DNA of 64,000 bases from Candidatus Eiseniibacteriota bacterium. Lineage in GTDB: Bacteria > Eisenbacteria > RBG-16-71-46. The DNA is taken from positions 22,971 to 86,970 of the forward strand of contig JBGAOA010000005.1 of NCBI GenBank assembly GCA_044222065.1. The letters are read 5' to 3'. Both the position numbers and the translations under genes were made by a program. This document shows, one piece after another, positions 1-64,000 of the stretch; position 1 is the first letter of the stretch, and each line of letters opens with the position of its first letter. Under the pieces are notes generated by a model. That model was not told the DNA's origin. It worked only from the letters and a program-made list of their open reading frames with translations, and did no database searches.

Positions 1-2
1 GC

Positions 3-224
3 GAGGGCTTCACGATCCAGTCCGGCGGCTTCTGGTCGTACTACTACACGGCCGCGGGCCTGCACGCGTTCCACGTCATCGCCGGCATGGCGATCATGGC
101 GTGGGTCGCGACGACGGCGGCGAAGAACCAGGAGCTGCACCGCGTCGAGAACGTCGGGATCTACTGGCACTTCGTCGACATCGTCTGGATCTTCCTGTTC
201 CCGCTGCTGTACATCGCCAAGTAG
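3..224 (+). CDS. ctaE: Cytochrome c oxidase subunit III, C-terminal part (gene starts before the window)
   Basis: Frame from nt 3 reads ...FWSYYYTAAGLHAFHVIAG...GIYWHFVDIVWIFLFPLLYIAK*, the COX3 signature (GLHxxH, YWHFVDxVW). Confidence 0.9.
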   Translation, partial: EGFTIQSGGFWSYYYTAAGLHAFHVIAGMAIMAWVATTAAKNQELHRVENVGIYWHFVDIVWIFLFPLLYIAK

Positions 225-234
225 GGGAGAGCGC

Positions 235-621
235 ATGTCCTCGAACGCGCACGGAGCCGCTCACGGGGCCGCCCACGGCCACCACCGCAACTACGTGAAG
301 ATCTGGGCCATCCTCGTCGGCCTGCTCGTCGTGAGCGTCGTGGGGCCGATGACGGGCATCCGCGTCGTCATGCTGATCACGGCGTTCGGCATCGCGCTCG
401 TGAAGGCGTACATGGTGGCGAAGAACTTCATGCACCTCGACGTCGAGAAGCCGATCGTGCACTGGGCGCTCGCGATCGCGCTCGCGTTCATGGTGATGCT
501 GTTCGCGGGCCTGTCGCCCGACGTGATGAAGCACGAGGGCACGAACTGGAAGAAGGAATACGTCGCCTCGCCCGCTCCCGGCGCGCACCACTCGGAAGGG
601 GAGGCGTCCCACGGGCATTGA
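235..621 (+). CDS. Cytochrome c oxidase subunit IV family protein (prokaryotic COX4)
   Basis: His-rich N-terminus, three hydrophobic helices, KAYMVAKNFMHL motif typical of COX4_pro; operon context. Confidence 0.85.
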   Translation: MSSNAHGAAHGAAHGHHRNYVKIWAILVGLLVVSVVGPMTGIRVVMLITAFGIALVKAYMVAKNFMHLDVEKPIVHWALAIALAFMVMLFAGLSPDVMKHEGTNWKKEYVASPAPGAHHSEGEASHGH

Positions 622-1189
622 GCGGGCGCGCACGCCGCGACGGAACTTCGTCGATCACGGCGTCTTCGGCATGGCCATCTTCGTGTTCACGGAGGTCATG
701 CTGTTCGCGGCGTTCATCAGCGCGTTCGCGATCGTCCAGAACGCGGCGCTACCGGGGATGTGGCCGCCACCGGGGCAGCCGCGGCTGCCGTTCGAGCGCA
801 CCGCCTTCAACACCGTCGCGCTGCTCGTGAGCGGCGTGCTGCTGTTCGTCGGGCACCGCGCGGCGCGCTCGAAGGGCGTGGCCGCGGCCGAGCGATGGCT
901 GATCGGGGCGATCGTGCTCGGCGCGTTCTTCGTGTTCGCGCAGGGCGCCGAGTGGGCGGCGCTGCTCGGGCAGGGGATGACGCTCACCTCGAGCCAGGTC
1001 GGTTCGTTCTTCTACCTGATCGTGGGCGCCCACGCGCTGCACGCGGTCGCGGCGATCCTCGCGCTCGTCGTGTGCTGGGTGCGCCTGCGAGCGGGCCGGC
1101 TCACGAGTTCGGTGTTCGGCACCGTCCAGCTGTTCTGGTACTTCGTCGTGCTGATGTGGCCGTTCCTCTACCTGGTGGTGTACCGGTGA
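611..1189 (+). CDS. Second heme-copper oxidase subunit III-like protein (start uncertain: ACG at 611 or ATG at 671)
   Basis: GMAIFVFTEVMLF, NT(x)LLVSG, GAHALH and LFWYFVVLMW match the COX3 family. The frame is open upstream of 671, with SD GGAGG at 600-604. Confidence 0.85.
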   Translation, partial: TGIERARTPRRNFVDHGVFGMAIFVFTEVMLFAAFISAFAIVQNAALPGMWPPPGQPRLPFERTAFNTVALLVSGVLLFVGHRAARSKGVAAAERWLIGAIVLGAFFVFAQGAEWAALLGQGMTLTSSQVGSFFYLIVGAHALHAVAAILALVVCWVRLRAGRLTSSVFGTVQLFWYFVVLMWPFLYLVVYR

Positions 1190-1455
1190 GGCGGCTCGTG
1201 GCGATCGCCGCCGGGGTGCTGCTGCCGGCCGCGTGCGAGGCGTGCGCGGTGTGCGGCGCGGGTGGAGACCGCAACCGGCTCGCGTTCTTCTGGACGACGG
1301 TCTTCCTGTCGCTGCTGCCGCTCGGAATGCTCGCGGGCGGCGCCGTCTTCCTGTGGCGGGCGATGCGCCGCCGCGAACCGGAGCGTCGCGTGGAATCGGC
1401 CGTTCGAGCCGACGGCCCGACGTCGTCGTACGCGCCGGCGCCCGGGCCGCGCTGA
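1186..1455 (+). CDS. Small membrane protein with ACAVC (CxxC) motif, cox-operon associated
   Basis: GTG overlaps the previous stop (GTGA). Signal-like N-terminus, CEACAVC, one TM helix. Confidence 0.65.
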   Translation: MRRLVAIAAGVLLPAACEACAVCGAGGDRNRLAFFWTTVFLSLLPLGMLAGGAVFLWRAMRRREPERRVESAVRADGPTSSYAPAPGPR

Positions 1456-1476
1456 CCGGCGGGTCACGCACCGACG

Positions 1477-1516
1477 AAAAAGGATCGAGCCCCGGAGGCC
1501 TGCGCCTCCGGGGCTC
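1477..1516 (-). terminator. Intrinsic terminator downstream of tRNA-fMet
   Basis: 13-bp inverted repeat GAGCCCCGGAGGC (1487-1499) / GCCTCCGGGGCTC (1504-1516), followed on the minus strand by T5 (A5 at 1477-1481). Confidence 0.75.
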
Positions 1517-1522
1517 CCTGTT

Positions 1523-1599
<77 letters not shown>

Positions 1600-1789
1600 G
1601 CAACGGCGCGCAACTTAGCGATCGAGCGAGGGGAAGTCAAACCGCGCGCCACGAGTTGAGGGCCGTCCAGCGCGCTCGGAACGGTTGCGCCACCTCCGGG
1701 CGCTGGCTATTCTGCGCCCCTTCGACCGGGAATCTTCGGCTCACCCGCAGGCCGCACGCGCCGCGGGACGTCACGGGGGTGGAGGCAGA

Positions 1790-2560
1790 GTGATTCGCAA
1801 TCGGCTACACGCGCTGGCCCTGCTCGTCGCGGGCCTCGTCGCCGGGACCGCCGGTCAGGCGTTCGGCGCCGCCGACGTCCACAAGTTCAACCTCGTGATC
1901 TCGGCGAATCCGATGCAGATCGAGGGCGGCGACTTCACGAAGAACCTGGACTGGCTGAACGACAACGTCCTCGAGCCGCGCGGCCTCAAGGGCTTCGATC
2001 GCATCACGTACAACTGGTACTTCGAAGCGCAGATGCGCTACTTCGTGCGCCAGAACGTCGCGCTGAACGTCGGCGTCGGCCAGATGCGCAACAACACGAA
2101 GCGCGAGTACCTGCCGGCGCTCCGCCAGGACATCCAGCTGCGCTTCGAGACGTTCGCGGTCCCGGTGCACGCGGGCGCGGCCTACTACTTCACGCCGTAC
2201 AACCAGGGCGACTTCCAGGCGCGCGCCTACGTGGGCGGCGGTCTGCTCGCGAACGTGCAGAGCCGGATCCTCTACCAGCAGTTCGAGTCGAACACCGACA
2301 CGACGACGTCGCTCGGTGGCTCGCGGCTCACGGTCGCGCGCCGCAACGCGCCCGGCTTCTACGGCGAGATGGGCGTGCACATGTTCTTCGCATCGCGCTT
2401 CTCGGTGATCCTCGGCGCGATCTACCGCAGCGCGAAGGCCGACGACCTCCGCGACCGCGACACCGGCGAGCCGGTGCTCAACCTGTTCGACGGCAAGCCC
2501 GCGTCGGTGGACCTGTCGGGAATCGGCGCGCGCCTCGGAGTGGCGATAGGCCTTCCGTAG
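1790..2560 (+). CDS. Outer-membrane beta-barrel protein (OmpA/OmpW-like 8-strand type)
   Basis: GTG after GGAGG; signal peptide ending AFG-A; alternating aromatic strands; terminal strand GIGARLGVAIGL. Confidence 0.7.
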   Translation: MIRNRLHALALLVAGLVAGTAGQAFGAADVHKFNLVISANPMQIEGGDFTKNLDWLNDNVLEPRGLKGFDRITYNWYFEAQMRYFVRQNVALNVGVGQMRNNTKREYLPALRQDIQLRFETFAVPVHAGAAYYFTPYNQGDFQARAYVGGGLLANVQSRILYQQFESNTDTTTSLGGSRLTVARRNAPGFYGEMGVHMFFASRFSVILGAIYRSAKADDLRDRDTGEPVLNLFDGKPASVDLSGIGARLGVAIGLP

Positions 2561-2571
2561 CGCGCGGGACG

Positions 2572-2616
2572 CGCGAACGCCCCGTCCGGGAAGCCCGGGC
2601 GGGGCGTTCGCGTTTC
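2572..2616. terminator. Hairpin between convergent genes (probable terminator)
   Basis: CGCGAACGCCCCGTCCGGG-AAG-CCCGGGCGGGGCGTTCGCG followed by TTTC. Confidence 0.6.
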
Positions 2617-2627
2617 GGCGACCGCAT

Positions 2628-2990
2628 TCAGCGCGCGAGCGTGTCGGAGGCGGGCGCCTGGATGCGGTAGACGATCTCGCCCTTGCGGGCCATGCCGTCG
2701 CGCTCGCGCAGCACGCGCTCGGCGCGCAGGCGGCGCAAATCGGGATCGTCGCGCTCGGCCTCGAGCTTCGAAATCTGGGTGCGCGCCTCGGCCAGCGCGC
2801 GCTTCGACTGTGCGCTCTCGCGCGAGAGGCGCCAGATGCGCCACAGGCTGTGGTCGGAGACGAACCCGACCCAGACGCCCCAGACGCCGAGCAGCAGCCA
2901 GAGCAGCGGGAGCCGCCTGCGAAGCGGGTCGGGACCGGGGCCGAAACGCGAGCCCCGATGACGCTCGAGGCGACGTACGAAGTCGCTCAT
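2628..2990 (-). CDS. ftsB: Septum formation initiator FtsB/DivIC family
   Basis: One TM helix, coiled coil, ERVLRERDGMARKGEIVY motif; lies downstream of eno as in many bacteria. Confidence 0.8.
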   Translation of the reverse strand: MSDFVRRLERHRGSRFGPGPDPLRRRLPLLWLLLGVWGVWVGFVSDHSLWRIWRLSRESAQSKRALAEARTQISKLEAERDDPDLRRLRAERVLRERDGMARKGEIVYRIQAPASDTLAR

Positions 2991-3120
2991 GGCATCCGTG
3001 CCTTTCGCGAGGGGCCGCGCGCGCTCGCGCGGTGAGCGGCGGCCGGGTGAAGCGATCCGGTGGCCGCGCGAGGCGGCCACCGGTCCGATCGATCGTGCGG
3101 GCATCCTGCCCGCGCGCACT

Positions 3121-5173
<2,053 letters not shown>

Positions 5174-5177
<4 letters not shown>

Positions 5178-5794
5178 ACTGCGTTCATCGAGACCGGATC
5201 CACGACTATCTGGACGGACTGCTCGGCGCCGAGGAGGAGGCCGAGTTCCGGGCCCACCTCTCCGAGTGCGAGGACTGTCCCCTGGAACTCGTCGCCCTGG
5301 AGCGCGTGTTTGCCGAGGTCGAGCGCGCTCCGATGTTCGATCCTGGCGAGGCCTTCACCGAACGAGTGCTCGACGACGTGGTTCCCGCACGGCTTCGCCG
5401 GCGCTGGATCGCGGCGTTCGGCTGGAGCTACGCCGCTGCGCTGATTCCCTGCATCGCGGTCGGCGGACTCGTGGCGTTCCACCCCGGCATCCGGGCGTTC
5501 GCCGCCGCGCTCCTCGAGACGCTGTCGCGCGGCGCGCTGCAGAACTTCGTCCTGGGGATCAACGGTCTCGGGTACCTCGCGCTGCGATTCGCCCAGGCGT
5601 TCGCGTTCGCCCAGGGCGCCTTCGACCGGCTCTCGCCGCTCGTTCGCGCCGTGCAATCCCTGCTTTCGATTCCGACGGTCGCACTCACGCTCGCGATCGC
5701 CGTCGCTTCGTGCGCCGTGCTCTTGCGCTGGATGCGCGCGCGCGACCAACGCATCCGTGGGGAGGTCCCGCATGTCGGCATCTTCGCGTTCTAG
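5174..5794 (+). CDS. Zinc-binding membrane anti-sigma factor (ZAS/zf-HC2)
   Basis: ATGA overlap with the sigma gene; HLSECEDC (HxxxCxxC); downstream TM helices. Confidence 0.85.
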
Positions 5795-6911
5795 CGCAAC
5801 CGAGCGGCTCCGCCGCGCGGCGCGGTCCCGGGGGCTCGCACTACTCGCCGTGCTCGCGTTCGCGGGCGGCTTCGCCTTCGACGCCTTCGCCGCGACGCCG
5901 CGCGCCGCGCGACGGATCACGGTGGGCCCTTCGGGTGTCTCGATCGAAGAAGACGGGGCGCTCGACTCGCTCGCGGTGGACTCGTCCTCGAGCCCCGGCG
6001 GATTCAGCACTCGAATCGGAGACAAGCACGTCGGCATCGTCGTGGACGCGGACGAGTCGGACATCGTCCGGCTCTTCAGCGACGTCGAAATCGCGCCGGG
6101 CGAGCACGTGGACGGCGACGTCGTCGCCGTCGTGGGATCCGTGCGCGTCGAGGGCGAGGTCACGGGCAACGTGGTCGCGGTCGGCGGATCGGTCGAGCTG
6201 CTCTCCGGCGCGCGCGTGCACGGAGACGCCGTCGCGGTCGGCGGCGGGCTGCGCCACGACGAAGGCGCGGTCGTGAACGGCGAGAGCGTATCCGTGGGCA
6301 TCCTGCCGATCGGACTCGGCATTCCTGCCTTCACGTCCATGATCCTCACCGTCGTGGTCGGCTGGCTGCTGTCGGTGGGGATGGGAATCCTCCTCGCGTG
6401 GCTGTTCCCGGAGCGGTTGCGGGTCATCGGCCGCATGGCGTCGCGACGCACCGGCGCTTCGTTCTGGCTCGGACTGGTCTCGATGCCGCTCGCGGCGGTC
6501 GCCTGTTTCCTCCTGCTCGTGACGGTGATCGGCATTCCGATCGCGCTCGTGCTGCCGTTCGCCTACGGCGTCGCCGTGTGGGCGGGCACGATCTCGGCGA
6601 CGTACGTGCTCGGCTGCAAGATCCTGCGCCGCGCCGTGGGCGAAGGCGGGCTGCTCGGACCCGTGATCGCGGGCTCTTCGTTCATCGCGCTGTTCTTCGT
6701 GGCCGCCGCGATCACCTCGCAGCCGCCGGGGTTCGCGCGGACGATCGCGCTCTTCCTGCTCGCGTTCGGCGGACTGCTCGCCTTCGCGCTGTCGTGGATC
6801 GGGACGGGCGCCCTGCTGCTCTCGCGCTTCGGCTCGGCGTCGCGACCGGCGGCGGAGCCAGTCGCGCCCGCGGCGTTCGGCGCCGGCACGGCGGTCCCGC
6901 TCGGATCCTGA
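5772..6911 (+). CDS. Polymer-forming (bactofilin-like beta-helix) repeat membrane protein
   Basis: Repeats VDGDVVAVVGSV / VTGNVVAVGGSV / VHGDAVAVGGGL followed by multiple TM helices. Confidence 0.75.
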   Translation: MSASSRSSATERLRRAARSRGLALLAVLAFAGGFAFDAFAATPRAARRITVGPSGVSIEEDGALDSLAVDSSSSPGGFSTRIGDKHVGIVVDADESDIVRLFSDVEIAPGEHVDGDVVAVVGSVRVEGEVTGNVVAVGGSVELLSGARVHGDAVAVGGGLRHDEGAVVNGESVSVGILPIGLGIPAFTSMILTVVVGWLLSVGMGILLAWLFPERLRVIGRMASRRTGASFWLGLVSMPLAAVACFLLLVTVIGIPIALVLPFAYGVAVWAGTISATYVLGCKILRRAVGEGGLLGPVIAGSSFIALFFVAAAITSQPPGFARTIALFLLAFGGLLAFALSWIGTGALLLSRFGSASRPAAEPVAPAAFGAGTAVPLGS

Positions 6912-7148
6912 GTCCGTTCGCGCCGCCGGCGCTGGGGGAGGCCTCCCAGGGTCGGCGGCGCGGTGGGGAATCCCGCCCAGCATGAGCGCCCAAGGCGCCC
7001 CGCGTAGCTTCGGCGGGCTCCGTGATGCCACGGCCGCCACGCCCCGAAGCGCTTGTCGCAAAACGATCTGGGAAGGGCGGGGCGCACGAGCGTCCCGCGA
7101 GCTTCGAGCGCATTGCGGTTGGCATGTTTGTGGCCCTCCGTTCCGGGC

Positions 7149-8156
7149 ATGGGATCGCTCGTTCGACTCGCTCGCCGTGCCTCGGCCATCGCCGCCGTTC
7201 TCGCCCTGATCGCCGTCACGCCAATCGCCGCCAACGAACTCGGGGCCTCGTCGCCGAGCGCCGGGTTCACCCTTCACGACGCGGACGAGACGCTGCGCGA
7301 CTACTGCGCGCTCGACGACCAGGGCCGACTCTGGCTCACGCTTCCGGGCGGCACGCGCTGGGAACTCGTGACCTCGACCGCCGATCCCGCGGTCGCGAAC
7401 CCCGGCGATGGCGCGTTCCATCCCTTCGACCCCGCCGAGGTGCGCGCCGCGCTCGATGAGATCCGGTGTCCGCTCGACGGCGTGGACGCCGAGATCTTCC
7501 TGCTGCCGTTCCCCCGTCGTGCGGGCCTCGAATCCGCGGCGGGCCCGGGGCTGATCCTGCTTTCGCCCGGCGTCGCTGCGATCGCGCGCGAACACCAGCA
7601 CGCCCAGCTCGCTCACGAACTCGGCCACGTCTACCAGTACCGGCACCTACCCGACGGGGACGCGAACGGCTGGCAACGCTACCGCGCGCTGAGGGGCATC
7701 ACGGACGAATCGCAGTACGGCGCCACGAGTGTTCACGCCAACCGTCCGCACGAGATCTTCGCCGAGGACTTCCGCGCGCTCTTCGGTGGAGCGCTCGCGA
7801 ACTACTCCGGAACGATCGAGAACGGAGAGCTCGTGCCCCCGGCGCTCGTGCCCGGTCTCGATCGCTTCCTGATCGGACTCTCCGAGCGCGAGTTCATCGC
7901 CGCGCTGTCGGCGTGGCCGTCGCCCTCGAGCGGCCCGGTCCGATTCTCGATTCCGCGCGAGACCGACGCGCCGCTCGATCTCTTCGACGCGAGCGGTCGG
8001 CGGATCGCGACGCTCGAAGGGCGCCGCTCGGCGGCGGGATCGCTGTGGTCTTGGAGCGGCGCGTCCGACGACGGGCGACTCGTGCACTCGGGCGTCGTGT
8101 TCGCACGCGTGCGCGAGACCCACGGAGAGACGCTTCGGCTCGTCGTCGCGCGCTGA
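7149..8156 (+). CDS. Secreted putative zinc metallopeptidase with C-terminal FlgD-Ig/sorting-like domain
   Basis: Signal peptide; HELGH and EIFAEDF zincin motifs; C-terminus WPSP...LFDASGRRIATL...SGVVFARV. Confidence 0.65.
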   Translation: MGSLVRLARRASAIAAVLALIAVTPIAANELGASSPSAGFTLHDADETLRDYCALDDQGRLWLTLPGGTRWELVTSTADPAVANPGDGAFHPFDPAEVRAALDEIRCPLDGVDAEIFLLPFPRRAGLESAAGPGLILLSPGVAAIAREHQHAQLAHELGHVYQYRHLPDGDANGWQRYRALRGITDESQYGATSVHANRPHEIFAEDFRALFGGALANYSGTIENGELVPPALVPGLDRFLIGLSEREFIAALSAWPSPSSGPVRFSIPRETDAPLDLFDASGRRIATLEGRRSAAGSLWSWSGASDDGRLVHSGVVFARVRETHGETLRLVVAR

Positions 8157-8274
8157 GTCGCCCCGCACCGCGGCCGAGAAAGTCCTTGGAGTGCGCGTCG
8201 CGCGTCCCTAGAATTCCGCTCCCCCCCGGCTCCGCGCACACCACCCGTCCCCCGCATCAAGGAAGATCGAGCTC

Positions 8275-10200
8275 ATGGACGCGCTGGCGCAGACGCGACG
8301 GCCTCGGATCGTCGTATTTCCCCTTCATTCCCTGCTCTTCGGGCTGCTGAGTCTCGCCGCCCTCGGAGCACCGCCCCCCGTGATCGCGGCTCCGCCGGGG
8401 GCCCCACAGAAGGTCGGAGGGCCGCTCCCTTCCGAGCCCGTGCCGATCAGCCGGCCGCTCGCCGTGAGCGTGAGCGATCCGGACGGGGACAGCCTCACGG
8501 TGCGCTTCTTCGGACGCTCCGTCGCAGGCACGCCACCTTCGGACTTCACGCTGATCGGGCTGCCCGACACGCAGTTCTACACGGCCGCCATGTACGGCGC
8601 CTCTCCGGGCATGTTGTACGCGCAGACGTCTTGGACGGTCGCGCAGCGCGTGGCGCGCAACATCCGCTACGCGGTACAGCTCGGGGATTGCGTCGAGCAC
8701 GGCGAGAACGCCGGGAACCCGATCGAGTGGGCGCGCGCGGACACCGCATTCCGGATGTTCGAGAATCCGGCATCGGCGGCGCGCGTGGACGGATTGCCCT
8801 ACGGCATGTGCGTCGGGAATCACGACCAGCTCGGCAACTACAACGGTCGCTGGGTGTCGTACGAGCGCTGGTTCGGCGCGCCACGATTCGCGGGTCGGGA
8901 TTACTACGGCGGGCACTGGGGCGCCGCGAGCGCCAACTGGTTCGAGCTGTTCGACGCGAGCGGCTGCGAGTTCATCGTGATCGGCCTCGACTTCGCCGAG
9001 ACGCCGAATCCCCCAGTGCTCCACTGGGCGGACAGCCTGCTCAAGGCGTACCCGAGCCGCCTCGGCATCGTCGCGAGCCACTACCTGCTCGAGGTGCCGA
9101 CGCGTCCGGACACGGTGCCGGCGTTCTCGGCGCTCGGGGCGGCGGCCTACGACTCGCTCAAGGACAATCCGAACCTGCGGCTGTTGCTCGCGGCGCACCT
9201 GCTCTCCGAGGCGCGCCGCTCGGACGTGTACGCCGGACGCACCGTGCATTCGCTGCTCTCGAACTACCAGGGTCGTCCGAACGGCGGGGACGGGCGCCTG
9301 CGCATCCTCGAGTTCTCGCCCGCGCGCGGGCAGCTTCGCGTGCGGACCTACTCGCCCTGGACGAACTCGTTCGAGACCGACGCGGATTCGAGCAGCCAGT
9401 TCACCCTGCCGTTCGACTTCGGCACTACGACCGCGTTCGAGCAGATCGGAAGCGTGCGCGTCGCGTCGAATTCGCAGACCGGGATCTCGTGGCCGGCCCG
9501 GCGCCCCGAGTCGAACTACGAGTGGTACGTCACGGCGGACGACGGTCAGTCGCGCATCACGAGCGCGACCTGGAATCTCGTGACCGCCGAAGTCACGCCG
9601 CCCGTCGTGCACCTGCTGTCGCCGAACGGCGGCGGGGTGGTCGAGTCGGGCGGGTCGATGGAAGTGCGCTGGACCGCGACGGACAACGTGGGCGTCACGA
9701 GCGTGAACCTCCAGTACTCGAAGACCGGCGCGGGCGGCCCGTGGCTGCCGCTCGCCTCGAACGTCGCGAACACCGGCGCGCTGATCGTCACGGCGCCCTC
9801 CGTCGCCACCGCGAACGCCTTCGTCCGCGTGCTCGCGCGCGATGCCGCGATGAACACGGCGATCGACGCGAGCGACCAGCCGTTCACCCTGCACGCCCAG
9901 GTGGACGCGGGGACGCGGTCCGCGCTCGAGTGGTCGCTCGGACCGGCGACACCCAATCCGGCGCGCGACGCGGTGCGCTTCGACTACGCGCTCGCCGAAC
10001 CCGGCGGCGCCGAGATCGAGGTGTTCGATCCCCTGGGACGACGCGTCGCGGTGCTCGCAACCGGCGTGCGGACGCCCGGTCGCTATTCGGCGCGCTGGGA
10101 TGGCGCGTCCGGCGGCGGACGTGCGCGGCCGGGGCTCTACGTCGTGCGATTGCGCGCCGGCGGCCGCGAACTCACGCGGCGATTCGTCTGGCTGCCGTGA
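8275..10200 (+). CDS. Secreted calcineurin-like metallophosphoesterase with Ig-like and FlgD-Ig C-terminal domains
   Basis: LPDTQ, LGD, GNHD, SHY motifs; C-terminal TPNP...FDPLGRRV...WDG...GLYVVRL. Confidence 0.8.
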   Translation: MDALAQTRRPRIVVFPLHSLLFGLLSLAALGAPPPVIAAPPGAPQKVGGPLPSEPVPISRPLAVSVSDPDGDSLTVRFFGRSVAGTPPSDFTLIGLPDTQFYTAAMYGASPGMLYAQTSWTVAQRVARNIRYAVQLGDCVEHGENAGNPIEWARADTAFRMFENPASAARVDGLPYGMCVGNHDQLGNYNGRWVSYERWFGAPRFAGRDYYGGHWGAASANWFELFDASGCEFIVIGLDFAETPNPPVLHWADSLLKAYPSRLGIVASHYLLEVPTRPDTVPAFSALGAAAYDSLKDNPNLRLLLAAHLLSEARRSDVYAGRTVHSLLSNYQGRPNGGDGRLRILEFSPARGQLRVRTYSPWTNSFETDADSSSQFTLPFDFGTTTAFEQIGSVRVASNSQTGISWPARRPESNYEWYVTADDGQSRITSATWNLVTAEVTPPVVHLLSPNGGGVVESGGSMEVRWTATDNVGVTSVNLQYSKTGAGGPWLPLASNVANTGALIVTAPSVATANAFVRVLARDAAMNTAIDASDQPFTLHAQVDAGTRSALEWSLGPATPNPARDAVRFDYALAEPGGAEIEVFDPLGRRVAVLATGVRTPGRYSARWDGASGGGRARPGLYVVRLRAGGRELTRRFVWLP

Positions 10201-10209
10201 AGCGGCGCG

Positions 10210-10881
10210 TCACTCGATCCCGTCGTCGAACTCGACGGACAGCGCCCGGGCTCGCTGGTCGCCGAAGCCGGCGAAGTTGCGCACGGCGTCGAACATGGAT
10301 CGCGGCAGCTCCGTGATCGCGCCGAAGCCCTCGCCGCGCTGGGTGTCCACCTCACCCGAAAGCCAGCCCTCGAGCTGCTCCACGTCCTCGACGCTGAGCG
10401 GCTGCACGGTGGCGTACACGGCGACGTAGTAGCGGCCGCCGCTCTGCAGCCGCGTCGCGGGCGAGAACTGCATCGCGATCGGACGGGAGAGTTCGCTCCG
10501 AAGCGAATCGAGCGAACCCACCAGCGCGATCGGGCTGCCGCGACGCTGCACGCGATAGACGCGCGCCCACGCGTCGAACTGCACGCGGAACTGGCCGTCG
10601 GTCGAGGCCTCGAGCTTGTCGAACCAGGCCGTGCGCTTGCGCCAGAGTTCCGCGCGCAGTTGGACGCGCGCGGGCATCCCGCGCGAGAGACTCTCCTCGA
10701 CGCGCGGAGAAAAGAGGTCGCTCATCCGCGCTTCGACCCACAGCGACTCGCCGACGCGCCGGACGCGGGGCTCGGACAGCTCGAGCGCGCCGAGCGGCCC
10801 CGCGACGCACGTCACGACGAGCGTCGCGACGAGCAGGACGAGGGTCCGCGCGGGACCGGATTCGGGGAGCGGGGAGCGCAT
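10210..10881 (-). CDS. DUF4390-like exported protein
   Basis: Signal peptide; VEESLSRGMP...ELWRKR..WFD pattern; commonly found with NtrY/NtrX loci, as here. Confidence 0.7.
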   Translation of the reverse strand: MRSPLPESGPARTLVLLVATLVVTCVAGPLGALELSEPRVRRVGESLWVEARMSDLFSPRVEESLSRGMPARVQLRAELWRKRTAWFDKLEASTDGQFRVQFDAWARVYRVQRRGSPIALVGSLDSLRSELSRPIAMQFSPATRLQSGGRYYVAVYATVQPLSVEDVEQLEGWLSGEVDTQRGEGFGAITELPRSMFDAVRNFAGFGDQRARALSVEFDDGIE

Positions 10882-10884
10882 CGG

Positions 10885-12061
10885 TCAGAAGGGTCGCTGG
10901 AGCCTCAACGAGACGAGGAAGTCGCCGTCGGACGAGCGCTCGACGTCCCAGCGCGCATCGGAGTTGTTCCAGGCGCGGCCGACGTCGACGAACGCGAGCA
11001 GCTCGATTCCCGGATCGGAGGATCGGCCGACGTACGGCCACAGGCTCAGCGCGTACTCCGCCTGGGCGAGCGCGAGCTGGTTTCCGCGGAACTCGGAGAA
11101 GGCGTGCGCGCGCAGGCCGTCCACGCCGCCCGCGACGAATTCTCGCTGGCGTGGCAGCGTGCCCGATCCGTTCGTGCCGGCGACGGCGCGCACCGAGAAC
11201 GTCGTCGCGGGCGACAGCCGGAACACCGTGCGGAGATCGGCCAGCGCTCGCGTGTAGTCGAAGTCGCCGCCGAGGCCCGCGCCGCCGCGCTCGAACTCGA
11301 TCCAGTGGTAGACGCCGGCGCGCGTGCCGCGGGTCCGGTGAACGAGCCGCTCGAGCCGCAGCTGGAACGCCCGGATGCGACCGTCGTCCACCGCCGGGTT
11401 CTCGCGCAGGGTCCGCCCCGCGTTCGTCCAGGATCGCGTGCCGCGCCGCAGTTCCAGGCTGCGGTAGTCGTCCGAGCGCACGTGCACGCTGACGGTCGAG
11501 AAGTCGGGCACGCGCCACGACAGGTAGGCGCCGAGGCCTTCGCGCTCGAAGTAGTCGCGCCAGTCCTGGCGCCCGAACAGCATCGCGAGCGTGTTCTCGA
11601 AGTCCTCGGTCTGCTGCAGGTCGAGATGATCGGTGCGACGGACGAAGCTCGCGCCCACGGCGATGCGTCCCGGCGGGCGCAGCGGCTGTTCGATCTGGAA
11701 TCCATAGAGCGTGCGCTCGCGGCCGAACGAGTATTCGAGTCGCCCGCCGACGCGCGGATACATCGAGCGCGTGATCTGCCACTGATGGCCGACGCCGAGT
11801 CGGAGCTGGTCCACTCGGTTGTAGTCGAGCAGCAGGTCTTCGTTGTGACGCCCGCGATCCTCGGAGCTCGCCGGCGCCGAGACTGTCGCCGCCGGTGGGC
11901 GTGAAGCGGAGGATCGCGCTCGTCGAATCCGATTGCGCGCGAGCCGGTGCGAAGGAGAAGGCGAGCGCCAAAACCAGCGCGAGCGGTGCGAGCAGCAGGC
12001 GGGCGTTCGGCGCACGGAGCGCCGGAGTCGCGGCGGGACGGGCCTGGGACCGGTCGTTCAC
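10885..12061 (-). pseudogene. BamA/TamA (Omp85)-family beta-barrel, frameshifted near 11850-11880 and apparently missing C-terminal strands
   Basis: The SD + GTG (12061) signal-peptide frame differs from the barrel frame (DYNRVD..., GGVDGLRAHAFSEFRGN, AFVDVGRAW, terminal F). Confidence 0.6.
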
Positions 12062-12122
12062 GGGATCACCTCGGGGGGACGGAGCGTCTTTCGCGGGGAG
12101 CGTCCGCAAGCTCCGTTCCAGA

Positions 12123-12150
12123 TACGCGACGACGACGCGGCGCGGTTTCA
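12123..12150 (-). promoter_or_regulatory. SigW-like ECF promoter upstream of the BamA-like gene
   Basis: TGAAAC-N18-CGTA; spacer one nt longer than the copy at 4558. Confidence 0.4.
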
Positions 12151-12220
12151 CGAAGTCCGAACGCGGGGCTCGCCCGGGAGCACTGTGGCGCGCACGCCAC
12201 GCTCATGGCTCGCTCGCGCC

Positions 12221-13567
12221 TCAATGCCGGCGAATTCCGTACTTGCGCATCTTGCGGTGCAGGTTCGTCCGATCGATGCCGAGCCCCGCGGCGGCCTGCG
12301 TGACGTTCCAGTTCGCGCTCTCGAGCGCGCGGCGGATGGCGTCGGCCTCGCGACGGCCGATCTCGCCGCGCAACCCCACGCCGTCCGACTCCCCGGCGTC
12401 GTCCACGAGCCACGGCTCGAGGTCCACGTCGCGGAGCGTATCCCCTTCGACGAGGATCGCGGCGCGCTCCATCAGGTTTCGCAGTTCGCGCACGTTGCCC
12501 GGCCACGAGTAGGCCGTGAGAGCCTCGACGGCCTCGGGCGAAAGCGACTGCGGCGCGCGGCCCTCGGCGGCGGCGAAGCGCGCGAGGAAGTGCGCGGCGA
12601 GGAGCGGTATGTCCGTCCGTCGCTCACGCAGCGGAGGAACGACGAGCGGGAGCACGTTTAGCCGGTAGTAGAGGTCCTGCCGGAAGTCGCCGGCTTCGAC
12701 CGCCCCGGGCAGGTCCTTGTTCGTTGCCGCGATCACGCGGACGTCGGCGCGCCCGGTCCGCGTGCCGCCGACACGCTCCACTTCTCCGGTCTCGATCGCA
12801 CGCAGCAGCTTCGCCTGCGCTTCGAGCGACAGGTCGCCGATCTCGTCGAGGAACAACGTGCCGCCGTCGGCGAGCTCGAGCCGTCCCTTCTTGCTCTGCA
12901 TCGCGCCCGTGAACGCGCCCTTCTCGTATCCGAACAGCTCGCTCTCGACGAGGTCGCGCGGAATCGCGGCGCAATTGAGCTTCACGAACGGGCCCGAGGC
13001 GCGCTTGGAGAGTGCGTGGATCGCCTCGGCGACGAGTTCCTTGCCCGCCCCGTTTTCGCCCGTGATGAGCACGCGGCCCTGCGACGGCGCAACGCGGCGG
13101 ATGCTCTCGACGAGCGCCTGCAGCGCCGGGCTGCGGCCGAGGAGTCCCGCGAGCGCGTCGTCGGTCACTTTCGGCTCCGGGGCGTTCGCGACGCCGGCGC
13201 GGCGGAGCCGGCCGAGCCGCGTGCACTCCGCGAGTGCGGCGAGCAGGCGTTCGGGATCCACGGGCTTCGAGATGAAGTCGAACGCGCCGAGCTGCCCCGC
13301 CTGGAACGCGTTGTCGAGCGTCGTCTCGCCGCTCACCATGAGCACGGCCGCCTGCGGCGCGGCATCGCGCAGCCGTCGGAGAACCTCGAGGCCCGACGGG
13401 CCGGGCATGCGGATGTCGAGCAGGATCACCTCCGGTGCGGCCTCGTCCGCCACTTTGAGCGCCTGCTCGCCGTCCGCTGCCTCGCGAACGGAATGGCCCT
13501 CGTCCGCGAGCACGCCGCGCAGCATCTTCCGGATCGCGGGATCGTCGTCCACCACGAGCACGTCCAT
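12221..13567 (-). CDS. sigma54-dependent response regulator (NtrX/NtrC family)
   Basis: REC domain (VLVVDDD, LLDIRMP), GENGAGKE, GAFTGA, WPGNVREL, Fis HTH. Confidence 0.95.
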   Translation of the reverse strand: MDVLVVDDDPAIRKMLRGVLADEGHSVREAADGEQALKVADEAAPEVILLDIRMPGPSGLEVLRRLRDAAPQAAVLMVSGETTLDNAFQAGQLGAFDFISKPVDPERLLAALAECTRLGRLRRAGVANAPEPKVTDDALAGLLGRSPALQALVESIRRVAPSQGRVLITGENGAGKELVAEAIHALSKRASGPFVKLNCAAIPRDLVESELFGYEKGAFTGAMQSKKGRLELADGGTLFLDEIGDLSLEAQAKLLRAIETGEVERVGGTRTGRADVRVIAATNKDLPGAVEAGDFRQDLYYRLNVLPLVVPPLRERRTDIPLLAAHFLARFAAAEGRAPQSLSPEAVEALTAYSWPGNVRELRNLMERAAILVEGDTLRDVDLEPWLVDDAGESDGVGLRGEIGRREADAIRRALESANWNVTQAAAGLGIDRTNLHRKMRKYGIRRH

Positions 13568-13581
13568 GCGGTTCCTCTCGT

Positions 13582-15111
13582 TCAGCCGCGCTGCGACTCG
13601 CCGTCGCCCGCGGAAAGGAGCGGCACGACGAGGCGCGCGCGCGCGCCTCCGCCGCTGCGATTCTCCAGCGTCACCTCGCCGCCGTGCCGGTTCGCGATGT
13701 CGCGCACGAGCGGAAGTCCGAGTCCGCTGCCGCGGCGCTTCGTGCTGACGTACGCCTCGAACAGCCGTTCGGCGGAACCTTCGGGCAATCCGGGCCCGCG
13801 GTCGAGCACTTCGACGGCGGCGCGCCGTCCCTCGGCGCGCGCGACGATCTCGATCTCGCCGCCCTCGGGGCTGGCCTCGCAGGCGTTGAGCGTCAGATTG
13901 TGCAGCGCCCGCGACAGCAGCATCGGATCGCCGCGCACCGGGAGCGCCGTGTCGGCCGCCACCGAGACCTTCACCGCGTGCCCGTCGTGGAGCGCCGCCA
14001 CCCGGCGAGTGACCTCGGCGAGGTCCACGGTCTCGAAGCGCGGCTCGGGCAGCCGCGCGTACTGCGCGAACTGCTCCGCGAGCCGCGACAGGTGTTCGAT
14101 CTCGTCCACGATCGCCTCGAGGCTCTCGCGCACCGCGACGCGCTCCGACTCGGGCACGGCATCGAGCCGGCGCTGCAGCCGGTGGAGCGAGAGCCGCATC
14201 GGCGTGAGCGGGTTCTTGATCTCGTGCGCCAGGTGGCGCGCGACTTCCCGCCACGCGGCTTCGCGTTCGGCCTGCTGCAACGACGCGCGCGCGCTCTCGA
14301 GGCTCGCCGTCATCTGGTTGAACGCGCCTCCGAGCGTACGCAACTCGCGCGCGCCGCGCGGCTGCACGCGCACCGCGAGGTCGCCGCCGGCGACGCGCGC
14401 GATCGCCGCGGACAGTTCTCCGAGCGGGCGCGACATGCCGCTCGCGAGCGTGCGTGCGAGCGCCAGCGAGACGATGCCGAGCGACACGACGAGCGCGCCG
14501 ACGAGAAGCCACACGTAGCGACGCTGAAGCGGAACGAGCACGCCGAGCTGCCGGTAGCGATTGACGCCTTCGCCCACCGCGTCGAGCTTGCCGAAGTACT
14601 CCGGCTCGACCCAGAGGCCGGTCACGATCGCCCGCTCGGGGCCGAGGGGACTCGCCGCCGCGAGCGCGCCCGCGCCCGACTGGAGTTCGACGCCGTGAGT
14701 CAGTCCCGCGGGAAGGTCCGAACCGAGGTCGATCGCGTCCTCGGGTGCGTCCGGAACGGCCGCGAAGTGCTCGATTCGCACCCAGCGTCCCTCGCGCAGC
14801 TCGTAGAGCTGAACGAAGCTCAGGCCCGACGCGCGCAGCTCGGCGCGCAATCCCGCTCGTTCGGCGTCCGAGAGCGTCCGTCCGGGCCAGCGCTCGGCCC
14901 ACGACTCCGCGTGCGACAGCGCGATCGCGAGCAGCCGCCCGTGGTCGCCGCGGGCGACGTCGAGCGCGGATTCGAGCGCGCTCTGCACGCCCGGGCGGTA
15001 CCAGCGCTGCGCCGATCGGTCGAGCTGCTGCAGCGTGAACGCGGTGAACAGTGCGATCGGAACCAGCGCGACCGCGAACAGCGCGAGCACCAGCCGCGAG
15101 CGGAGCGTCAC
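13582..15111 (-). CDS. HAMP sensor histidine kinase (NtrY-like)
   Basis: AAWREVARHLAHEIKNPLTPM H-box, HATPase GSGLGL, two TM helices. Confidence 0.92.
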   Translation of the reverse strand: MTLRSRLVLALFAVALVPIALFTAFTLQQLDRSAQRWYRPGVQSALESALDVARGDHGRLLAIALSHAESWAERWPGRTLSDAERAGLRAELRASGLSFVQLYELREGRWVRIEHFAAVPDAPEDAIDLGSDLPAGLTHGVELQSGAGALAAASPLGPERAIVTGLWVEPEYFGKLDAVGEGVNRYRQLGVLVPLQRRYVWLLVGALVVSLGIVSLALARTLASGMSRPLGELSAAIARVAGGDLAVRVQPRGARELRTLGGAFNQMTASLESARASLQQAEREAAWREVARHLAHEIKNPLTPMRLSLHRLQRRLDAVPESERVAVRESLEAIVDEIEHLSRLAEQFAQYARLPEPRFETVDLAEVTRRVAALHDGHAVKVSVAADTALPVRGDPMLLSRALHNLTLNACEASPEGGEIEIVARAEGRRAAVEVLDRGPGLPEGSAERLFEAYVSTKRRGSGLGLPLVRDIANRHGGEVTLENRSGGGARARLVVPLLSAGDGESQRG

Positions 15112-15130
15112 GTCCGTCGGATCGGGTCCA

Positions 15131-16204
15131 TCAGGCCCCCGGTCCCAGTCCTCCGAGCTGACCGCACGCCGCCCAGATCTCGCCGCCCATCGTCTGGCGA
15201 ACGGTCACCGCGGGCGCCTGCGGGTAGAGCCGGTGCGCGAACGCCTCGACCGCCTCGGGTGTCGGTCGCTGGTAGGGAAGCCCGGGCACCGGGTTGTACG
15301 GGATCAGGTTGATCTTGCTCGGCAGCGCGCGCGCCATCGCGGCGAGCCGGTCCGCGTCTTCGGGGCCGTCGTTCACGCCGCCGAGCAGCGTGTACTCGAG
15401 CGTCACGCGGCGCCCCGTTCGCTGGCCGTAGCGTTTCGCCGCGGCGAGCAATTCCGCGATCGGCCAGCGCTTGTTGATCGGCACGAGCTCGTCGCGCAAC
15501 GCGTCGGTCGTCGCGTGCAGCGAGATCGCGAGTCCCACCGGCAGTCCCGCGTCCGCCAGCTCTTCCATCTGAGGCACGAGTCCGCTCGTCGAGACCGTGA
15601 TGCGGCGAGCGCCGAGGTTGAGTCCCTCGTCGTCGTGGAGGATGCGAATGGACTCGACCACGTTGCGCGTGTTCGCGAGCGGCTCTCCCATGCCCATGAA
15701 GACGATGTTGAATCGGTCCGCTTCCTCGCCGGCGCGCTCGGCCATGGTGAGGATCTGGGCGATGATTTCCTCGGGCCACAGGTTGCGCTTGAGGCCCATC
15801 AATCCCGTCGCGCAGAACGAGCACTTGAGCGCGCAACCCACCTGGCTCGAGACGCAGAACGTGAGGCCACGATCGGTGCGCATCGAGACGCACTCGACGA
15901 GGGAACCGTCCGAAAGTTCGAGCACGAACTTCACGGTCGCGCCGTCCGGGGTCGCGCGCGCCGTCTCGATGCGCGGCAGCGCGAGGTCGAGGATCGAGTG
16001 GAAGTCTCGCCGGAGAGCCGCCGGGAGATTCGTCATGCTCGCGGGATCGCGATGACGCTTGCGATAGACCCACGAGAACAACTGGGCGGCGCGATAGCCC
16101 GGAAAACCGCGCTGCCCGAGGTGTTCGGCGAGGGCGGCGCGAGAGAGGCCGAAGAAGTTCGGCGCACGCCCGGATGGGCTGGCGGAAGGGCTCGCGTGGG
16201 TCAT
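15131..16204 (-). CDS. rlmN: 23S rRNA A2503 / tRNA methyltransferase RlmN
   Basis: CVSSQVGCALKCSFCATG, MGMGEP, C-terminal AACGQL. Confidence 0.96.
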   Translation of the reverse strand: MTHASPSASPSGRAPNFFGLSRAALAEHLGQRGFPGYRAAQLFSWVYRKRHRDPASMTNLPAALRRDFHSILDLALPRIETARATPDGATVKFVLELSDGSLVECVSMRTDRGLTFCVSSQVGCALKCSFCATGLMGLKRNLWPEEIIAQILTMAERAGEEADRFNIVFMGMGEPLANTRNVVESIRILHDDEGLNLGARRITVSTSGLVPQMEELADAGLPVGLAISLHATTDALRDELVPINKRWPIAELLAAAKRYGQRTGRRVTLEYTLLGGVNDGPEDADRLAAMARALPSKINLIPYNPVPGLPYQRPTPEAVEAFAHRLYPQAPAVTVRQTMGGEIWAACGQLGGLGPGA

Positions 16205-16289
16205 AGGGGCTCGGGTCTCGGCCGCGCGAAAGCTAACAGAGCAAATTTGTTGCGGTCAACGCGCGCATGATGATATGCATCGCCGTGCA

Positions 16290-16904
16290 ATGAACTCGAA
16301 AGCGCTGGATCGTCGTGCCCGGCTGGCGTGCGTGCTCGAGGCGTCGCGATTCAACATCGTCTCGCGACTCTCGGCGACTCGGGGACTTTCCGTGAGCGCG
16401 CTCGCGCGCGAGATCGGCCTTTCGCAGTCCTGCACCACTCGACATCTCCAGGTGCTTCAGCGCCACGGACTCGTCCGTGGTCGACGGGTCGGCAAGGAAG
16501 TCCGCTTCGAACTCGTCGGTGATCGCCCCGAGGTCGCACTGCTCGCGAGCTGGTTCGACGTCGAGGGGGACGTGCCGGGACCTGGCGATGCGGAACAGCG
16601 GACTGTCCGCGTGAACCCGCGCGGGCGCACGCCGACCCGTTCGTCCAACTCGCGCCGCGCGGGTGCCGAGGCCAGCCCGCGATCGAGCGCGGCGCTGGCG
16701 CGCGACGGGTCCCGCGACGATAATGCCGCGCTTCCGCCGGACACCCGCAGCGATGCCGAAGGCCAGACTCGTGTTCGTTCGGAGCCCGGGGATCCCGAGG
16801 GAGTCGAGTCCGCGAACTCGGAGCCCGCGGGACTCGGAGCGCCCACCTCGGAAGGCTCCGCTTCGCACCGCCGTTCCGACGACATCGAGGATTTCCTCCT
16901 GTGA
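16290..16904 (+). CDS. ArsR/SmtB-family HTH regulator with long disordered C-terminal tail
   Basis: SRFNIV..L...LSVSALAREIGLSQSCTTRHLQVL...GLV..RRVGKEV; tail ends DDIEDFLL; start at 16275 or 16290. Confidence 0.7.
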   Translation: MNSKALDRRARLACVLEASRFNIVSRLSATRGLSVSALAREIGLSQSCTTRHLQVLQRHGLVRGRRVGKEVRFELVGDRPEVALLASWFDVEGDVPGPGDAEQRTVRVNPRGRTPTRSSNSRRAGAEASPRSSAALARDGSRDDNAALPPDTRSDAEGQTRVRSEPGDPEGVESANSEPAGLGAPTSEGSASHRRSDDIEDFLL

Positions 16905-17893
16905 GTGCCGCCAGACCTATGCGTGTTGGTGCAATTGATCTCGGATCGAACTCGATCCGACTCCTGGTCGCCGACGTCACTCCCGGTGCCGATGGCGTGC
17001 TCGCGCTCGAAACGGTGGCCCGAGCGGGTGAGCCGTGCCGACTCGCCCGAGGCCTCGACCGTACCGGGCGCATCGACGAGGCCGCCGGGGAGCGGGCCGC
17101 CGTACTCGCGGTGGAGTTCCTGCGCCGGGCGCGATCGCTCGGTGCGCGACACGTCGTCTTCGGAGCCACGGCTGCGCTGCGGTCCAGCGACAACGGCGCC
17201 GAAATCGCACGCCTGCTCGAGGCGCGGTGCGGCATTCCGGTCCGGATTCTCAGCGGTGAGGACGAAGCGCGGCTGGTCTACCGCGCGGTTGTGTCGCGGC
17301 TCGATGCGCCGGTTCGCCGCTCGCCATGCGTCGTTTTCGACATCGGCGGTGGCAGCACAGAGGTTGTCAGCGGGCTCGGTGCGGAGCCGGGGCGCTGGGC
17401 GAGCCTGCCCATCGGCGCAGTGAACTTGACCGAGAAGTTCCTGCACTCCGACCCGGCCCATTCGCAGGAGATCGCCGATCTCGAGGCGGCCGTGGATTCC
17501 CAAATCATGCATTGGTGTGCATACATGCCGCCGACGACGCCCGTGCTCGCCGGGGTCGGCGGCACCGTCACCTTGCTGGCCGGACTGGATCGCGGGCTTT
17601 CGAGCCACGAGCCCAATCTTCTCGAGGGCCACCGAATCCCGATTGCGCGACTGGAGTCCTGGGTGTCGGAACTGGTTGCGGCCCCCCACGGCGTTCGGCT
17701 CTCGATGCCGCTGATGGGGGAGGGACGGGCGGACATCGTCGTGGCGGGGGCGCTGGTCGTTCGTGCGCTCGCGCGCCGATTTCCCTCCGAGGCCCTCGTT
17801 TGTTCGACTCAGGGACTCCGATATGCGCTCGCGCGAGTGGCGGCGGAGGAAGCGATCGCGAGCGACCCCGGGGATCTCGAACAAAGTCGTTGA
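16901..17893 (+). CDS. ppx: Ppx/GppA family phosphatase
   Basis: AIDLGSNSIRL, ATAALR, ILSGEDEA, DIGGGSTE, GRADIVVAG. Confidence 0.92.
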   Translation: MSAARPMRVGAIDLGSNSIRLLVADVTPGADGVLALETVARAGEPCRLARGLDRTGRIDEAAGERAAVLAVEFLRRARSLGARHVVFGATAALRSSDNGAEIARLLEARCGIPVRILSGEDEARLVYRAVVSRLDAPVRRSPCVVFDIGGGSTEVVSGLGAEPGRWASLPIGAVNLTEKFLHSDPAHSQEIADLEAAVDSQIMHWCAYMPPTTPVLAGVGGTVTLLAGLDRGLSSHEPNLLEGHRIPIARLESWVSELVAAPHGVRLSMPLMGEGRADIVVAGALVVRALARRFPSEALVCSTQGLRYALARVAAEEAIASDPGDLEQSR

Positions 17894-18029
17894 CCCTCTC
17901 CTCGAGCCGGGCGGATACTTCGGGCGGCAAAGCAGGCCACAACCCCTCTTTTCCAGTGCGGCCACGGGTGCTGTCCCGACGGCCGTTTCGTGTATCCGTC
18001 GTTCAATGCCAGTGAAGGAGCAGTTCCGA

Positions 18030-18347
18030 ATGCAGAGGTTGCGCAGCCAGCTCCTGATCGCACTGGTCCTCGCGGTCCTCAGCATTCCGACCGTGACCGG
18101 GATCGCGCACGCTCGAAAGAGGGTTCTTTCGGACGGCGGCGCGTCTACGTCACTGCCGGGAAGACAGTCCGGTGCGTTCTCGGGTGAACCGGACGGTCAC
18201 ACGGCCCCGCCGCAGAGCACTGCGCCGCGGCTGGGTGCTGGAGTCGCGGGTGGCGAAACGCAGCTGATGGTCGGCTCGAAGAGCCTCGGTCAGTGGTTTC
18301 GCTGGGCCGGCACGGTTTGGAAGGTGAGGTACCTGGCGCGTCACTAG
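18030..18347 (+). CDS. Small secreted protein (105 aa): signal peptide, SGEPD motif, Trp-rich amphipathic C-terminus
   Basis: SD AAGGAG at 18015-18020; MQRLRSQLLIALVLAVLSIPTVTGIAHA signal peptide; ends QWFRWAGTVWKVRYLARH. Confidence 0.65.
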   Translation: MQRLRSQLLIALVLAVLSIPTVTGIAHARKRVLSDGGASTSLPGRQSGAFSGEPDGHTAPPQSTAPRLGAGVAGGETQLMVGSKSLGQWFRWAGTVWKVRYLARH

Positions 18348-18452
18348 TGGTGCAACTCGATCGCGCCACCGCGCCAGTCTGTTCGCCAGACCACTCGGAA
18401 CGAACCGCCGAGTGGTCCAACCGGGTTCGTAGCACAACGAGGGTTCGTCACA

Positions 18453-21400
18453 GTGCAGAGAGCGATCCCCCCCGATCTTTCTCGTGCTGACTCGCTCGCG
18501 CCGAATTCCGTTCGGCAGCACGAAGCGATCGGTGATCTGCATCTGGCCGCCGACCAATTCGCCGGCGCCGTGGAGGCCTACTCCGCGGCCCTCGCCGAAC
18601 TGGGCGGCGAGCCGCGTTCGGAACGCGGCCGCCTGCTGCTCCGGCTCGCCGACGCTTCGATTCGCCGTTCCGACCTCGATCTGGCGCTGACCGCGCTCAA
18701 CGAGGCTCGGGGCATCGCGCGTCAGTCGGGCGACCTCGCCCTGTCCGCACGCGCTTCCGCGTTCTTCGTGATGGTGCACCTCGAGCGCGGCAACTATCGA
18801 CGAGCGCGCCGCTACGGCCTGTTCGCCTATCGCGTGCTGCGTGGCTCCGACGATCACCGGACCGTCGGCCACGTCGAACTGCACCTCGGCGTGTGCGCCG
18901 AGATGCTCGGACGCCGGCCCGAGGCGATCGAGTGGCTGCAGAACGCCGCAGCGACCTTCCGGCGCATCGACGACGTCGAAGGTCTGGTTTGCGCGCTGAA
19001 CGAACTCGGCATCGTCTACAAGAACATGCGCGAATGGCGTGAGGCGACTCGCTTCCTCGAACAGGCGCTGCGCCTCGACGAGCGCGCCGGGCTGTACGAG
19101 CGCATGCGGACGCACAATCAGAACCTCGGCCTGATTCGCTACCGTCTCGGCCAGTGGGATCTCGCGGAGGAGAACTTCCGTCAGTCGTTGCGCATCGCGC
19201 GCGAGACCGGGCACCAGGTTGGCGAAGCGATCGCGCTCCTCGCCTTCGGCATGCTGTACCGCCGCCGCCGCCAGCTCGGGCGCGCCGCGGAGCACTACCG
19301 TTCGGCGCTCGAGATCGCGGCGCCGCTCGGCGCGTGGCGCGAGGTCGCGCTCGCGCGCGAGTTCCTCGCCGAGATCGAACTCGACCGCGGCAATGGCGCG
19401 GGTGCCATGGCGCTCCTAGAGCCCGCGCTCGAGGACGCGAACGCGCGTGCGCCGGAAGGCGACATGGCGATGGAACTGTCCATTCGCGTCGGCATGGCGC
19501 ATCTCGCGAGCGGCCGCGCGGAGCCCGCGCAGCGTTACCTGCTGGCCGGCCTCGCACTGGCCGAGCAGCTCGGTGATCGCATCGAGTCCGCGATCGCTGA
19601 GCGCGCGCTCGGACGGCTCGAGGCGACGCGCGGCAACGCCGCCGCCTTCGAGACGCGCATTCGTTCGGCCGCCTCGTGCTTCGAGCAACTCGGTGAGACC
19701 TACGAACTCGCGCTCACGCTTGCGACCTGGGCCGAGGGCGCGTTCCTGCTGCCGACGAGCACACGCCTCAAGCTGCTGCTCGAACCGGTCGGCGACGCGG
19801 CCCGACGCGCGGCGACGCTGTTCCGCCAGCTCGGCATCCCATCGCTCGCCGCCGAGTGCTACCTGAACCTTTCGCGGCTCGAGTCCGAACGCGAACACTT
19901 CGATTTCGCGCTCGGTCTGCTGGAGCAGGCCGAGTCGTGGCTCGCAGAATCCGAGGATCCCGACGTCGCGGAGCGCGCGGAAGCGCTGCGGCGCGATCTC
20001 GAGCGCCAGTACGTCGCAGTCTCGCTCTCGACCTGCAACGAATTCCGTGCGCTCGAAGACGCGAACCGGCTGTTCCGCGAGACCGCGGACATGGATGGTC
20101 TGCTGAACCAGGCGGTGCGGCTCGCCGTCGAACACGCCGGCGGTGACCGCGGATTCGTCGCGTTCACGAACGGCGGCGCGCGGCTCGACGTCGTCGCGCA
20201 GCACGGACTCGGACGCGAACGTGCGCGCCGCATCCTGCGCGTGCTCGAACAAGTCGGCGGCAGCCGGCTCGCTGAGAACGGTCCTCTGTTCTCGAGCCGA
20301 GTCACTGCCGATCCGCGGTTCTCGGTCTCGGTCGTGGACGCGCTCGATGGCGTCGGCTCGCTCGTCTGCGTCCCGCTCAACTTCCCATCGCAGTCGGTAG
20401 GACTCGTCTACGTGGATCGGCTCAACGACAGCCTGCTCGGCGCCTTCAAGCAGCGCGAGCTCAACCTGCTCGCCGTGCTCGCGAACAGCGCCGCGGTGGC
20501 GATCGTCGAAGCGCAGCGTTCACGCCTGCTCGAAGAGAATCGGCAGTTGCGTGATCGCCTCAAGCCGAGCCCCGGCATGGAGCGGGTGGTCTCTCAGTCC
20601 CGTGAGATCCAGAGCATCCTGCAGCTGCTGCAGAAGGTGAGCGACAGCCCGGCCACGGTGCTCTTCATGGGCGAGACTGGGACCGGCAAGGGGCTGCTCG
20701 CGCAGGTCGTGCACGAGAGCTCGGCGCGGCGCGACCGCCCCTTCATCCAGGTCAATTGCGCGGCGATCCCCGAGCACCTGCTCGAGAGCGAGCTGTTCGG
20801 CTACGTGCAGGGCGCCTTCACCGGCGCGATGCGCGACAAGACCGGGCTTTTCGAGGAGGCCGAAGGCGGGACGTTGTTCCTCGATGAGATCGAGAAGATT
20901 CCCGAGACCGTGCAGGCCAAGCTTCTCCACGTGCTGGATCGCAGCGAGATTCGCCCCGTCGGAGCGGCGCGCAGTCGACGCGTGGACACGCGAGTGATCT
21001 GCGCGACGGGATGCGATCTCCGCGATCGGATCCGGGAGCGCCGGTTCCTCGAGGACCTGTACTACCGGCTGAACGACATCACGGTGCGCGTGCCTCCGCT
21101 TCGCGAACGCCGCGAGGACATCCCGCTCCTCGCGCAGTACTTCCTCACGAGCTTCTCGCGCCAGATGGATCGTTCGATTGCGGGCTTCTCCGCGCCCGTG
21201 ATGCAGGCGCTGCTCGAGCACACGTGGCCCGGCAACGTGCGTGAGCTCGAGAAAACCGTGAAGCGCATGGTGGTGCTCGCGGATGACGGCGCGACGCTGG
21301 ACGTGGATCTTCTTCCGCCCGACCTCCGGGAGAGCACGCGGCCGGCGAGCACGGAGCTTCGGGTGGTGAGCCGCACGCTCAAGTCGAACGTCGTGAATCT

Positions 21401-21539
21401 CGAGCGGCAGCTGATCGCCGAGGCGCTCGAAAGAACCCGCTGGAACAAGACGCGGGCCGCGCGTGAACTCGGGCTCAGCTATCCGACCCTGCTCGCCAAG
21501 ATCCGGAGCTTCCAACTCGAGCGGCAGCGCGGCGGCTGA
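18453..21539 (+). CDS. TPR-repeat + GAF + sigma54 AAA+ enhancer-binding protein with Fis HTH (1028 aa)
   Basis: About 520 aa of TPR-like helical repeats, GAF (GDRGFV...CVPL...VGLVYVD), GETGTGKG, GAFTGA, WPGNVREL, NKTRAARELG. Confidence 0.93.
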   Translation: MQRAIPPDLSRADSLAPNSVRQHEAIGDLHLAADQFAGAVEAYSAALAELGGEPRSERGRLLLRLADASIRRSDLDLALTALNEARGIARQSGDLALSARASAFFVMVHLERGNYRRARRYGLFAYRVLRGSDDHRTVGHVELHLGVCAEMLGRRPEAIEWLQNAAATFRRIDDVEGLVCALNELGIVYKNMREWREATRFLEQALRLDERAGLYERMRTHNQNLGLIRYRLGQWDLAEENFRQSLRIARETGHQVGEAIALLAFGMLYRRRRQLGRAAEHYRSALEIAAPLGAWREVALAREFLAEIELDRGNGAGAMALLEPALEDANARAPEGDMAMELSIRVGMAHLASGRAEPAQRYLLAGLALAEQLGDRIESAIAERALGRLEATRGNAAAFETRIRSAASCFEQLGETYELALTLATWAEGAFLLPTSTRLKLLLEPVGDAARRAATLFRQLGIPSLAAECYLNLSRLESEREHFDFALGLLEQAESWLAESEDPDVAERAEALRRDLERQYVAVSLSTCNEFRALEDANRLFRETADMDGLLNQAVRLAVEHAGGDRGFVAFTNGGARLDVVAQHGLGRERARRILRVLEQVGGSRLAENGPLFSSRVTADPRFSVSVVDALDGVGSLVCVPLNFPSQSVGLVYVDRLNDSLLGAFKQRELNLLAVLANSAAVAIVEAQRSRLLEENRQLRDRLKPSPGMERVVSQSREIQSILQLLQKVSDSPATVLFMGETGTGKGLLAQVVHESSARRDRPFIQVNCAAIPEHLLESELFGYVQGAFTGAMRDKTGLFEEAEGGTLFLDEIEKIPETVQAKLLHVLDRSEIRPVGAARSRRVDTRVICATGCDLRDRIRERRFLEDLYYRLNDITVRVPPLRERREDIPLLAQYFLTSFSRQMDRSIAGFSAPVMQALLEHTWPGNVRELEKTVKRMVVLADDGATLDVDLLPPDLRESTRPASTELRVVSRTLKSNVVNLERQLIAEALERTRWNKTRAARELGLSYPTLLAKIRSFQLERQRGG

Positions 21540-21584
21540 CAAACAACTGAAGTCTCCGACTAGCAAGTCGCTTAATAGAAATCC

Positions 21585-21619
21585 CGAAGCCCCGCAGTCA
21601 CTTAGGCTGCGGGGCTTCG
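21585..21619 (+). terminator. Hairpin after the TPR-EBP gene
   Basis: CGAAGCCCCGCAGTC-ACTTA-GGCTGCGGGGCTTCG; no clear U-tract. Confidence 0.55.
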
Positions 21620-21707
21620 TCATGAAAGCGGCTTGAGGATTTCCGGTGCTTTCGTGGCTCGGAATCCTGCGCTTGTTGGATTTCGCCCATTCCAGTTAAT
21701 AATTGAT

Positions 21708-21763
21708 TAGCAAGCATTTAGGACATATTTGTGCGACGTCGCCGTTCATGGCACGACGAGTGC
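21708..21763 (+). promoter_or_regulatory. sigma54 promoter with upstream IHF-like site
   Basis: TGGCACGACGAGTGC (21749-21763) has correct GG/GC spacing. TAGCAAGCATTTA (21708-21720) is one mismatch from WATCAANNNNTTR and sits in an AT-rich patch. Confidence 0.65.
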
Positions 21764-21774
21764 CTATACGTGTG

Positions 21775-22110
21775 CCTCGGAGGGGGGGGACCTCCACAAA
21801 ATCCAGCAGAGCACCGCTGGAACACGATCTAGGCTAGCCGGCTCTGTAGGGCTCGGTCGAGGGTACGAGCCCCGTCATCCGACAACGTATCGAACCCTAC
21901 GTCCGGCTAGCTTGGAGTGAATTCAACGGTCCGGGAAGTGGCGGGCCTGGGTGAATCGACGAAGTTCGGTCCCGGTTATCTTCGCGCGATCCCCGCTCTG
22001 CGGCTTCCCGGCTTTTCTTGCAGTCGAGACACCGGCTTCACGCGATACAGGCCAGCACTGGGGGATGTCCAGGCTTGTGTCTGCGACCGAGGCCGGTGTC
22101 TCACTTCTTG
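21775..22110 (+). ncRNA. Putative structured non-coding RNA(s): two short and three long hairpins
   Basis: Stems 21828-21841/21903-21916, 21931-21938/22004-22011 and 22026-22039/22089-22102, with G-U pairs on the plus strand; directly downstream of the sigma54 promoter; no credible ORF. Confidence 0.55.
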
Positions 22111-22259
22111 GGCCCCGGCGGCTCCCCGACCGTGCACTGTGGCGCCCCTTGCACACCTGCGTCGCCGGCGCTGCGCGGCACCCCCTGAATCGCGGCGCAA
22201 ACCGCTCAAAGCGGCCCATTTTCACTGATCTTTCCCGGCCCCGAGCCCCCGCATCTCGC

Positions 22260-22274
22260 TGGCACGTGGGTTGC
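22260..22274 (+). promoter_or_regulatory. sigma54 promoter of the Fn3 lipoprotein gene
   Basis: TGGCACGTGGGTTGC is a perfect TGGCACG-N4-TTGC match. Confidence 0.75.
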
Positions 22275-22311
22275 CCTCCAAGCGATCGTCCATTTCACGC
22301 GAGGAGGACCC

Positions 22312-23145
22312 ATGAAAGCTCCAGTCCTGCTGATCGTCGCCGCCGCGCTGCTCGCGGGCTGTGATGACGATCATGTCTCGGCCCCCCGCGACGTCACCCC
22401 TCCGGCCGCGCCGCGGGGCGTCTACAGCGTGACCGGCGATCAGTCCGTGCGGGTCTCGTGGCTCGCGAACACCGAAATCGATGTGGCTGGCTATCGGATC
22501 TACCAGGGTCCTTGCGCCACCGGTCCTTCGTGCCCCTACGACCTCGTCGGCTCGACCACCGCCACGACCTACACCGTCACCGGACTTGCGAACGGCAGCA
22601 CCCGCTACTTCGCGGTTGCGGCGTTCGACCGCGCGGGAAATGAGAGTCCGCTGTCCTACGAAGACGTCTTCGACACGCCGCGCCCTGCCGGATTCGGCGC
22701 GACGCTGGGTGATGCGGTGGACGAGCCTGCGATCAGCGGCTGGGACTTCTCCGCCGCCTCGCGCCGGGCGTGGGACCACGCGGAGACCGACGTGTACTTC
22801 AGCTACTCCGGCGGCGTCTTCCGAATGATCGCGCCCTTCACGGATACGGACATCCAGGACGCGGGATATGCGGCGAGCCTCGATGCCGTGGACTTCGCTC
22901 CCACGAGCGGCTGGTCGCCGACGGGTACGGTCGAACTGATCCCCGGACACAACTACATCGTGTGGACGTACGACGACCATTACGCCAAGTTCCGCGTCAC
23001 CGCGCTCGGGCCGTCGCCCGCCCGCGTGACGTTCGACTGGGCCTACCAGACCGCCACGAGCAACCGTGAGCTTCGGGCGCGGCGCGCACCTCACGAGGGT
23101 CCGCGCGTGCGTCGCGAGCTCGCGCAGCTCACGGGCATCCAATGA
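22312..23145 (+). CDS. Lipoprotein with fibronectin type III domain
   Basis: Lipobox LLAGC; PPAAPRG...VSW...GYRIY...GLANGSTRYFAVAAFDRAGNES. Confidence 0.8.
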   Translation: MKAPVLLIVAAALLAGCDDDHVSAPRDVTPPAAPRGVYSVTGDQSVRVSWLANTEIDVAGYRIYQGPCATGPSCPYDLVGSTTATTYTVTGLANGSTRYFAVAAFDRAGNESPLSYEDVFDTPRPAGFGATLGDAVDEPAISGWDFSAASRRAWDHAETDVYFSYSGGVFRMIAPFTDTDIQDAGYAASLDAVDFAPTSGWSPTGTVELIPGHNYIVWTYDDHYAKFRVTALGPSPARVTFDWAYQTATSNRELRARRAPHEGPRVRRELAQLTGIQ

Positions 23146-23321
23146 ACCGGGCGCTCCGCCCCGCCGCGGACGCGACGCGGCCCACGGGCACTGAAGGAAC
23201 CACCGGGCGCGGCACGACTGCCCGCCGCGCCGGACGCTCCAACCCGCGGGAACTCCGCGGGTCGGTGCAAGGTAGATTGGGCGGTCCGTCCGCGAGGCTC
23301 GACCTCGCGAGGAGGCATGCC

Positions 23322-24731
23322 ATGAATCGCACCGTCGTGCTGACCGCGCTCGGCCTCGCCCTCGCGGCCGCCGCCGCGGCTCCGGCCGGGGCGCGTGGCC
23401 TCGGCGTCGAGGTCTGGACCGACCGCGGCAACGACGCCGTCTACCAGCCGGGGGAGCGCTTGCAGGTGAAAGCGCGCACCTCGGATGACGCCTACCTGCT
23501 CGTCTACGAAATCGATGCCGAGGGCGAGATCCACGTGCTCTTCCCGTTCCGAGGACACCGCGACATGGTCCCGGGACACACGACGCTGCGCGTGCCCTCC
23601 GACGACGACGACGTGGACCTCGTCGTTCAGGAGCCGGTCGGTGAGTCGTTCCTCGTGGCGATCGCTTCGGAGAACGGTTTCCGCGACCTGCCGTGGTACC
23701 TGCGTCCGTACGACCCGGTCGGCGAGGCCAATGGCTTCGTCGGGCAGACCGAAGACGAAGAAGGTGTCACGAGCGACGGTCGCATCGTGGGCGACCCGTT
23801 CGTCGCGATGGAGCGCATCCGGCGTCGCGTGCTGCTCGATCCGGACGATCGCTCGTCCTTCGCGACCGACTACACCACGTACTTCGTGCACAACCAGGTC
23901 CGATACCCGCGCTATCTCTGCTACGACTGCCACCGGCCCGGCCGATGGGAGTGGTGGGACGGGTTCGACCCCTATTACACGAGCTGCTCCGTGTTCGACT
24001 TTCGGGTGAACTGGTCTTGGGCGTGGGGGCCGAGCTACTGGTTCGGCCGAGTTCCGTACTTCGTGTACGTCTATCGCCCCAGCTGCCCGCCGCGCTATCA
24101 GCACTGGGCGGGTTCGGGCACCTGGTACTCCTCGTGGGACGGCTGGCGCCATTGGAACGACTTGTGGGGCACGGGCACGCTCCGGCGCTACAAGTCCGCA
24201 CCGCCGACGGCCTACGTTCCGCCGACCAAGTTCCGCACCTCCGAGCGGCTGGGTCCCGCGCGCCAGTTGCCTCCGGGCTTCGTTCAGGACAGTCCGTCTC
24301 GCCGGTCGTTCGACCGTGCGCTGCCCCCCCGTGGCGGTGTGGCGCGCCGCGACGATCGGCAGGAATCCAGCGGGGAGCCGCGTCGCGAACGCGCCGCGGA
24401 TCGCGGCTGGGGACGCATCTTCGATCGCACCGAGGTCCGCCGCACGCCGGCCGCTCGCGCGCCGCAGGACGAGGGTTCGTCTCGTCCCGCGCCGTCGACC
24501 GACTACGGCCGGGGACGCGAGCGCGATTCGGGTGATTCGCGGCCGGCGCCGTCGTACAATCCGCCGCCTCAGAAGCAAGAGCCGCGGCACGAGCCCGCAC
24601 GCGAGCCGGCGCGCGAGCCCGCGCGCGAACAGCGCCACGAGCGGGCGCCCGATCCGCAGCCGCAAAAGGCATCGCCGCCACCCCCGCCGCCCAAGTCCGA
24701 TGGCGGAGGCGGGCGAGGAGGCAAGAGATAA
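23322..24731 (+). CDS. DUF4384-like exported protein with Trp/Tyr-rich middle region and disordered tail
   Basis: SD GGAGG; signal peptide; VEVWTDR...YQPGE...AYLLVYEIDAEG.IHVLFP; contains CYDCH. Confidence 0.75.
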   Translation: MNRTVVLTALGLALAAAAAAPAGARGLGVEVWTDRGNDAVYQPGERLQVKARTSDDAYLLVYEIDAEGEIHVLFPFRGHRDMVPGHTTLRVPSDDDDVDLVVQEPVGESFLVAIASENGFRDLPWYLRPYDPVGEANGFVGQTEDEEGVTSDGRIVGDPFVAMERIRRRVLLDPDDRSSFATDYTTYFVHNQVRYPRYLCYDCHRPGRWEWWDGFDPYYTSCSVFDFRVNWSWAWGPSYWFGRVPYFVYVYRPSCPPRYQHWAGSGTWYSSWDGWRHWNDLWGTGTLRRYKSAPPTAYVPPTKFRTSERLGPARQLPPGFVQDSPSRRSFDRALPPRGGVARRDDRQESSGEPRRERAADRGWGRIFDRTEVRRTPAARAPQDEGSSRPAPSTDYGRGRERDSGDSRPAPSYNPPPQKQEPRHEPAREPAREPAREQRHERAPDPQPQKASPPPPPPKSDGGGGRGGKR

Positions 24732-24805
24732 TCGTTCGAAGCGCGTGATGCGCGCGGGCGGCGCCGGAGGACCCGGCGCCGTTCCGTCATTCCGATCGAG
24801 GGTGC

Positions 24806-25723
24806 ATGAACGTCCGAAACGTCGCGCTGTTCGCATCACTCACCCTCGTCGCGCTCGCGGGCGTCGCGTCCGCTGGCACGCCGGGGTTCGCCTTCCTCGA
24901 GACGCCGAGCGGCGCCCGCGCGTCCGCGACCGGCGGCGCAGGCGTGACGCTCGCCGAAGGCGCCGAGGCCGCGTTCTGGAATCCCGCCGCGCTCGATCGC
25001 GCGGAACGCCTCGAGATCGCGGGAAGTCACTTCGAGATGTATCAGGCGCTGCGTCACGAGGACTTCGTGGTCGCGGGTCCGGCGTTCGGCGGCGGGATCG
25101 CGGCGTCGTTCCGCGCGCTCTATTCCGAGCCGATCGAGGAGCGTGACGATCTCGGCAACCTCGTCGGCACGTTCGGAGCGCACGACCTCGAGTTCGCGCT
25201 CGGCTACGGGGCGCGCGTCGCGAACGAGGTGCGCGTCGGACTCACCGGCGCGCTCGTACGCGAGCGCATCGCGGACAAGGCCGCGCAGACCTGGGCCGTG
25301 CACACCGGTCTCTCTTGGGACCCGGCACGCTGGCCGGGGCTGCGCCTCGCGGTCGCGGGGCAGAACCTCGGCCCGGCCGGCGCGTTCGCGCTCGATGGCG
25401 TGCGTGGCGAGGACGTCGCGCTACCGGCGGCCCTGCAGGGTGGAGCCTCGTACGCGCGCACCGTCGCGACGAGCTGGACGCTGCGCGGGGCGCTCGAAAC
25501 CCGGCTCACGCGCGGCCGAACGGGGATCGGCATCGTCGGCGCCGAGCTCTCGAATCCCGCGGGGCTCGCGGCGCGCGCCGGCGTGCGGCTGAACGACGAC
25601 GTTTCGTCGCTCGCGTTCGGCGTCGGCTACCGCGTGTCGTCGCTGCGCCTCGACTACGCCTACGTTCCTTCGCGACTCGACCTCGAGGACACGCACCGGC
25701 TGTCCTTCGCCGCACACTTCTGA
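24806..25723 (+). CDS. PorV/PorQ-like (UPF0164) outer-membrane beta-barrel
   Basis: AFLETPSGARA..GGA...AAFWNPAAL; C-terminal LDYAY...THRLSF. Confidence 0.8.
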   Translation: MNVRNVALFASLTLVALAGVASAGTPGFAFLETPSGARASATGGAGVTLAEGAEAAFWNPAALDRAERLEIAGSHFEMYQALRHEDFVVAGPAFGGGIAASFRALYSEPIEERDDLGNLVGTFGAHDLEFALGYGARVANEVRVGLTGALVRERIADKAAQTWAVHTGLSWDPARWPGLRLAVAGQNLGPAGAFALDGVRGEDVALPAALQGGASYARTVATSWTLRGALETRLTRGRTGIGIVGAELSNPAGLAARAGVRLNDDVSSLAFGVGYRVSSLRLDYAYVPSRLDLEDTHRLSFAAHF

Positions 25724-25732
25724 GGCCGTGCC

Positions 25733-26491
25733 TCACGCGCTCGCGCGATCGCGGTCTCCGTCCCGGGGCCAGCGCTCGAGCCTGAGTCCCGCAGGATCGA
25801 ACACGACGTAGCTGAAGTGGCGGATCCAGTCTCCGAGCACGAAGAAGTCCCGGCCGCTTTCGCGCCGTTCATAGGCGTGGTGGAAGTGCCCAATCAGCAC
25901 TGCGTCGTACCCCGCCTCGAAGCGCGGCTTCGCGACCACGTTCCACAGCTGATCGCCGTCGAGGGCGCGCTCGTCGCGCGATCCCCGCGACCAGCGCGAC
26001 ACGAGGGAGGCGAGCGGGAAGCCGATGTCCGGATGCAGCAGGCCGTAGGCCCCGATGCTCCACGGGTGCCGGATCACGCGACGCAGCACTTTGTAGCCGA
26101 GGTCGCCGCGCACGAGTCCGTCCCCGTGATGGATCCACAGCCTGCGACCGTGGCGCTCGATCGTCAGGGCCCCGTCACGAGTGACGATTCCGAGTTCCTC
26201 GCTCAGGAACCGGCCCAACCAAAAGTCGTGGTTGCCGTTCAAATACGTGATCCGAATCCCTGCCTCCCGCAGCTGCCGCAGGCGCGACAACGTGCCGAAG
26301 TGCTGACGCGGGATCGCAGAGCGGTACTCGAACCAGAAGTCGAACAGGTCGCCGACGATCACCAGCTCGTCGGCGCGTCCCGGGAGGGAGGCGAGAAACG
26401 CGTGCAGCCTCGCAGAGCGCTCGGATTCGACGTTCCGAGACGCAGCGCCGAGGTGCGCATCGGACAAGAAGTACAGCGCGCCGCCGGACAT
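25733..26491 (-). CDS. lpxH: UDP-2,3-diacylglucosamine diphosphatase (LpxH-like)
   Basis: FLSDAHLG, GDLFDFW, GNHD, HGD, GHFH. Confidence 0.85.
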   Translation of the reverse strand: MSGGALYFLSDAHLGAASRNVESERSARLHAFLASLPGRADELVIVGDLFDFWFEYRSAIPRQHFGTLSRLRQLREAGIRITYLNGNHDFWLGRFLSEELGIVTRDGALTIERHGRRLWIHHGDGLVRGDLGYKVLRRVIRHPWSIGAYGLLHPDIGFPLASLVSRWSRGSRDERALDGDQLWNVVAKPRFEAGYDAVLIGHFHHAYERRESGRDFFVLGDWIRHFSYVVFDPAGLRLERWPRDGDRDRASA

Positions 26492-26735
26492 GGGCGCGCA
26501 GTGTAGCAACCGGGGCTCGCGCGCCCCAACGCCGGGCGCGGTGTCCGGAGGTCCGAGCGCGGTCGGCAGCGCTTCGGTCCGCTCGCGCAGGATGTTTTTG
26601 CGGCTCTGTGACAGCCCGCGGACTCCCGCCGCTAACCTCGTCGCACTTCTTCGCCGATCGTTCACGGGCGGCCCGTCTTCGCCGCCGCATCGTCCTCGGA
26701 CGCCACGTCGTCCGAAACCGGAGGTAAGTCACTCC

Positions 26736-28235
26736 ATGTTCGGTCATCGAGAGCCCGTCACCCGTCCTCGCTCGTACTATGCCGGCGCCTTCGCGCTGCT
26801 GATCGTCGGCGTCGTCGTGGGTCTCGGCCTCAGCGCCGGTCTGCGCCTGCAGCCCCAGCCCCAGGCCCAGCTCCAGCTCGCGGCCTCGTCGTCCGCCCTC
26901 GCCGGCGGACCCACGAGCAGCCCGTTCGTCGCGGTCGTGGACCGGGCGCTTCCGGCGGTCGTGTTCATCGAGACCCGGAAGCGCGTCGGCAGCTCGTCGG
27001 ACGATCCGCAGGACGACTTCTTCCGCCGCTTCTTCAACGACTCGCCGCGGCGCCAGCAGGTTCGTCCCTCGTCCGGCTCGGGCTTCATCATCGACAAGGA
27101 CGGCCGCATCCTCACGAACAACCACGTCGTGCGCGACGCGGAAGAGATCACGGTCACGCTGAACGACAAGCGCGAGTTCAAGGCGAAGGTGATCGGCACC
27201 GATCCCGAGACCGACGTCGCGGTGATCAAGGTCGAGGGCGACAACCTGCCCGTGCTGCCGCTCGGCGACTCCGACCGCCTGCGGGTCGGCGACTGGGCGA
27301 TCGCGATGGGCAATCCGCTCGGCGAACTGCGCGGCTCGGTGACGGTCGGCATCGTGAGCGCTCAGGGCCGCACGAACCTGAACATCTACGGCGGCACTCC
27401 GAGCTTCCAGGACTTCATCCAGACCGACGCGTCCATCAACTTCGGAAACTCCGGCGGCCCGCTCGTCAACATCAGCGGCGAGGCGATCGGCATCAATACC
27501 GCGATCAACACGAGCGGGCAGGGCATCGGCTTCGCGATCCCGATCAACCTCGCGCGCCACGTCGCGGAGCAGATCATCGCCCACGGCGAAGTGAAGCGCG
27601 CGTGGATCGGAGTGCAGCTCGCCGAGCTCACTCCCGAGATCGCCGACGGCTTCGGCATCAAGGGCAACCAGGGCGTCGTGATCTCCGAGGTGCTCAAGAA
27701 CGAGCCGGCCGAGCGCGCCGGCCTGCACCGCGGGGACGTGATCGTCGAGCTGAACGGGCAGCCCGTCACCGAGCTGCAGAAGTTCCGCCTCAAGGTCGCC
27801 GATACTCCGGTGGGCTCCAAGATCAACCTCGTCGTGCTGCGGGACGGCAGGCGCGTTCCGATCACCGTCACGCTCTCGCCGCGACCGACCGACCAGGCGT
27901 CGCTGCGCGGCGGCCGCGGCGACGGCGGCGACGACGCTCCCGACAGCGAGCGCCTCGCCGGCCTGCGCGTCCGCAGCCTCAACGACAGCGAGCGGAGCAA
28001 CGCCGACCTCAAGAGCGGCGTCATGGTGACGGACGTGAGCGAAGGCAGCTCGGGCGAAGAGGCCGGTCTGCAGGCGAACGACATCGTCGAAGAGGTGAAC
28101 GGCAAGGCGGTCAGCACGCCGGCCGAGTTCTCGCAGGCGTTCAGCGAGGCGAAAAAGGCGAACAAGCGGCACGCCGTGCTGCTCGTGCGCCGCGGCGACG
28201 TGACGAACTTCGTGCCCGTGAAGCTCGGGGAGTAG
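26736..28235 (+). CDS. degP: Do/DegP serine protease with two PDZ domains
   Basis: GSGFII, TNNHVV, QTDASINFGNSGGPL, two PDZ domains. Confidence 0.93.
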   Translation: MFGHREPVTRPRSYYAGAFALLIVGVVVGLGLSAGLRLQPQPQAQLQLAASSSALAGGPTSSPFVAVVDRALPAVVFIETRKRVGSSSDDPQDDFFRRFFNDSPRRQQVRPSSGSGFIIDKDGRILTNNHVVRDAEEITVTLNDKREFKAKVIGTDPETDVAVIKVEGDNLPVLPLGDSDRLRVGDWAIAMGNPLGELRGSVTVGIVSAQGRTNLNIYGGTPSFQDFIQTDASINFGNSGGPLVNISGEAIGINTAINTSGQGIGFAIPINLARHVAEQIIAHGEVKRAWIGVQLAELTPEIADGFGIKGNQGVVISEVLKNEPAERAGLHRGDVIVELNGQPVTELQKFRLKVADTPVGSKINLVVLRDGRRVPITVTLSPRPTDQASLRGGRGDGGDDAPDSERLAGLRVRSLNDSERSNADLKSGVMVTDVSEGSSGEEAGLQANDIVEEVNGKAVSTPAEFSQAFSEAKKANKRHAVLLVRRGDVTNFVPVKLGE

Positions 28236-28335
28236 CGGAGGAGACGCCGATTCGGGCAATCTCCGGCATGCGGCAGTCGAGGGAGGCGGCAGGATGCCGC
28301 CTCCCGTCGCACCGGACACAGGGAGGTGATCACGC

Positions 28336-29568
28336 ATGAGCGCGACTCGCGCTATCGCACTCGCGCTGGCCGTCGCGGCCGGCGCGGCGCGCGCCGCCGC
28401 CGCGGACACGACCTGGCCGAGCGAACCGACCGTGATGTCGGTGCGCTCGTGGACCTCGCCGCTCAACTCGCGCGTCGTGCTCGACTTCAGCGTCCCGGCC
28501 ACGCCGGTCATGCCGGACTCGGGCGTCTCGCGTTCGCTGGTCGTCACGATTCCGGGAGCGCCGTTCGCGATCGGGGACTCGGTCGCGACGCGACTCGCGC
28601 CGAGGGACGGCGCCGTGGACTCCGTCCGCCTCGAGCGCGTGCCCGAGGGCCTGCGGCTCACCGCGTGGTTCGCCGACAGCGTGCGCTTCCGCGCGTTCAC
28701 GCTACCGCCCGAGCAGGACAAGCCGTTCCGCATCGTGCTCGACGTCGAGCGTCCGGGTGCTGCGGCGGAGGAAGCGCAGCGCCTCGCCGCGCTCGCCGCA
28801 CAGAAGCGCCGCGAGCGCCTGCGCATCGTCACGATCGACGCCGGGCACGGCGGCGAGGACACCGGAGCCAAGGCGACGCGTCCCTACCGGGGCGTCTACG
28901 AGAAGAACATCACGCTCGCGGTCGCCCGCGCGCTCGCGGCCGAGCTGAACCAAATTCCGGGCGTGCGCGCGGTGCTGACGCGTGACGGCGACTACTTCAT
29001 CCCGCTGCGCGAGCGCTACCGCATCGCCGAGCGCATGAAGGCCGACCTGTTCCTGAGCATCCACTGCAACTCGTCGCGCCGCCGTGGCTCGGGCAGCGGC
29101 ACCGAGGTGTACTTCCTGTCCATGAAGGGCGCGAACGACCAGGCCGACGCCGACCTCGCCGACCTCGAAAACGCGGCCGACATGATCGGCGGCGTGCCGA
29201 CGCAGGCCGAGGACGACGTCGTGAACATCCTCTACGACGTGAAGCGCAGCGACGCGCTGCAGCGCAGCCAGCTGCTCGCCGAGTCGGTGCTCGAGCACCT
29301 CGGGGCGGAGCGGAAGCTCGAAGTGCGCGGCGTGAAGCAGGCCGGCTTCGCCGTGCTCAAGTCGGTCGAGTTCCCGTCCGTGCTCGTCGAGACCGCGTTC
29401 ATCAACAACCCGGTCGAGGTGAAGCTCCTGAAGGATCCGGCGTTCCAGAAGAAGCTGGCGAAGCAGATCTCGGTGGGGGTGAAGACCTACTTCGAGCGCG
29501 CCGGCATTCCGCTCGGAACCTCGAGCGTCGCTTCCCCGGACGCCGGCGCGACCGCCTCGTCGCGCTGA
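28336..29568 (+). CDS. amiC: N-acetylmuramoyl-L-alanine amidase (AMIN + Amidase_3)
   Basis: IDAGHGGED, EKNITL, LFLSIHCN, SVLVETAFINN. Confidence 0.9.
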   Translation: MSATRAIALALAVAAGAARAAAADTTWPSEPTVMSVRSWTSPLNSRVVLDFSVPATPVMPDSGVSRSLVVTIPGAPFAIGDSVATRLAPRDGAVDSVRLERVPEGLRLTAWFADSVRFRAFTLPPEQDKPFRIVLDVERPGAAAEEAQRLAALAAQKRRERLRIVTIDAGHGGEDTGAKATRPYRGVYEKNITLAVARALAAELNQIPGVRAVLTRDGDYFIPLRERYRIAERMKADLFLSIHCNSSRRRGSGSGTEVYFLSMKGANDQADADLADLENAADMIGGVPTQAEDDVVNILYDVKRSDALQRSQLLAESVLEHLGAERKLEVRGVKQAGFAVLKSVEFPSVLVETAFINNPVEVKLLKDPAFQKKLAKQISVGVKTYFERAGIPLGTSSVASPDAGATASSR

Positions 29569-29617
29569 GCCGCGCCGGAGTCCCGCGCCGGCCTCGCGCG
29601 CGGGAACTCGCGGGCGC

Positions 29618-32600
29618 CTAGCGCCGGTCGGCTTCGGTCTCGGCGCGGCCCTCGCGCCGGATGCGGCCGTCTTCGCGCACGTCGAGCGGGGCGCCGTCCT
29701 TCGTCTTCGCGGTGACGTACTGCTCGAGCGCGCCGCGGATCACGAAGCCGGTGTCGACGACGTTGCGTCCCTTCGCGAGCGTCGCGTAGTTGTCGCCGCC
29801 CGTGGCCATGAAGTTGTTGGCCGCGACCTTGTAGGTCTTCGCGGGATCGAGCGGCGAGCCGTCGGCGAGCGTGAGCTCGATCAGGCGCTGCATCTCGGGA
29901 CGGCCGACGTCGAAGCGGAACCGCAGCCCGCTCACCTGCGTGACGCGGCCGTAGCGCAGGCCCTCCTCGAGCGTCGCGCGCAGCTCGGCGCCCGTCAGCT
30001 CGAGCGTCACGATCGTGTTGTCGAACGGCATGATCTCGTAGATCGAGCCGCGCGTGATCTCGCCCGCGGGCAGGTCGGCCCGCAGTCCGCCCGGGTTCTG
30101 CAGCGCGACGTCCACGCCCGAGGCGGCGCGCATCGCGTCGGTGACGAGATCGCCGACCGCCGACTCGCCGCCGCGGTTGCGGCCGAGCGCCCGCGCGTTC
30201 GTGCCGATGCGCCGGCCGGCGACGTCCCGCACGTGCGAGTTCCAGCGCGCGACGCGCTCGGTCCACGCGCTGTCCACCGCGACCTCGTCGCTCCACGTCT
30301 GCTGCAGGCGCGCACGGCGCTCGGCGACGGCGCCGGTCGCCCCGTCCACCACGAGGTCGAGCACCGCGACGAACTGGCCGTGCGAGCCGGCGATCATCAC
30401 CGGCACGCCGTTCACCTCGTCGAGCACCTGGTTGTGGCTGTGTCCGCCGAACCACGCCGTCACGCCCGGGACGCCGCGCGCGAGCCGCACGAGGTCGCCG
30501 CTGCGCGCGCGCCGAAGCGAGTCGTTCTCGGCCGGCACGTGGCCGACGCCGAAGACGAGCTTCGAGCGGTCCACCCGGCGCAGCTTCGTGACCGCCTTGA
30601 GCGCCGCGAGCGAGTCGTCCTCGAAGCGCAGGTGGCGGACGTACGCCGGCAGCGTCACGGTCGGCGTGTAGCGGTAGCACAGGCCGACGACGCCGACCGG
30701 CAGGCCGCGGCGCACGAACGCCGTGTCGGCCCGCACCCACTTTGGCCGGCGGTTCGTCTTGCGCTCGATCATGTTCGCGCCGAGCGCAGCGAAGCGCATC
30801 GCGCGCACGCGCGTCTCGAGCGTGTCGGCGGTCCAGTCGAATTCGTGGTTGCCGATCGCGAACGCCTGGTAGCCGAGCGCGTTCATCTGCTCCACCACGG
30901 GCACGCCGAACTGCAGGTTCGAGATCATCGTGCCCTGGAAGCAGTCGCCGCCGTCGAGAAGGATCGTGCCCTCGGGATTCTCGGCGCGCAGCTTCTCGAC
31001 GTGGGCGGCGAGCACGGCCGAGCCGCCGGCCGAACGGCCGCTCCGCCGGTCCGGCGCTCCGGGCAGGATCGCGCCGTGGAAGTCGGTCGTCTCGAGCACG
31101 CGCAGCTGCGGCCAGCGCGCGTTCGCGACGATCGCGAGCGCTTCGGCGCGCGTGAGCTCGCGGCGCGAGTAGGCTTCGGGCTCGGCCGCGCCGGGCGCGC
31201 GGCGGAGTCCCGTGAGCAGCGAGCGCCGGAACGACGCGCGATCGGCGGCGCGGGCGACCGAGAGGCCGGCCTTCGCCGCGGACATCGCCGCCCAGTCGAG
31301 CGCCTGCGGCAGCGTCGCCGGCGCGTGCGGCCGGAACGACTCCGCTTCGGCGCCGCGGCCGAGCGCACCGCGACGCAGCAGGCCGTCGAGCCAGGGCGCG
31401 AGCGAATCCGGGACGTCCGTGAACGCGCTCGAGCGGCGCTGCTCGCGCCAGCCCCACGCCCGCGCGAGCCAGTACGCGACCTCGCCGCGCAGCGCCGGCG
31501 CGGCGGGATCGAGGCGCACCGTCTCGGCCGCGTCGAGCGAACCGCGCCGCACGAGCAGGTCGACGTAGGGACGCTCGGGCACGAGCGCGTGCTCGGGGAC
31601 GATCCGCCAGTTCGCGTCGTACTCGGCGTTGATCGTGCGCCGGGCCCGCACCCACTCGACGAGCAGGTCGTGCACCTGCCACGCGCTCTTGCCGACGCGC
31701 GGTGCGGCGGCGATCGCATCGTATCCGCCCGCGCCGTTCGCGCGGTAACTGTTCACGACCACGCGCAGCCGGGCGTCGTCGGCGAGCGGCGCGCCGCCGC
31801 GCGACAGCCCCACGACGCGGCGGCCCGCAGGCTGCGTCAGGTCGAGCCGGTACTCCACGCCTTCGGCGAGGTCGAAGTTGTAGCCCGGGCGGCCGGGCTC
31901 GGCGAGCGGACGCGCGTGCTCGAACGTGTACGTCTGGAAGTACTCCGCGGCGTGCTCGAGCGCGCGCTTCAGCTCGGCCCCGGTCAGCTCCACGACGACG
32001 AGCGTGTTGTCGTACGGATAGAGGCGGTACAGGTCGCGGCGGCGGATCGGCCCGCGGGCGAGGCTCGCGCCCGGGTCGGGCAGCGCGGCGAGCGACACTT
32101 CGGCTTCGGTCTGCCAGCGCTGCACGCGGTGGATGAGGTCGAGCACGGGGCCGTCGGCGAAGCGGCCGTTCGGCGAGCCGATCGTTTCGCTCGCCTCACC
32201 GACGACCTCGCCGAGGCTCGCGCGCGCCGCGTCGTGGTAGGGCGCCGCGAGCGCGACGATCGCGCTGTCGTCCGGCACCGAGTCGGTGATCGCGAGCACG
32301 CGCGCGAAGGCGGCGACCTGCCACGGCGCGCCGGCCGCCTCGCGCGTCAGCGTGAAGTCGATGCGGCCGAGCTGCTCGCCCCACTTGCCGGCCTGCGTCA
32401 CGACCGCACGGCCGGCCCGCAGCGCGGGCACGACCGTGTGCGTGTGCCCCGCGATCACCGCGTCCACGCCCGGCACCTCGTTCGCGAGCCGCCACGCCCA
32501 GTTCTCGTTCGGCGTGTCGCCGCCGCGCTCGCGACCGTTCGCCGACTCGCGCTCGAGTCCCGTGTGCGCGAGCAGCACGACGACGTCGCAGCGGCCTTCG

Positions 32601-33280
32601 GCGCGCAGCCGGGCCGCTTCGGCCGTGGCCGCCTCGAGCGGCGATCGGAACGCGAGCCCGCGCACGAGCCCCGCGTCCTCGAACACCGGTACGGCCGGCG
32701 TGCACACCCCGACGATGCCGACGCGCACGCCGCCAAGGTCCCGCACGAACGACGGCGCGTACGGAGCGCGCCCGCCCGCGGAGTCGGCGACGTTCGCCGC
32801 GAGCCACGGGAAGCTCGCCTCGCGACGCGTGCGCTCGCGCTCGTCCGGGAGCAGGTCGAATTCGTGGTTGCCGACCGCCATCGCGTCGTAGCCGATGCGG
32901 TTCATCGCCGCGATCATCGGGTCCGGACGCGTCCGCGGCGCGGCGCGGTAAACGGTCTCGAGCGGGCCGCCGGTGAGCGCGTCGCCGTTGTCGAGCAGGA
33001 GCACCGGGCGGCCCTCGGCCCGCGCGCGTCCGACGAGCGTCGAGATCTTCGCGAGACCGCGCGCCGCCGGCCGGTCGTTCAGGTAGTCGAACGACGTGAG
33101 CGCCCCGTGCAGATCCGTGGTGTGCAGGACCGTGAAGCGGAACTCCTCCGCGTTCGCCGGCGCAACGAGGCCCGGCGCGAGCGCGAGCGCCAGCCACGCC
33201 GCGTGCACGAAAGCAACGAGCGCGGCGGCGAGGTGCGAGCGGCGGCGCGCGTCGGCCGTGGGAGTGGGGGCGGAAGTCAT
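29618..33280 (-). CDS. Tandem 2',3'-cyclic phosphodiesterase / 5'-nucleotidase (two metallophosphoesterase + C-domain modules)
   Basis: TTDLHG / GNHEFD / GHTH in module 1 and TTDFHG / GNHEFD / GHSH in module 2; signal peptide. Confidence 0.88.
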   Translation of the reverse strand: MTSAPTPTADARRRSHLAAALVAFVHAAWLALALAPGLVAPANAEEFRFTVLHTTDLHGALTSFDYLNDRPAARGLAKISTLVGRARAEGRPVLLLDNGDALTGGPLETVYRAAPRTRPDPMIAAMNRIGYDAMAVGNHEFDLLPDERERTRREASFPWLAANVADSAGGRAPYAPSFVRDLGGVRVGIVGVCTPAVPVFEDAGLVRGLAFRSPLEAATAEAARLRAEGRCDVVVLLAHTGLERESANGRERGGDTPNENWAWRLANEVPGVDAVIAGHTHTVVPALRAGRAVVTQAGKWGEQLGRIDFTLTREAAGAPWQVAAFARVLAITDSVPDDSAIVALAAPYHDAARASLGEVVGEASETIGSPNGRFADGPVLDLIHRVQRWQTEAEVSLAALPDPGASLARGPIRRRDLYRLYPYDNTLVVVELTGAELKRALEHAAEYFQTYTFEHARPLAEPGRPGYNFDLAEGVEYRLDLTQPAGRRVVGLSRGGAPLADDARLRVVVNSYRANGAGGYDAIAAAPRVGKSAWQVHDLLVEWVRARRTINAEYDANWRIVPEHALVPERPYVDLLVRRGSLDAAETVRLDPAAPALRGEVAYWLARAWGWREQRRSSAFTDVPDSLAPWLDGLLRRGALGRGAEAESFRPHAPATLPQALDWAAMSAAKAGLSVARAADRASFRRSLLTGLRRAPGAAEPEAYSRRELTRAEALAIVANARWPQLRVLETTDFHGAILPGAPDRRSGRSAGGSAVLAAHVEKLRAENPEGTILLDGGDCFQGTMISNLQFGVPVVEQMNALGYQAFAIGNHEFDWTADTLETRVRAMRFAALGANMIERKTNRRPKWVRADTAFVRRGLPVGVVGLCYRYTPTVTLPAYVRHLRFEDDSLAALKAVTKLRRVDRSKLVFGVGHVPAENDSLRRARSGDLVRLARGVPGVTAWFGGHSHNQVLDEVNGVPVMIAGSHGQFVAVLDLVVDGATGAVAERRARLQQTWSDEVAVDSAWTERVARWNSHVRDVAGRRIGTNARALGRNRGGESAVGDLVTDAMRAASGVDVALQNPGGLRADLPAGEITRGSIYEIMPFDNTIVTLELTGAELRATLEEGLRYGRVTQVSGLRFRFDVGRPEMQRLIELTLADGSPLDPAKTYKVAANNFMATGGDNYATLAKGRNVVDTGFVIRGALEQYVTAKTKDGAPLDVREDGRIRREGRAETEADRR

Positions 33281-33399
33281 GGGCGCGCGACGCTAGCACC
33301 CGCTCGAAACGAGGGTCAACGACGGCACCGTGCGGCGCCGCGGCCGTCGTGCGCGGGCTTGCGGGCGCCGCACGCGCCTTCCTATAGTGCGCGCCGCCC

Positions 33400-34185
33400 A
33401 TGAGCGAGAACCCGATCTGCCCCGACTGCGGCGCACCGAATCCTCCGGACGCCCGCGCCTGCGAACACTGCAACTTTCCGCTCACGCACGCCGACGCGGC
33501 GCCTTCGGCCGCGAACGCGGCGCCGGAGCCGCCGCCGGCGGGCCCGAAGCCCGCGACGCCGGCCGAGGAGCCGCCGATCGTCGTCCGCCGGCCGCTGCGC
33601 CGCCGTCCGCCGCGCCCCGCCGCTTCTCAGCAGGCGATGTCGCTCTGGCTCTTCGTCGGCGGGTTCGTCGTGCTGCTGCTGATCGGCGTGGCGATCCAGT
33701 CGCGTCATCAGGTGGAGTCGCCGACGGTCCCCGGAGCGAGCGAGGAGCAGATGAAGCGGGCCGCGATGATCCGCGCCGAGATCGCGAAGGACTCGGCGAA
33801 CGTGGACGCGCGCATCGCGATGGGCGACCTGCTGTACGACACCGCGAACTGGGGCGAGGCGATCATCCATTACCGCGCGGGCATCGCGCGCGATTCCTCG
33901 CGGGCCACGGCGATCGTGGATCTCGGCGTGTGCTACTACAACCTCGGCCACACGACCGAAGCCGAGAACCTGTTCCAGCTCGCGCTGAAGCGCGACCCGC
34001 ATCAGCCCGTCGCGTGGTTCAATCTCGGCATCGTCGCCGAGCGCCGCGAGCAGCCGGCGAAGGCGGTCGAGTACTACCGCCAGGCGCTCGCGAACGATCC
34101 ACCGGACGGCATGCGCCCGGCGCTCGAGCAGGCGATCGCACGCGTCGGCGGCGGCGCTCCGGCACCCGCCCCGTCCGGACGCTGA
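33400..34185 (+). CDS. Zinc-ribbon, single-TM, TPR protein
   Basis: CPDC...CEHC, one TM helix, three TPR repeats (DLGVCYYNLG, WFNLGIV). Confidence 0.8.
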   Translation: MSENPICPDCGAPNPPDARACEHCNFPLTHADAAPSAANAAPEPPPAGPKPATPAEEPPIVVRRPLRRRPPRPAASQQAMSLWLFVGGFVVLLLIGVAIQSRHQVESPTVPGASEEQMKRAAMIRAEIAKDSANVDARIAMGDLLYDTANWGEAIIHYRAGIARDSSRATAIVDLGVCYYNLGHTTEAENLFQLALKRDPHQPVAWFNLGIVAERREQPAKAVEYYRQALANDPPDGMRPALEQAIARVGGGAPAPAPSGR

Positions 34186-34192
34186 CGCCCGC

Positions 34193-34846
34193 TCAGACGG
34201 GCGGGGCGAGCCCCATCGCGCGCAACGCCGCGGCCGTCGCGGGGCCGATACGATGCGGCTCGAGCGCGACGCGCGCGGCCCAGCGCACGAGGTCCCGCGG
34301 CACGTCGAGGTCGTCGAGCGGCTCGAGCCTCGCGACGCGGAGCCCGCGGCGCGCAGCGATCGCCAGCGTCGCCTCGAACACCGAAGGCGTGCTCCACGCG
34401 ATGCCTTCGAACAGCGCGGGCTCGGGCCGGGCGAGCGCGACGAGCGCGTAGCCGCCGTCGCTCGAGGGCGCGAACGCCGCGTCGTGCGTGTCGAGCGCGT
34501 CGAACGCCCGCTCGATCGCCGGTGCGCCGAGCGCGGGGGCGTCCGTGCCGACGATCGCGGCGCGGGCGCCGTTCTCGGTGAGCCGCGCGAACGCGTTCGC
34601 GAGGCGCGCGCCGAGGTCGGCGCCGTGCTGCAGCCGCGCTTCGAACCCGGGCGTGACCGCCTGGTCGACCGGCGCGTCCCACCACACCGAGCGCTCGTCC
34701 ACGCGCGCGACGCGCGCGGCGCTCAACGCATCGTCGAGCAGCGCGGCGTAGAGGTCGCGCGCGAGCGCCGCCGGAAGCGCGGGCGAGAGCCGCGTCTTCA
34801 CCGCGCCCGCGACCGGGCGCTTCGCGAACAATCCGAGTCGGCGCAT
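34193..34846 (-). CDS. DUF2064 / TIGR04282-type glycosyltransferase-like protein
   Basis: LFAKRP..G.VKTRL, Q.G.DLG.RL, GTDAP, DGGY.L, IAWST, DLD. Confidence 0.85.
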   Translation of the reverse strand: MRRLGLFAKRPVAGAVKTRLSPALPAALARDLYAALLDDALSAARVARVDERSVWWDAPVDQAVTPGFEARLQHGADLGARLANAFARLTENGARAAIVGTDAPALGAPAIERAFDALDTHDAAFAPSSDGGYALVALARPEPALFEGIAWSTPSVFEATLAIAARRGLRVARLEPLDDLDVPRDLVRWAARVALEPHRIGPATAAALRAMGLAPPV

Positions 34847-35066
34847 CGCGGGCACGCTACGTTGCCGCTCGCGCGCCCGGCAAGGCGCTCCGTGCTCCCG
34901 GCGGAAGCGTTTTCCGGGCGCGCGTTCCGCCTCGCGGGCGCGGAGGCGTGTCGTCGTCGCACGCGCGCCGTTCGCGGTTGACACCCGTTTCGCCCGCTGC
35001 CTAACCTGCCGCGTTCCGCCGTCCTCGCGCGCCCGTCGCGCCCTCTCCATCCGCACGAGTCCGCAC

Positions 35067-36491
35067 ATGAGCGACACCTCGCACTTCTCGTTGATCGTCG
35101 TGGGCACGGGCCCGGGCGGCTACGTGGCCGCGATCCGCGCCGCGCAGCTCGGGCTCAAGACCGCCGTCGTCGAGAAGGACGAACTCGGCGGCACGTGCCT
35201 CAACTGGGGCTGCATTCCGACCAAGGCGTGGGTCGTGACCGCCCATCTCTACGAGCAGATCCGGCGCGCGAAGGAGTTCGGGATCGAGGTCGGAGAGCCG
35301 AAGATCCACTGGCCCACGCTCGTCGAACGCAAGAACAAGGTCGTCAAGCAGCTCACGGGCGGCGTGAAGACGCTGCTGTCGGGCCGCGGCGTCGAGATCG
35401 TGCGCGGCACGGCGAAGCTGACGAGCGCGAACCGCATGGACGTCGCGCTGGCCGGCGGCGGCACGCGCGAGCTCAGCGCCGATCACCTGCTGCTCGCGAC
35501 CGGGGCGGAGGCGACGATGCCGCCCGGATTCGCGCTCGACGGCGAGCGCGTCATCACGAGCAAGGAGGCGCTCGACCTGACTAAGCAGCCGAAGAGCGTC
35601 GCGATCCTCGGTGGCGGCGTCGTGGGCTGCGAGTTCGCGTGCTTCTTCGCCGCGATCGGGACGCAGGTGACGCTCATCGAGATGCTGCCGCGCCTCGTGC
35701 CGAACGAGGACGACGAGGTCGCCGACGCGCTCGCGCGCGAGATGAAGAAGCAGAAGGTCGCGCTCCACCTCGGCACGAAGGTCGAGGACCTGAAGAAAAA
35801 CGCGGACGGCACCGTCACGCTCACGATGTCCGGCGGCGCGACCGTGTCGGCCGAGACCGTGCTCGTCGCGACCGGGCGCCGACCGTTCGCGACGGGCCTC
35901 GGGCTCGAGGCCGCGGGAATCGCGCGGGGCGATCGCGGAAAGATCGTCGTGAACGACCGCCTGCAGACGTCGGCGAAGAACGTGTACGCGATCGGCGACG
36001 TCACCGACATCCAGCAGCTCGCGCACTTCGCGAGCGCGCAGGGCAAGGCCGCGGTCGAGATCATCGCGGGTCATCCGGCGCAGACGAACTGGCGGGCCGT
36101 GCCGGCCGCGACGTTCACGAACCCCGAGATCGCGAGCGTCGGCCTCACGGAACGCGAAGCGAAGGAGCAGGGACGCACGGTCAAGGTCGGACGCTTCCCG
36201 TTCCGGGCGCACGGCCGCAACATCGCCGACGGCGAGACGACCGGCTTCGTGAAGCTCGTCGCGGACGCCGGAACGGACCAGGTTCTGGGCGCGCACCTCT
36301 TCGGCGCGCGCGCGAGCGAACTCGTGCACGAGTGCTCGCTCGCGATCGCCGCCGATCTCAACGCGCACGATCTCGCCCAGGCGATCCACGCGCATCCGAC
36401 GCTCACCGAGACGATCGGCGAAGCGGCCGAGGACGTGGACGGCCTCGCGGTGCACCTTCTGCGGCAGGAGGCGCGGACCGCGGCGCGCTGA
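35067..36491 (+). CDS. lpdA: Dihydrolipoyl dehydrogenase
   Basis: GTGPGG, GGTCLNWGCIPTK, HAHPTLTE; upstream TTGACA-N18-TAACCT at 34978-35007. Confidence 0.96.
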   Translation: MSDTSHFSLIVVGTGPGGYVAAIRAAQLGLKTAVVEKDELGGTCLNWGCIPTKAWVVTAHLYEQIRRAKEFGIEVGEPKIHWPTLVERKNKVVKQLTGGVKTLLSGRGVEIVRGTAKLTSANRMDVALAGGGTRELSADHLLLATGAEATMPPGFALDGERVITSKEALDLTKQPKSVAILGGGVVGCEFACFFAAIGTQVTLIEMLPRLVPNEDDEVADALAREMKKQKVALHLGTKVEDLKKNADGTVTLTMSGGATVSAETVLVATGRRPFATGLGLEAAGIARGDRGKIVVNDRLQTSAKNVYAIGDVTDIQQLAHFASAQGKAAVEIIAGHPAQTNWRAVPAATFTNPEIASVGLTEREAKEQGRTVKVGRFPFRAHGRNIADGETTGFVKLVADAGTDQVLGAHLFGARASELVHECSLAIAADLNAHDLAQAIHAHPTLTETIGEAAEDVDGLAVHLLRQEARTAAR

Positions 36492-36589
36492 CGGGCGCCG
36501 GCCGTGCGCCGGGCCCCGCGACCGCGATCCGCACTCTCGATGCCGCCGCTCGTCCGGACTCACGCCGCAGGGCGCGGAGCGCGCGCGTG

Positions 36590-37354
36590 ATGACGTCCAC
36601 GCTGCGACTCGCGGTCGCGTCGGCGAGCGACGTCGGACGAAAGCGCGCCCAGAACGAAGACCGCGTGCTCGTCGCGGTTCCCGACGATGCCGCCGATCGC
36701 GCACGGCACGGCGTGCTGTTGCTCGTCTGCGACGGCATGGGCGGCGCGCGCGCCGGCGAGGTGGCGAGCGCGCTGGCCGCCGAGACGATCGAGCGCGAGT
36801 GGAGCGCCGCGCCCGGCGCCGACCGCGCCGCCGAACTCGTGGCGGCGGTCGAACGCGCGAACGCGGCCGTTCACGAGGAGAGCCTGCGCGACTCCGAACT
36901 CGGCGGCATGGGCACGACCTGCACGGCGCTCGCCGTCGTGGGTCGCGAGGTGTTCGTCGCCCACGTCGGCGACAGCCGCGCCTACCTGCTGCGCGGCGGC
37001 CGGCTCGTCGCGCTCACGTCGGACCACTCGCTCGTCGCCCAGCTCGTTCGCGACGGCCTCCTCACCGCGGACCAGGCGCGCACGGACCCGCGCCGCAACG
37101 TCGTGACGCGCAGCGTCGGCGTCTCGGCCAACGTGGACGTCGACGGCGGGCGCGCGCCCCTCGATCTCGAGCCGGGGGACACGCTCCTCGTGTGCTCCGA
37201 CGGACTGCACGGCGTCGTCGAGGAGCCGGACCTCGCGCGGCTCGCGGCGGGCCCGGACCTGGACGCCGCGTGCCGCGCGGCGATCGCGCTCGCGAACGAG
37301 CGCGGCGGACCGGACAACATCTCGATCGCGCTCGCGCGCCTCGAGCCGCTCTGA
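36590..37354 (+). CDS. PP2C-family Ser/Thr phosphatase
   Basis: SDVGRKRAQNED, CDGMGG, HVGDSRAY, CSDGL, GGPDNIS. Confidence 0.93.
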   Translation: MTSTLRLAVASASDVGRKRAQNEDRVLVAVPDDAADRARHGVLLLVCDGMGGARAGEVASALAAETIEREWSAAPGADRAAELVAAVERANAAVHEESLRDSELGGMGTTCTALAVVGREVFVAHVGDSRAYLLRGGRLVALTSDHSLVAQLVRDGLLTADQARTDPRRNVVTRSVGVSANVDVDGGRAPLDLEPGDTLLVCSDGLHGVVEEPDLARLAAGPDLDAACRAAIALANERGGPDNISIALARLEPL

Positions 37355-37362
37355 CGCACGCA

Positions 37363-37409
37363 CGCGAAAACGGCCGGTGCGGATCCGATCCGCACCGGCC
37401 GTCTTCGCG
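37363..37409. terminator. Long hairpin between convergent genes
   Basis: CGCGAAAACGGCCGGTGCGGATC-C-GATCCGCACCGGCCGTCTTCGCG. Confidence 0.6.
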
Positions 37410-37417
37410 AGCCCCGC

Positions 37418-38770
37418 TCAGCGAGCGCGGCGTTCCGTGGGGTCCTGCGCCGGCGGTTCGCCCGTGCTCACGAGCGTGGTCCGGTCGGGCATCAGCGCCG
37501 CGCCGACGTCGAGCGCGCCGCTGCCGAGCTTGCCGACCTCGGCGGGCGGCACCCACACGAGCGTCCGCGTCGTCGCCTCGATGCGGGTCTGCACGTTCCC
37601 CGCGTTCCACGTGGGATGCACGGCGAGCAGGAGCGCCGCGGTGCCCGCGACGAACGGCGTGGACATCGAGGTGCCGCTCCAGAGCCGCCAGGCGCCGCCC
37701 GGGTACGCGCTGCGGATGCCGACGCCCGGTGCGCACAGGTCGAGGTGGCTGCCGTACGAGGTGAAGTCGGCGGGGCGCGGCTTGGCGTGCGTGGCGCCGA
37801 TCGCGATCGCGTGACTGCTGCTCGCCGGGAACTCCGTCGGGTTGTCGGCGCCCCAGTTGCCGGCCGAACACACGACGACGATGCCGCGCGCCTCGGCTTC
37901 CTCGAGCAGCAGCTGGATCGCGTCGCTGCGGCGCAGCATGCCGAGGCTCAGGTTGATCACGCGCGCCCCGTGGTCCATCGCCCAGCGGACGCCTCGGGCG
38001 ACGTTCGAGATGTCGCCACGCCCGTTCGCGTCGAGCACGCGCACCGGCAGGATCGTCGCGCGCGGCGCCGTGAGCTGCACGATGCCCGCGACGTGCGTGC
38101 CGTGCCCGTAGGCCTCGTTGAGCTGCCCGTCGCCGTCGCTGTCCACGTTGCTCGTCTCGTCGGCCGCGTTCGCATCGCCGCCCACGAAGTCCCAGCCCGC
38201 GGTGACGTGGCCGTAGAGCGCGGGATGCGAGGCGTCCACGCCGGTGTCGATGATCGCGACCCGGATGCCGTTCCCGTCGCTGACCTCGTGCGCGAGCGCG
38301 AGCTGCAGCGAATCGGCCGCCGGCTGCTCCGTGTAGGTCTGCATCGAGCCGAGTCCGTCGTCCGACGCGTAGCTCTCCTGCCGCGACTCGGCGGTCTCGA
38401 TCAACGAGTTGCGCTCGGCGCTCAGGACGCGCGGGTCGGTCCACATCGCCGCGCACAACTGCTCGCACGTCTCGCCGGGCGGCGGCAGGATGCGCGCGTA
38501 GCCGTCGCCGCTCCACATCAGCGTGGCGTCGTAGTCGTAGCAGACCTCGTGCGCGTTGGCGCCCGGCGCGAGCGTCACGACGGCGTCCTCGAGATCGTCG
38601 GCGCTGTTCGTGCGCCCCGTCACCGAGGCGCGCGCGGGCGCCGCCTCGCGAGGGAGGACGGGGGTCGTCGGCAGCGAGCGTCCGCACGAGGCGAGCGTCG
38701 CGGCGAGCGCGACGATCGCGATCAGGAGCGGACGGGAGCCACGGGAACCGAATCTGGGCGCAACGTTCAT
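37418..38770 (-). CDS. S8 subtilase, predicted lipoprotein
   Basis: Lipobox LASC; catalytic triad IDTGV, HGTHVAG, SGTSMS. Confidence 0.92.
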   Translation of the reverse strand: MNVAPRFGSRGSRPLLIAIVALAATLASCGRSLPTTPVLPREAAPARASVTGRTNSADDLEDAVVTLAPGANAHEVCYDYDATLMWSGDGYARILPPPGETCEQLCAAMWTDPRVLSAERNSLIETAESRQESYASDDGLGSMQTYTEQPAADSLQLALAHEVSDGNGIRVAIIDTGVDASHPALYGHVTAGWDFVGGDANAADETSNVDSDGDGQLNEAYGHGTHVAGIVQLTAPRATILPVRVLDANGRGDISNVARGVRWAMDHGARVINLSLGMLRRSDAIQLLLEEAEARGIVVVCSAGNWGADNPTEFPASSSHAIAIGATHAKPRPADFTSYGSHLDLCAPGVGIRSAYPGGAWRLWSGTSMSTPFVAGTAALLLAVHPTWNAGNVQTRIEATTRTLVWVPPAEVGKLGSGALDVGAALMPDRTTLVSTGEPPAQDPTERRAR

Positions 38771-38870
38771 GTGGCGGACTCCGAATCGAGACGAGGCATG
38801 AGCTGGGAGAGTTTAGAGCCGGTGAAGTCGCCGGTGCTTCACAAAACTTTCGGGCGATTTGGCCCGTGGA

Positions 38871-41552
38871 TCATGGCTCGGGTCCCGGTTCAGCGGGGCT
38901 ATACGCGCCGAGAACCCCCGGTCCGCCGAGCGCGACGAAGCCGGCCCAGTCGAGCGGATGCTCGCCGGCGCCGGATGCCTCCGCCTGAACCCGGGCGAGT
39001 CCCTGGGCCGGGGATCGGCCGGCGCGAAGCTGCCCGTACAACCCGGCCATGAGGCGGCCCGCCGCGGCGTCCTCGACGTCCCACTGCGCCGCGACCACGG
39101 CCCCTGCCCCCGAGAGCAGAAGCGTGCGGGCGAGTCCGAACCACTCCTCGCCCGGCCGCACGAGCGCGCGCGCCGTCTGGCAGGCCGAGAGCGTGATCCA
39201 GCGCGCGCTCCAGACGACGGAGCCCAGCTCGGCCGCGGGCAGCCAGCGATCGGCGAGCCGCAGCCCCGACAGCTGCGGGGCGGCGGCCTCGTAGGCGCCG
39301 TGTCCGGCGAAGTGGATCCACTCGGCCGCGGGGCCGAGTTCGAGGAACCGGCCGGCCGTCGCGTCCGCGCCTTCGAGTCGGCGCGCGGCGGGGAAGAGCC
39401 GCTGCAGCGCCTGCACCTCCTCGCGCACCGCGGGCAGGTCGGCGTCCGCGCCGGCCACGATGAGCGGCGCCGCCGTCGGCCGGGTCGCCCGCTTCGGCGC
39501 GAGTCCGAGCCGCAGCCCGGGAACGATCGCGAGCGTCGAGGCCGCGGCGAGCGGACGCCCGTCGGGAAGCGGCAGCGCCGCCCACGGAACTCGTGCGAGC
39601 GCGGCCGTCGGCGCGATGCAGAGTGCTTCCGGCGCGCGCCCCGCGAGCGCCGGCCACAGCACGAGCGCGGCGAGCCGTTCGAGGTCGTCGCGCGTCGCGC
39701 GATCGGCCGCGCGCGCGTCGCGTTCGAGGTGCGCGGCGCTGCGCAACGAGAAGAGCAGGTCGTGCACCGCGCGCTGGAGGCGCGCCTCCGAGACGAGGCC
39801 GCGCATGGCGGCGAAGCCGCGCGCGTCGGCGCGGATCGCGGCGAGCCCTCCGTCGGCGACGAGGTAGTCGAGCAGCACGGTTTCGCCCGGGAGCGCGCGG
39901 CGGATGGCCGACGCCGTGACGCGCTCGGGGAGCCGACGCGCGAGCGCGCGCTCGAGGTTCGCGGGCAGCGCGGCCGGGGCTTCGGCCGTCTCGGCGCGAG
40001 TTCCGCGCGAACGATCGCGCACCGCGCGCGAGGCCGCCCATTCGCGCACGCGTCGCTCGAGCGCACGGCCCGGAGCGAGGCGGGCGCGGGAAGCGAGCAG
40101 CGAACGGCCGCGCCCCGCCTCGAGCGCTTCGATCGCCGCCTCGACGCGGCCTTCGCCGAGCTCGAGCGCCGCGAGCGCGCGGTGGGGCCAGCCCCACTCG
40201 CCCCAGAACGAGGCGCGCCAGTGTTCGTCGAGGATGCGGGCGGCGAGCCGCTCGGACTCGCGCGCCGCGAGCACGAGCGCGCGCCGCGCGCGCACGTCGC
40301 CGCGCGCCGGGCGAGCGCCGCGCGCGCCGAGCGCGAGGTGCAGCGCCCGCGGCGAGGGCCGCGTGCCGAGCCGGCGATCGAGACGGCGCACGGTCTCGGC
40401 CGCGCCGCGAACGTCGCCGGCCGCGAGCCGCGAGCGGGCGAGCAGCGCGAGCGCCGCGGCCTCGCGCTCGCGGGCGGACGCGCTGCGGAAATGGAGCGCC
40501 GCCGCGCGCAGCAGCGCCGCGGCCGCGAGCGGCTGGCGCGCCGCGTCCCACACGGTCGCGAGTCCGACGAGCGCTTCGCCCGTCCACACCGCGTTGCCCT
40601 CGGCGTGGAACGCCTCGATCGCGCGCTCGAGCCGGCGCGCCGCGGCGGCGGGACGGCCGACGCGATGCTCGGCGAGCGCTGCGAACACTTCGGCCTTCGC
40701 CAGTTCGTAGCGCAGCCCGAGGGATTCGCAGCGACGGATCGCCTCGGCCGCTTCGTCGAGCGTCTCCTCGTGCGCGCCGAGCCGCACGAAGATCTCGGCG
40801 CGGTCGAGCCGCGCGAGCGCCGCGAGCGACGGGTAGCCGCGCGCCTCGGCGTCTTCGCCCGTGCGCTCGAGCGCCTCGAGCGCGCGCTCCGGGCGCTGTT
40901 CGAGGAACTCGAGGTAGGCGAGGTTGTAGGACGCGCGCAGCGCGTCGAGCGGGCGCTTCGCGCGCTCCGCCTCGGCGCTCGCCCGCTCGTAGTGCGTGCG
41001 GGCCTCGGCACAGCGTCCGAGCAGCGCGAGGCAGTTGCCGACGTTGGCTTCGAGCATCCCCGCGGTGAACGCGTCGCCCGCCCGCCGCAGCAGGCTCTGC
41101 GCCTCGGCGTATTCGGCGATCGCGCGCTCGGGCAGGTCGAGCCGGTGCCAGACGTTCGCGACGTTTCCGAGCAGCCGGCCGAGCGAGACGTCGTCGCCGA
41201 CCTTCTCGAGTCGGCGCCGTCCGTCCGCCGCGGCGCGCAGCGCGTCGCGGTAGCGGCCGAGGTACATGAGCGCGTCCACGAGCCCGATCGCGCAGCGTCC
41301 GCGCTCGCGCTCGTTGCGGGCGCGAGCGAAGTGCCGTTCGGCCGCGCGATAGGCGGCGACCGCCTCGCGCGCGCGCCGCAGGCTGCGCAGCACGTGCCCG
41401 CGCAGCCGCCAGATCTCGCCGCGCTCGGCGGGCGAGGCGGCGCGCACGGCGCGCACGAAGTCGCGGCGGAGCGCCGACCACGCGCGATCGGGCCGCTCGC
41501 GGCGGAGCGCTTCGACGCGCCGCAGGAGGCGCTCGGCGGGAGCGAGGGTCAC
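38871..41552 (-). CDS. TPR-CHAT (caspase-like) protease
   Basis: GTG at 41552; long TPR region; CHAT motifs HFAGHG and LSACQT; W.VED...HPLDWAGF. Confidence 0.88.
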   Translation of the reverse strand: MTLAPAERLLRRVEALRRERPDRAWSALRRDFVRAVRAASPAERGEIWRLRGHVLRSLRRAREAVAAYRAAERHFARARNERERGRCAIGLVDALMYLGRYRDALRAAADGRRRLEKVGDDVSLGRLLGNVANVWHRLDLPERAIAEYAEAQSLLRRAGDAFTAGMLEANVGNCLALLGRCAEARTHYERASAEAERAKRPLDALRASYNLAYLEFLEQRPERALEALERTGEDAEARGYPSLAALARLDRAEIFVRLGAHEETLDEAAEAIRRCESLGLRYELAKAEVFAALAEHRVGRPAAAARRLERAIEAFHAEGNAVWTGEALVGLATVWDAARQPLAAAALLRAAALHFRSASAREREAAALALLARSRLAAGDVRGAAETVRRLDRRLGTRPSPRALHLALGARGARPARGDVRARRALVLAARESERLAARILDEHWRASFWGEWGWPHRALAALELGEGRVEAAIEALEAGRGRSLLASRARLAPGRALERRVREWAASRAVRDRSRGTRAETAEAPAALPANLERALARRLPERVTASAIRRALPGETVLLDYLVADGGLAAIRADARGFAAMRGLVSEARLQRAVHDLLFSLRSAAHLERDARAADRATRDDLERLAALVLWPALAGRAPEALCIAPTAALARVPWAALPLPDGRPLAAASTLAIVPGLRLGLAPKRATRPTAAPLIVAGADADLPAVREEVQALQRLFPAARRLEGADATAGRFLELGPAAEWIHFAGHGAYEAAAPQLSGLRLADRWLPAAELGSVVWSARWITLSACQTARALVRPGEEWFGLARTLLLSGAGAVVAAQWDVEDAAAGRLMAGLYGQLRAGRSPAQGLARVQAEASGAGEHPLDWAGFVALGGPGVLGAYSPAEPGPEP

Positions 41553-41568
41553 GGCCGCTCCGCCGGGC

Positions 41569-42174
41569 TCAGGGCTCGAACGCGGGCACGCGCCACGCGC
41601 CCGCGGGTCCGCGCAGTTCGATCGCCACCGGGCCGCGCGGGAGCGCGTCGAGCGCGAAGCGTCCCTCGGCGTCGGGCCACGCCTCGAAGCGCTCGGCGCC
41701 GATCGTGACCTCGATGCGCTGCAGGCTCGGGTCCTCGCCCGTGAGCCGTCCGCGCACGGCGATGCGGTCGCCGTCCTCGCGCTCGCACTCGAGTTCGAGC
41801 GACCACGATTCGCCCGCGAACCGCAGGCGCCGCACGTCGCCGACCGCACGCCGCGTCGCCGCCGGGAGCGGCGCTCGGAGCGAGTCGAACACGAGTTCGA
41901 GCCAGCGCCCGAGCACGCCGGGCGCGGGCGCCGCGGCGGGCACCGGACGGAACACCTCGAGCGCACGGCGCGTCACGTGGTCGGGGACGTCGGCGAGCCG
42001 GTCGGCGCGCATGCGGTCCACGACCGAGGCGAGGGCGCGCAGCCGCTCGCGGCAGGCGGCGCACGGCGCGCCGAGGTGCGCCTCGACCTCCTCGAGCTTC
42101 CGGCCCTGGAGCCGGCCCTCGAGGAAGTCGAGAGCCACCTCGGCGGACAGATGTCCGCGCCTCCCGCGTGTCAT
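41569..42174 (-). CDS. Soluble zinc-finger anti-sigma-like protein with C-terminal beta-sandwich
   Basis: HL...LDFLEG.L...VEAHLGAPCAAC; LVFDS motif; C-terminal DAEGRFALDALPRG; no TM helix. Confidence 0.75.
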   Translation of the reverse strand: MTRGRRGHLSAEVALDFLEGRLQGRKLEEVEAHLGAPCAACRERLRALASVVDRMRADRLADVPDHVTRRALEVFRPVPAAAPAPGVLGRWLELVFDSLRAPLPAATRRAVGDVRRLRFAGESWSLELECEREDGDRIAVRGRLTGEDPSLQRIEVTIGAERFEAWPDAEGRFALDALPRGPVAIELRGPAGAWRVPAFEP

Positions 42175-42188
42175 GGCGTGCCTCTCCT

Positions 42189-42860
42189 TCACGATCCGGC
42201 CTCCCGCCCTTCGGGGGCCTTCCGTCGTCCACGAGCAGAGGTGCGGCCGGGGGGCCCCGTGATACCGCCCGGCTCCGATTCGAGCGCATCGAGCGCGTCC
42301 TTGAGCCGCTCGAGGCAGCGCGCCCGGGTCGGGCCGATCGAGCCGACCGGCATCCGAAGCCGCTCCGAGACTTCGCGATAGTCGGGCGCCGGGTCCCGGT
42401 AGTAGAGGAGGTCCAGCAGCGACCGGCAGCGCTCCGAAATCGCTCCGAGGGCGAGCCGGACGCGCATCTGCCCTTCGAGGGCTTCGAGCGGGGCGCCGAG
42501 CTCGGGACCCTCCGCCGCGACGGTCTCGAGCGTGCCTTCGTCGCCCTCGCGCAGCGCGTTCTCGCGGCGCCGCCGCAGCGCGGTCGCGAACGCGATGCGC
42601 TCGGTCGTGCTCGCGAGCCAGCGGCAGAGCGCCCGGGCGTCCCGCAATCGCGGCAACCCGCGCACGAGCGCCGAAAAGACCTCCTGGAAGACGTCGCCGA
42701 CGTCTTCGTCGCCGAGCCGGTAGCTGCGCGCGACCGCGTAAACGAGCCGCTGGTAGCGGCGCACGAGCGCCTCCCACGCCCGCGCGTCGCCGTCGAGACA
42801 ACGCTGGACGAGGCGCGCATCGAGCTCGGGGTCGAGCGCCGGCCGTTCGGGCAGCTTCAC
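42189..42860 (-). CDS. ECF sigma factor
   Basis: AWEALVRRYQRLVY...DVFQEVF...WLASTT; region 4 YREVSERLRMPVGSIGPTRARCL. Confidence 0.92.
   Translation of the reverse strand: MKLPERPALDPELDARLVQRCLDGDARAWEALVRRYQRLVYAVARSYRLGDEDVGDVFQEVFSALVRGLPRLRDARALCRWLASTTERIAFATALRRRRENALREGDEGTLETVAAEGPELGAPLEALEGQMRVRLALGAISERCRSLLDLLYYRDPAPDYREVSERLRMPVGSIGPTRARCLERLKDALDALESEPGGITGPPGRTSARGRRKAPEGREAGS
42237..42265 (-). promoter_or_regulatory. Putative ECF promoter GTATCA-N16-CACCTCT upstream of the anti-sigma/CHAT genes
   Basis: Identical bipartite motif and spacing to the copy at 42893-42921. Confidence 0.65.
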
Positions 42861-42892
42861 GGGCCGAATCTAGAGGAAAAATCCCGGGCCGT

Positions 42893-42921
42893 GTATCAGG
42901 GCGACCGGACCGCGCACCTCT
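42893..42921 (+). promoter_or_regulatory. Putative ECF promoter GTATCA-N16-CACCTCT upstream of the glycosyltransferase
   Basis: Second copy of the motif, on the opposite strand. Confidence 0.65.
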
Positions 42922-43023
42922 CGCTCCGAAGGCCGGCCCGAGGGCCGGCTCCGGCGGAGGCTGCGCACCGGCAGGGACCGGAGCGGCCGCGCCGCCGGGA
43001 GATCCGGCGCTCTGGAGGTGGCG

Positions 43024-44166
43024 ATGCGTATCGCGGTGCTGTGCTCCGATCCACGGGTTCCGCTCGGCGGCATGCGGGGACCCTCGGTCCGGCTGCGCGG
43101 ATTGGCCCGCGCCTGGCAGCGCTCGGGTCACAGCGTGCACGCGATCGTCGCCGCGCGCGGCGACGACGCCGACGTGCGTGCGCTCGAAGCCGACGGCGTC
43201 GAAATCCGCGACCTGCGCGTGAACGCCCCCGCGCGCGAGGTGGACTGGCACTTCGCCCGCTGCGAAGCCGAACTCGTCTTCGAGCGACTCGCGCCCGGCA
43301 TCACGCAGGGGGCGATCGCCGCGAAGGGCTCCGGCCTCGCTCACCTCTACGACGTGGTCGCGACGCCCGAGTGCGACGGCGCCTCGAACGAGGGCGCCGA
43401 GCTCGCGCGCTCCGTGCGCGAGGGCCTCGAGGCGAGCTGCGGCGCCGTCGCGGTCAACGACCAGCTCGCGTCGTGGGTGCGCACGCTCGCGCCCGGGCGC
43501 TTTCCGGTCCGCGTCGTCGAGCACGGCGCCGGCCCCGACTTCTTCGAGTCCCCCGATCCCGACACCGTCGCCCGGGTGCGCGCGCGTCTCGGCGTTCCGG
43601 CGCGCGGCTTCGTCGTCGGCTTCCTCGGCTCGCTGCACGCGGGTCTCGAGCTCGAGCCGTGGGTCGAAGCCGTCTCGCTGCTGCCCGCCGCGCTGCGGAC
43701 CCGGCTGCTCGTCATGGGTGACGGTCCGCGCCGCAACGACCTGCTCGCCGCCGCGGTTCGTGCCGGCGTGCCGTCCGTGTTCGCGGGCTGGGTGCGCCAC
43801 GACGAAGTCCCCGCGCACCTCGCGCTGTGCGACGCCGTCGTGATTCCCTGCACGACCGCGGCGGGCTGCCTGTCGCGACAGGCGCTCACCGAGACCATGG
43901 CGGCCGGCCGGCCGATCGTCGCGAACCGCGACGGCGAGAACGAGCGCCTGCTGTTCCACGAGCACAGCGGACTGCTCGTGGACGGCGCGAATCGCGACGC
44001 GATCGCGGGCGCGCTCGAACAGCTCGCGTGCGACCGGCCGTTCGCCACGCGACTCGGAACCGCGGCGCGCCGCACGGCGAAGCAGCGCTTCACGTGGGAC
44101 CACGCCGCCGAGACGGTGGCCGAGTTCGGACTTTCGGCCCTCCACGCTCCGGAGGCCTCGAGCTAG
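43024..44166 (+). CDS. GT-B glycosyltransferase family 4
   Basis: MRIAVL, VVGFLGSL, LLVMGDGP, ETMAAGRPIV, FTWD. Confidence 0.85.
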   Translation: MRIAVLCSDPRVPLGGMRGPSVRLRGLARAWQRSGHSVHAIVAARGDDADVRALEADGVEIRDLRVNAPAREVDWHFARCEAELVFERLAPGITQGAIAAKGSGLAHLYDVVATPECDGASNEGAELARSVREGLEASCGAVAVNDQLASWVRTLAPGRFPVRVVEHGAGPDFFESPDPDTVARVRARLGVPARGFVVGFLGSLHAGLELEPWVEAVSLLPAALRTRLLVMGDGPRRNDLLAAAVRAGVPSVFAGWVRHDEVPAHLALCDAVVIPCTTAAGCLSRQALTETMAAGRPIVANRDGENERLLFHEHSGLLVDGANRDAIAGALEQLACDRPFATRLGTAARRTAKQRFTWDHAAETVAEFGLSALHAPEASS

Positions 44167-44408
44167 AGGCGCGCGACACCGCGCCCGCGTCGATGTGGGA
44201 CGCGCACGCCGGATCCGCCGGTTCCCGGGAGCGGCCCCCGGACGACCGGTCCCGGAAGCGCGTCCCTTCTGTTTTCCCGCGCTGGCGGCCCGCGCGGGCG
44301 AGCCAGTAGAGTGCGCGCCGTCCACCCGCACCCGGAGGCGCGCATGTCCACGAACCCCGTCGCGTTCGCGTGCGCTCGCCAGCGTCCGCGGCTCGCAGCT
44401 CCGCCCGC

Positions 44409-45716
44409 GTGAGCCGCGCGGTCTCGGGCACGCTGGTCCTCGCGCTCGTCGCGCTGCTCGCGCCGGCCGCGCTCTCGTGGGTGGCCTATCGCGGCGTGCG
44501 GGACGCGCTGCAGGGCGAGTTCGAGCAGCGTCTCGTGGGCCTCGCGAGCGCGACCGCCTCGCAGATCACCGCCGAGGACGTCGCCGATGTCCACCTGTTC
44601 GGCGACGAAGGCGCGGGCTACGGTCAGCTCCAGGTGCAGCTCGAGGAGCTGAAGGCGACGAACGCGCTCGCGAACGCCTCCGTGTTCGACACGGCGCGCA
44701 CCCGGCTCTACGACTGCAGCGGCCCGGGGCTCACCGGCGAATCGACGCCGCTCGACTCGCTCGCGCGCTCGGCCGTGGACGCCGCGCTCGCGGGCCGCCC
44801 CGCGGTGTCGGGCCTGTACGCGGGACCGGGCGGCGCGCTGCGCGCCGGCCTCGCGCCCGTGCTCGGCGCGGGCCGCGTGGCGGGCGCCGTCGCGGTCGAG
44901 GCGACGGTCGGCTACCTGCCGGTGCTCGACCGCTTCCGCCGCACGCTGCTGCTCGCGCTCGCGACGATCGCGGCCGGCGTCGTGGCGCTCGCCGTGCTGC
45001 GCATCCGGGTCGCGCTCGCGAGCGAGCGGCTCGAGCGGCGCCTCGCGCGCGCCGAGACGCTCGCCGCGATGGGGCGGCTCACGGCCACGCTCGCGCACGA
45101 GATCAAGAACCCGCTCGCGATCATCCGTGGTTCCGCCCAGCGCCTCGGCCGCCTCGAGCCCGAGGCCGGACGCATGGCGGGCTTCATCGTCGAGGAATCG
45201 GACCGGCTCTCGCGCACGGTCGCGCGCTACCTGCAGTTCTCGCGTCCGGACGAAGGACCGGGCGGCGCGGGGGACGCGATCGCGGCGCTCGATCAGACGC
45301 TCGCGCTGCTCGAGGGCGAGGCGGGCGCGCGCCGGATCGCGATCGAGCGTACGGGGGAGCGCGGTCCGGGCCCCGTGCGGCTCGACAACGAGTCCCTGAA
45401 ACAGATTTACTTGAACCTCGTTCTGAACGGGATGGAGGCGATGCCGGACGGCGGCACGCTGCGCGTCGAAGCGCGCTGCGGGCCGCGCGAGGTCGAGGTC
45501 TCGATCGCCGACGAGGGGCCGGGGATTCCGCCCGAGCACCTGACGCAGCTCGGCAGCGCGTTCTGGACGACGAAGGCCCAGGGTTCGGGGCTCGGGCTGT
45601 TCCTGAGCCGCCGGCTCGCACGCACGGGCGGCGGAGAACTCGAGTTGCGCAACGCGGGCACGCGCGGAGCGATCGGAACGCTGCGGCTGCCGAGACGGAA
45701 GGAGGAGGCGACGTGA
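44409..45716 (+). CDS. Membrane sensor histidine kinase
   Basis: Two TM helices; LAAMGRLTATLAHEIKNPL; TTKAQGSGLGL; start at 44370 or 44409. Confidence 0.92.
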   Translation: MSRAVSGTLVLALVALLAPAALSWVAYRGVRDALQGEFEQRLVGLASATASQITAEDVADVHLFGDEGAGYGQLQVQLEELKATNALANASVFDTARTRLYDCSGPGLTGESTPLDSLARSAVDAALAGRPAVSGLYAGPGGALRAGLAPVLGAGRVAGAVAVEATVGYLPVLDRFRRTLLLALATIAAGVVALAVLRIRVALASERLERRLARAETLAAMGRLTATLAHEIKNPLAIIRGSAQRLGRLEPEAGRMAGFIVEESDRLSRTVARYLQFSRPDEGPGGAGDAIAALDQTLALLEGEAGARRIAIERTGERGPGPVRLDNESLKQIYLNLVLNGMEAMPDGGTLRVEARCGPREVEVSIADEGPGIPPEHLTQLGSAFWTTKAQGSGLGLFLSRRLARTGGGELELRNAGTRGAIGTLRLPRRKEEAT

Positions 45717-46015
45717 AGCGAATCTCGCGGAGCGTGCTCGCGCGGCTCGGGCTGGCGCTGGCGGTCGCGTCGTTCGTCGCCGGCTGCAAGCGCGACGAGG
45801 TGCACGTCGAGTCGAACACGTTCTGGGAAGGCTCGATCAACAACCGCATCACGATCAGCGGCTACGGCGACAAGACGTACGAGATCCACGGCACGCTCGG
45901 ATGCGTGAAGGTCGTCAAGCAGCGTCCGGACTCGCTCTACCTGCGGCTGCGGATCAACGACCGGCCGGGCGAAGCCACGAGCGCGCCGCTCGGCAGCCTG
46001 TTCCAGTGCAAGTGA
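45713..46015 (+). CDS. Small lipoprotein between kinase and regulator
   Basis: SD GGAGG, GTGA overlap, lipobox VAGC, two further Cys. Confidence 0.75.
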   Translation: MKRISRSVLARLGLALAVASFVAGCKRDEVHVESNTFWEGSINNRITISGYGDKTYEIHGTLGCVKVVKQRPDSLYLRLRINDRPGEATSAPLGSLFQCK

Positions 46016-46028
46016 GGGCCGTCCGCGC

Positions 46029-47438
<1,410 letters not shown>

Positions 47439-47447
47439 GGTCACGCT

Positions 47448-48107
47448 ATGGATCTGTTCCGCCGGCTCGTGCTCGACAACCTGGGGCTGAAGCTGCTCGC
47501 GCTGCTCATGGCCGTGCTCGTCTACCTGAACGTGTACACGGACCGGCCAGCCTCGATGCTGCTCACGTTCCCGCTGCAGTTCACCGGCCTGCCCGACTCG
47601 CTCGCGCTCTCGGGTCCGATCCCGGCCGCGGTGCAGGCCGAAGTGCGCGGGACGGGCAAGCAGCTCATCCGCCTCCGACTCACCGAGCCGCAGGTGCGCC
47701 TCTCGCTCGAAGGCGTGGGGCCCGGACGCTTCGAGCGCGCGCTCACGAGCGAGGACCTGCCGCTCGCGGGCTACGAGCGGCTCGAGGTCGAGCGCCTCGT
47801 CGGCCCGCGCACCGTCGAGCTCGAACTCGAACGCCGCGCGCGGCGGGCGCTGCCCGTCCTCGTCGTGCTCGACGGCCCCTCGGCCGCGCGCACGAACGCC
47901 CGAATCACGTACGAGCCGGCGGCCGTCTTCGTGTCGGGACCGGCGCAGGCGATCGCGGATCTCGACACCGTGCGTCTCGCGGGCCTTCACGTGGACGGCC
48001 GGCGCGACACGGTTCGCGCCGATCTCGGTCCCGAGGCGCTGCCGGACTGGTGCGTCATGGATCCGGCGACGGTCCGCGTCACGGTCGCGCTCGCGCGCGC
48101 GCACTGA
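47448..48107 (+). CDS. YbbR/CdaR-like protein
   Basis: NLGLKLLALLMAV N-terminal anchor; V.V.VRG and P..V.VSGP patterns. Confidence 0.7.
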   Translation: MDLFRRLVLDNLGLKLLALLMAVLVYLNVYTDRPASMLLTFPLQFTGLPDSLALSGPIPAAVQAEVRGTGKQLIRLRLTEPQVRLSLEGVGPGRFERALTSEDLPLAGYERLEVERLVGPRTVELELERRARRALPVLVVLDGPSAARTNARITYEPAAVFVSGPAQAIADLDTVRLAGLHVDGRRDTVRADLGPEALPDWCVMDPATVRVTVALARAH

Positions 48108-48113
48108 GCCCCG

Positions 48114-48234
48114 AAAGGCGGCGGGCGCCCCGGTCTTGCGACCGAAGCGCCCCGCGTGACTGGAGGCGGGTGCACGAGCCGCGCTAGGAGATGGCAGGCT
48201 CGAGGTGGGACGCGACCCGCGCATCCCCGCCGAT
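48114..48234 (-). ncRNA. Putative sigma54-dependent small RNA (about 120 nt)
   Basis: Lies between a sigma54 promoter (48260-48246) and a GCAA-capped terminator-like hairpin; contains C/U-rich anti-SD-like tracts. Confidence 0.55.
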
Positions 48235-48245
48235 CCCCGAAGAGG

Positions 48246-48260
48246 GCAACCGGTGTGCCA
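48246..48260 (-). promoter_or_regulatory. sigma54 promoter
   Basis: Minus strand TGGCACACCGGTTGC matches TGGCAC-N5-TTGC. Confidence 0.75.
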
Positions 48261-48408
48261 TGCGGCCTCGGCGATGCGCAACGCGTTCGGGCCGCGCCAA
48301 TCGCGGCCGCACGCGCAGGGGTGCACGGCGTGGGCGAATCCACCCCGCTCGTTCCGAGGCGAACCGCACGCGTGCGGCTTCGGCTTGCACGGTTCCGGCG
48401 GCGCGCGA

Positions 48409-49545
48409 TCAGGGGATCACGCGCTTCGAGCGCGAGGCCTCCCACGGTTCGGGCGGCGTCGCCCTCGCGGCGTCGAGCGCGCGCCGCAGCGCGCCGCGCC
48501 GCTCGTCGTCGCTCGCGCGCTCGAGCAGCTTCTCGATCGCGAGAACGTGCGCCGTCGTGAGGGCCGCCGCGGCTTCGGTCGCGACGTCGGGACGCACGCC
48601 CGTGCCCTCCCAGTTCGTCTTCGAGACGGGGTTGCGCGCGCGGCCGTTCGAGACGAACGCCGCGAAGTGTTCCGACAGCCGGACGAAGCCGCCGGGGTTC
48701 GCGCCGCCGGCCGTCGTGTCGCCGACGATCGTCGCGCGCGCACGGTTCTGCAGGTTGTAGGCGAACTCCTCGGCCGCCGACGCCGTGAGCCCGCTCGTGA
48801 GCACGTACACGTCGCGCTCGCCGAAGCGCGGGCCCGGAACGACCGGCAGCGTGTGGTAGGACTCGACGTACTCGGCGCCGCCGTCCCGGATGACGAGGTC
48901 GTTGAGGTGCACGCGCTCGCCCTCCGGGAAGAGGTAGCTGCACAGCAGCTGCACGACCGAGGGTTCGCCGCCGCCGTTGCGGCGCACGTCCACGATCAGC
49001 GCGTCGCAGTTCGCGAGGAACCGCATCGCCGCCTCGATCGCCTCGCCGGCCTGCGGGGCCGCGAACTGGAAACTCCGCACGTCGAGGTAGCCGACGTTCC
49101 CGGGCAGTCGCGCGACGCGTTCGAAACCGTAGTTCGTGCGGCGGGCCAGATCGCGCACGCGATCGAGTTCGGCCGCCGGCGGCGGGCCGTCACCCTGGAC
49201 CGGCAGCGGGCGCTCGCGGTACGCGACGCGGAAGTGGCGGTCCTTGCCGACCGCCCGCAGCACCGACGTGAGCGAGTCGGCGAACGCCTCCGAACTCGAG
49301 AGACCGTCGAACGCGCGGCGCTTCTGCAGCGCGCGGAACTCGCGCTCGAGGGTCTTCGCGACTTCGGGGAACACGTAGCGCTCGTGCAGCGCGCGTACGA
49401 GCGAGTCGACGACGGCGGCGCGCGTCGGCGCGTCCACGGGCAAGTCCTTCTGATCGGGCGACGGCGGCGCGAACTGCGCCAACGCGGCGCTCGCGACGAA
49501 CGCCGGGGCGAGCGCGGCGAGCCGCGCGAAGCGGAGGAGGTTCAC
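48409..49545 (-). CDS. S41 family peptidase (IRBP-like), secreted
   Basis: GNVGYL, LIVDVRRNGGG, TASAAEEF, IVGDTTAGG, WEGTGVRPDV. Confidence 0.9.
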   Translation of the reverse strand: MNLLRFARLAALAPAFVASAALAQFAPPSPDQKDLPVDAPTRAAVVDSLVRALHERYVFPEVAKTLEREFRALQKRRAFDGLSSSEAFADSLTSVLRAVGKDRHFRVAYRERPLPVQGDGPPPAAELDRVRDLARRTNYGFERVARLPGNVGYLDVRSFQFAAPQAGEAIEAAMRFLANCDALIVDVRRNGGGEPSVVQLLCSYLFPEGERVHLNDLVIRDGGAEYVESYHTLPVVPGPRFGERDVYVLTSGLTASAAEEFAYNLQNRARATIVGDTTAGGANPGGFVRLSEHFAAFVSNGRARNPVSKTNWEGTGVRPDVATEAAAALTTAHVLAIEKLLERASDDERRGALRRALDAARATPPEPWEASRSKRVIP

Positions 49546-49655
49546 GATCGATCCTCGTGCGTGGGGGTGAGCGGCGGGCGTCGCGGGCGTGCCGCGCCCG
49601 GGGTGCGCGTGAGGCCCGGGTGCGGCCGCACGACGAGCGGTGGCTGCGCACGTTC

Positions 49656-49682
49656 GACGGCGGCACCACGGACGGGGTTTCA
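49656..49682 (-). promoter_or_regulatory. SigW-like ECF promoter upstream of the S41 peptidase
   Basis: TGAAAC-N17-CGTC. Confidence 0.5.
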
Positions 49683-49826
49683 CGCGGCGATGCCACTTGG
49701 AGCGCGCGCAGGGTGCGCGCGGATGGACGCCCGGCGCGGCGCACACGACCGGCGCCGCCGGCGCGCCGACGAGCGCGGAGCGCGGTTCGAGCCGCTAAAA
49801 CCGCAGCCGGAACCGCGATTCCGCGC

Positions 49827-49855
49827 TTGACCCTGCCCGCGGCCGCTCCTAGAGT
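49827..49855 (+). promoter_or_regulatory. sigma70-type promoter of rho
   Basis: TTGACC-N17-TAGAGT, about 345 nt upstream of the start. Confidence 0.6.
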
Positions 49856-50202
49856 CCGGTCCGTTCGCAGCGTCGCCCGGCACCGGGCGGCCGCGGCGAA
49901 CCGCGGCGGGACTCGCTCTCACTCCTCCCGCCGTGCACTCGCGGTTTCGATCGCCCCGAAATCCCGCTCACCGAGTCGCAGTTCGCTGCCGAACATTGAG
50001 GATGACGTTCCGGCCCCTCTGAGGCCGGAAGCCGCGCTTCGAATCGCTCGCTCGCGTCTCGCCCCCGGCGTGGCTCCGCCGCGCCACCCACGACCCACTG
50101 AGGCCACGCGGAATCGTTTCCGCCCCCACGGCCACGCCGTCGCTCCCGCGCCTTCGGCGCGCCGTTGCGGCGGAAACACTCCTCTTCGAAGGCGAACCTC
50201 CG

Positions 50203-51474
50203 ATGGAAACCCAGGCGACGCCGATGATGGAACTCACCCAGCTCAAGGGCATGACCATGTCCGAGCTGCTCAAGTTCTGCGGCGAGCTCGGCATGGAAGG
50301 CACGAGCGGGCTCCGCAAGCAGGAACTCATCTTCAAGATCCTCGAGGCCCAGACCGAGCGGAACGGCCTCATCTTCGCCGAGGGCGTGCTCGAGATCCTG
50401 CCCGAGGGCTACGGGTTCCTGCGCTCGCCGATGTTCAACTACCTGCCCGGCCCCGACGACATCTACGTGTCGCCCTCGCAGATCAAGCGCTTCGACCTGC
50501 GCACCGGCGACACCGTTTCGGGGCAGGTGCGGCCGCCGAAGGAGGGCGAGCGCTACTTCGCGCTGCTGCGCGTCGAGGCGGTGAACTTCGAGAGCCCCGA
50601 GGCGGCGAAGGGCAAGATCCCGTTCGACTCGCTCACGCCGCTCTATCCGAGCGAGAAGCTGAACCTCGAGAGCAAGGACCGCTGCCTGGAGACGCGCATC
50701 ATCGACCTGCTCTGTCCGTTCGGGAAGGGGCAGCGCGCGCTGATCACGTCGCCGCCGAAGGCGGGCAAGACGATCCTGCTGCAGAAAATCGCGAACGCGA
50801 TCAGCGAGAACCACCCCGAAGTCGCGCTGATCGTGCTGCTCATCGACGAGCGGCCCGAGGAAGTGACCGACATGCAGCGCACGGTGCGGGGCGAAGTCGT
50901 GTCCTCGACGTTCGACGAGCCCGCCGAGCGCCACGTGCAGGTCGCCGACATGGTGATCGAGAAGGCGAAGCGGCTCGTCGAGCACAAGCGCGACGTCGTG
51001 ATCCTGCTCGACTCGATCACCCGGCTCGCGCGCGCGCACAACACCGTCGTGCCGCACTCGGGCAAGATCCTTTCGGGCGGCGTGGACGCGAACGCGCTCC
51101 AGCGGCCGAAGCGCTTCTTCGGCAGCGCGCGCAACATCGAGGGCGGCGGATCGCTCACGATCATCGCGACGGCGCTCATCGAGACGGGCTCGCGCATGGA
51201 CGAGGTGATCTTCGAGGAGTTCAAGGGCACCGGGAACAGCGAGCTCGTGCTCGATCGCAAGATCTCGGACAAGCGCATCTTCCCGGCGATCGACATCAAT
51301 CGTTCGGGCACGCGCAAGGAAGAGCTGCTGATGAGCGCGGAGACGCTCCAGCGCGTGTGGATCCTGCGCAAGTTCCTGAACGAGCTGAATCCCGTCGAGG
51401 CGATGGAGTTCCTGATGTCGCGCATGAGCGACACGAAGACGAACAAGAAGTTCCTCGAGAACATGAACTCCTGA
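50203..51474 (+). CDS. rho: Transcription termination factor Rho
   Basis: [40 protein letters not shown]. Confidence 0.98.
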
Positions 51475-51511
51475 GTCCGCGCGTGCGCCGGACGGTTCCC
51501 GGGAGGCGCTC

Positions 51512-52144
51512 GTGACGGCGAACCGCACCGCCGCCGCCGTGCTCGTGCCGGTGTTCCGCGACCGCGAGGGCCGCGCCCGGCTGGTGCTGATCGTGCGCGC
51601 CGAGCGCGGCGTTCACGGCGGTCAGCTCGCGTTCCCGGGCGGCGTGCGCGAACCGGGCGACGCGTCGCTGCTCGAGACGGCGCTGCGCGAGGCCGCCGAG
51701 GAGATCGGGCTCGCGCGCGAGCGCGTCGAGGTGCTCGAAGCCCTGCCCGTCTTCGAGACGCGCTCGACGGGATTCGCGATCGCGCCGTTCCTCGCGCGCA
51801 TCGCGCCCCCGCACGCGTGGCGCCCGGCGCCCGACGAAGTCGCCGGCGTGCTCGAGCCCGCGCTCGACGAACTCGCCGATCCCGCGGCGCGCGGCACGAG
51901 CCTCGAGCGCGTCTCGCTCCGGCCCGATCCGATCGAAGGCTGCGCATCGTCGAACCTCTGCTCGAGCGCTGGACGAACGGCGAACTCGCGGTGTGAGTCC
52001 GGACGATCGGAGTGCTCGGACACGGACGCCGTCGACAAAGTGACGAAAACCGGAAAGTCCTTCCGGTTGGACGCGACGCAACGCACTTGGGCCTTGCACT
52101 GCCGTTTCATCGCGGCGGATGCTGGCGCAGTGCGAATCGCGTGA
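51512..52144 (+). pseudogene. Nudix CoA pyrophosphatase (NudL-like), similarity ends at about 51937
   Basis: AAVLVP, HGGQLAFPGG, ETALREAAEEIGL; the expected C-terminal (I/L)WG.T motif is absent and is replaced by atypical sequence. Confidence 0.6.
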
Positions 52145-55100
52145 AGCGCTTCACACGCCGGTGATCGCAGTCGCGCTGGCCGCTTCCCTCCCCCGGCCGT
52201 CGAGCGAAATCGCGCGCTGCCTTCTCCGGCATCGTTCGCCGTACGCCGTGCTCTCCCAGGCCGCCGTGCATTCGCGCCCACGCGCGAGGACGGGCGGTCC
52301 TGCTCCACGGGACGACCGCTTGAACCCTGCGCTGGATGCCGACGTTCGTCACGATCCGAACGGAGTGGTGCGCGAGTACGGTGATGGCGCGCTCCGCCTG
52401 CTCGGATGCGATGTCGGGGGCGATGCCCCGCGCTTGCTGCTGGAGTGCGTGACCGCCGAAGACCGCGAGCGCGTCGCGAGCGCCCTGCAGCGCGCAGCGC
52501 TCGGCGATGCCGTCGGTCCGTTCCGCGCGCGGCTCGTCGCCGCGAACGGAACCTCGTGCGCGATCGAATGGACCGTGCGCGCCGGTCGCGACGCGCGCGG
52601 CGAGATCGTCGAACTCGAGAGCGCGTGGCGCGAGCTCGGCGCGTCCGACGTGGCGGACGCCGGTTCGGCGCGACGCACGCGCCACAGCGACGCGGGCGTG
52701 CTCGAGCGCAGCGCGAGCCTGCGCCAGATGCTCGAAGCGATGCCGCACGCCGCACTGCTCGTCGCGGACGACCTCCGGATCGTGGCGGCGAACGAAGCGT
52801 CCGAACGGCTGTTCCTCCGGACGCGCGCGGAGCTGTGCAATCGGAGCGTGCCCGAGATCGTCCCGGGGTTCCGGAGCGAACGCGACGAAGCGCGCGCCGC
52901 GACTCCCGAGACCGGCATTCGCGGCGACGGCACTCGCTTCCCGATCGACGCCGCCGCGCGGCCGATCCGGACGCGCGAGGGCGTGCTGACGCTCGTGACG
53001 TTCGCCGACCTCTCGCCGCGGCGGCGCGCCGAATCGGAGCTGCTCGAGAGCCGCCAGCGGCTCGCGCTCGCGCTCGAGGTGGCGCACATGGGCTGGTGGG
53101 AGTGGGATCCCGAGAGGGACCTCGTGTTCTGCAGCGAGGAGTGCGCGCGTCACTACGGCAGCGCGCTTCCCGGATCGAGCCTCGACGAGTTCCTGGAGCG
53201 GCTGCATCCCGACGAGCGCGCGGCCGCGTTGCTCGCGATCCGGAACGCCGAACGGACGAGGGGCTCGTTCGCGTTCGAAGCCCGGACGACGCACTCCGGC
53301 GAGCGCGCCGCGTGGCTCCGCCACGTCGGCCAGTGCCTCGAATCGGCGCCCGGGCGCGCACCCCGCGTGCTCGCGACCGTGACGGACGTGACCGAGCGAC
53401 ACGCGACCGCGGAGGCCCTGCGGCAGCTCGCGGAATCGCGCCAGGTCGCGCTCGACGTCGCACGGCTCGGCACCTGGCAGCACGACATCGCGAGTGATCT
53501 CTTCACGGCGGACGGGCGCGCCCGGGAGCACATCGGCCTCGACCGCGAGGAAGTGCCGTTCCCGGTGCTGCTCGCGACCGTGCATCCGGACGATCGAGCG
53601 CGCATGGGAGAGGCCGTGGCGCGCGCCCACGCGGGGGAGAACGGCGGACGGGTGACGACCGAGTTCCGCCACGTCAGTCCCGACGGCCGGGTGCGATGGC
53701 TCCAGGTCGAGGCGCGGATCGAGTTCGAAGGCGAGGCGGACTCGCGGCGCCCGATCCGCGCGATCGGCACGACGCGCGACATCACCGAATCGCGGCGCGC
53801 GGAGGACGCGCTACGGGAGCGGTACCGGCTGCAGGCCCAGCTCGCGCGGGTCGCCGAGACGGCGCCCGGCGCGCTGACCTCGTTCGCGATCGGTCCGGAC
53901 GGCCGCGAGTACCTGTCCATCGTCGGGCCTCACGTCGAGCAACTGTTCGGCTACACGGCCGAGCAGCTCACCGACGCGCCTTCGCGGCTTCGCGAGCGCA
54001 TTCACCCCGACGATCTCGAGCGCAGCTACCGGACGATCCTCGAATCCGCGCGGACGCTCGAGCCGTGGCGCTGCGAGTACCGCGTTCTGCACCCGACGCG
54101 CGGCGAGATCTGGGTCGAGGGCCACTCGCAGCCCGAACGCCAGCCCGACGGCGGCACGCTGTGGTCGGGGTTCTTGCGCGACATCACCGAGCGCAAGCAC
54201 GCCGAAGAGCAGTTGCGCACCTCGCGCGCCCAGCTCATCGCCGCGCTCGAGGTCGGCCGCATGGGCACGTGGATCTACGACGGTCCCGCGACGCGCATGC
54301 AGCTCGGCGTCAAGCTCCTGAGCCTGTTCGGAGTTTCAGCGGAGGAGCCCCAGACGGTGTCGTTCCAGCGCTGGCTCGAGTTCGCCCACCCGGACGACCG
54401 CGAACGGATCTCGCACGACTTCCGCGACGCGCTCGAACGTTCGACCGACCTGTTCCAGGAATTCCGCGCGCTCCACGCCGACGGCTCGACGCGCTGGCTC
54501 TCGCTTCAGGGGCGCATCGAACGCGACGCGCAGGGCGGCGCCGTGCGCGCGCTCGGCATCGGCCGCGACATCACGCACCAGAAGCTCGCGGAAGAGGGCC
54601 TCGTGCGCGCGCAGAAGCTCGAAGCGCTCGGCACGCTGGCGGGCGGCATCGCGCACGACTTCAACAACATCCTGTTCGCGATCGGCGGGAACATCCAGCT
54701 CACGGCCGCGGAGCTGCCCGAGGGACATCCGTCGCGGCGCACGCTCGCCGAGGTCGAGCAGGCCTGCGCGCGGGCCGCGGGGCTCGTGAAGCGCATCCTC
54801 GCCTTCAGCCGGCCGCATCCGCCGCACCGGGAGACGCTGCGGCTCGGCCCGGTGCTCGACGAGGCGATCCAGCTCGTGCGCGCGACGCTGCCGGCCATGA
54901 TCCAGATCCGCACCCGCGTGTCGCCCGACCTGCCGCCCGTGCTCGCCGACTCGAATCAGTTCCACCAGCTCGTCGTGAACCTCGTGACGAACGCCGCGCA
55001 CGCGATCGGTTCCCGGCCCGGAGCGGTGGACGTGTCGCTCGACGCGGTCACGGTGGACGAAGTCGCCGCACGCGACGTCGCCGGGCTTCGAGAGGGCCGC

Positions 55101-55739
55101 CACGTCGTGCTCACGGTGCTCGACGACGGCGTCGGAATGTCGCGCGCGACGCTCGAGCGCATCTTCGACCCGTTCTTCACGACGAAGCCCCCGGGCGAGG
55201 GCACCGGGCTCGGCCTCTCGATCGTGCACGGCATCGTGCGCGGGCACGACGGCGCGATCGCCGTCGAGTCCGCGCCGGGCGCGGGGGCGAAGTTCCGGAT
55301 CTACCTGCCCGCGGTCGACTCCGAGGTCACGGCGCCTCCGCGGCCGAACGAGCGCGTCGCATCCGGCGGGGGGCGCCACCTGCTCGTCGTGGACGACGAG
55401 GAGATGCTCGTGGCGCTCGCGGTGCGCATGATGGAACGGCTCGGCTACCGCGTGACCGGAATCCAGGATCCCGCGCGCGCGCTCGTCGCGTTCCGCGCCG
55501 ATCCGGCGGGCTTCGACGCCGCGGTCGTGGACTTCTCGATGCCCGGCATGTCGGGCATCGAACTCGCGCGGCACCTGCTCGCGCTGCGATCCGACCTGCC
55601 GGTGCTGCTCACCTCGGGCTACCTCGGCGCCGAGGACGAGCGCTCGCTCACGACCATCGGCATTCGCGCCGTGGTGCCGAAGCCGTTCACCGCCGAGGCG
55701 CTCGGCGACGCGCTCGCTCGACTCTTCGCGAGCGCCTGA
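52119..55739 (+). CDS. Cytoplasmic multi-PAS hybrid histidine kinase (about 6 PAS + HisKA + HATPase + REC); start uncertain
   Basis: Repeated HPDD(R) / RDITE PAS-PAC motifs; GGIAHDFNN; FFTTKPPGEGTGLGL; C-terminal REC. Confidence 0.9.
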   Translation: MLAQCESREALHTPVIAVALAASLPRPSSEIARCLLRHRSPYAVLSQAAVHSRPRARTGGPAPRDDRLNPALDADVRHDPNGVVREYGDGALRLLGCDVGGDAPRLLLECVTAEDRERVASALQRAALGDAVGPFRARLVAANGTSCAIEWTVRAGRDARGEIVELESAWRELGASDVADAGSARRTRHSDAGVLERSASLRQMLEAMPHAALLVADDLRIVAANEASERLFLRTRAELCNRSVPEIVPGFRSERDEARAATPETGIRGDGTRFPIDAAARPIRTREGVLTLVTFADLSPRRRAESELLESRQRLALALEVAHMGWWEWDPERDLVFCSEECARHYGSALPGSSLDEFLERLHPDERAAALLAIRNAERTRGSFAFEARTTHSGERAAWLRHVGQCLESAPGRAPRVLATVTDVTERHATAEALRQLAESRQVALDVARLGTWQHDIASDLFTADGRAREHIGLDREEVPFPVLLATVHPDDRARMGEAVARAHAGENGGRVTTEFRHVSPDGRVRWLQVEARIEFEGEADSRRPIRAIGTTRDITESRRAEDALRERYRLQAQLARVAETAPGALTSFAIGPDGREYLSIVGPHVEQLFGYTAEQLTDAPSRLRERIHPDDLERSYRTILESARTLEPWRCEYRVLHPTRGEIWVEGHSQPERQPDGGTLWSGFLRDITERKHAEEQLRTSRAQLIAALEVGRMGTWIYDGPATRMQLGVKLLSLFGVSAEEPQTVSFQRWLEFAHPDDRERISHDFRDALERSTDLFQEFRALHADGSTRWLSLQGRIERDAQGGAVRALGIGRDITHQKLAEEGLVRAQKLEALGTLAGGIAHDFNNILFAIGGNIQLTAAELPEGHPSRRTLAEVEQACARAAGLVKRILAFSRPHPPHRETLRLGPVLDEAIQLVRATLPAMIQIRTRVSPDLPPVLADSNQFHQLVVNLVTNAAHAIGSRPGAVDVSLDAVTVDEVAARDVAGLREGRHVVLTVLDDGVGMSRATLERIFDPFFTTKPPGEGTGLGLSIVHGIVRGHDGAIAVESAPGAGAKFRIYLPAVDSEVTAPPRPNERVASGGGRHLLVVDDEEMLVALAVRMMERLGYRVTGIQDPARALVAFRADPAGFDAAVVDFSMPGMSGIELARHLLALRSDLPVLLTSGYLGAEDERSLTTIGIRAVVPKPFTAEALGDALARLFASA

Positions 55740-55745
55740 CGCGCC

Positions 55746-57551
55746 TCACGGCGCGGCCCACTCGGCCCGCGGGTTCAGGAAGAAGCGCCGCAGCGCGCCG
55801 CCCGTGCGCGCATCGGCGAGCCGCCGGTCGATGCCGTAGAGATCGGGGCGGAACTGCACCGTTCCGCTCGAGTCCACCCACGCCGTGCGGTACTCGAAGT
55901 CCACGGGCACGCGGCGCTTGAGCGGCACGCGCCGCCACGTGAGCGTCTTCAGGTACGCATCGAGCGAGTCGGGCTCCTCGAGCTTCGTGCCGCGAAGCAG
56001 CCAGAGCGCGAGTCGCGCGGGATCCTGCACGCGCACGCAGCCGTGGCTGAACGCGCGTCGCTGCGCCTTGAAGAGGCCGCGCGCGTTCGTGTCGTGCAAG
56101 TACACGTCGTATTCGTTCGGGCACATGAACTTCACGAGCCCGAGCGGGTTCTCGCCGCCCGCGGGCTGGCGCACGAGGAACGGGAACGAGTCCGACGCGA
56201 GCGTGCTCCAGTCGACCGATGCGGCGGTGACGAGCTGCGGGATCTTGCGGTCCACGCGCCACACCTCGAGGCCCTGCTTCGAGACCGCGCCCGTGTCGCG
56301 CTTGAGCGCGGGCAGGATCTCCTCGGCGATGATCCGCTTCGTCAGCGTCCACGTCGGATTGAGCTCGAGGAACGTCACCGTGTCGCTGAAGATCGGCGTC
56401 GGGTGAGAAGGCTTGCCGACGACGATCGCGTGCGTCTCGATGATGCGATCGCTGTCGCGCACGGCGAGCGCGAACCCGGGCACGTTCACCTCGATCCGCG
56501 GCTCCAGGTAGGGCCGCTGCCGCCAGCGCAGTCGCTCGAGGTTCCAGACCATCGTCTCGATGCGCGCCTCGATCGGCACTTCGAGCTGCCGGCTCGTCGC
56601 GGTGTCGAGCTTGCCGCTCGCGAACAGGCCGTGACGCCGCTGGAAGCGCCGCAGCGCGTCGCGCAGCGCGTTCGGCCCGCTCGCCGACGAATCGAGATCG
56701 CCGCAGGCGGCGAGCCGCGCGGTGAGCCGGTCCGCGACTTCGGCCTCGTCGCCGCGCTCGGACCACGCCGGCCAGCCGCCGCGCGCCGCGATCGCGCGGT
56801 AGCGGCGGAGGGCGTCGCGCAGCGCGCGCGCGTCGGGGGAGGGCGCGCCGAGTGCGTCGATCACGGCGGCGAGCGAATCCGAACCGAGCGCGCGCACGAG
56901 CCGCTCCGTCGCCGCCTGGTCCGCGCCCTTCACGCGCCAGCCGGGATCGAGGCTGTCGCGCGCGACGCGCCCGTGAGCGAGATCGAGCCCGTAGCGCAGC
57001 AGCGCCCGCGCGAGCGCGACGTCGAAGTGCGCGAGCCGTTCGGGCTCGGGGCGCGTCGCGCCGAAGCCTCGTTCGCGGAGCGAGGCCGCCTCGCGCACGA
57101 GCGCGGTCGCTCCGTACTGCGAGGGCTCGAGCCCCTGGCTGCGCGCCGCGAGCAGCAGCTGGATCGCACGGTCGGCGGCCGTGGTCGGCCCCTGCAGGTC
57201 GCACCACGCCGGGTGGTGATGGCGGTGCCGGTAGAACTCGCGCACGCCGCGCGCGGCGCCGCGCGCGCCGGCCTCGGCGTCGCCGCTCGTCGCGGTCGCG
57301 CCGCTGTCCATCGGTGCGACGACGTAGGCGCTCGTGTCGGGACCAGAGGCCTCGGCGAGACGGTGGATTTCGGCGATCAGCGGTTCGTCGGTCGGCGGTG
57401 CGCAGCCGTATGCGATCGCGAGGACGGCGGCGACGAGCGCGGCGCGAGCGGGAAGGCGAGACAGTCGTGGTGTCAGGGGACCGATCCGAGATGGGGATGC
57501 GAGGGGAGGGAACGGGACTGAGTTCGACCTGACCGGCGCGCAGGATGCCAC
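55746..57551 (-). CDS. L,D-transpeptidase (YcbB/LdtD-like), lipoprotein; start uncertain
   Basis: NLERLRW, IEVNVP, NPTW, NPLGLVKF, VYLHDT, FSHGCVRV, DLYGID. Confidence 0.9.
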   Translation of the reverse strand: MASCAPVRSNSVPFPPLASPSRIGPLTPRLSRLPARAALVAAVLAIAYGCAPPTDEPLIAEIHRLAEASGPDTSAYVVAPMDSGATATSGDAEAGARGAARGVREFYRHRHHHPAWCDLQGPTTAADRAIQLLLAARSQGLEPSQYGATALVREAASLRERGFGATRPEPERLAHFDVALARALLRYGLDLAHGRVARDSLDPGWRVKGADQAATERLVRALGSDSLAAVIDALGAPSPDARALRDALRRYRAIAARGGWPAWSERGDEAEVADRLTARLAACGDLDSSASGPNALRDALRRFQRRHGLFASGKLDTATSRQLEVPIEARIETMVWNLERLRWRQRPYLEPRIEVNVPGFALAVRDSDRIIETHAIVVGKPSHPTPIFSDTVTFLELNPTWTLTKRIIAEEILPALKRDTGAVSKQGLEVWRVDRKIPQLVTAASVDWSTLASDSFPFLVRQPAGGENPLGLVKFMCPNEYDVYLHDTNARGLFKAQRRAFSHGCVRVQDPARLALWLLRGTKLEEPDSLDAYLKTLTWRRVPLKRRVPVDFEYRTAWVDSSGTVQFRPDLYGIDRRLADARTGGALRRFFLNPRAEWAAP

Positions 57552-57637
57552 AGGACAGCGGCGATCGGGAGGCTGATATGCTGCGCGCCCCTCGCACGGT
57601 GCCGCGCCGCGACCGCCGACCCGAACCGGAGATCCGA

Positions 57638-59023
<1,386 letters not shown>

Positions 59024-59192
59024 GCGCCGGGCCCGGAGTGCACCGCCGGCGCCCCGGCGGCATCCGAAGCGCTCCGTTTGAACCGGGCCGGGCCGTTCGG
59101 GCATACTCCCGCGCTCGTTTGATCCCATACCCAGGCGGAGCGCTCGGCGCGTGATCGCGACCGGGGAACGCCGCCGTGGCGGAGAAGGTCCC

Positions 59193-59459
59193 ATGAAGGC
59201 TGGCATCCATCCGGTTTACGAACTGCGCACGTTCCACTGCTACGGCTGCAGCACCGAGTGGCAGACCCGCACCACGCTGGCGCCCGGAACGAGCGACGGC
59301 AAGGTTCACCTCGACATCTGTTCGCACTGTCACCCCTTCTTCACCGGCAAGCAGAAGCTGATCGACAAGGCCGGCCGCGTGGATCGCTTCCTCAAGCGCT
59401 ACGCCAAGAAGGGCGCCGACAAGACCGCCGACAAGTCCGCCGAGTCCGCGAACAAGTAG
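59193..59459 (+). CDS. rpmE: 50S ribosomal protein L31 (zinc-binding type)
   Basis: MKAGIHP, CYGC...[22 protein letters not shown]. Confidence 0.96.
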
Positions 59460-59466
59460 CGACCCT

Positions 59467-59514
59467 CGCACGGCTTCCCGCGGGTTCACCCCGCCGGGAG
59501 GCCGTGCGTCTTTT
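59467..59514 (+). terminator. Intrinsic terminator after rpmE
   Basis: CGCACGGCTTCCCG...CGGGAGGCCGTGCG followed by TCTTTT. Confidence 0.7.
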
Positions 59515-59525
59515 CAGGAGCTGCG

Positions 59526-60461
59526 ATGCCGTTCCTTCCCGTCGGCGGCCAGGCCGTCATCGAGGGCGTGATGATGCGCTCGCCGTCGAAGGTCGCGGTC
59601 GCGGTGCGCCGTCCCGACGGCACGCTCGGCTACCTCGAGAAGCCGTTCTCGTCGGTGACGCGCCGCGTGAAGCTGCTCGGCCTGCCGGTCGTCCGCGGCG
59701 CCGTGTCGCTGTTCGAGACGCTCTACCTCGGCATGACCGCGCTCAACTTCAGCGCCGACGAAGCGTCGAAGGAAGAGGGCGTGGCGGCGGCGAAGCCGTC
59801 GGCGTGGCAGTCGGTCGCGCAGGGAGCCGTCGTCGTGTTCTCGCTCGGTCTCGGGATGCTGCTGTTCGTCGTGCTGCCCGCGCGCCTCACGACCTGGCTC
59901 GGCTTCCACGACCGCATCGGCTTCGGACTCGTGGACGGCGCGTTCCGCCTCGCGGCGTTCGTGCTCTACCTGCTCCTGATCAGCCAGTGGAAGGAGATGG
60001 CGCGCGTGCTCGGCTTCCACGGCGCCGAGCACAAGACGATCCACGCGCTCGAGGCGCGCGCGCCGCTCACGCCCGAGAGCGTGCAGACGTTCTCGCGCTT
60101 CCACCCGCGCTGCGGCACGACGTTCCTGTTCATCATCGTGCTCGTCAGCATCGTGGTGTTCACGTTCCTCGGGAAGCCCGCGCACCTGCGAGACCACCTG
60201 ACGCGCATCGCGTGCATGCCGCTCATCGCCGGCGTCGGCTTCGAGTTCATCCGGCTCTCGGGAAAGCACTTCGACAAGCCGTGGGTGAAGGCGCTGACCT
60301 GGCCGGGCATGCAGTTCCAGCGGCTCACGACGCGCGAGCCCGACCTCGAGATGTGCGCCGTCGCGATCGCGGCGATCGAGAAGGTGCGCGACGACGAGAC
60401 CGTGCGCGCGCTGGAGGCCGCCGGCGGCGAGGGCACGCGCGAGGTGGCGTTCATCCAATGA
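59526..60461 (+). CDS. DUF1385 membrane protein
   Basis: [29 protein letters not shown]. Confidence 0.92.
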
Positions 60462-61540
60462 GCATGTGGGAGGCGCTGAAGAAGGTCGAAGCGCGCTTCG
60501 CCGAGCTCGACACGCTGCTCGCGAATCCCGCGGTCGCCTCGGACCCGCGCAAGCTGCGCGACCTGTCGCGCGAACGTTCGCGCCTCGAGGAGACGATTCG
60601 CACGCTCGAGGACTACCGCCGCGTCGAGCGCACGGTGCGCGACGACGAGGAGGCGGTCGCGAGCGGCGATCCCGAACTCGCCGAGCTGGCGCGCGCCGAG
60701 CTGCCCGAGCTCGAGGCGCGCCAGTCCGCGCTCGAGGAGACGCTCAAGAAGCTGCTCGTGCCGCGCGATCCCGACGACGACAAGAACGTGATCGTCGAAA
60801 TCCGCGGCGGCGTGGGCGGCGAAGAAGCGGCGCTGTTCGCCGCCGACCTCTACCGCATGTACACGCGCTACGCCGATCGCAAGGGCTGGAAGCAAGAGGT
60901 GATCAGCGCCACGCCGGCCGAGGCCGGCGGCTACAAGGAAATCGTGTTCGGCCTGACGGGCGAGGGCGTCTACCGCGAGATGAAGTTCGAGTCGGGCGTG
61001 CACCGCGTGCAGCGCGTTCCGGCCACCGAGGCCTCGGGCCGCATTCACACCTCCGCCGCCACCGTGGCCGTGCTGCCCGAGGTCGAGGACGTCGACATCG
61101 AGATCCGCGAAGAGGACCTGCGCGTCGACGTGTACCGGTCGGGCGGCCGCGGCGGCCAGGGCGTCAACACGACCGACTCGGCGGTGCGCATCACCCACCT
61201 GCCGACCGGCGTCGTGGTCACGTGTCAGGACGAGCGCTCGCAGATCAAGAACCGCGCGAAGGCGATGAAGGTGCTGCGCGCGCGGCTCTACGACGCGCGG
61301 CTGCAGGAAGCGCAGGCGAAGTACGCCGCGCAGCGCCGCTCGCAGGTCTCGACCGGCGACCGCTCGGCGAAGATCCGCACCTACAACTTCCCGCAGAGCC
61401 GCGTCACCGACCACCGCATCAACCTGACCCTCCACTCGCTCGCGAACTTCCTCGAAGGCGACCTGGCCGAGATGACCGATGCGCTGGTGGTGGCCGACAC
61501 CGCCGAGCGGCTCGCGGCGCTCGGCGCCGAAGCGAACTGA
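60458..61540 (+). CDS. prfA: Peptide chain release factor 1
   Basis: RVPATE (PxT), [19 protein letters not shown]. Confidence 0.97.
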
Positions 61541-61626
61541 GCCGCGCTGTCGCGCGCGTGCGCGGCGGCGTGTCCGGCGTGGACGGCGGCGCGAGGTCGC
61601 TCGGTGTGGAGACCGGCGATTGCGCG

Positions 61627-61642
61627 CGGCACGCGCCCTGCA
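61627..61642 (+). promoter_or_regulatory. Possible sigma54 promoter of the peptide cluster
   Basis: CGGCACGCGCCCTGCA with correct GG/GC spacing, about 35 nt before the first gene. Confidence 0.4.
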
Positions 61643-61675
61643 GCGGAGACGCGGCATGAACGGGAGGGACGCGGC

Positions 61676-62167
61676 ATGAGCGACGGCGGACGGATCGAGC
61701 GCGCGATGGTGTTCGCGGGCTGGTCGCTCGCGGTGCTCGCGCTCGCGGGGCTCGCGCTGCTGTGGCAGCTCGACCGCTCTCGCCACCGCGAGGCGCCGCG
61801 CTGGCCCGCGCCGGGAGCGGTCGCGCTTCGCACCGCGCCGCCCGGCGGGGCCCGCCCCGTCGAGACGTGGGCGGTCGTCGTCCACCTCGGGTGCGCGGCG
61901 TGCCGCACGAGCCTCGCGGGCGTCGCCGCGACGCGCGAGCGGCAGCGCGCGCCGATCCGCGTCGCCGCGCTGCTCGTGGACGAGCCGCGCTCGCCCGCAC
62001 GCACGGCGTGGACGCCGCTTCCCGCCGAGGACGTCTGGTGGGACGCCGGGCAGCGATGGCGGAACGCGTGGGGGCGGCGCGCCTACGGAGAAGTGCTGTG
62101 CTTCGATTCGACCGGCGCCTTCGTGCGCGACCTCGGCCCGCTCTCGGAGCCCGTCGCGAATCGTTGA
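61676..62167 (+). CDS. Membrane-anchored thioredoxin-fold-like protein (CAAC)
   Basis: SD GGAGG; N-terminal TM; WAVVVHLGCAAC; VLCFDSTG resembles the final strands of the TlpA/Trx fold. Confidence 0.55.
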   Translation: MSDGGRIERAMVFAGWSLAVLALAGLALLWQLDRSRHREAPRWPAPGAVALRTAPPGGARPVETWAVVVHLGCAACRTSLAGVAATRERQRAPIRVAALLVDEPRSPARTAWTPLPAEDVWWDAGQRWRNAWGRRAYGEVLCFDSTGAFVRDLGPLSEPVANR

Positions 62168-62219
62168 GCGGCGCCGCGGCGCGGCGCCCGGAGTCACCCG
62201 CCCCCGCGGAGCGAGTGAC

Positions 62220-62804
62220 GTGCAGCATCGAAACGAGTGGCCCCCGCAGCGGATCACGGGCATCACCGTCGTCCTCGTGACGGCCGCTCTCTGGGGCGCG
62301 GCGTCGGCTCGCGAGCTCCCCGCGGCGCTGAGCCGCTCGACGACGCCCGCCGTGGGGATCGCGGCGTTGCTCGCCGCGCTCAAGCTCGGCGGCTTCGCGA
62401 TCGAGTCCGCGTACTACGCCTTCGCCGCGCGAGCGTGGGGCGCGCGTCCGCCGGTCGCGCGCGTGTTCGTCAGCGTGGCGTTCTTCTCGCTCATGGACCT
62501 CGTGCGCGGCTGGCTGCTCACGGACGCCGCGGCGGGCCTGCCGCTCGCCCTGCGCGCCGCGTTCGCGGGCGCGGACGCCGCTCACAGTGCTGCGGGCCGG
62601 ACCGGGTTCTCGGCCGCCTTCGGTTCGTTCGGCGTGCTCGTGCTCGTGCGTCTCGTCGGAACGGCGGACGCCGTGCGACGCCTCGGCGGCTCGCGCGCAG
62701 GGCCGCCCTTCGCCGCGGTCGCCGCCACGTGGCTCGCGACGCGGCTCGCGATGTGGTGGGGCATCGACCTGCTGCGCGGGGCCTCGCGCCTCGGCGGCGG
62801 CTAG
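62220..62804 (+). CDS. Multi-pass membrane protein (Yip1-like topology possible)
   Basis: About five hydrophobic segments; GGAG upstream of GTG. Confidence 0.55.
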   Translation: MQHRNEWPPQRITGITVVLVTAALWGAASARELPAALSRSTTPAVGIAALLAALKLGGFAIESAYYAFAARAWGARPPVARVFVSVAFFSLMDLVRGWLLTDAAAGLPLALRAAFAGADAAHSAAGRTGFSAAFGSFGVLVLVRLVGTADAVRRLGGSRAGPPFAAVAATWLATRLAMWWGIDLLRGASRLGGG

Positions 62805-62855
62805 CTCGAAGCAAGGCCGCGTCGTGATGCGAGGCCGCGAAAGGAGGTGAACCTC

Positions 62856-63086
62856 GTGAGTCGATTCAATCGTCTCGCCCGCTCGGCCGTGCTTCCGCTC
62901 GCGCTCCTGCTGCTGCTCCCCGGCGGAGCGTTCGCGGCCGAAGCCGGGCCGCCGGTCGTGGACAGCTGGACGCGCGCGCTCGGTTACGCGGGCTGCGCGG
63001 TCGCGATCATCGGCGCCGCTTCGACCGTCATCGGAATGATCGGCGCGGGCATCGTGTGCGCCAAGGTGCTCATCGCCGAACTCTGA
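62856..63086 (+). CDS. Small secreted hydrophobic two-Cys peptide A (76 aa)
   Basis: SD AAGGAGG 8 nt before GTG; signal peptide ending AFA; mature part ...YAGC-X20-CAKVLIAEL. Confidence 0.75.
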   Translation: MSRFNRLARSAVLPLALLLLLPGGAFAAEAGPPVVDSWTRALGYAGCAVAIIGAASTVIGMIGAGIVCAKVLIAEL

Positions 63087-63112
63087 TCACTTGCCCCCGC
63101 GAGGGCTTCAAC

Positions 63113-63382
63113 ATGCATCGAATCCGGAAGTGCGCGGCCGCGCTGTTCCTCGTTCTCGCCGTCGCGAGCATCGTCGCGATGGCGCCCCCCGCGGAAGCCC
63201 GCGCCGTCGTCGGCGGCGCGGCGAGCGTCGCGCAGCCGACGAGCGTCGTCGGCGCGCTCGCGGCCGCGGGCTGCGGGCTCGGCATCCGAAACGCGCCGTG
63301 GGTCATCGGGGTCGGCGGGGTCGGCATGACCGCGGCCGTGATCGGCCTGTGCGTGCTCGCGCTCATGGACGCGGTGGACTGA
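63113..63382 (+). CDS. Small secreted hydrophobic two-Cys peptide B (89 aa)
   Basis: Signal peptide ending AEA; mature part ...AAGC-X25-CVLALMDAVD. Confidence 0.7.
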   Translation: MHRIRKCAAALFLVLAVASIVAMAPPAEARAVVGGAASVAQPTSVVGALAAAGCGLGIRNAPWVIGVGGVGMTAAVIGLCVLALMDAVD

Positions 63383-63441
63383 CCGCCGCGACGGCCGCGT
63401 TCCACCGCCCCCCGCGAAACGCCCCCGCCGTGAGGTGATCC

Positions 63442-63537
63442 GTGAACCCGTTCGGGCCGTGGTTCCCCGTGTTCGGGGGCTGGTGCTGGCTGCCGCCCGG
63501 CTGGCTCTTCCCGAGCGACGAGCCGAAGTTCCCGTAG
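63442..63537 (+). CDS. 31-aa Trp/Pro/Phe-rich peptide MNPFGPWFPVFGGWCWLPPGWLFPSDEPKFP
   Basis: SD GAGGTG at 63432-63437, GTG start, TAG stop, almost all third positions G/C; below the ORF-track cut-off. Confidence 0.55.
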   Translation: MNPFGPWFPVFGGWCWLPPGWLFPSDEPKFP

Positions 63538-63630
63538 CGAACCGCCGGGGCGGTCGCGCGCGTGGCCGTGCCGCGCGCGCCGCCCCCCGCGCAACGAGGG
63601 TCCGGAGCGCGCGTGCCGTATGCTGCGCGC

Positions 63631-64000
63631 GTGACTCCGCACACCGTATCGCAGGCGCTCGCGCGCTCGATTGCGCGTCTCGCCGCGTTCGACAGCGCGG
63701 CGAGCGACGCCGAGGAGCTGCTGAGCCGCGCGCTCGGCTGCACGCGCGGCGGACTGCGTCTGCGCGCCGCCGAGCCGCTTTCGCCCGCGGCCGAAGCGAC
63801 GCTCGAGCGCTGGCTCGAACGACGGCTCGCGCTCGAGCCCGTGCAGTACGTCACGGGCCGCGCGGCGTTCCGCCATCTCGACCTCGCCGTGACGCCCGCC
63901 GTGCTCATTCCGCGCCCCGAAACGGAACTGCTCGCCGAAGCGGTGATCGACGAACTGCGCGCGCACGCCGCGGATGGGGCCGCGCCTCGCGTGCTCGACC
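63631..64000 (+). CDS. prmC: Release factor glutamine methyltransferase, N-terminal part (runs off the window)
   Basis: DAEELL...RR...EPVQYVTG.A.F...VLIPRPETELL...RVLD. Confidence 0.93.
   Translation, partial: MTPHTVSQALARSIARLAAFDSAASDAEELLSRALGCTRGGLRLRAAEPLSPAAEATLERWLERRLALEPVQYVTGRAAFRHLDLAVTPAVLIPRPETELLAEAVIDELRAHAADGAAPRVLD

Follow-up and report, generated by a model that had tools for sequence, protein, structure and literature searches.

A structured RNA gene behind a TPR-type sigma-54 activator in Candidatus Eisenbacteria, with loops predicted to pair with the activator's own mRNA

The stretch of Candidatus Eiseniibacteriota DNA analysed here (64,000 nucleotides; the window) contains the gene of a sigma-54-dependent activator and, directly downstream, a region in which an earlier note made from the letters of the sequence had proposed a novel, highly structured non-coding RNA, or a precursor processed into three small RNAs, as the output of that activator. 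The locus thus raises the questions of whether an RNA gene of this kind exists and on what such an RNA would act. Overall, we regard the RNA as the member of a new family that would operate in a circuit of a known type; its predicted target, the start of the activator mRNA, goes beyond the reading of the earlier note.

The RNA gene, its transcription and its modules

The RNA gene occupies 21777..22110 on the plus strand (~330 nt), with a 5' end placed from the promoter spacing and a 3' end placed from a U-rich tract. Its promoter is the predicted sigma-54 -24/-12 element at 21749..21763 (+), with the sequence TGGCAC-N7-GC, and the hairpins and rods listed in the earlier note were all recovered. 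The first hairpin, GGAGG-GGGGGGA-CCUCC (21779..21795, +), is a near-universal element and carries the main predicted pairing loop. It is followed by a small hairpin (21802..21821, +), which varies in sequence among relatives and is missing from some of them, and by the long rod H1 (21828..21916, +), which ends in a three-way junction with two small hairpins and has a nearly invariant basal stem. H2 (21931..22011, +) is a variable slot of unconserved sequence. The H3 rod (22026..22102, +) bears the apical loop ACA-YYGGGGGA-UGU and runs into the U-rich tract that extends to 22110, the likely 3' end. TTCTTG was found after both H2 (22015-22020) and H3 (22105-22110), and a pyrimidine tract 3' of H3 is common among relatives.

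The predicted folding energy of 21775-22115 was -168.2 kcal/mol (z -4.69), which none of 100 shuffled sequences equalled, against -143.8 kcal/mol for the minus strand; conserved G-U pairs also fit the plus strand, as had been suggested. The folding signal of the individual parts was highest for H1 (z -5.7) and H3 (-5.4), followed by the small hairpin (-3.3), H2 (-2.0) and the first hairpin (-1.7), and the G-run was predicted to be partly paired in the folded ensemble of the whole RNA. Covariation was assessed on plain MAFFT alignments, with structures drawn by hand. In H3 (49 sequences), 22 of 26 pairs displayed two-sided change, a value reached by none of 500 shuffles. In H1 (45 sequences), 89.8% of cells were paired and two-sided changes numbered 66, versus 23 in shuffles; 12 of 33 pairs covaried, a count equalled by 89 of 500 shuffles, and five of the 14 basal-stem pairs never varied. 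Slid pairing partners scored far worse for both rods. The H3 loop GGGGGATG was invariant in the 49 aligned sequences, which had themselves been picked by that motif.

Fourteen RNA runs from five studies contained 0.28-0.40 of the words of 21300-22600. Four runs, one per study from four studies and chosen because they contained the stretch, each gave one mismatch-free contig (21783-22064, 21791-22066, 21791-22093 and 21790-22065) carrying neither strand nor processing information. The contigs thus covered 21783-22093 in one piece, with ends that agree with the sigma-54 promoter and the U-rich tract and with empty flanks, no cover being obtained in these runs at 21448-21771 or 22096-22257. The next gene was represented by separate contigs, starting at 22299-22306. 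In run X1, contig depth was 36 for the RNA versus 7.5 for the next gene, depth being no ranking of expression. No joints inside the RNA or pile-ups of ends were listed in the four contigs, although contigs cannot exclude processing. Given the folding score, the covariation of H1 and H3 and these contigs, the RNA gene is confirmed as transcribed, folded and non-coding.

The three rods are not equivalent units. H2 shared no sequence with H1, H3 or H2 orthologues, and in the family it ranged from 75 to 218 nt in length, without sequence conservation and with a median z of about -1.2 (locus L038, for which there were no shuffles, is left out of the z-scores). The slot is occupied by a small gene in L038 and by an ATPase gene in genomes G108 and G109, and H3 was placed ~2 kb downstream by model matches in three of the five genomes of family f10. 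The H3 model gave one match per genome in 26 of 56 genomes and none in families f8, f11-f15 and f17. In the families without a match, the RNA looks like the first hairpin plus one rod, often with a T-tract; in f12 and f13, the final rod has a different loop. Since H2 is an unconserved, variable slot and H3 is absent from several families, the RNA is modular and not a three-unit array, with a 5' module (first hairpin and rod) that is near universal and an H3 present in part of the phylum. The proposal of three equivalent small RNAs was therefore not upheld: H2 is conserved in neither sequence nor length, and the RNA contigs run across H1, H2 and H3. As to the inserted genes themselves, the ATPase-like gene (~480 codons) lies directly 3' of the 5' RNA module and before H3 in L197 and L200 (G108 and G109); such a gene is placed likewise in the f10 loci L193, L199, L202 and L204. 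The gene at the H2 position of L038 (G027), within the RNA locus, encodes a Cys-rich, exported-looking small protein.

Distribution and genomic setting

A sigma-54 site followed after 12-17 nt by GGAGRGGGG was found in 177 of the 206 genomes that represent the phylum, Ca. Eisenbacteria with its kin, and most of them had a single match; a few of these matches are due to chance, and some of the misses are loop variants. The same pattern gave two matches in 23 outside genomes, both of non-canonical appearance. Among the 58 best orthologous loci (13 families), the first hairpin was present in 56, at 13-15 nt behind the sigma-54 site in 55 of these 56, the H3 loop GGGGGATG in 50, and the Fn3 lipoprotein gene downstream in 51. 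Metagenomes provided at least 120 matches, of which 80 were fetched; 70 had enough upstream DNA, and the 3' end of the activator gene lay directly upstream in 69 of the 70, bearing out the proposed link to the adjacent TPR activator. No second copy was detected in the bacterium's own genome (DNA search and H3 model), and viral contigs yielded no match to the RNA. The novelty claimed for the RNA also stood, because the RNA region had no match in Rfam 15 at E values up to 10; no match at the gathering threshold was obtained in 15 homologous and five second-lineage loci. The 6S RNA (RF00013) of the genome lies on another contig (63.9 bits). The RNA was not found among the papers listed in literature searches on the non-coding RNAs of Eisenbacteria and Zixibacteria; the RNA-motif lists of supplements could contain it unnamed.

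A palindrome of the type TATMAA-N5-TTKAYA (21561..21577), 188 bp before the promoter, is a candidate activator-binding site. The strict pattern matched only once in the whole genome; with at least 10 of 12 positions retained, the palindrome was present at -205..-170 in 75 of 87 loci, with a second copy near -125 to -135 in 49 of the 87. In many families, this second copy lies ~63 bp downstream of the first. The activator stop codon is followed by a strong hairpin with the loop CACTTAG (21585..21619, +; z -8.4), likely the terminator of the activator gene; of 36 family loci, 21 have RCTTAS at -140..-160, CTTAG being conserved in the loop of the terminator-like hairpin. The IHF-like site of the earlier note is present, as part of two overlapping sites at 21696..21720 with one mismatch each to the IHF consensus, but it carries little weight by itself, with three such sites in the window versus 1.5 expected. 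Among 36 family loci, however, 19 have YAA-N4-TTG near -60/-40.

The next gene has its own sigma-54 promoter (22260..22274, +), as had been noted, and RNA cover ends before it, so the RNA is not the leader of that gene. The promoter serves an operon (22312-25723) of which the first gene encodes an Fn3-domain lipoprotein (22312..23145, +), followed by genes for a DUF4384 protein and a PorV/PorQ-family protein. Sigma-54 sites upstream of the Fn3 gene are also found in many Bacteroidota, Ignavibacteria and Poribacteria records. A TGT-N12-ACA element (22138..22155), outside the transcript, is a candidate upstream site of the second promoter. It recurs in many relatives (by eye) and has no RNA cover and no folding signal. 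Because the motif upstream of the second promoter is different, one and the same activator need not serve both promoters. Over 22138-22185, the element occurs with CACACCTG and later GCACAC, an arrangement recurrent before the second sigma-54 promoter.

The activator (18453..21539, +; 1028 aa) is a TPR-GAF-sigma54 AAA+-Fis HTH enhancer-binding protein (Pfam TPR_12, GAF, Sigma54_activat and HTH_8), for which the Pfam search gave no receiver domain match; orthologues were found across the class. A gene for a small protein of 105 aa (18030..18347, +) lies upstream, and its product has a signal-peptide-like N terminus, a G[DE]PD motif and a Trp-rich C-terminal helix. The protein belongs to no Pfam or NCBIfam family. 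Its counterparts lie upstream of the orthologues and also of paralogous TPR activators, and in 29 aligned members the G, P and D are invariant at a mean column identity of 26%. This mini-protein, for which export is predicted, may be the input signal of the TPR sensor. A small protein of this kind also precedes the activator in the second lineage described below, and the motif is doubled in some f10 and f17 copies. In another arrangement involving sigma-54 (G000, contig C125, 9284 and 10089), a response-regulator activator is followed by a pair of pilin-like genes, both of which have a sigma-54 promoter of their own.

The activator mRNA as predicted target, and competing readings

The activator mRNA contains, at codons 4-8, a predicted GATC-C6-GATC hairpin (18464..18477, +), in which TCCCCCCC at 18466-18473 (codons 5-7) is complementary to the first loop over 8 bp and to the H3 loop over 7 bp. 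The C6 of this predicted target was predicted to be unpaired; across relatives, the hairpin around the C-run was 75% paired, with covariation not beyond that of shuffles. The first Pro codon was CCC in all 42 f1 and f3 orthologues, and the dicodon CCC CCC was present in 34 of 35 f1 orthologues, versus one of 30 Pro-Pro pairs in the bodies of their genes, with background frequencies of 6/157 in gene starts and 1.6% genome-wide. A T+C run as long occurred at only one of the 3262 called gene starts of the genome. The C-run is found outside the coding region, between the ribosome-binding site and the start codon, in f5, f6, f9 and some members of f16, so its conservation is not a protein constraint. 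A +1 frameshift or phase variation at the C-run was rejected as an explanation, given that the C-run has a constant length in f1 and lies outside the coding region in other families. Cis pairing of the C-run with GAGGGTTCG, predicted in a few f1 folds, was likewise rejected, because GAGGGTTCG is missing in f3, in which the C-run is kept. The f1 activator leader (18398-18446) has a conserved GAACCGCC...AACCGGG...GAGGGTTCG arrangement, and the H1 junction GGTCGAGGGTACGAG is similar to CGAGGGTTCG of the leader, which it may mimic towards a binding protein common to both.

Pairing was scored as the best ungapped helix between a genome's own first hairpin and its activator start, for 95 of 101 start regions (six without an anchor were dropped). 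The activator start paired more strongly than the coding control in 13 of 18 families, and 10 paralogue start regions paired weakly (-5.3 to -14.0). Complementarity to the activator translation start was found in f1, f2, f3, f6, f9, f12, f13, most of f16 and both groups of the second lineage. Strong sites (<= -14 kcal/mol) were found in 1/5 members of f10, 2/7 of f11, 1/4 of f14 and 1/3 of f15, and in none of those of f18 (0/2), f7 (0/2), f4 (0/1) and f5 (0/1). As the loop is kept in families with a weak site or none, the RNA must have other targets or partners. A genome-wide target scan of the bacterium's own genome gave no specific enrichment, with noisy gene calling in which the activator's own start was mis-called. 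Just before the start of a gene for an exported-looking protein (G000, contig C41, 17198, minus strand), GGAGGTCCCCC forms an 11-nt complement of the 3' half of the first hairpin.

Changes in the RNA were matched by changes in the activator mRNA in several lineages. In f13, an altered RNA 5' end was accompanied in all three genomes by a 10-bp site that matches it and overlies the ribosome-binding site, and none of 92 other start regions was as good. The match was 13 bp in f12 (0/94 other start regions as good), which rests on one genome because the activator 5' ends of G099 and G100 were not found, and 12 bp in G081 (0/93). G092 and G089 had matches of 15 and 13 bp, respectively, with the site ~50 nt inside the gene in both. 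Seven of the 12 variant-loop genomes (G082, G053, G060, G054, G095, G096 and G098) had no specific fit, 8 to 66 of ~92 other start regions being as good. Kin genomes are not independent, and the matched changes correspond to about five lineage-level events.

Of five loci from outside the phylum, one is titled Zixiibacteriota and four are uncultured; all have the order of a small G-D-x-D protein, a TPR activator, a sigma-54 site, a structured RNA, a second sigma-54 site and an Fn3 gene. The H3 model had no match on the RNAs of second-lineage loci, which are therefore considered positional counterparts. An advance prediction that their GGUGGGG loop would match CCCCACC at the activator start failed in 5/5. 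In three of these first five loci, the first-hairpin loop matched activator codons 3-6. The set was extended to 53 loci, 46 of them usable (seven dropped), comprising group A (23) and group B (23), the members of which are kin and count as few events. In group A, the first-hairpin loop UCCCGUGCG matched codons 3-6 in 23/23, as predicted from three genomes, 20 of the 23 having been examined after the prediction was made; the match was found elsewhere in 0/23 controls and 1/95 windows of the Eisenbacteria phylum. The codons GCA CGG are invariant in this group, and the preceding Ser codon varies. In group B, the 5'-hairpin prediction failed, none of the 23 reaching -14 among the scores listed. 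The loop of a later hairpin, GGCGAG, matched CTCGCC just before the ribosome-binding site in 19/23, a match found after the fact; in controls, CTCGCC occurred in 4/23 in a window twice as long and in 0/23 group A leaders. The hairpin loop GGUGGGG is shared across L355-L407 (GTGGGG in 44/46), and many leaders of group B contain CC(A/G)C(C/T), a candidate for pairing with this loop by way of a wobble.

We consider it likely, from these sequence comparisons, that the RNA acts in trans and feeds back on its own activator, its G-rich loops pairing with the C-run at codons 5-7 in a LuxO-Qrr-like manner. The TPR-GAF enhancer-binding protein would bind the palindrome at -188 and fire the sigma-54 promoter, and the single ~330-nt transcript, seen as RNA contigs, folds into stable rods exposing G-rich loops, as the covariation supports. 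The first-hairpin loop, and probably also the H3 loop, would start loop-loop pairing with the C-run in the activator mRNA hairpin, as complementarity, the freezing of synonymous sites and the matched changes suggest. The ACCUCC arm could extend the duplex over the ribosome-binding site where the site abuts or covers it. Sites over the ribosome-binding site or in the first codons usually block initiation. The most likely outcome would be blocked translation and a damped activator, as with the Qrr RNAs on luxO; in f1, the start codon lies within the target hairpin, and pairing that opened this hairpin could activate instead. Hfq (PF17209) was not found in the bacterium's own genome (94% complete), and pairing is therefore probably helper-free. 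Other mRNA targets probably exist.

If the main role were a wider regulon or sponge, the G-loops silencing C-rich mRNA starts or soaking up C-rich small RNAs, with the activator as a side target, the near invariance of the first hairpin even in families without a site in the activator mRNA would be readily explained, and TCCCCC is indeed found at 65 of 3262 gene starts, at one of them as GGAGGTCCCCC. However, TCCCCC was no more enriched near starts than other C-runs, and the strongly changed loops (f13 and group A) track the activator mRNA, making this reading unlikely.

The transcript might also be cut into separate small RNAs, for example at the near-invariant basal stems by RNase III. Three products had been proposed, and two (5' module and H3) would be more plausible, but this reading appears quite unlikely. 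RNase III is present in the genome, the H1 basal stem is near-invariant, several families have the 5' module only, and G108, G109, L038 and (from model matches) three f10 genomes have a whole gene between the two modules. Pxr, an RNA of this kind of setting, is processed in steps, according to PMC10217877. Nevertheless, the contigs bridge H1-H2-H3 in 4/4 RNA runs, within the limits of contigs as evidence on processing, and H2 has no sequence in common with the other rods or with its orthologues. Maturation of this sort can hold together with feedback on the activator.

A protein sponge like CsrB/RsmZ or CrcZ, with GGA loops titrating CsrA or another RNA-binding protein, is very unlikely to be the explanation. 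CsrA is encoded by the bacterium's own genome and by 179 of the 206 genomes of the phylum, and the H3 apex ACA..GGAUGU resembles the CsrA site, but some families keep the loops without CsrA: the first hairpin (8/8) and H3 (3/5) are found in f10, with CsrA in 0/8, and both loops are kept without a CsrA match in f4 and f6. The RNA of the window has six GGA and no ANGGA (0-5 ANGGA in 35 relatives), and no Hfq was detected in the 94% complete genome. Few functional CsrAs are predicted in Eisenbacteria in PMC13443453, for one reporter only. Sponging would also leave the matched mRNA changes unexplained. Finally, the notion of a coding region, the next gene's leader or chance folding of GC-rich DNA can be set aside almost entirely, because, although three ORFs of 100-137 codons overlap the RNA, the patchy matches over H3 are alike in all three frames and on either strand, the H1-to-H3 spacing spreads 11/10/15 over the three frames, ORF 21917-22228, named in the earlier note as a possible conserved protein, has no Pfam match and no conserved frame, RNA cover stops short of the second promoter, and H1 and H3 covary.

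Feedback on the activator, the preferred reading, can be set within a broader one that we advance only tentatively. In a cassette spanning at least two uncultured two-membrane lineages, a TPR-sigma-54 activator would sense an exported mini-protein with G[DE]xD, and the dedicated output of the activator would be a large helper-independent RNA, with loops and activator start co-evolving as lock and key and modules released around inserted genes. Part of this same, still doubtful reading is a full turnover of loop and target between lineages, from G-run/C-run to UCCCGUGCG/CGCACGGGA and GGCGAG/CUCGCC.

Comparison with known systems

The RNA constitutes a conserved, expressed, single-copy family of a whole uncultured phylum, absent from Rfam 15. 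A trans-acting RNA and its target seldom display natural compensatory changes as legible as these, and the natural variants of loop and target are ready-made mutant pairs that can be tested without culturing the organism.

RRNPP systems (Rap-Phr, NprR-NprX, PlcR-PapR, and AimR-AimP with the AimX RNA) combine a gene for an exported pro-peptide with an adjacent gene for a cytoplasmic TPR regulator, and may have an RNA output. To our knowledge, they are known from Bacillota and their phages, and not with a sigma-54 ATPase. The locus resembles them in that a small, exported-looking peptide gene (export being predicted) adjoins the TPR regulator gene, in orthologues and paralogues alike. Should the mini-protein prove to be the signal, RRNPP-like peptide sensing and LuxO-Qrr-like RNA feedback would be combined in one cassette, in lineages whose regulation is little charted.

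CrcZ of Pseudomonas is a large RNA transcribed from a sigma-54 promoter beside the gene of its activator, CbrB. CrcZ and CrcY titrate Hfq/Crc, and CsrB and RsmZ titrate CsrA, through repeated single-stranded motifs. Unlike these RNAs, the RNA described here has no repeated motifs, and it persists in genomes without CsrA.

The Pxr small RNA of Myxococcus, which consists of stem-loops, lies directly downstream of the gene of the sigma-54 activator PxrR (Nla19) and has its own sigma-54 promoter, according to PMC5684412 and PMC5568312. The two loci share a sigma-54 promoter directly downstream of the activator gene, and this likeness is one of architecture only, as the earlier note had held: the Pxr model (RF01812, 109 positions) reached 26.9 bits, where the cut-off is 80, and its match (21525-21626) fell on the terminator hairpin, which precedes the promoter and lies outside the RNA. 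The Pxr consensus as shown contains no G-run loop, and PxrR is a two-component regulator, unlike the TPR activator.

In Vibrio, the sigma-54 enhancer-binding protein LuxO drives the small RNAs Qrr1-4, which repress luxO mRNA by pairing; Hfq takes part in the action of the Qrr RNAs, and phosphorylation serves as the switch of LuxO (PMC2632942). The locus described here likewise combines an activator with an RNA that it would drive and that is complementary to the activator's own translation start. Unlike the Qrr RNAs, this RNA is present in single copy, is ~330 nt long, has rigid rods with exposed loops and no Rfam match, and occurs in a genome in which Hfq was not found; unlike LuxO, the activator has a TPR-GAF sensor and no receiver domain match. 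For the circuit as a whole, a LuxO-Qrr-type loop is the closest working model.
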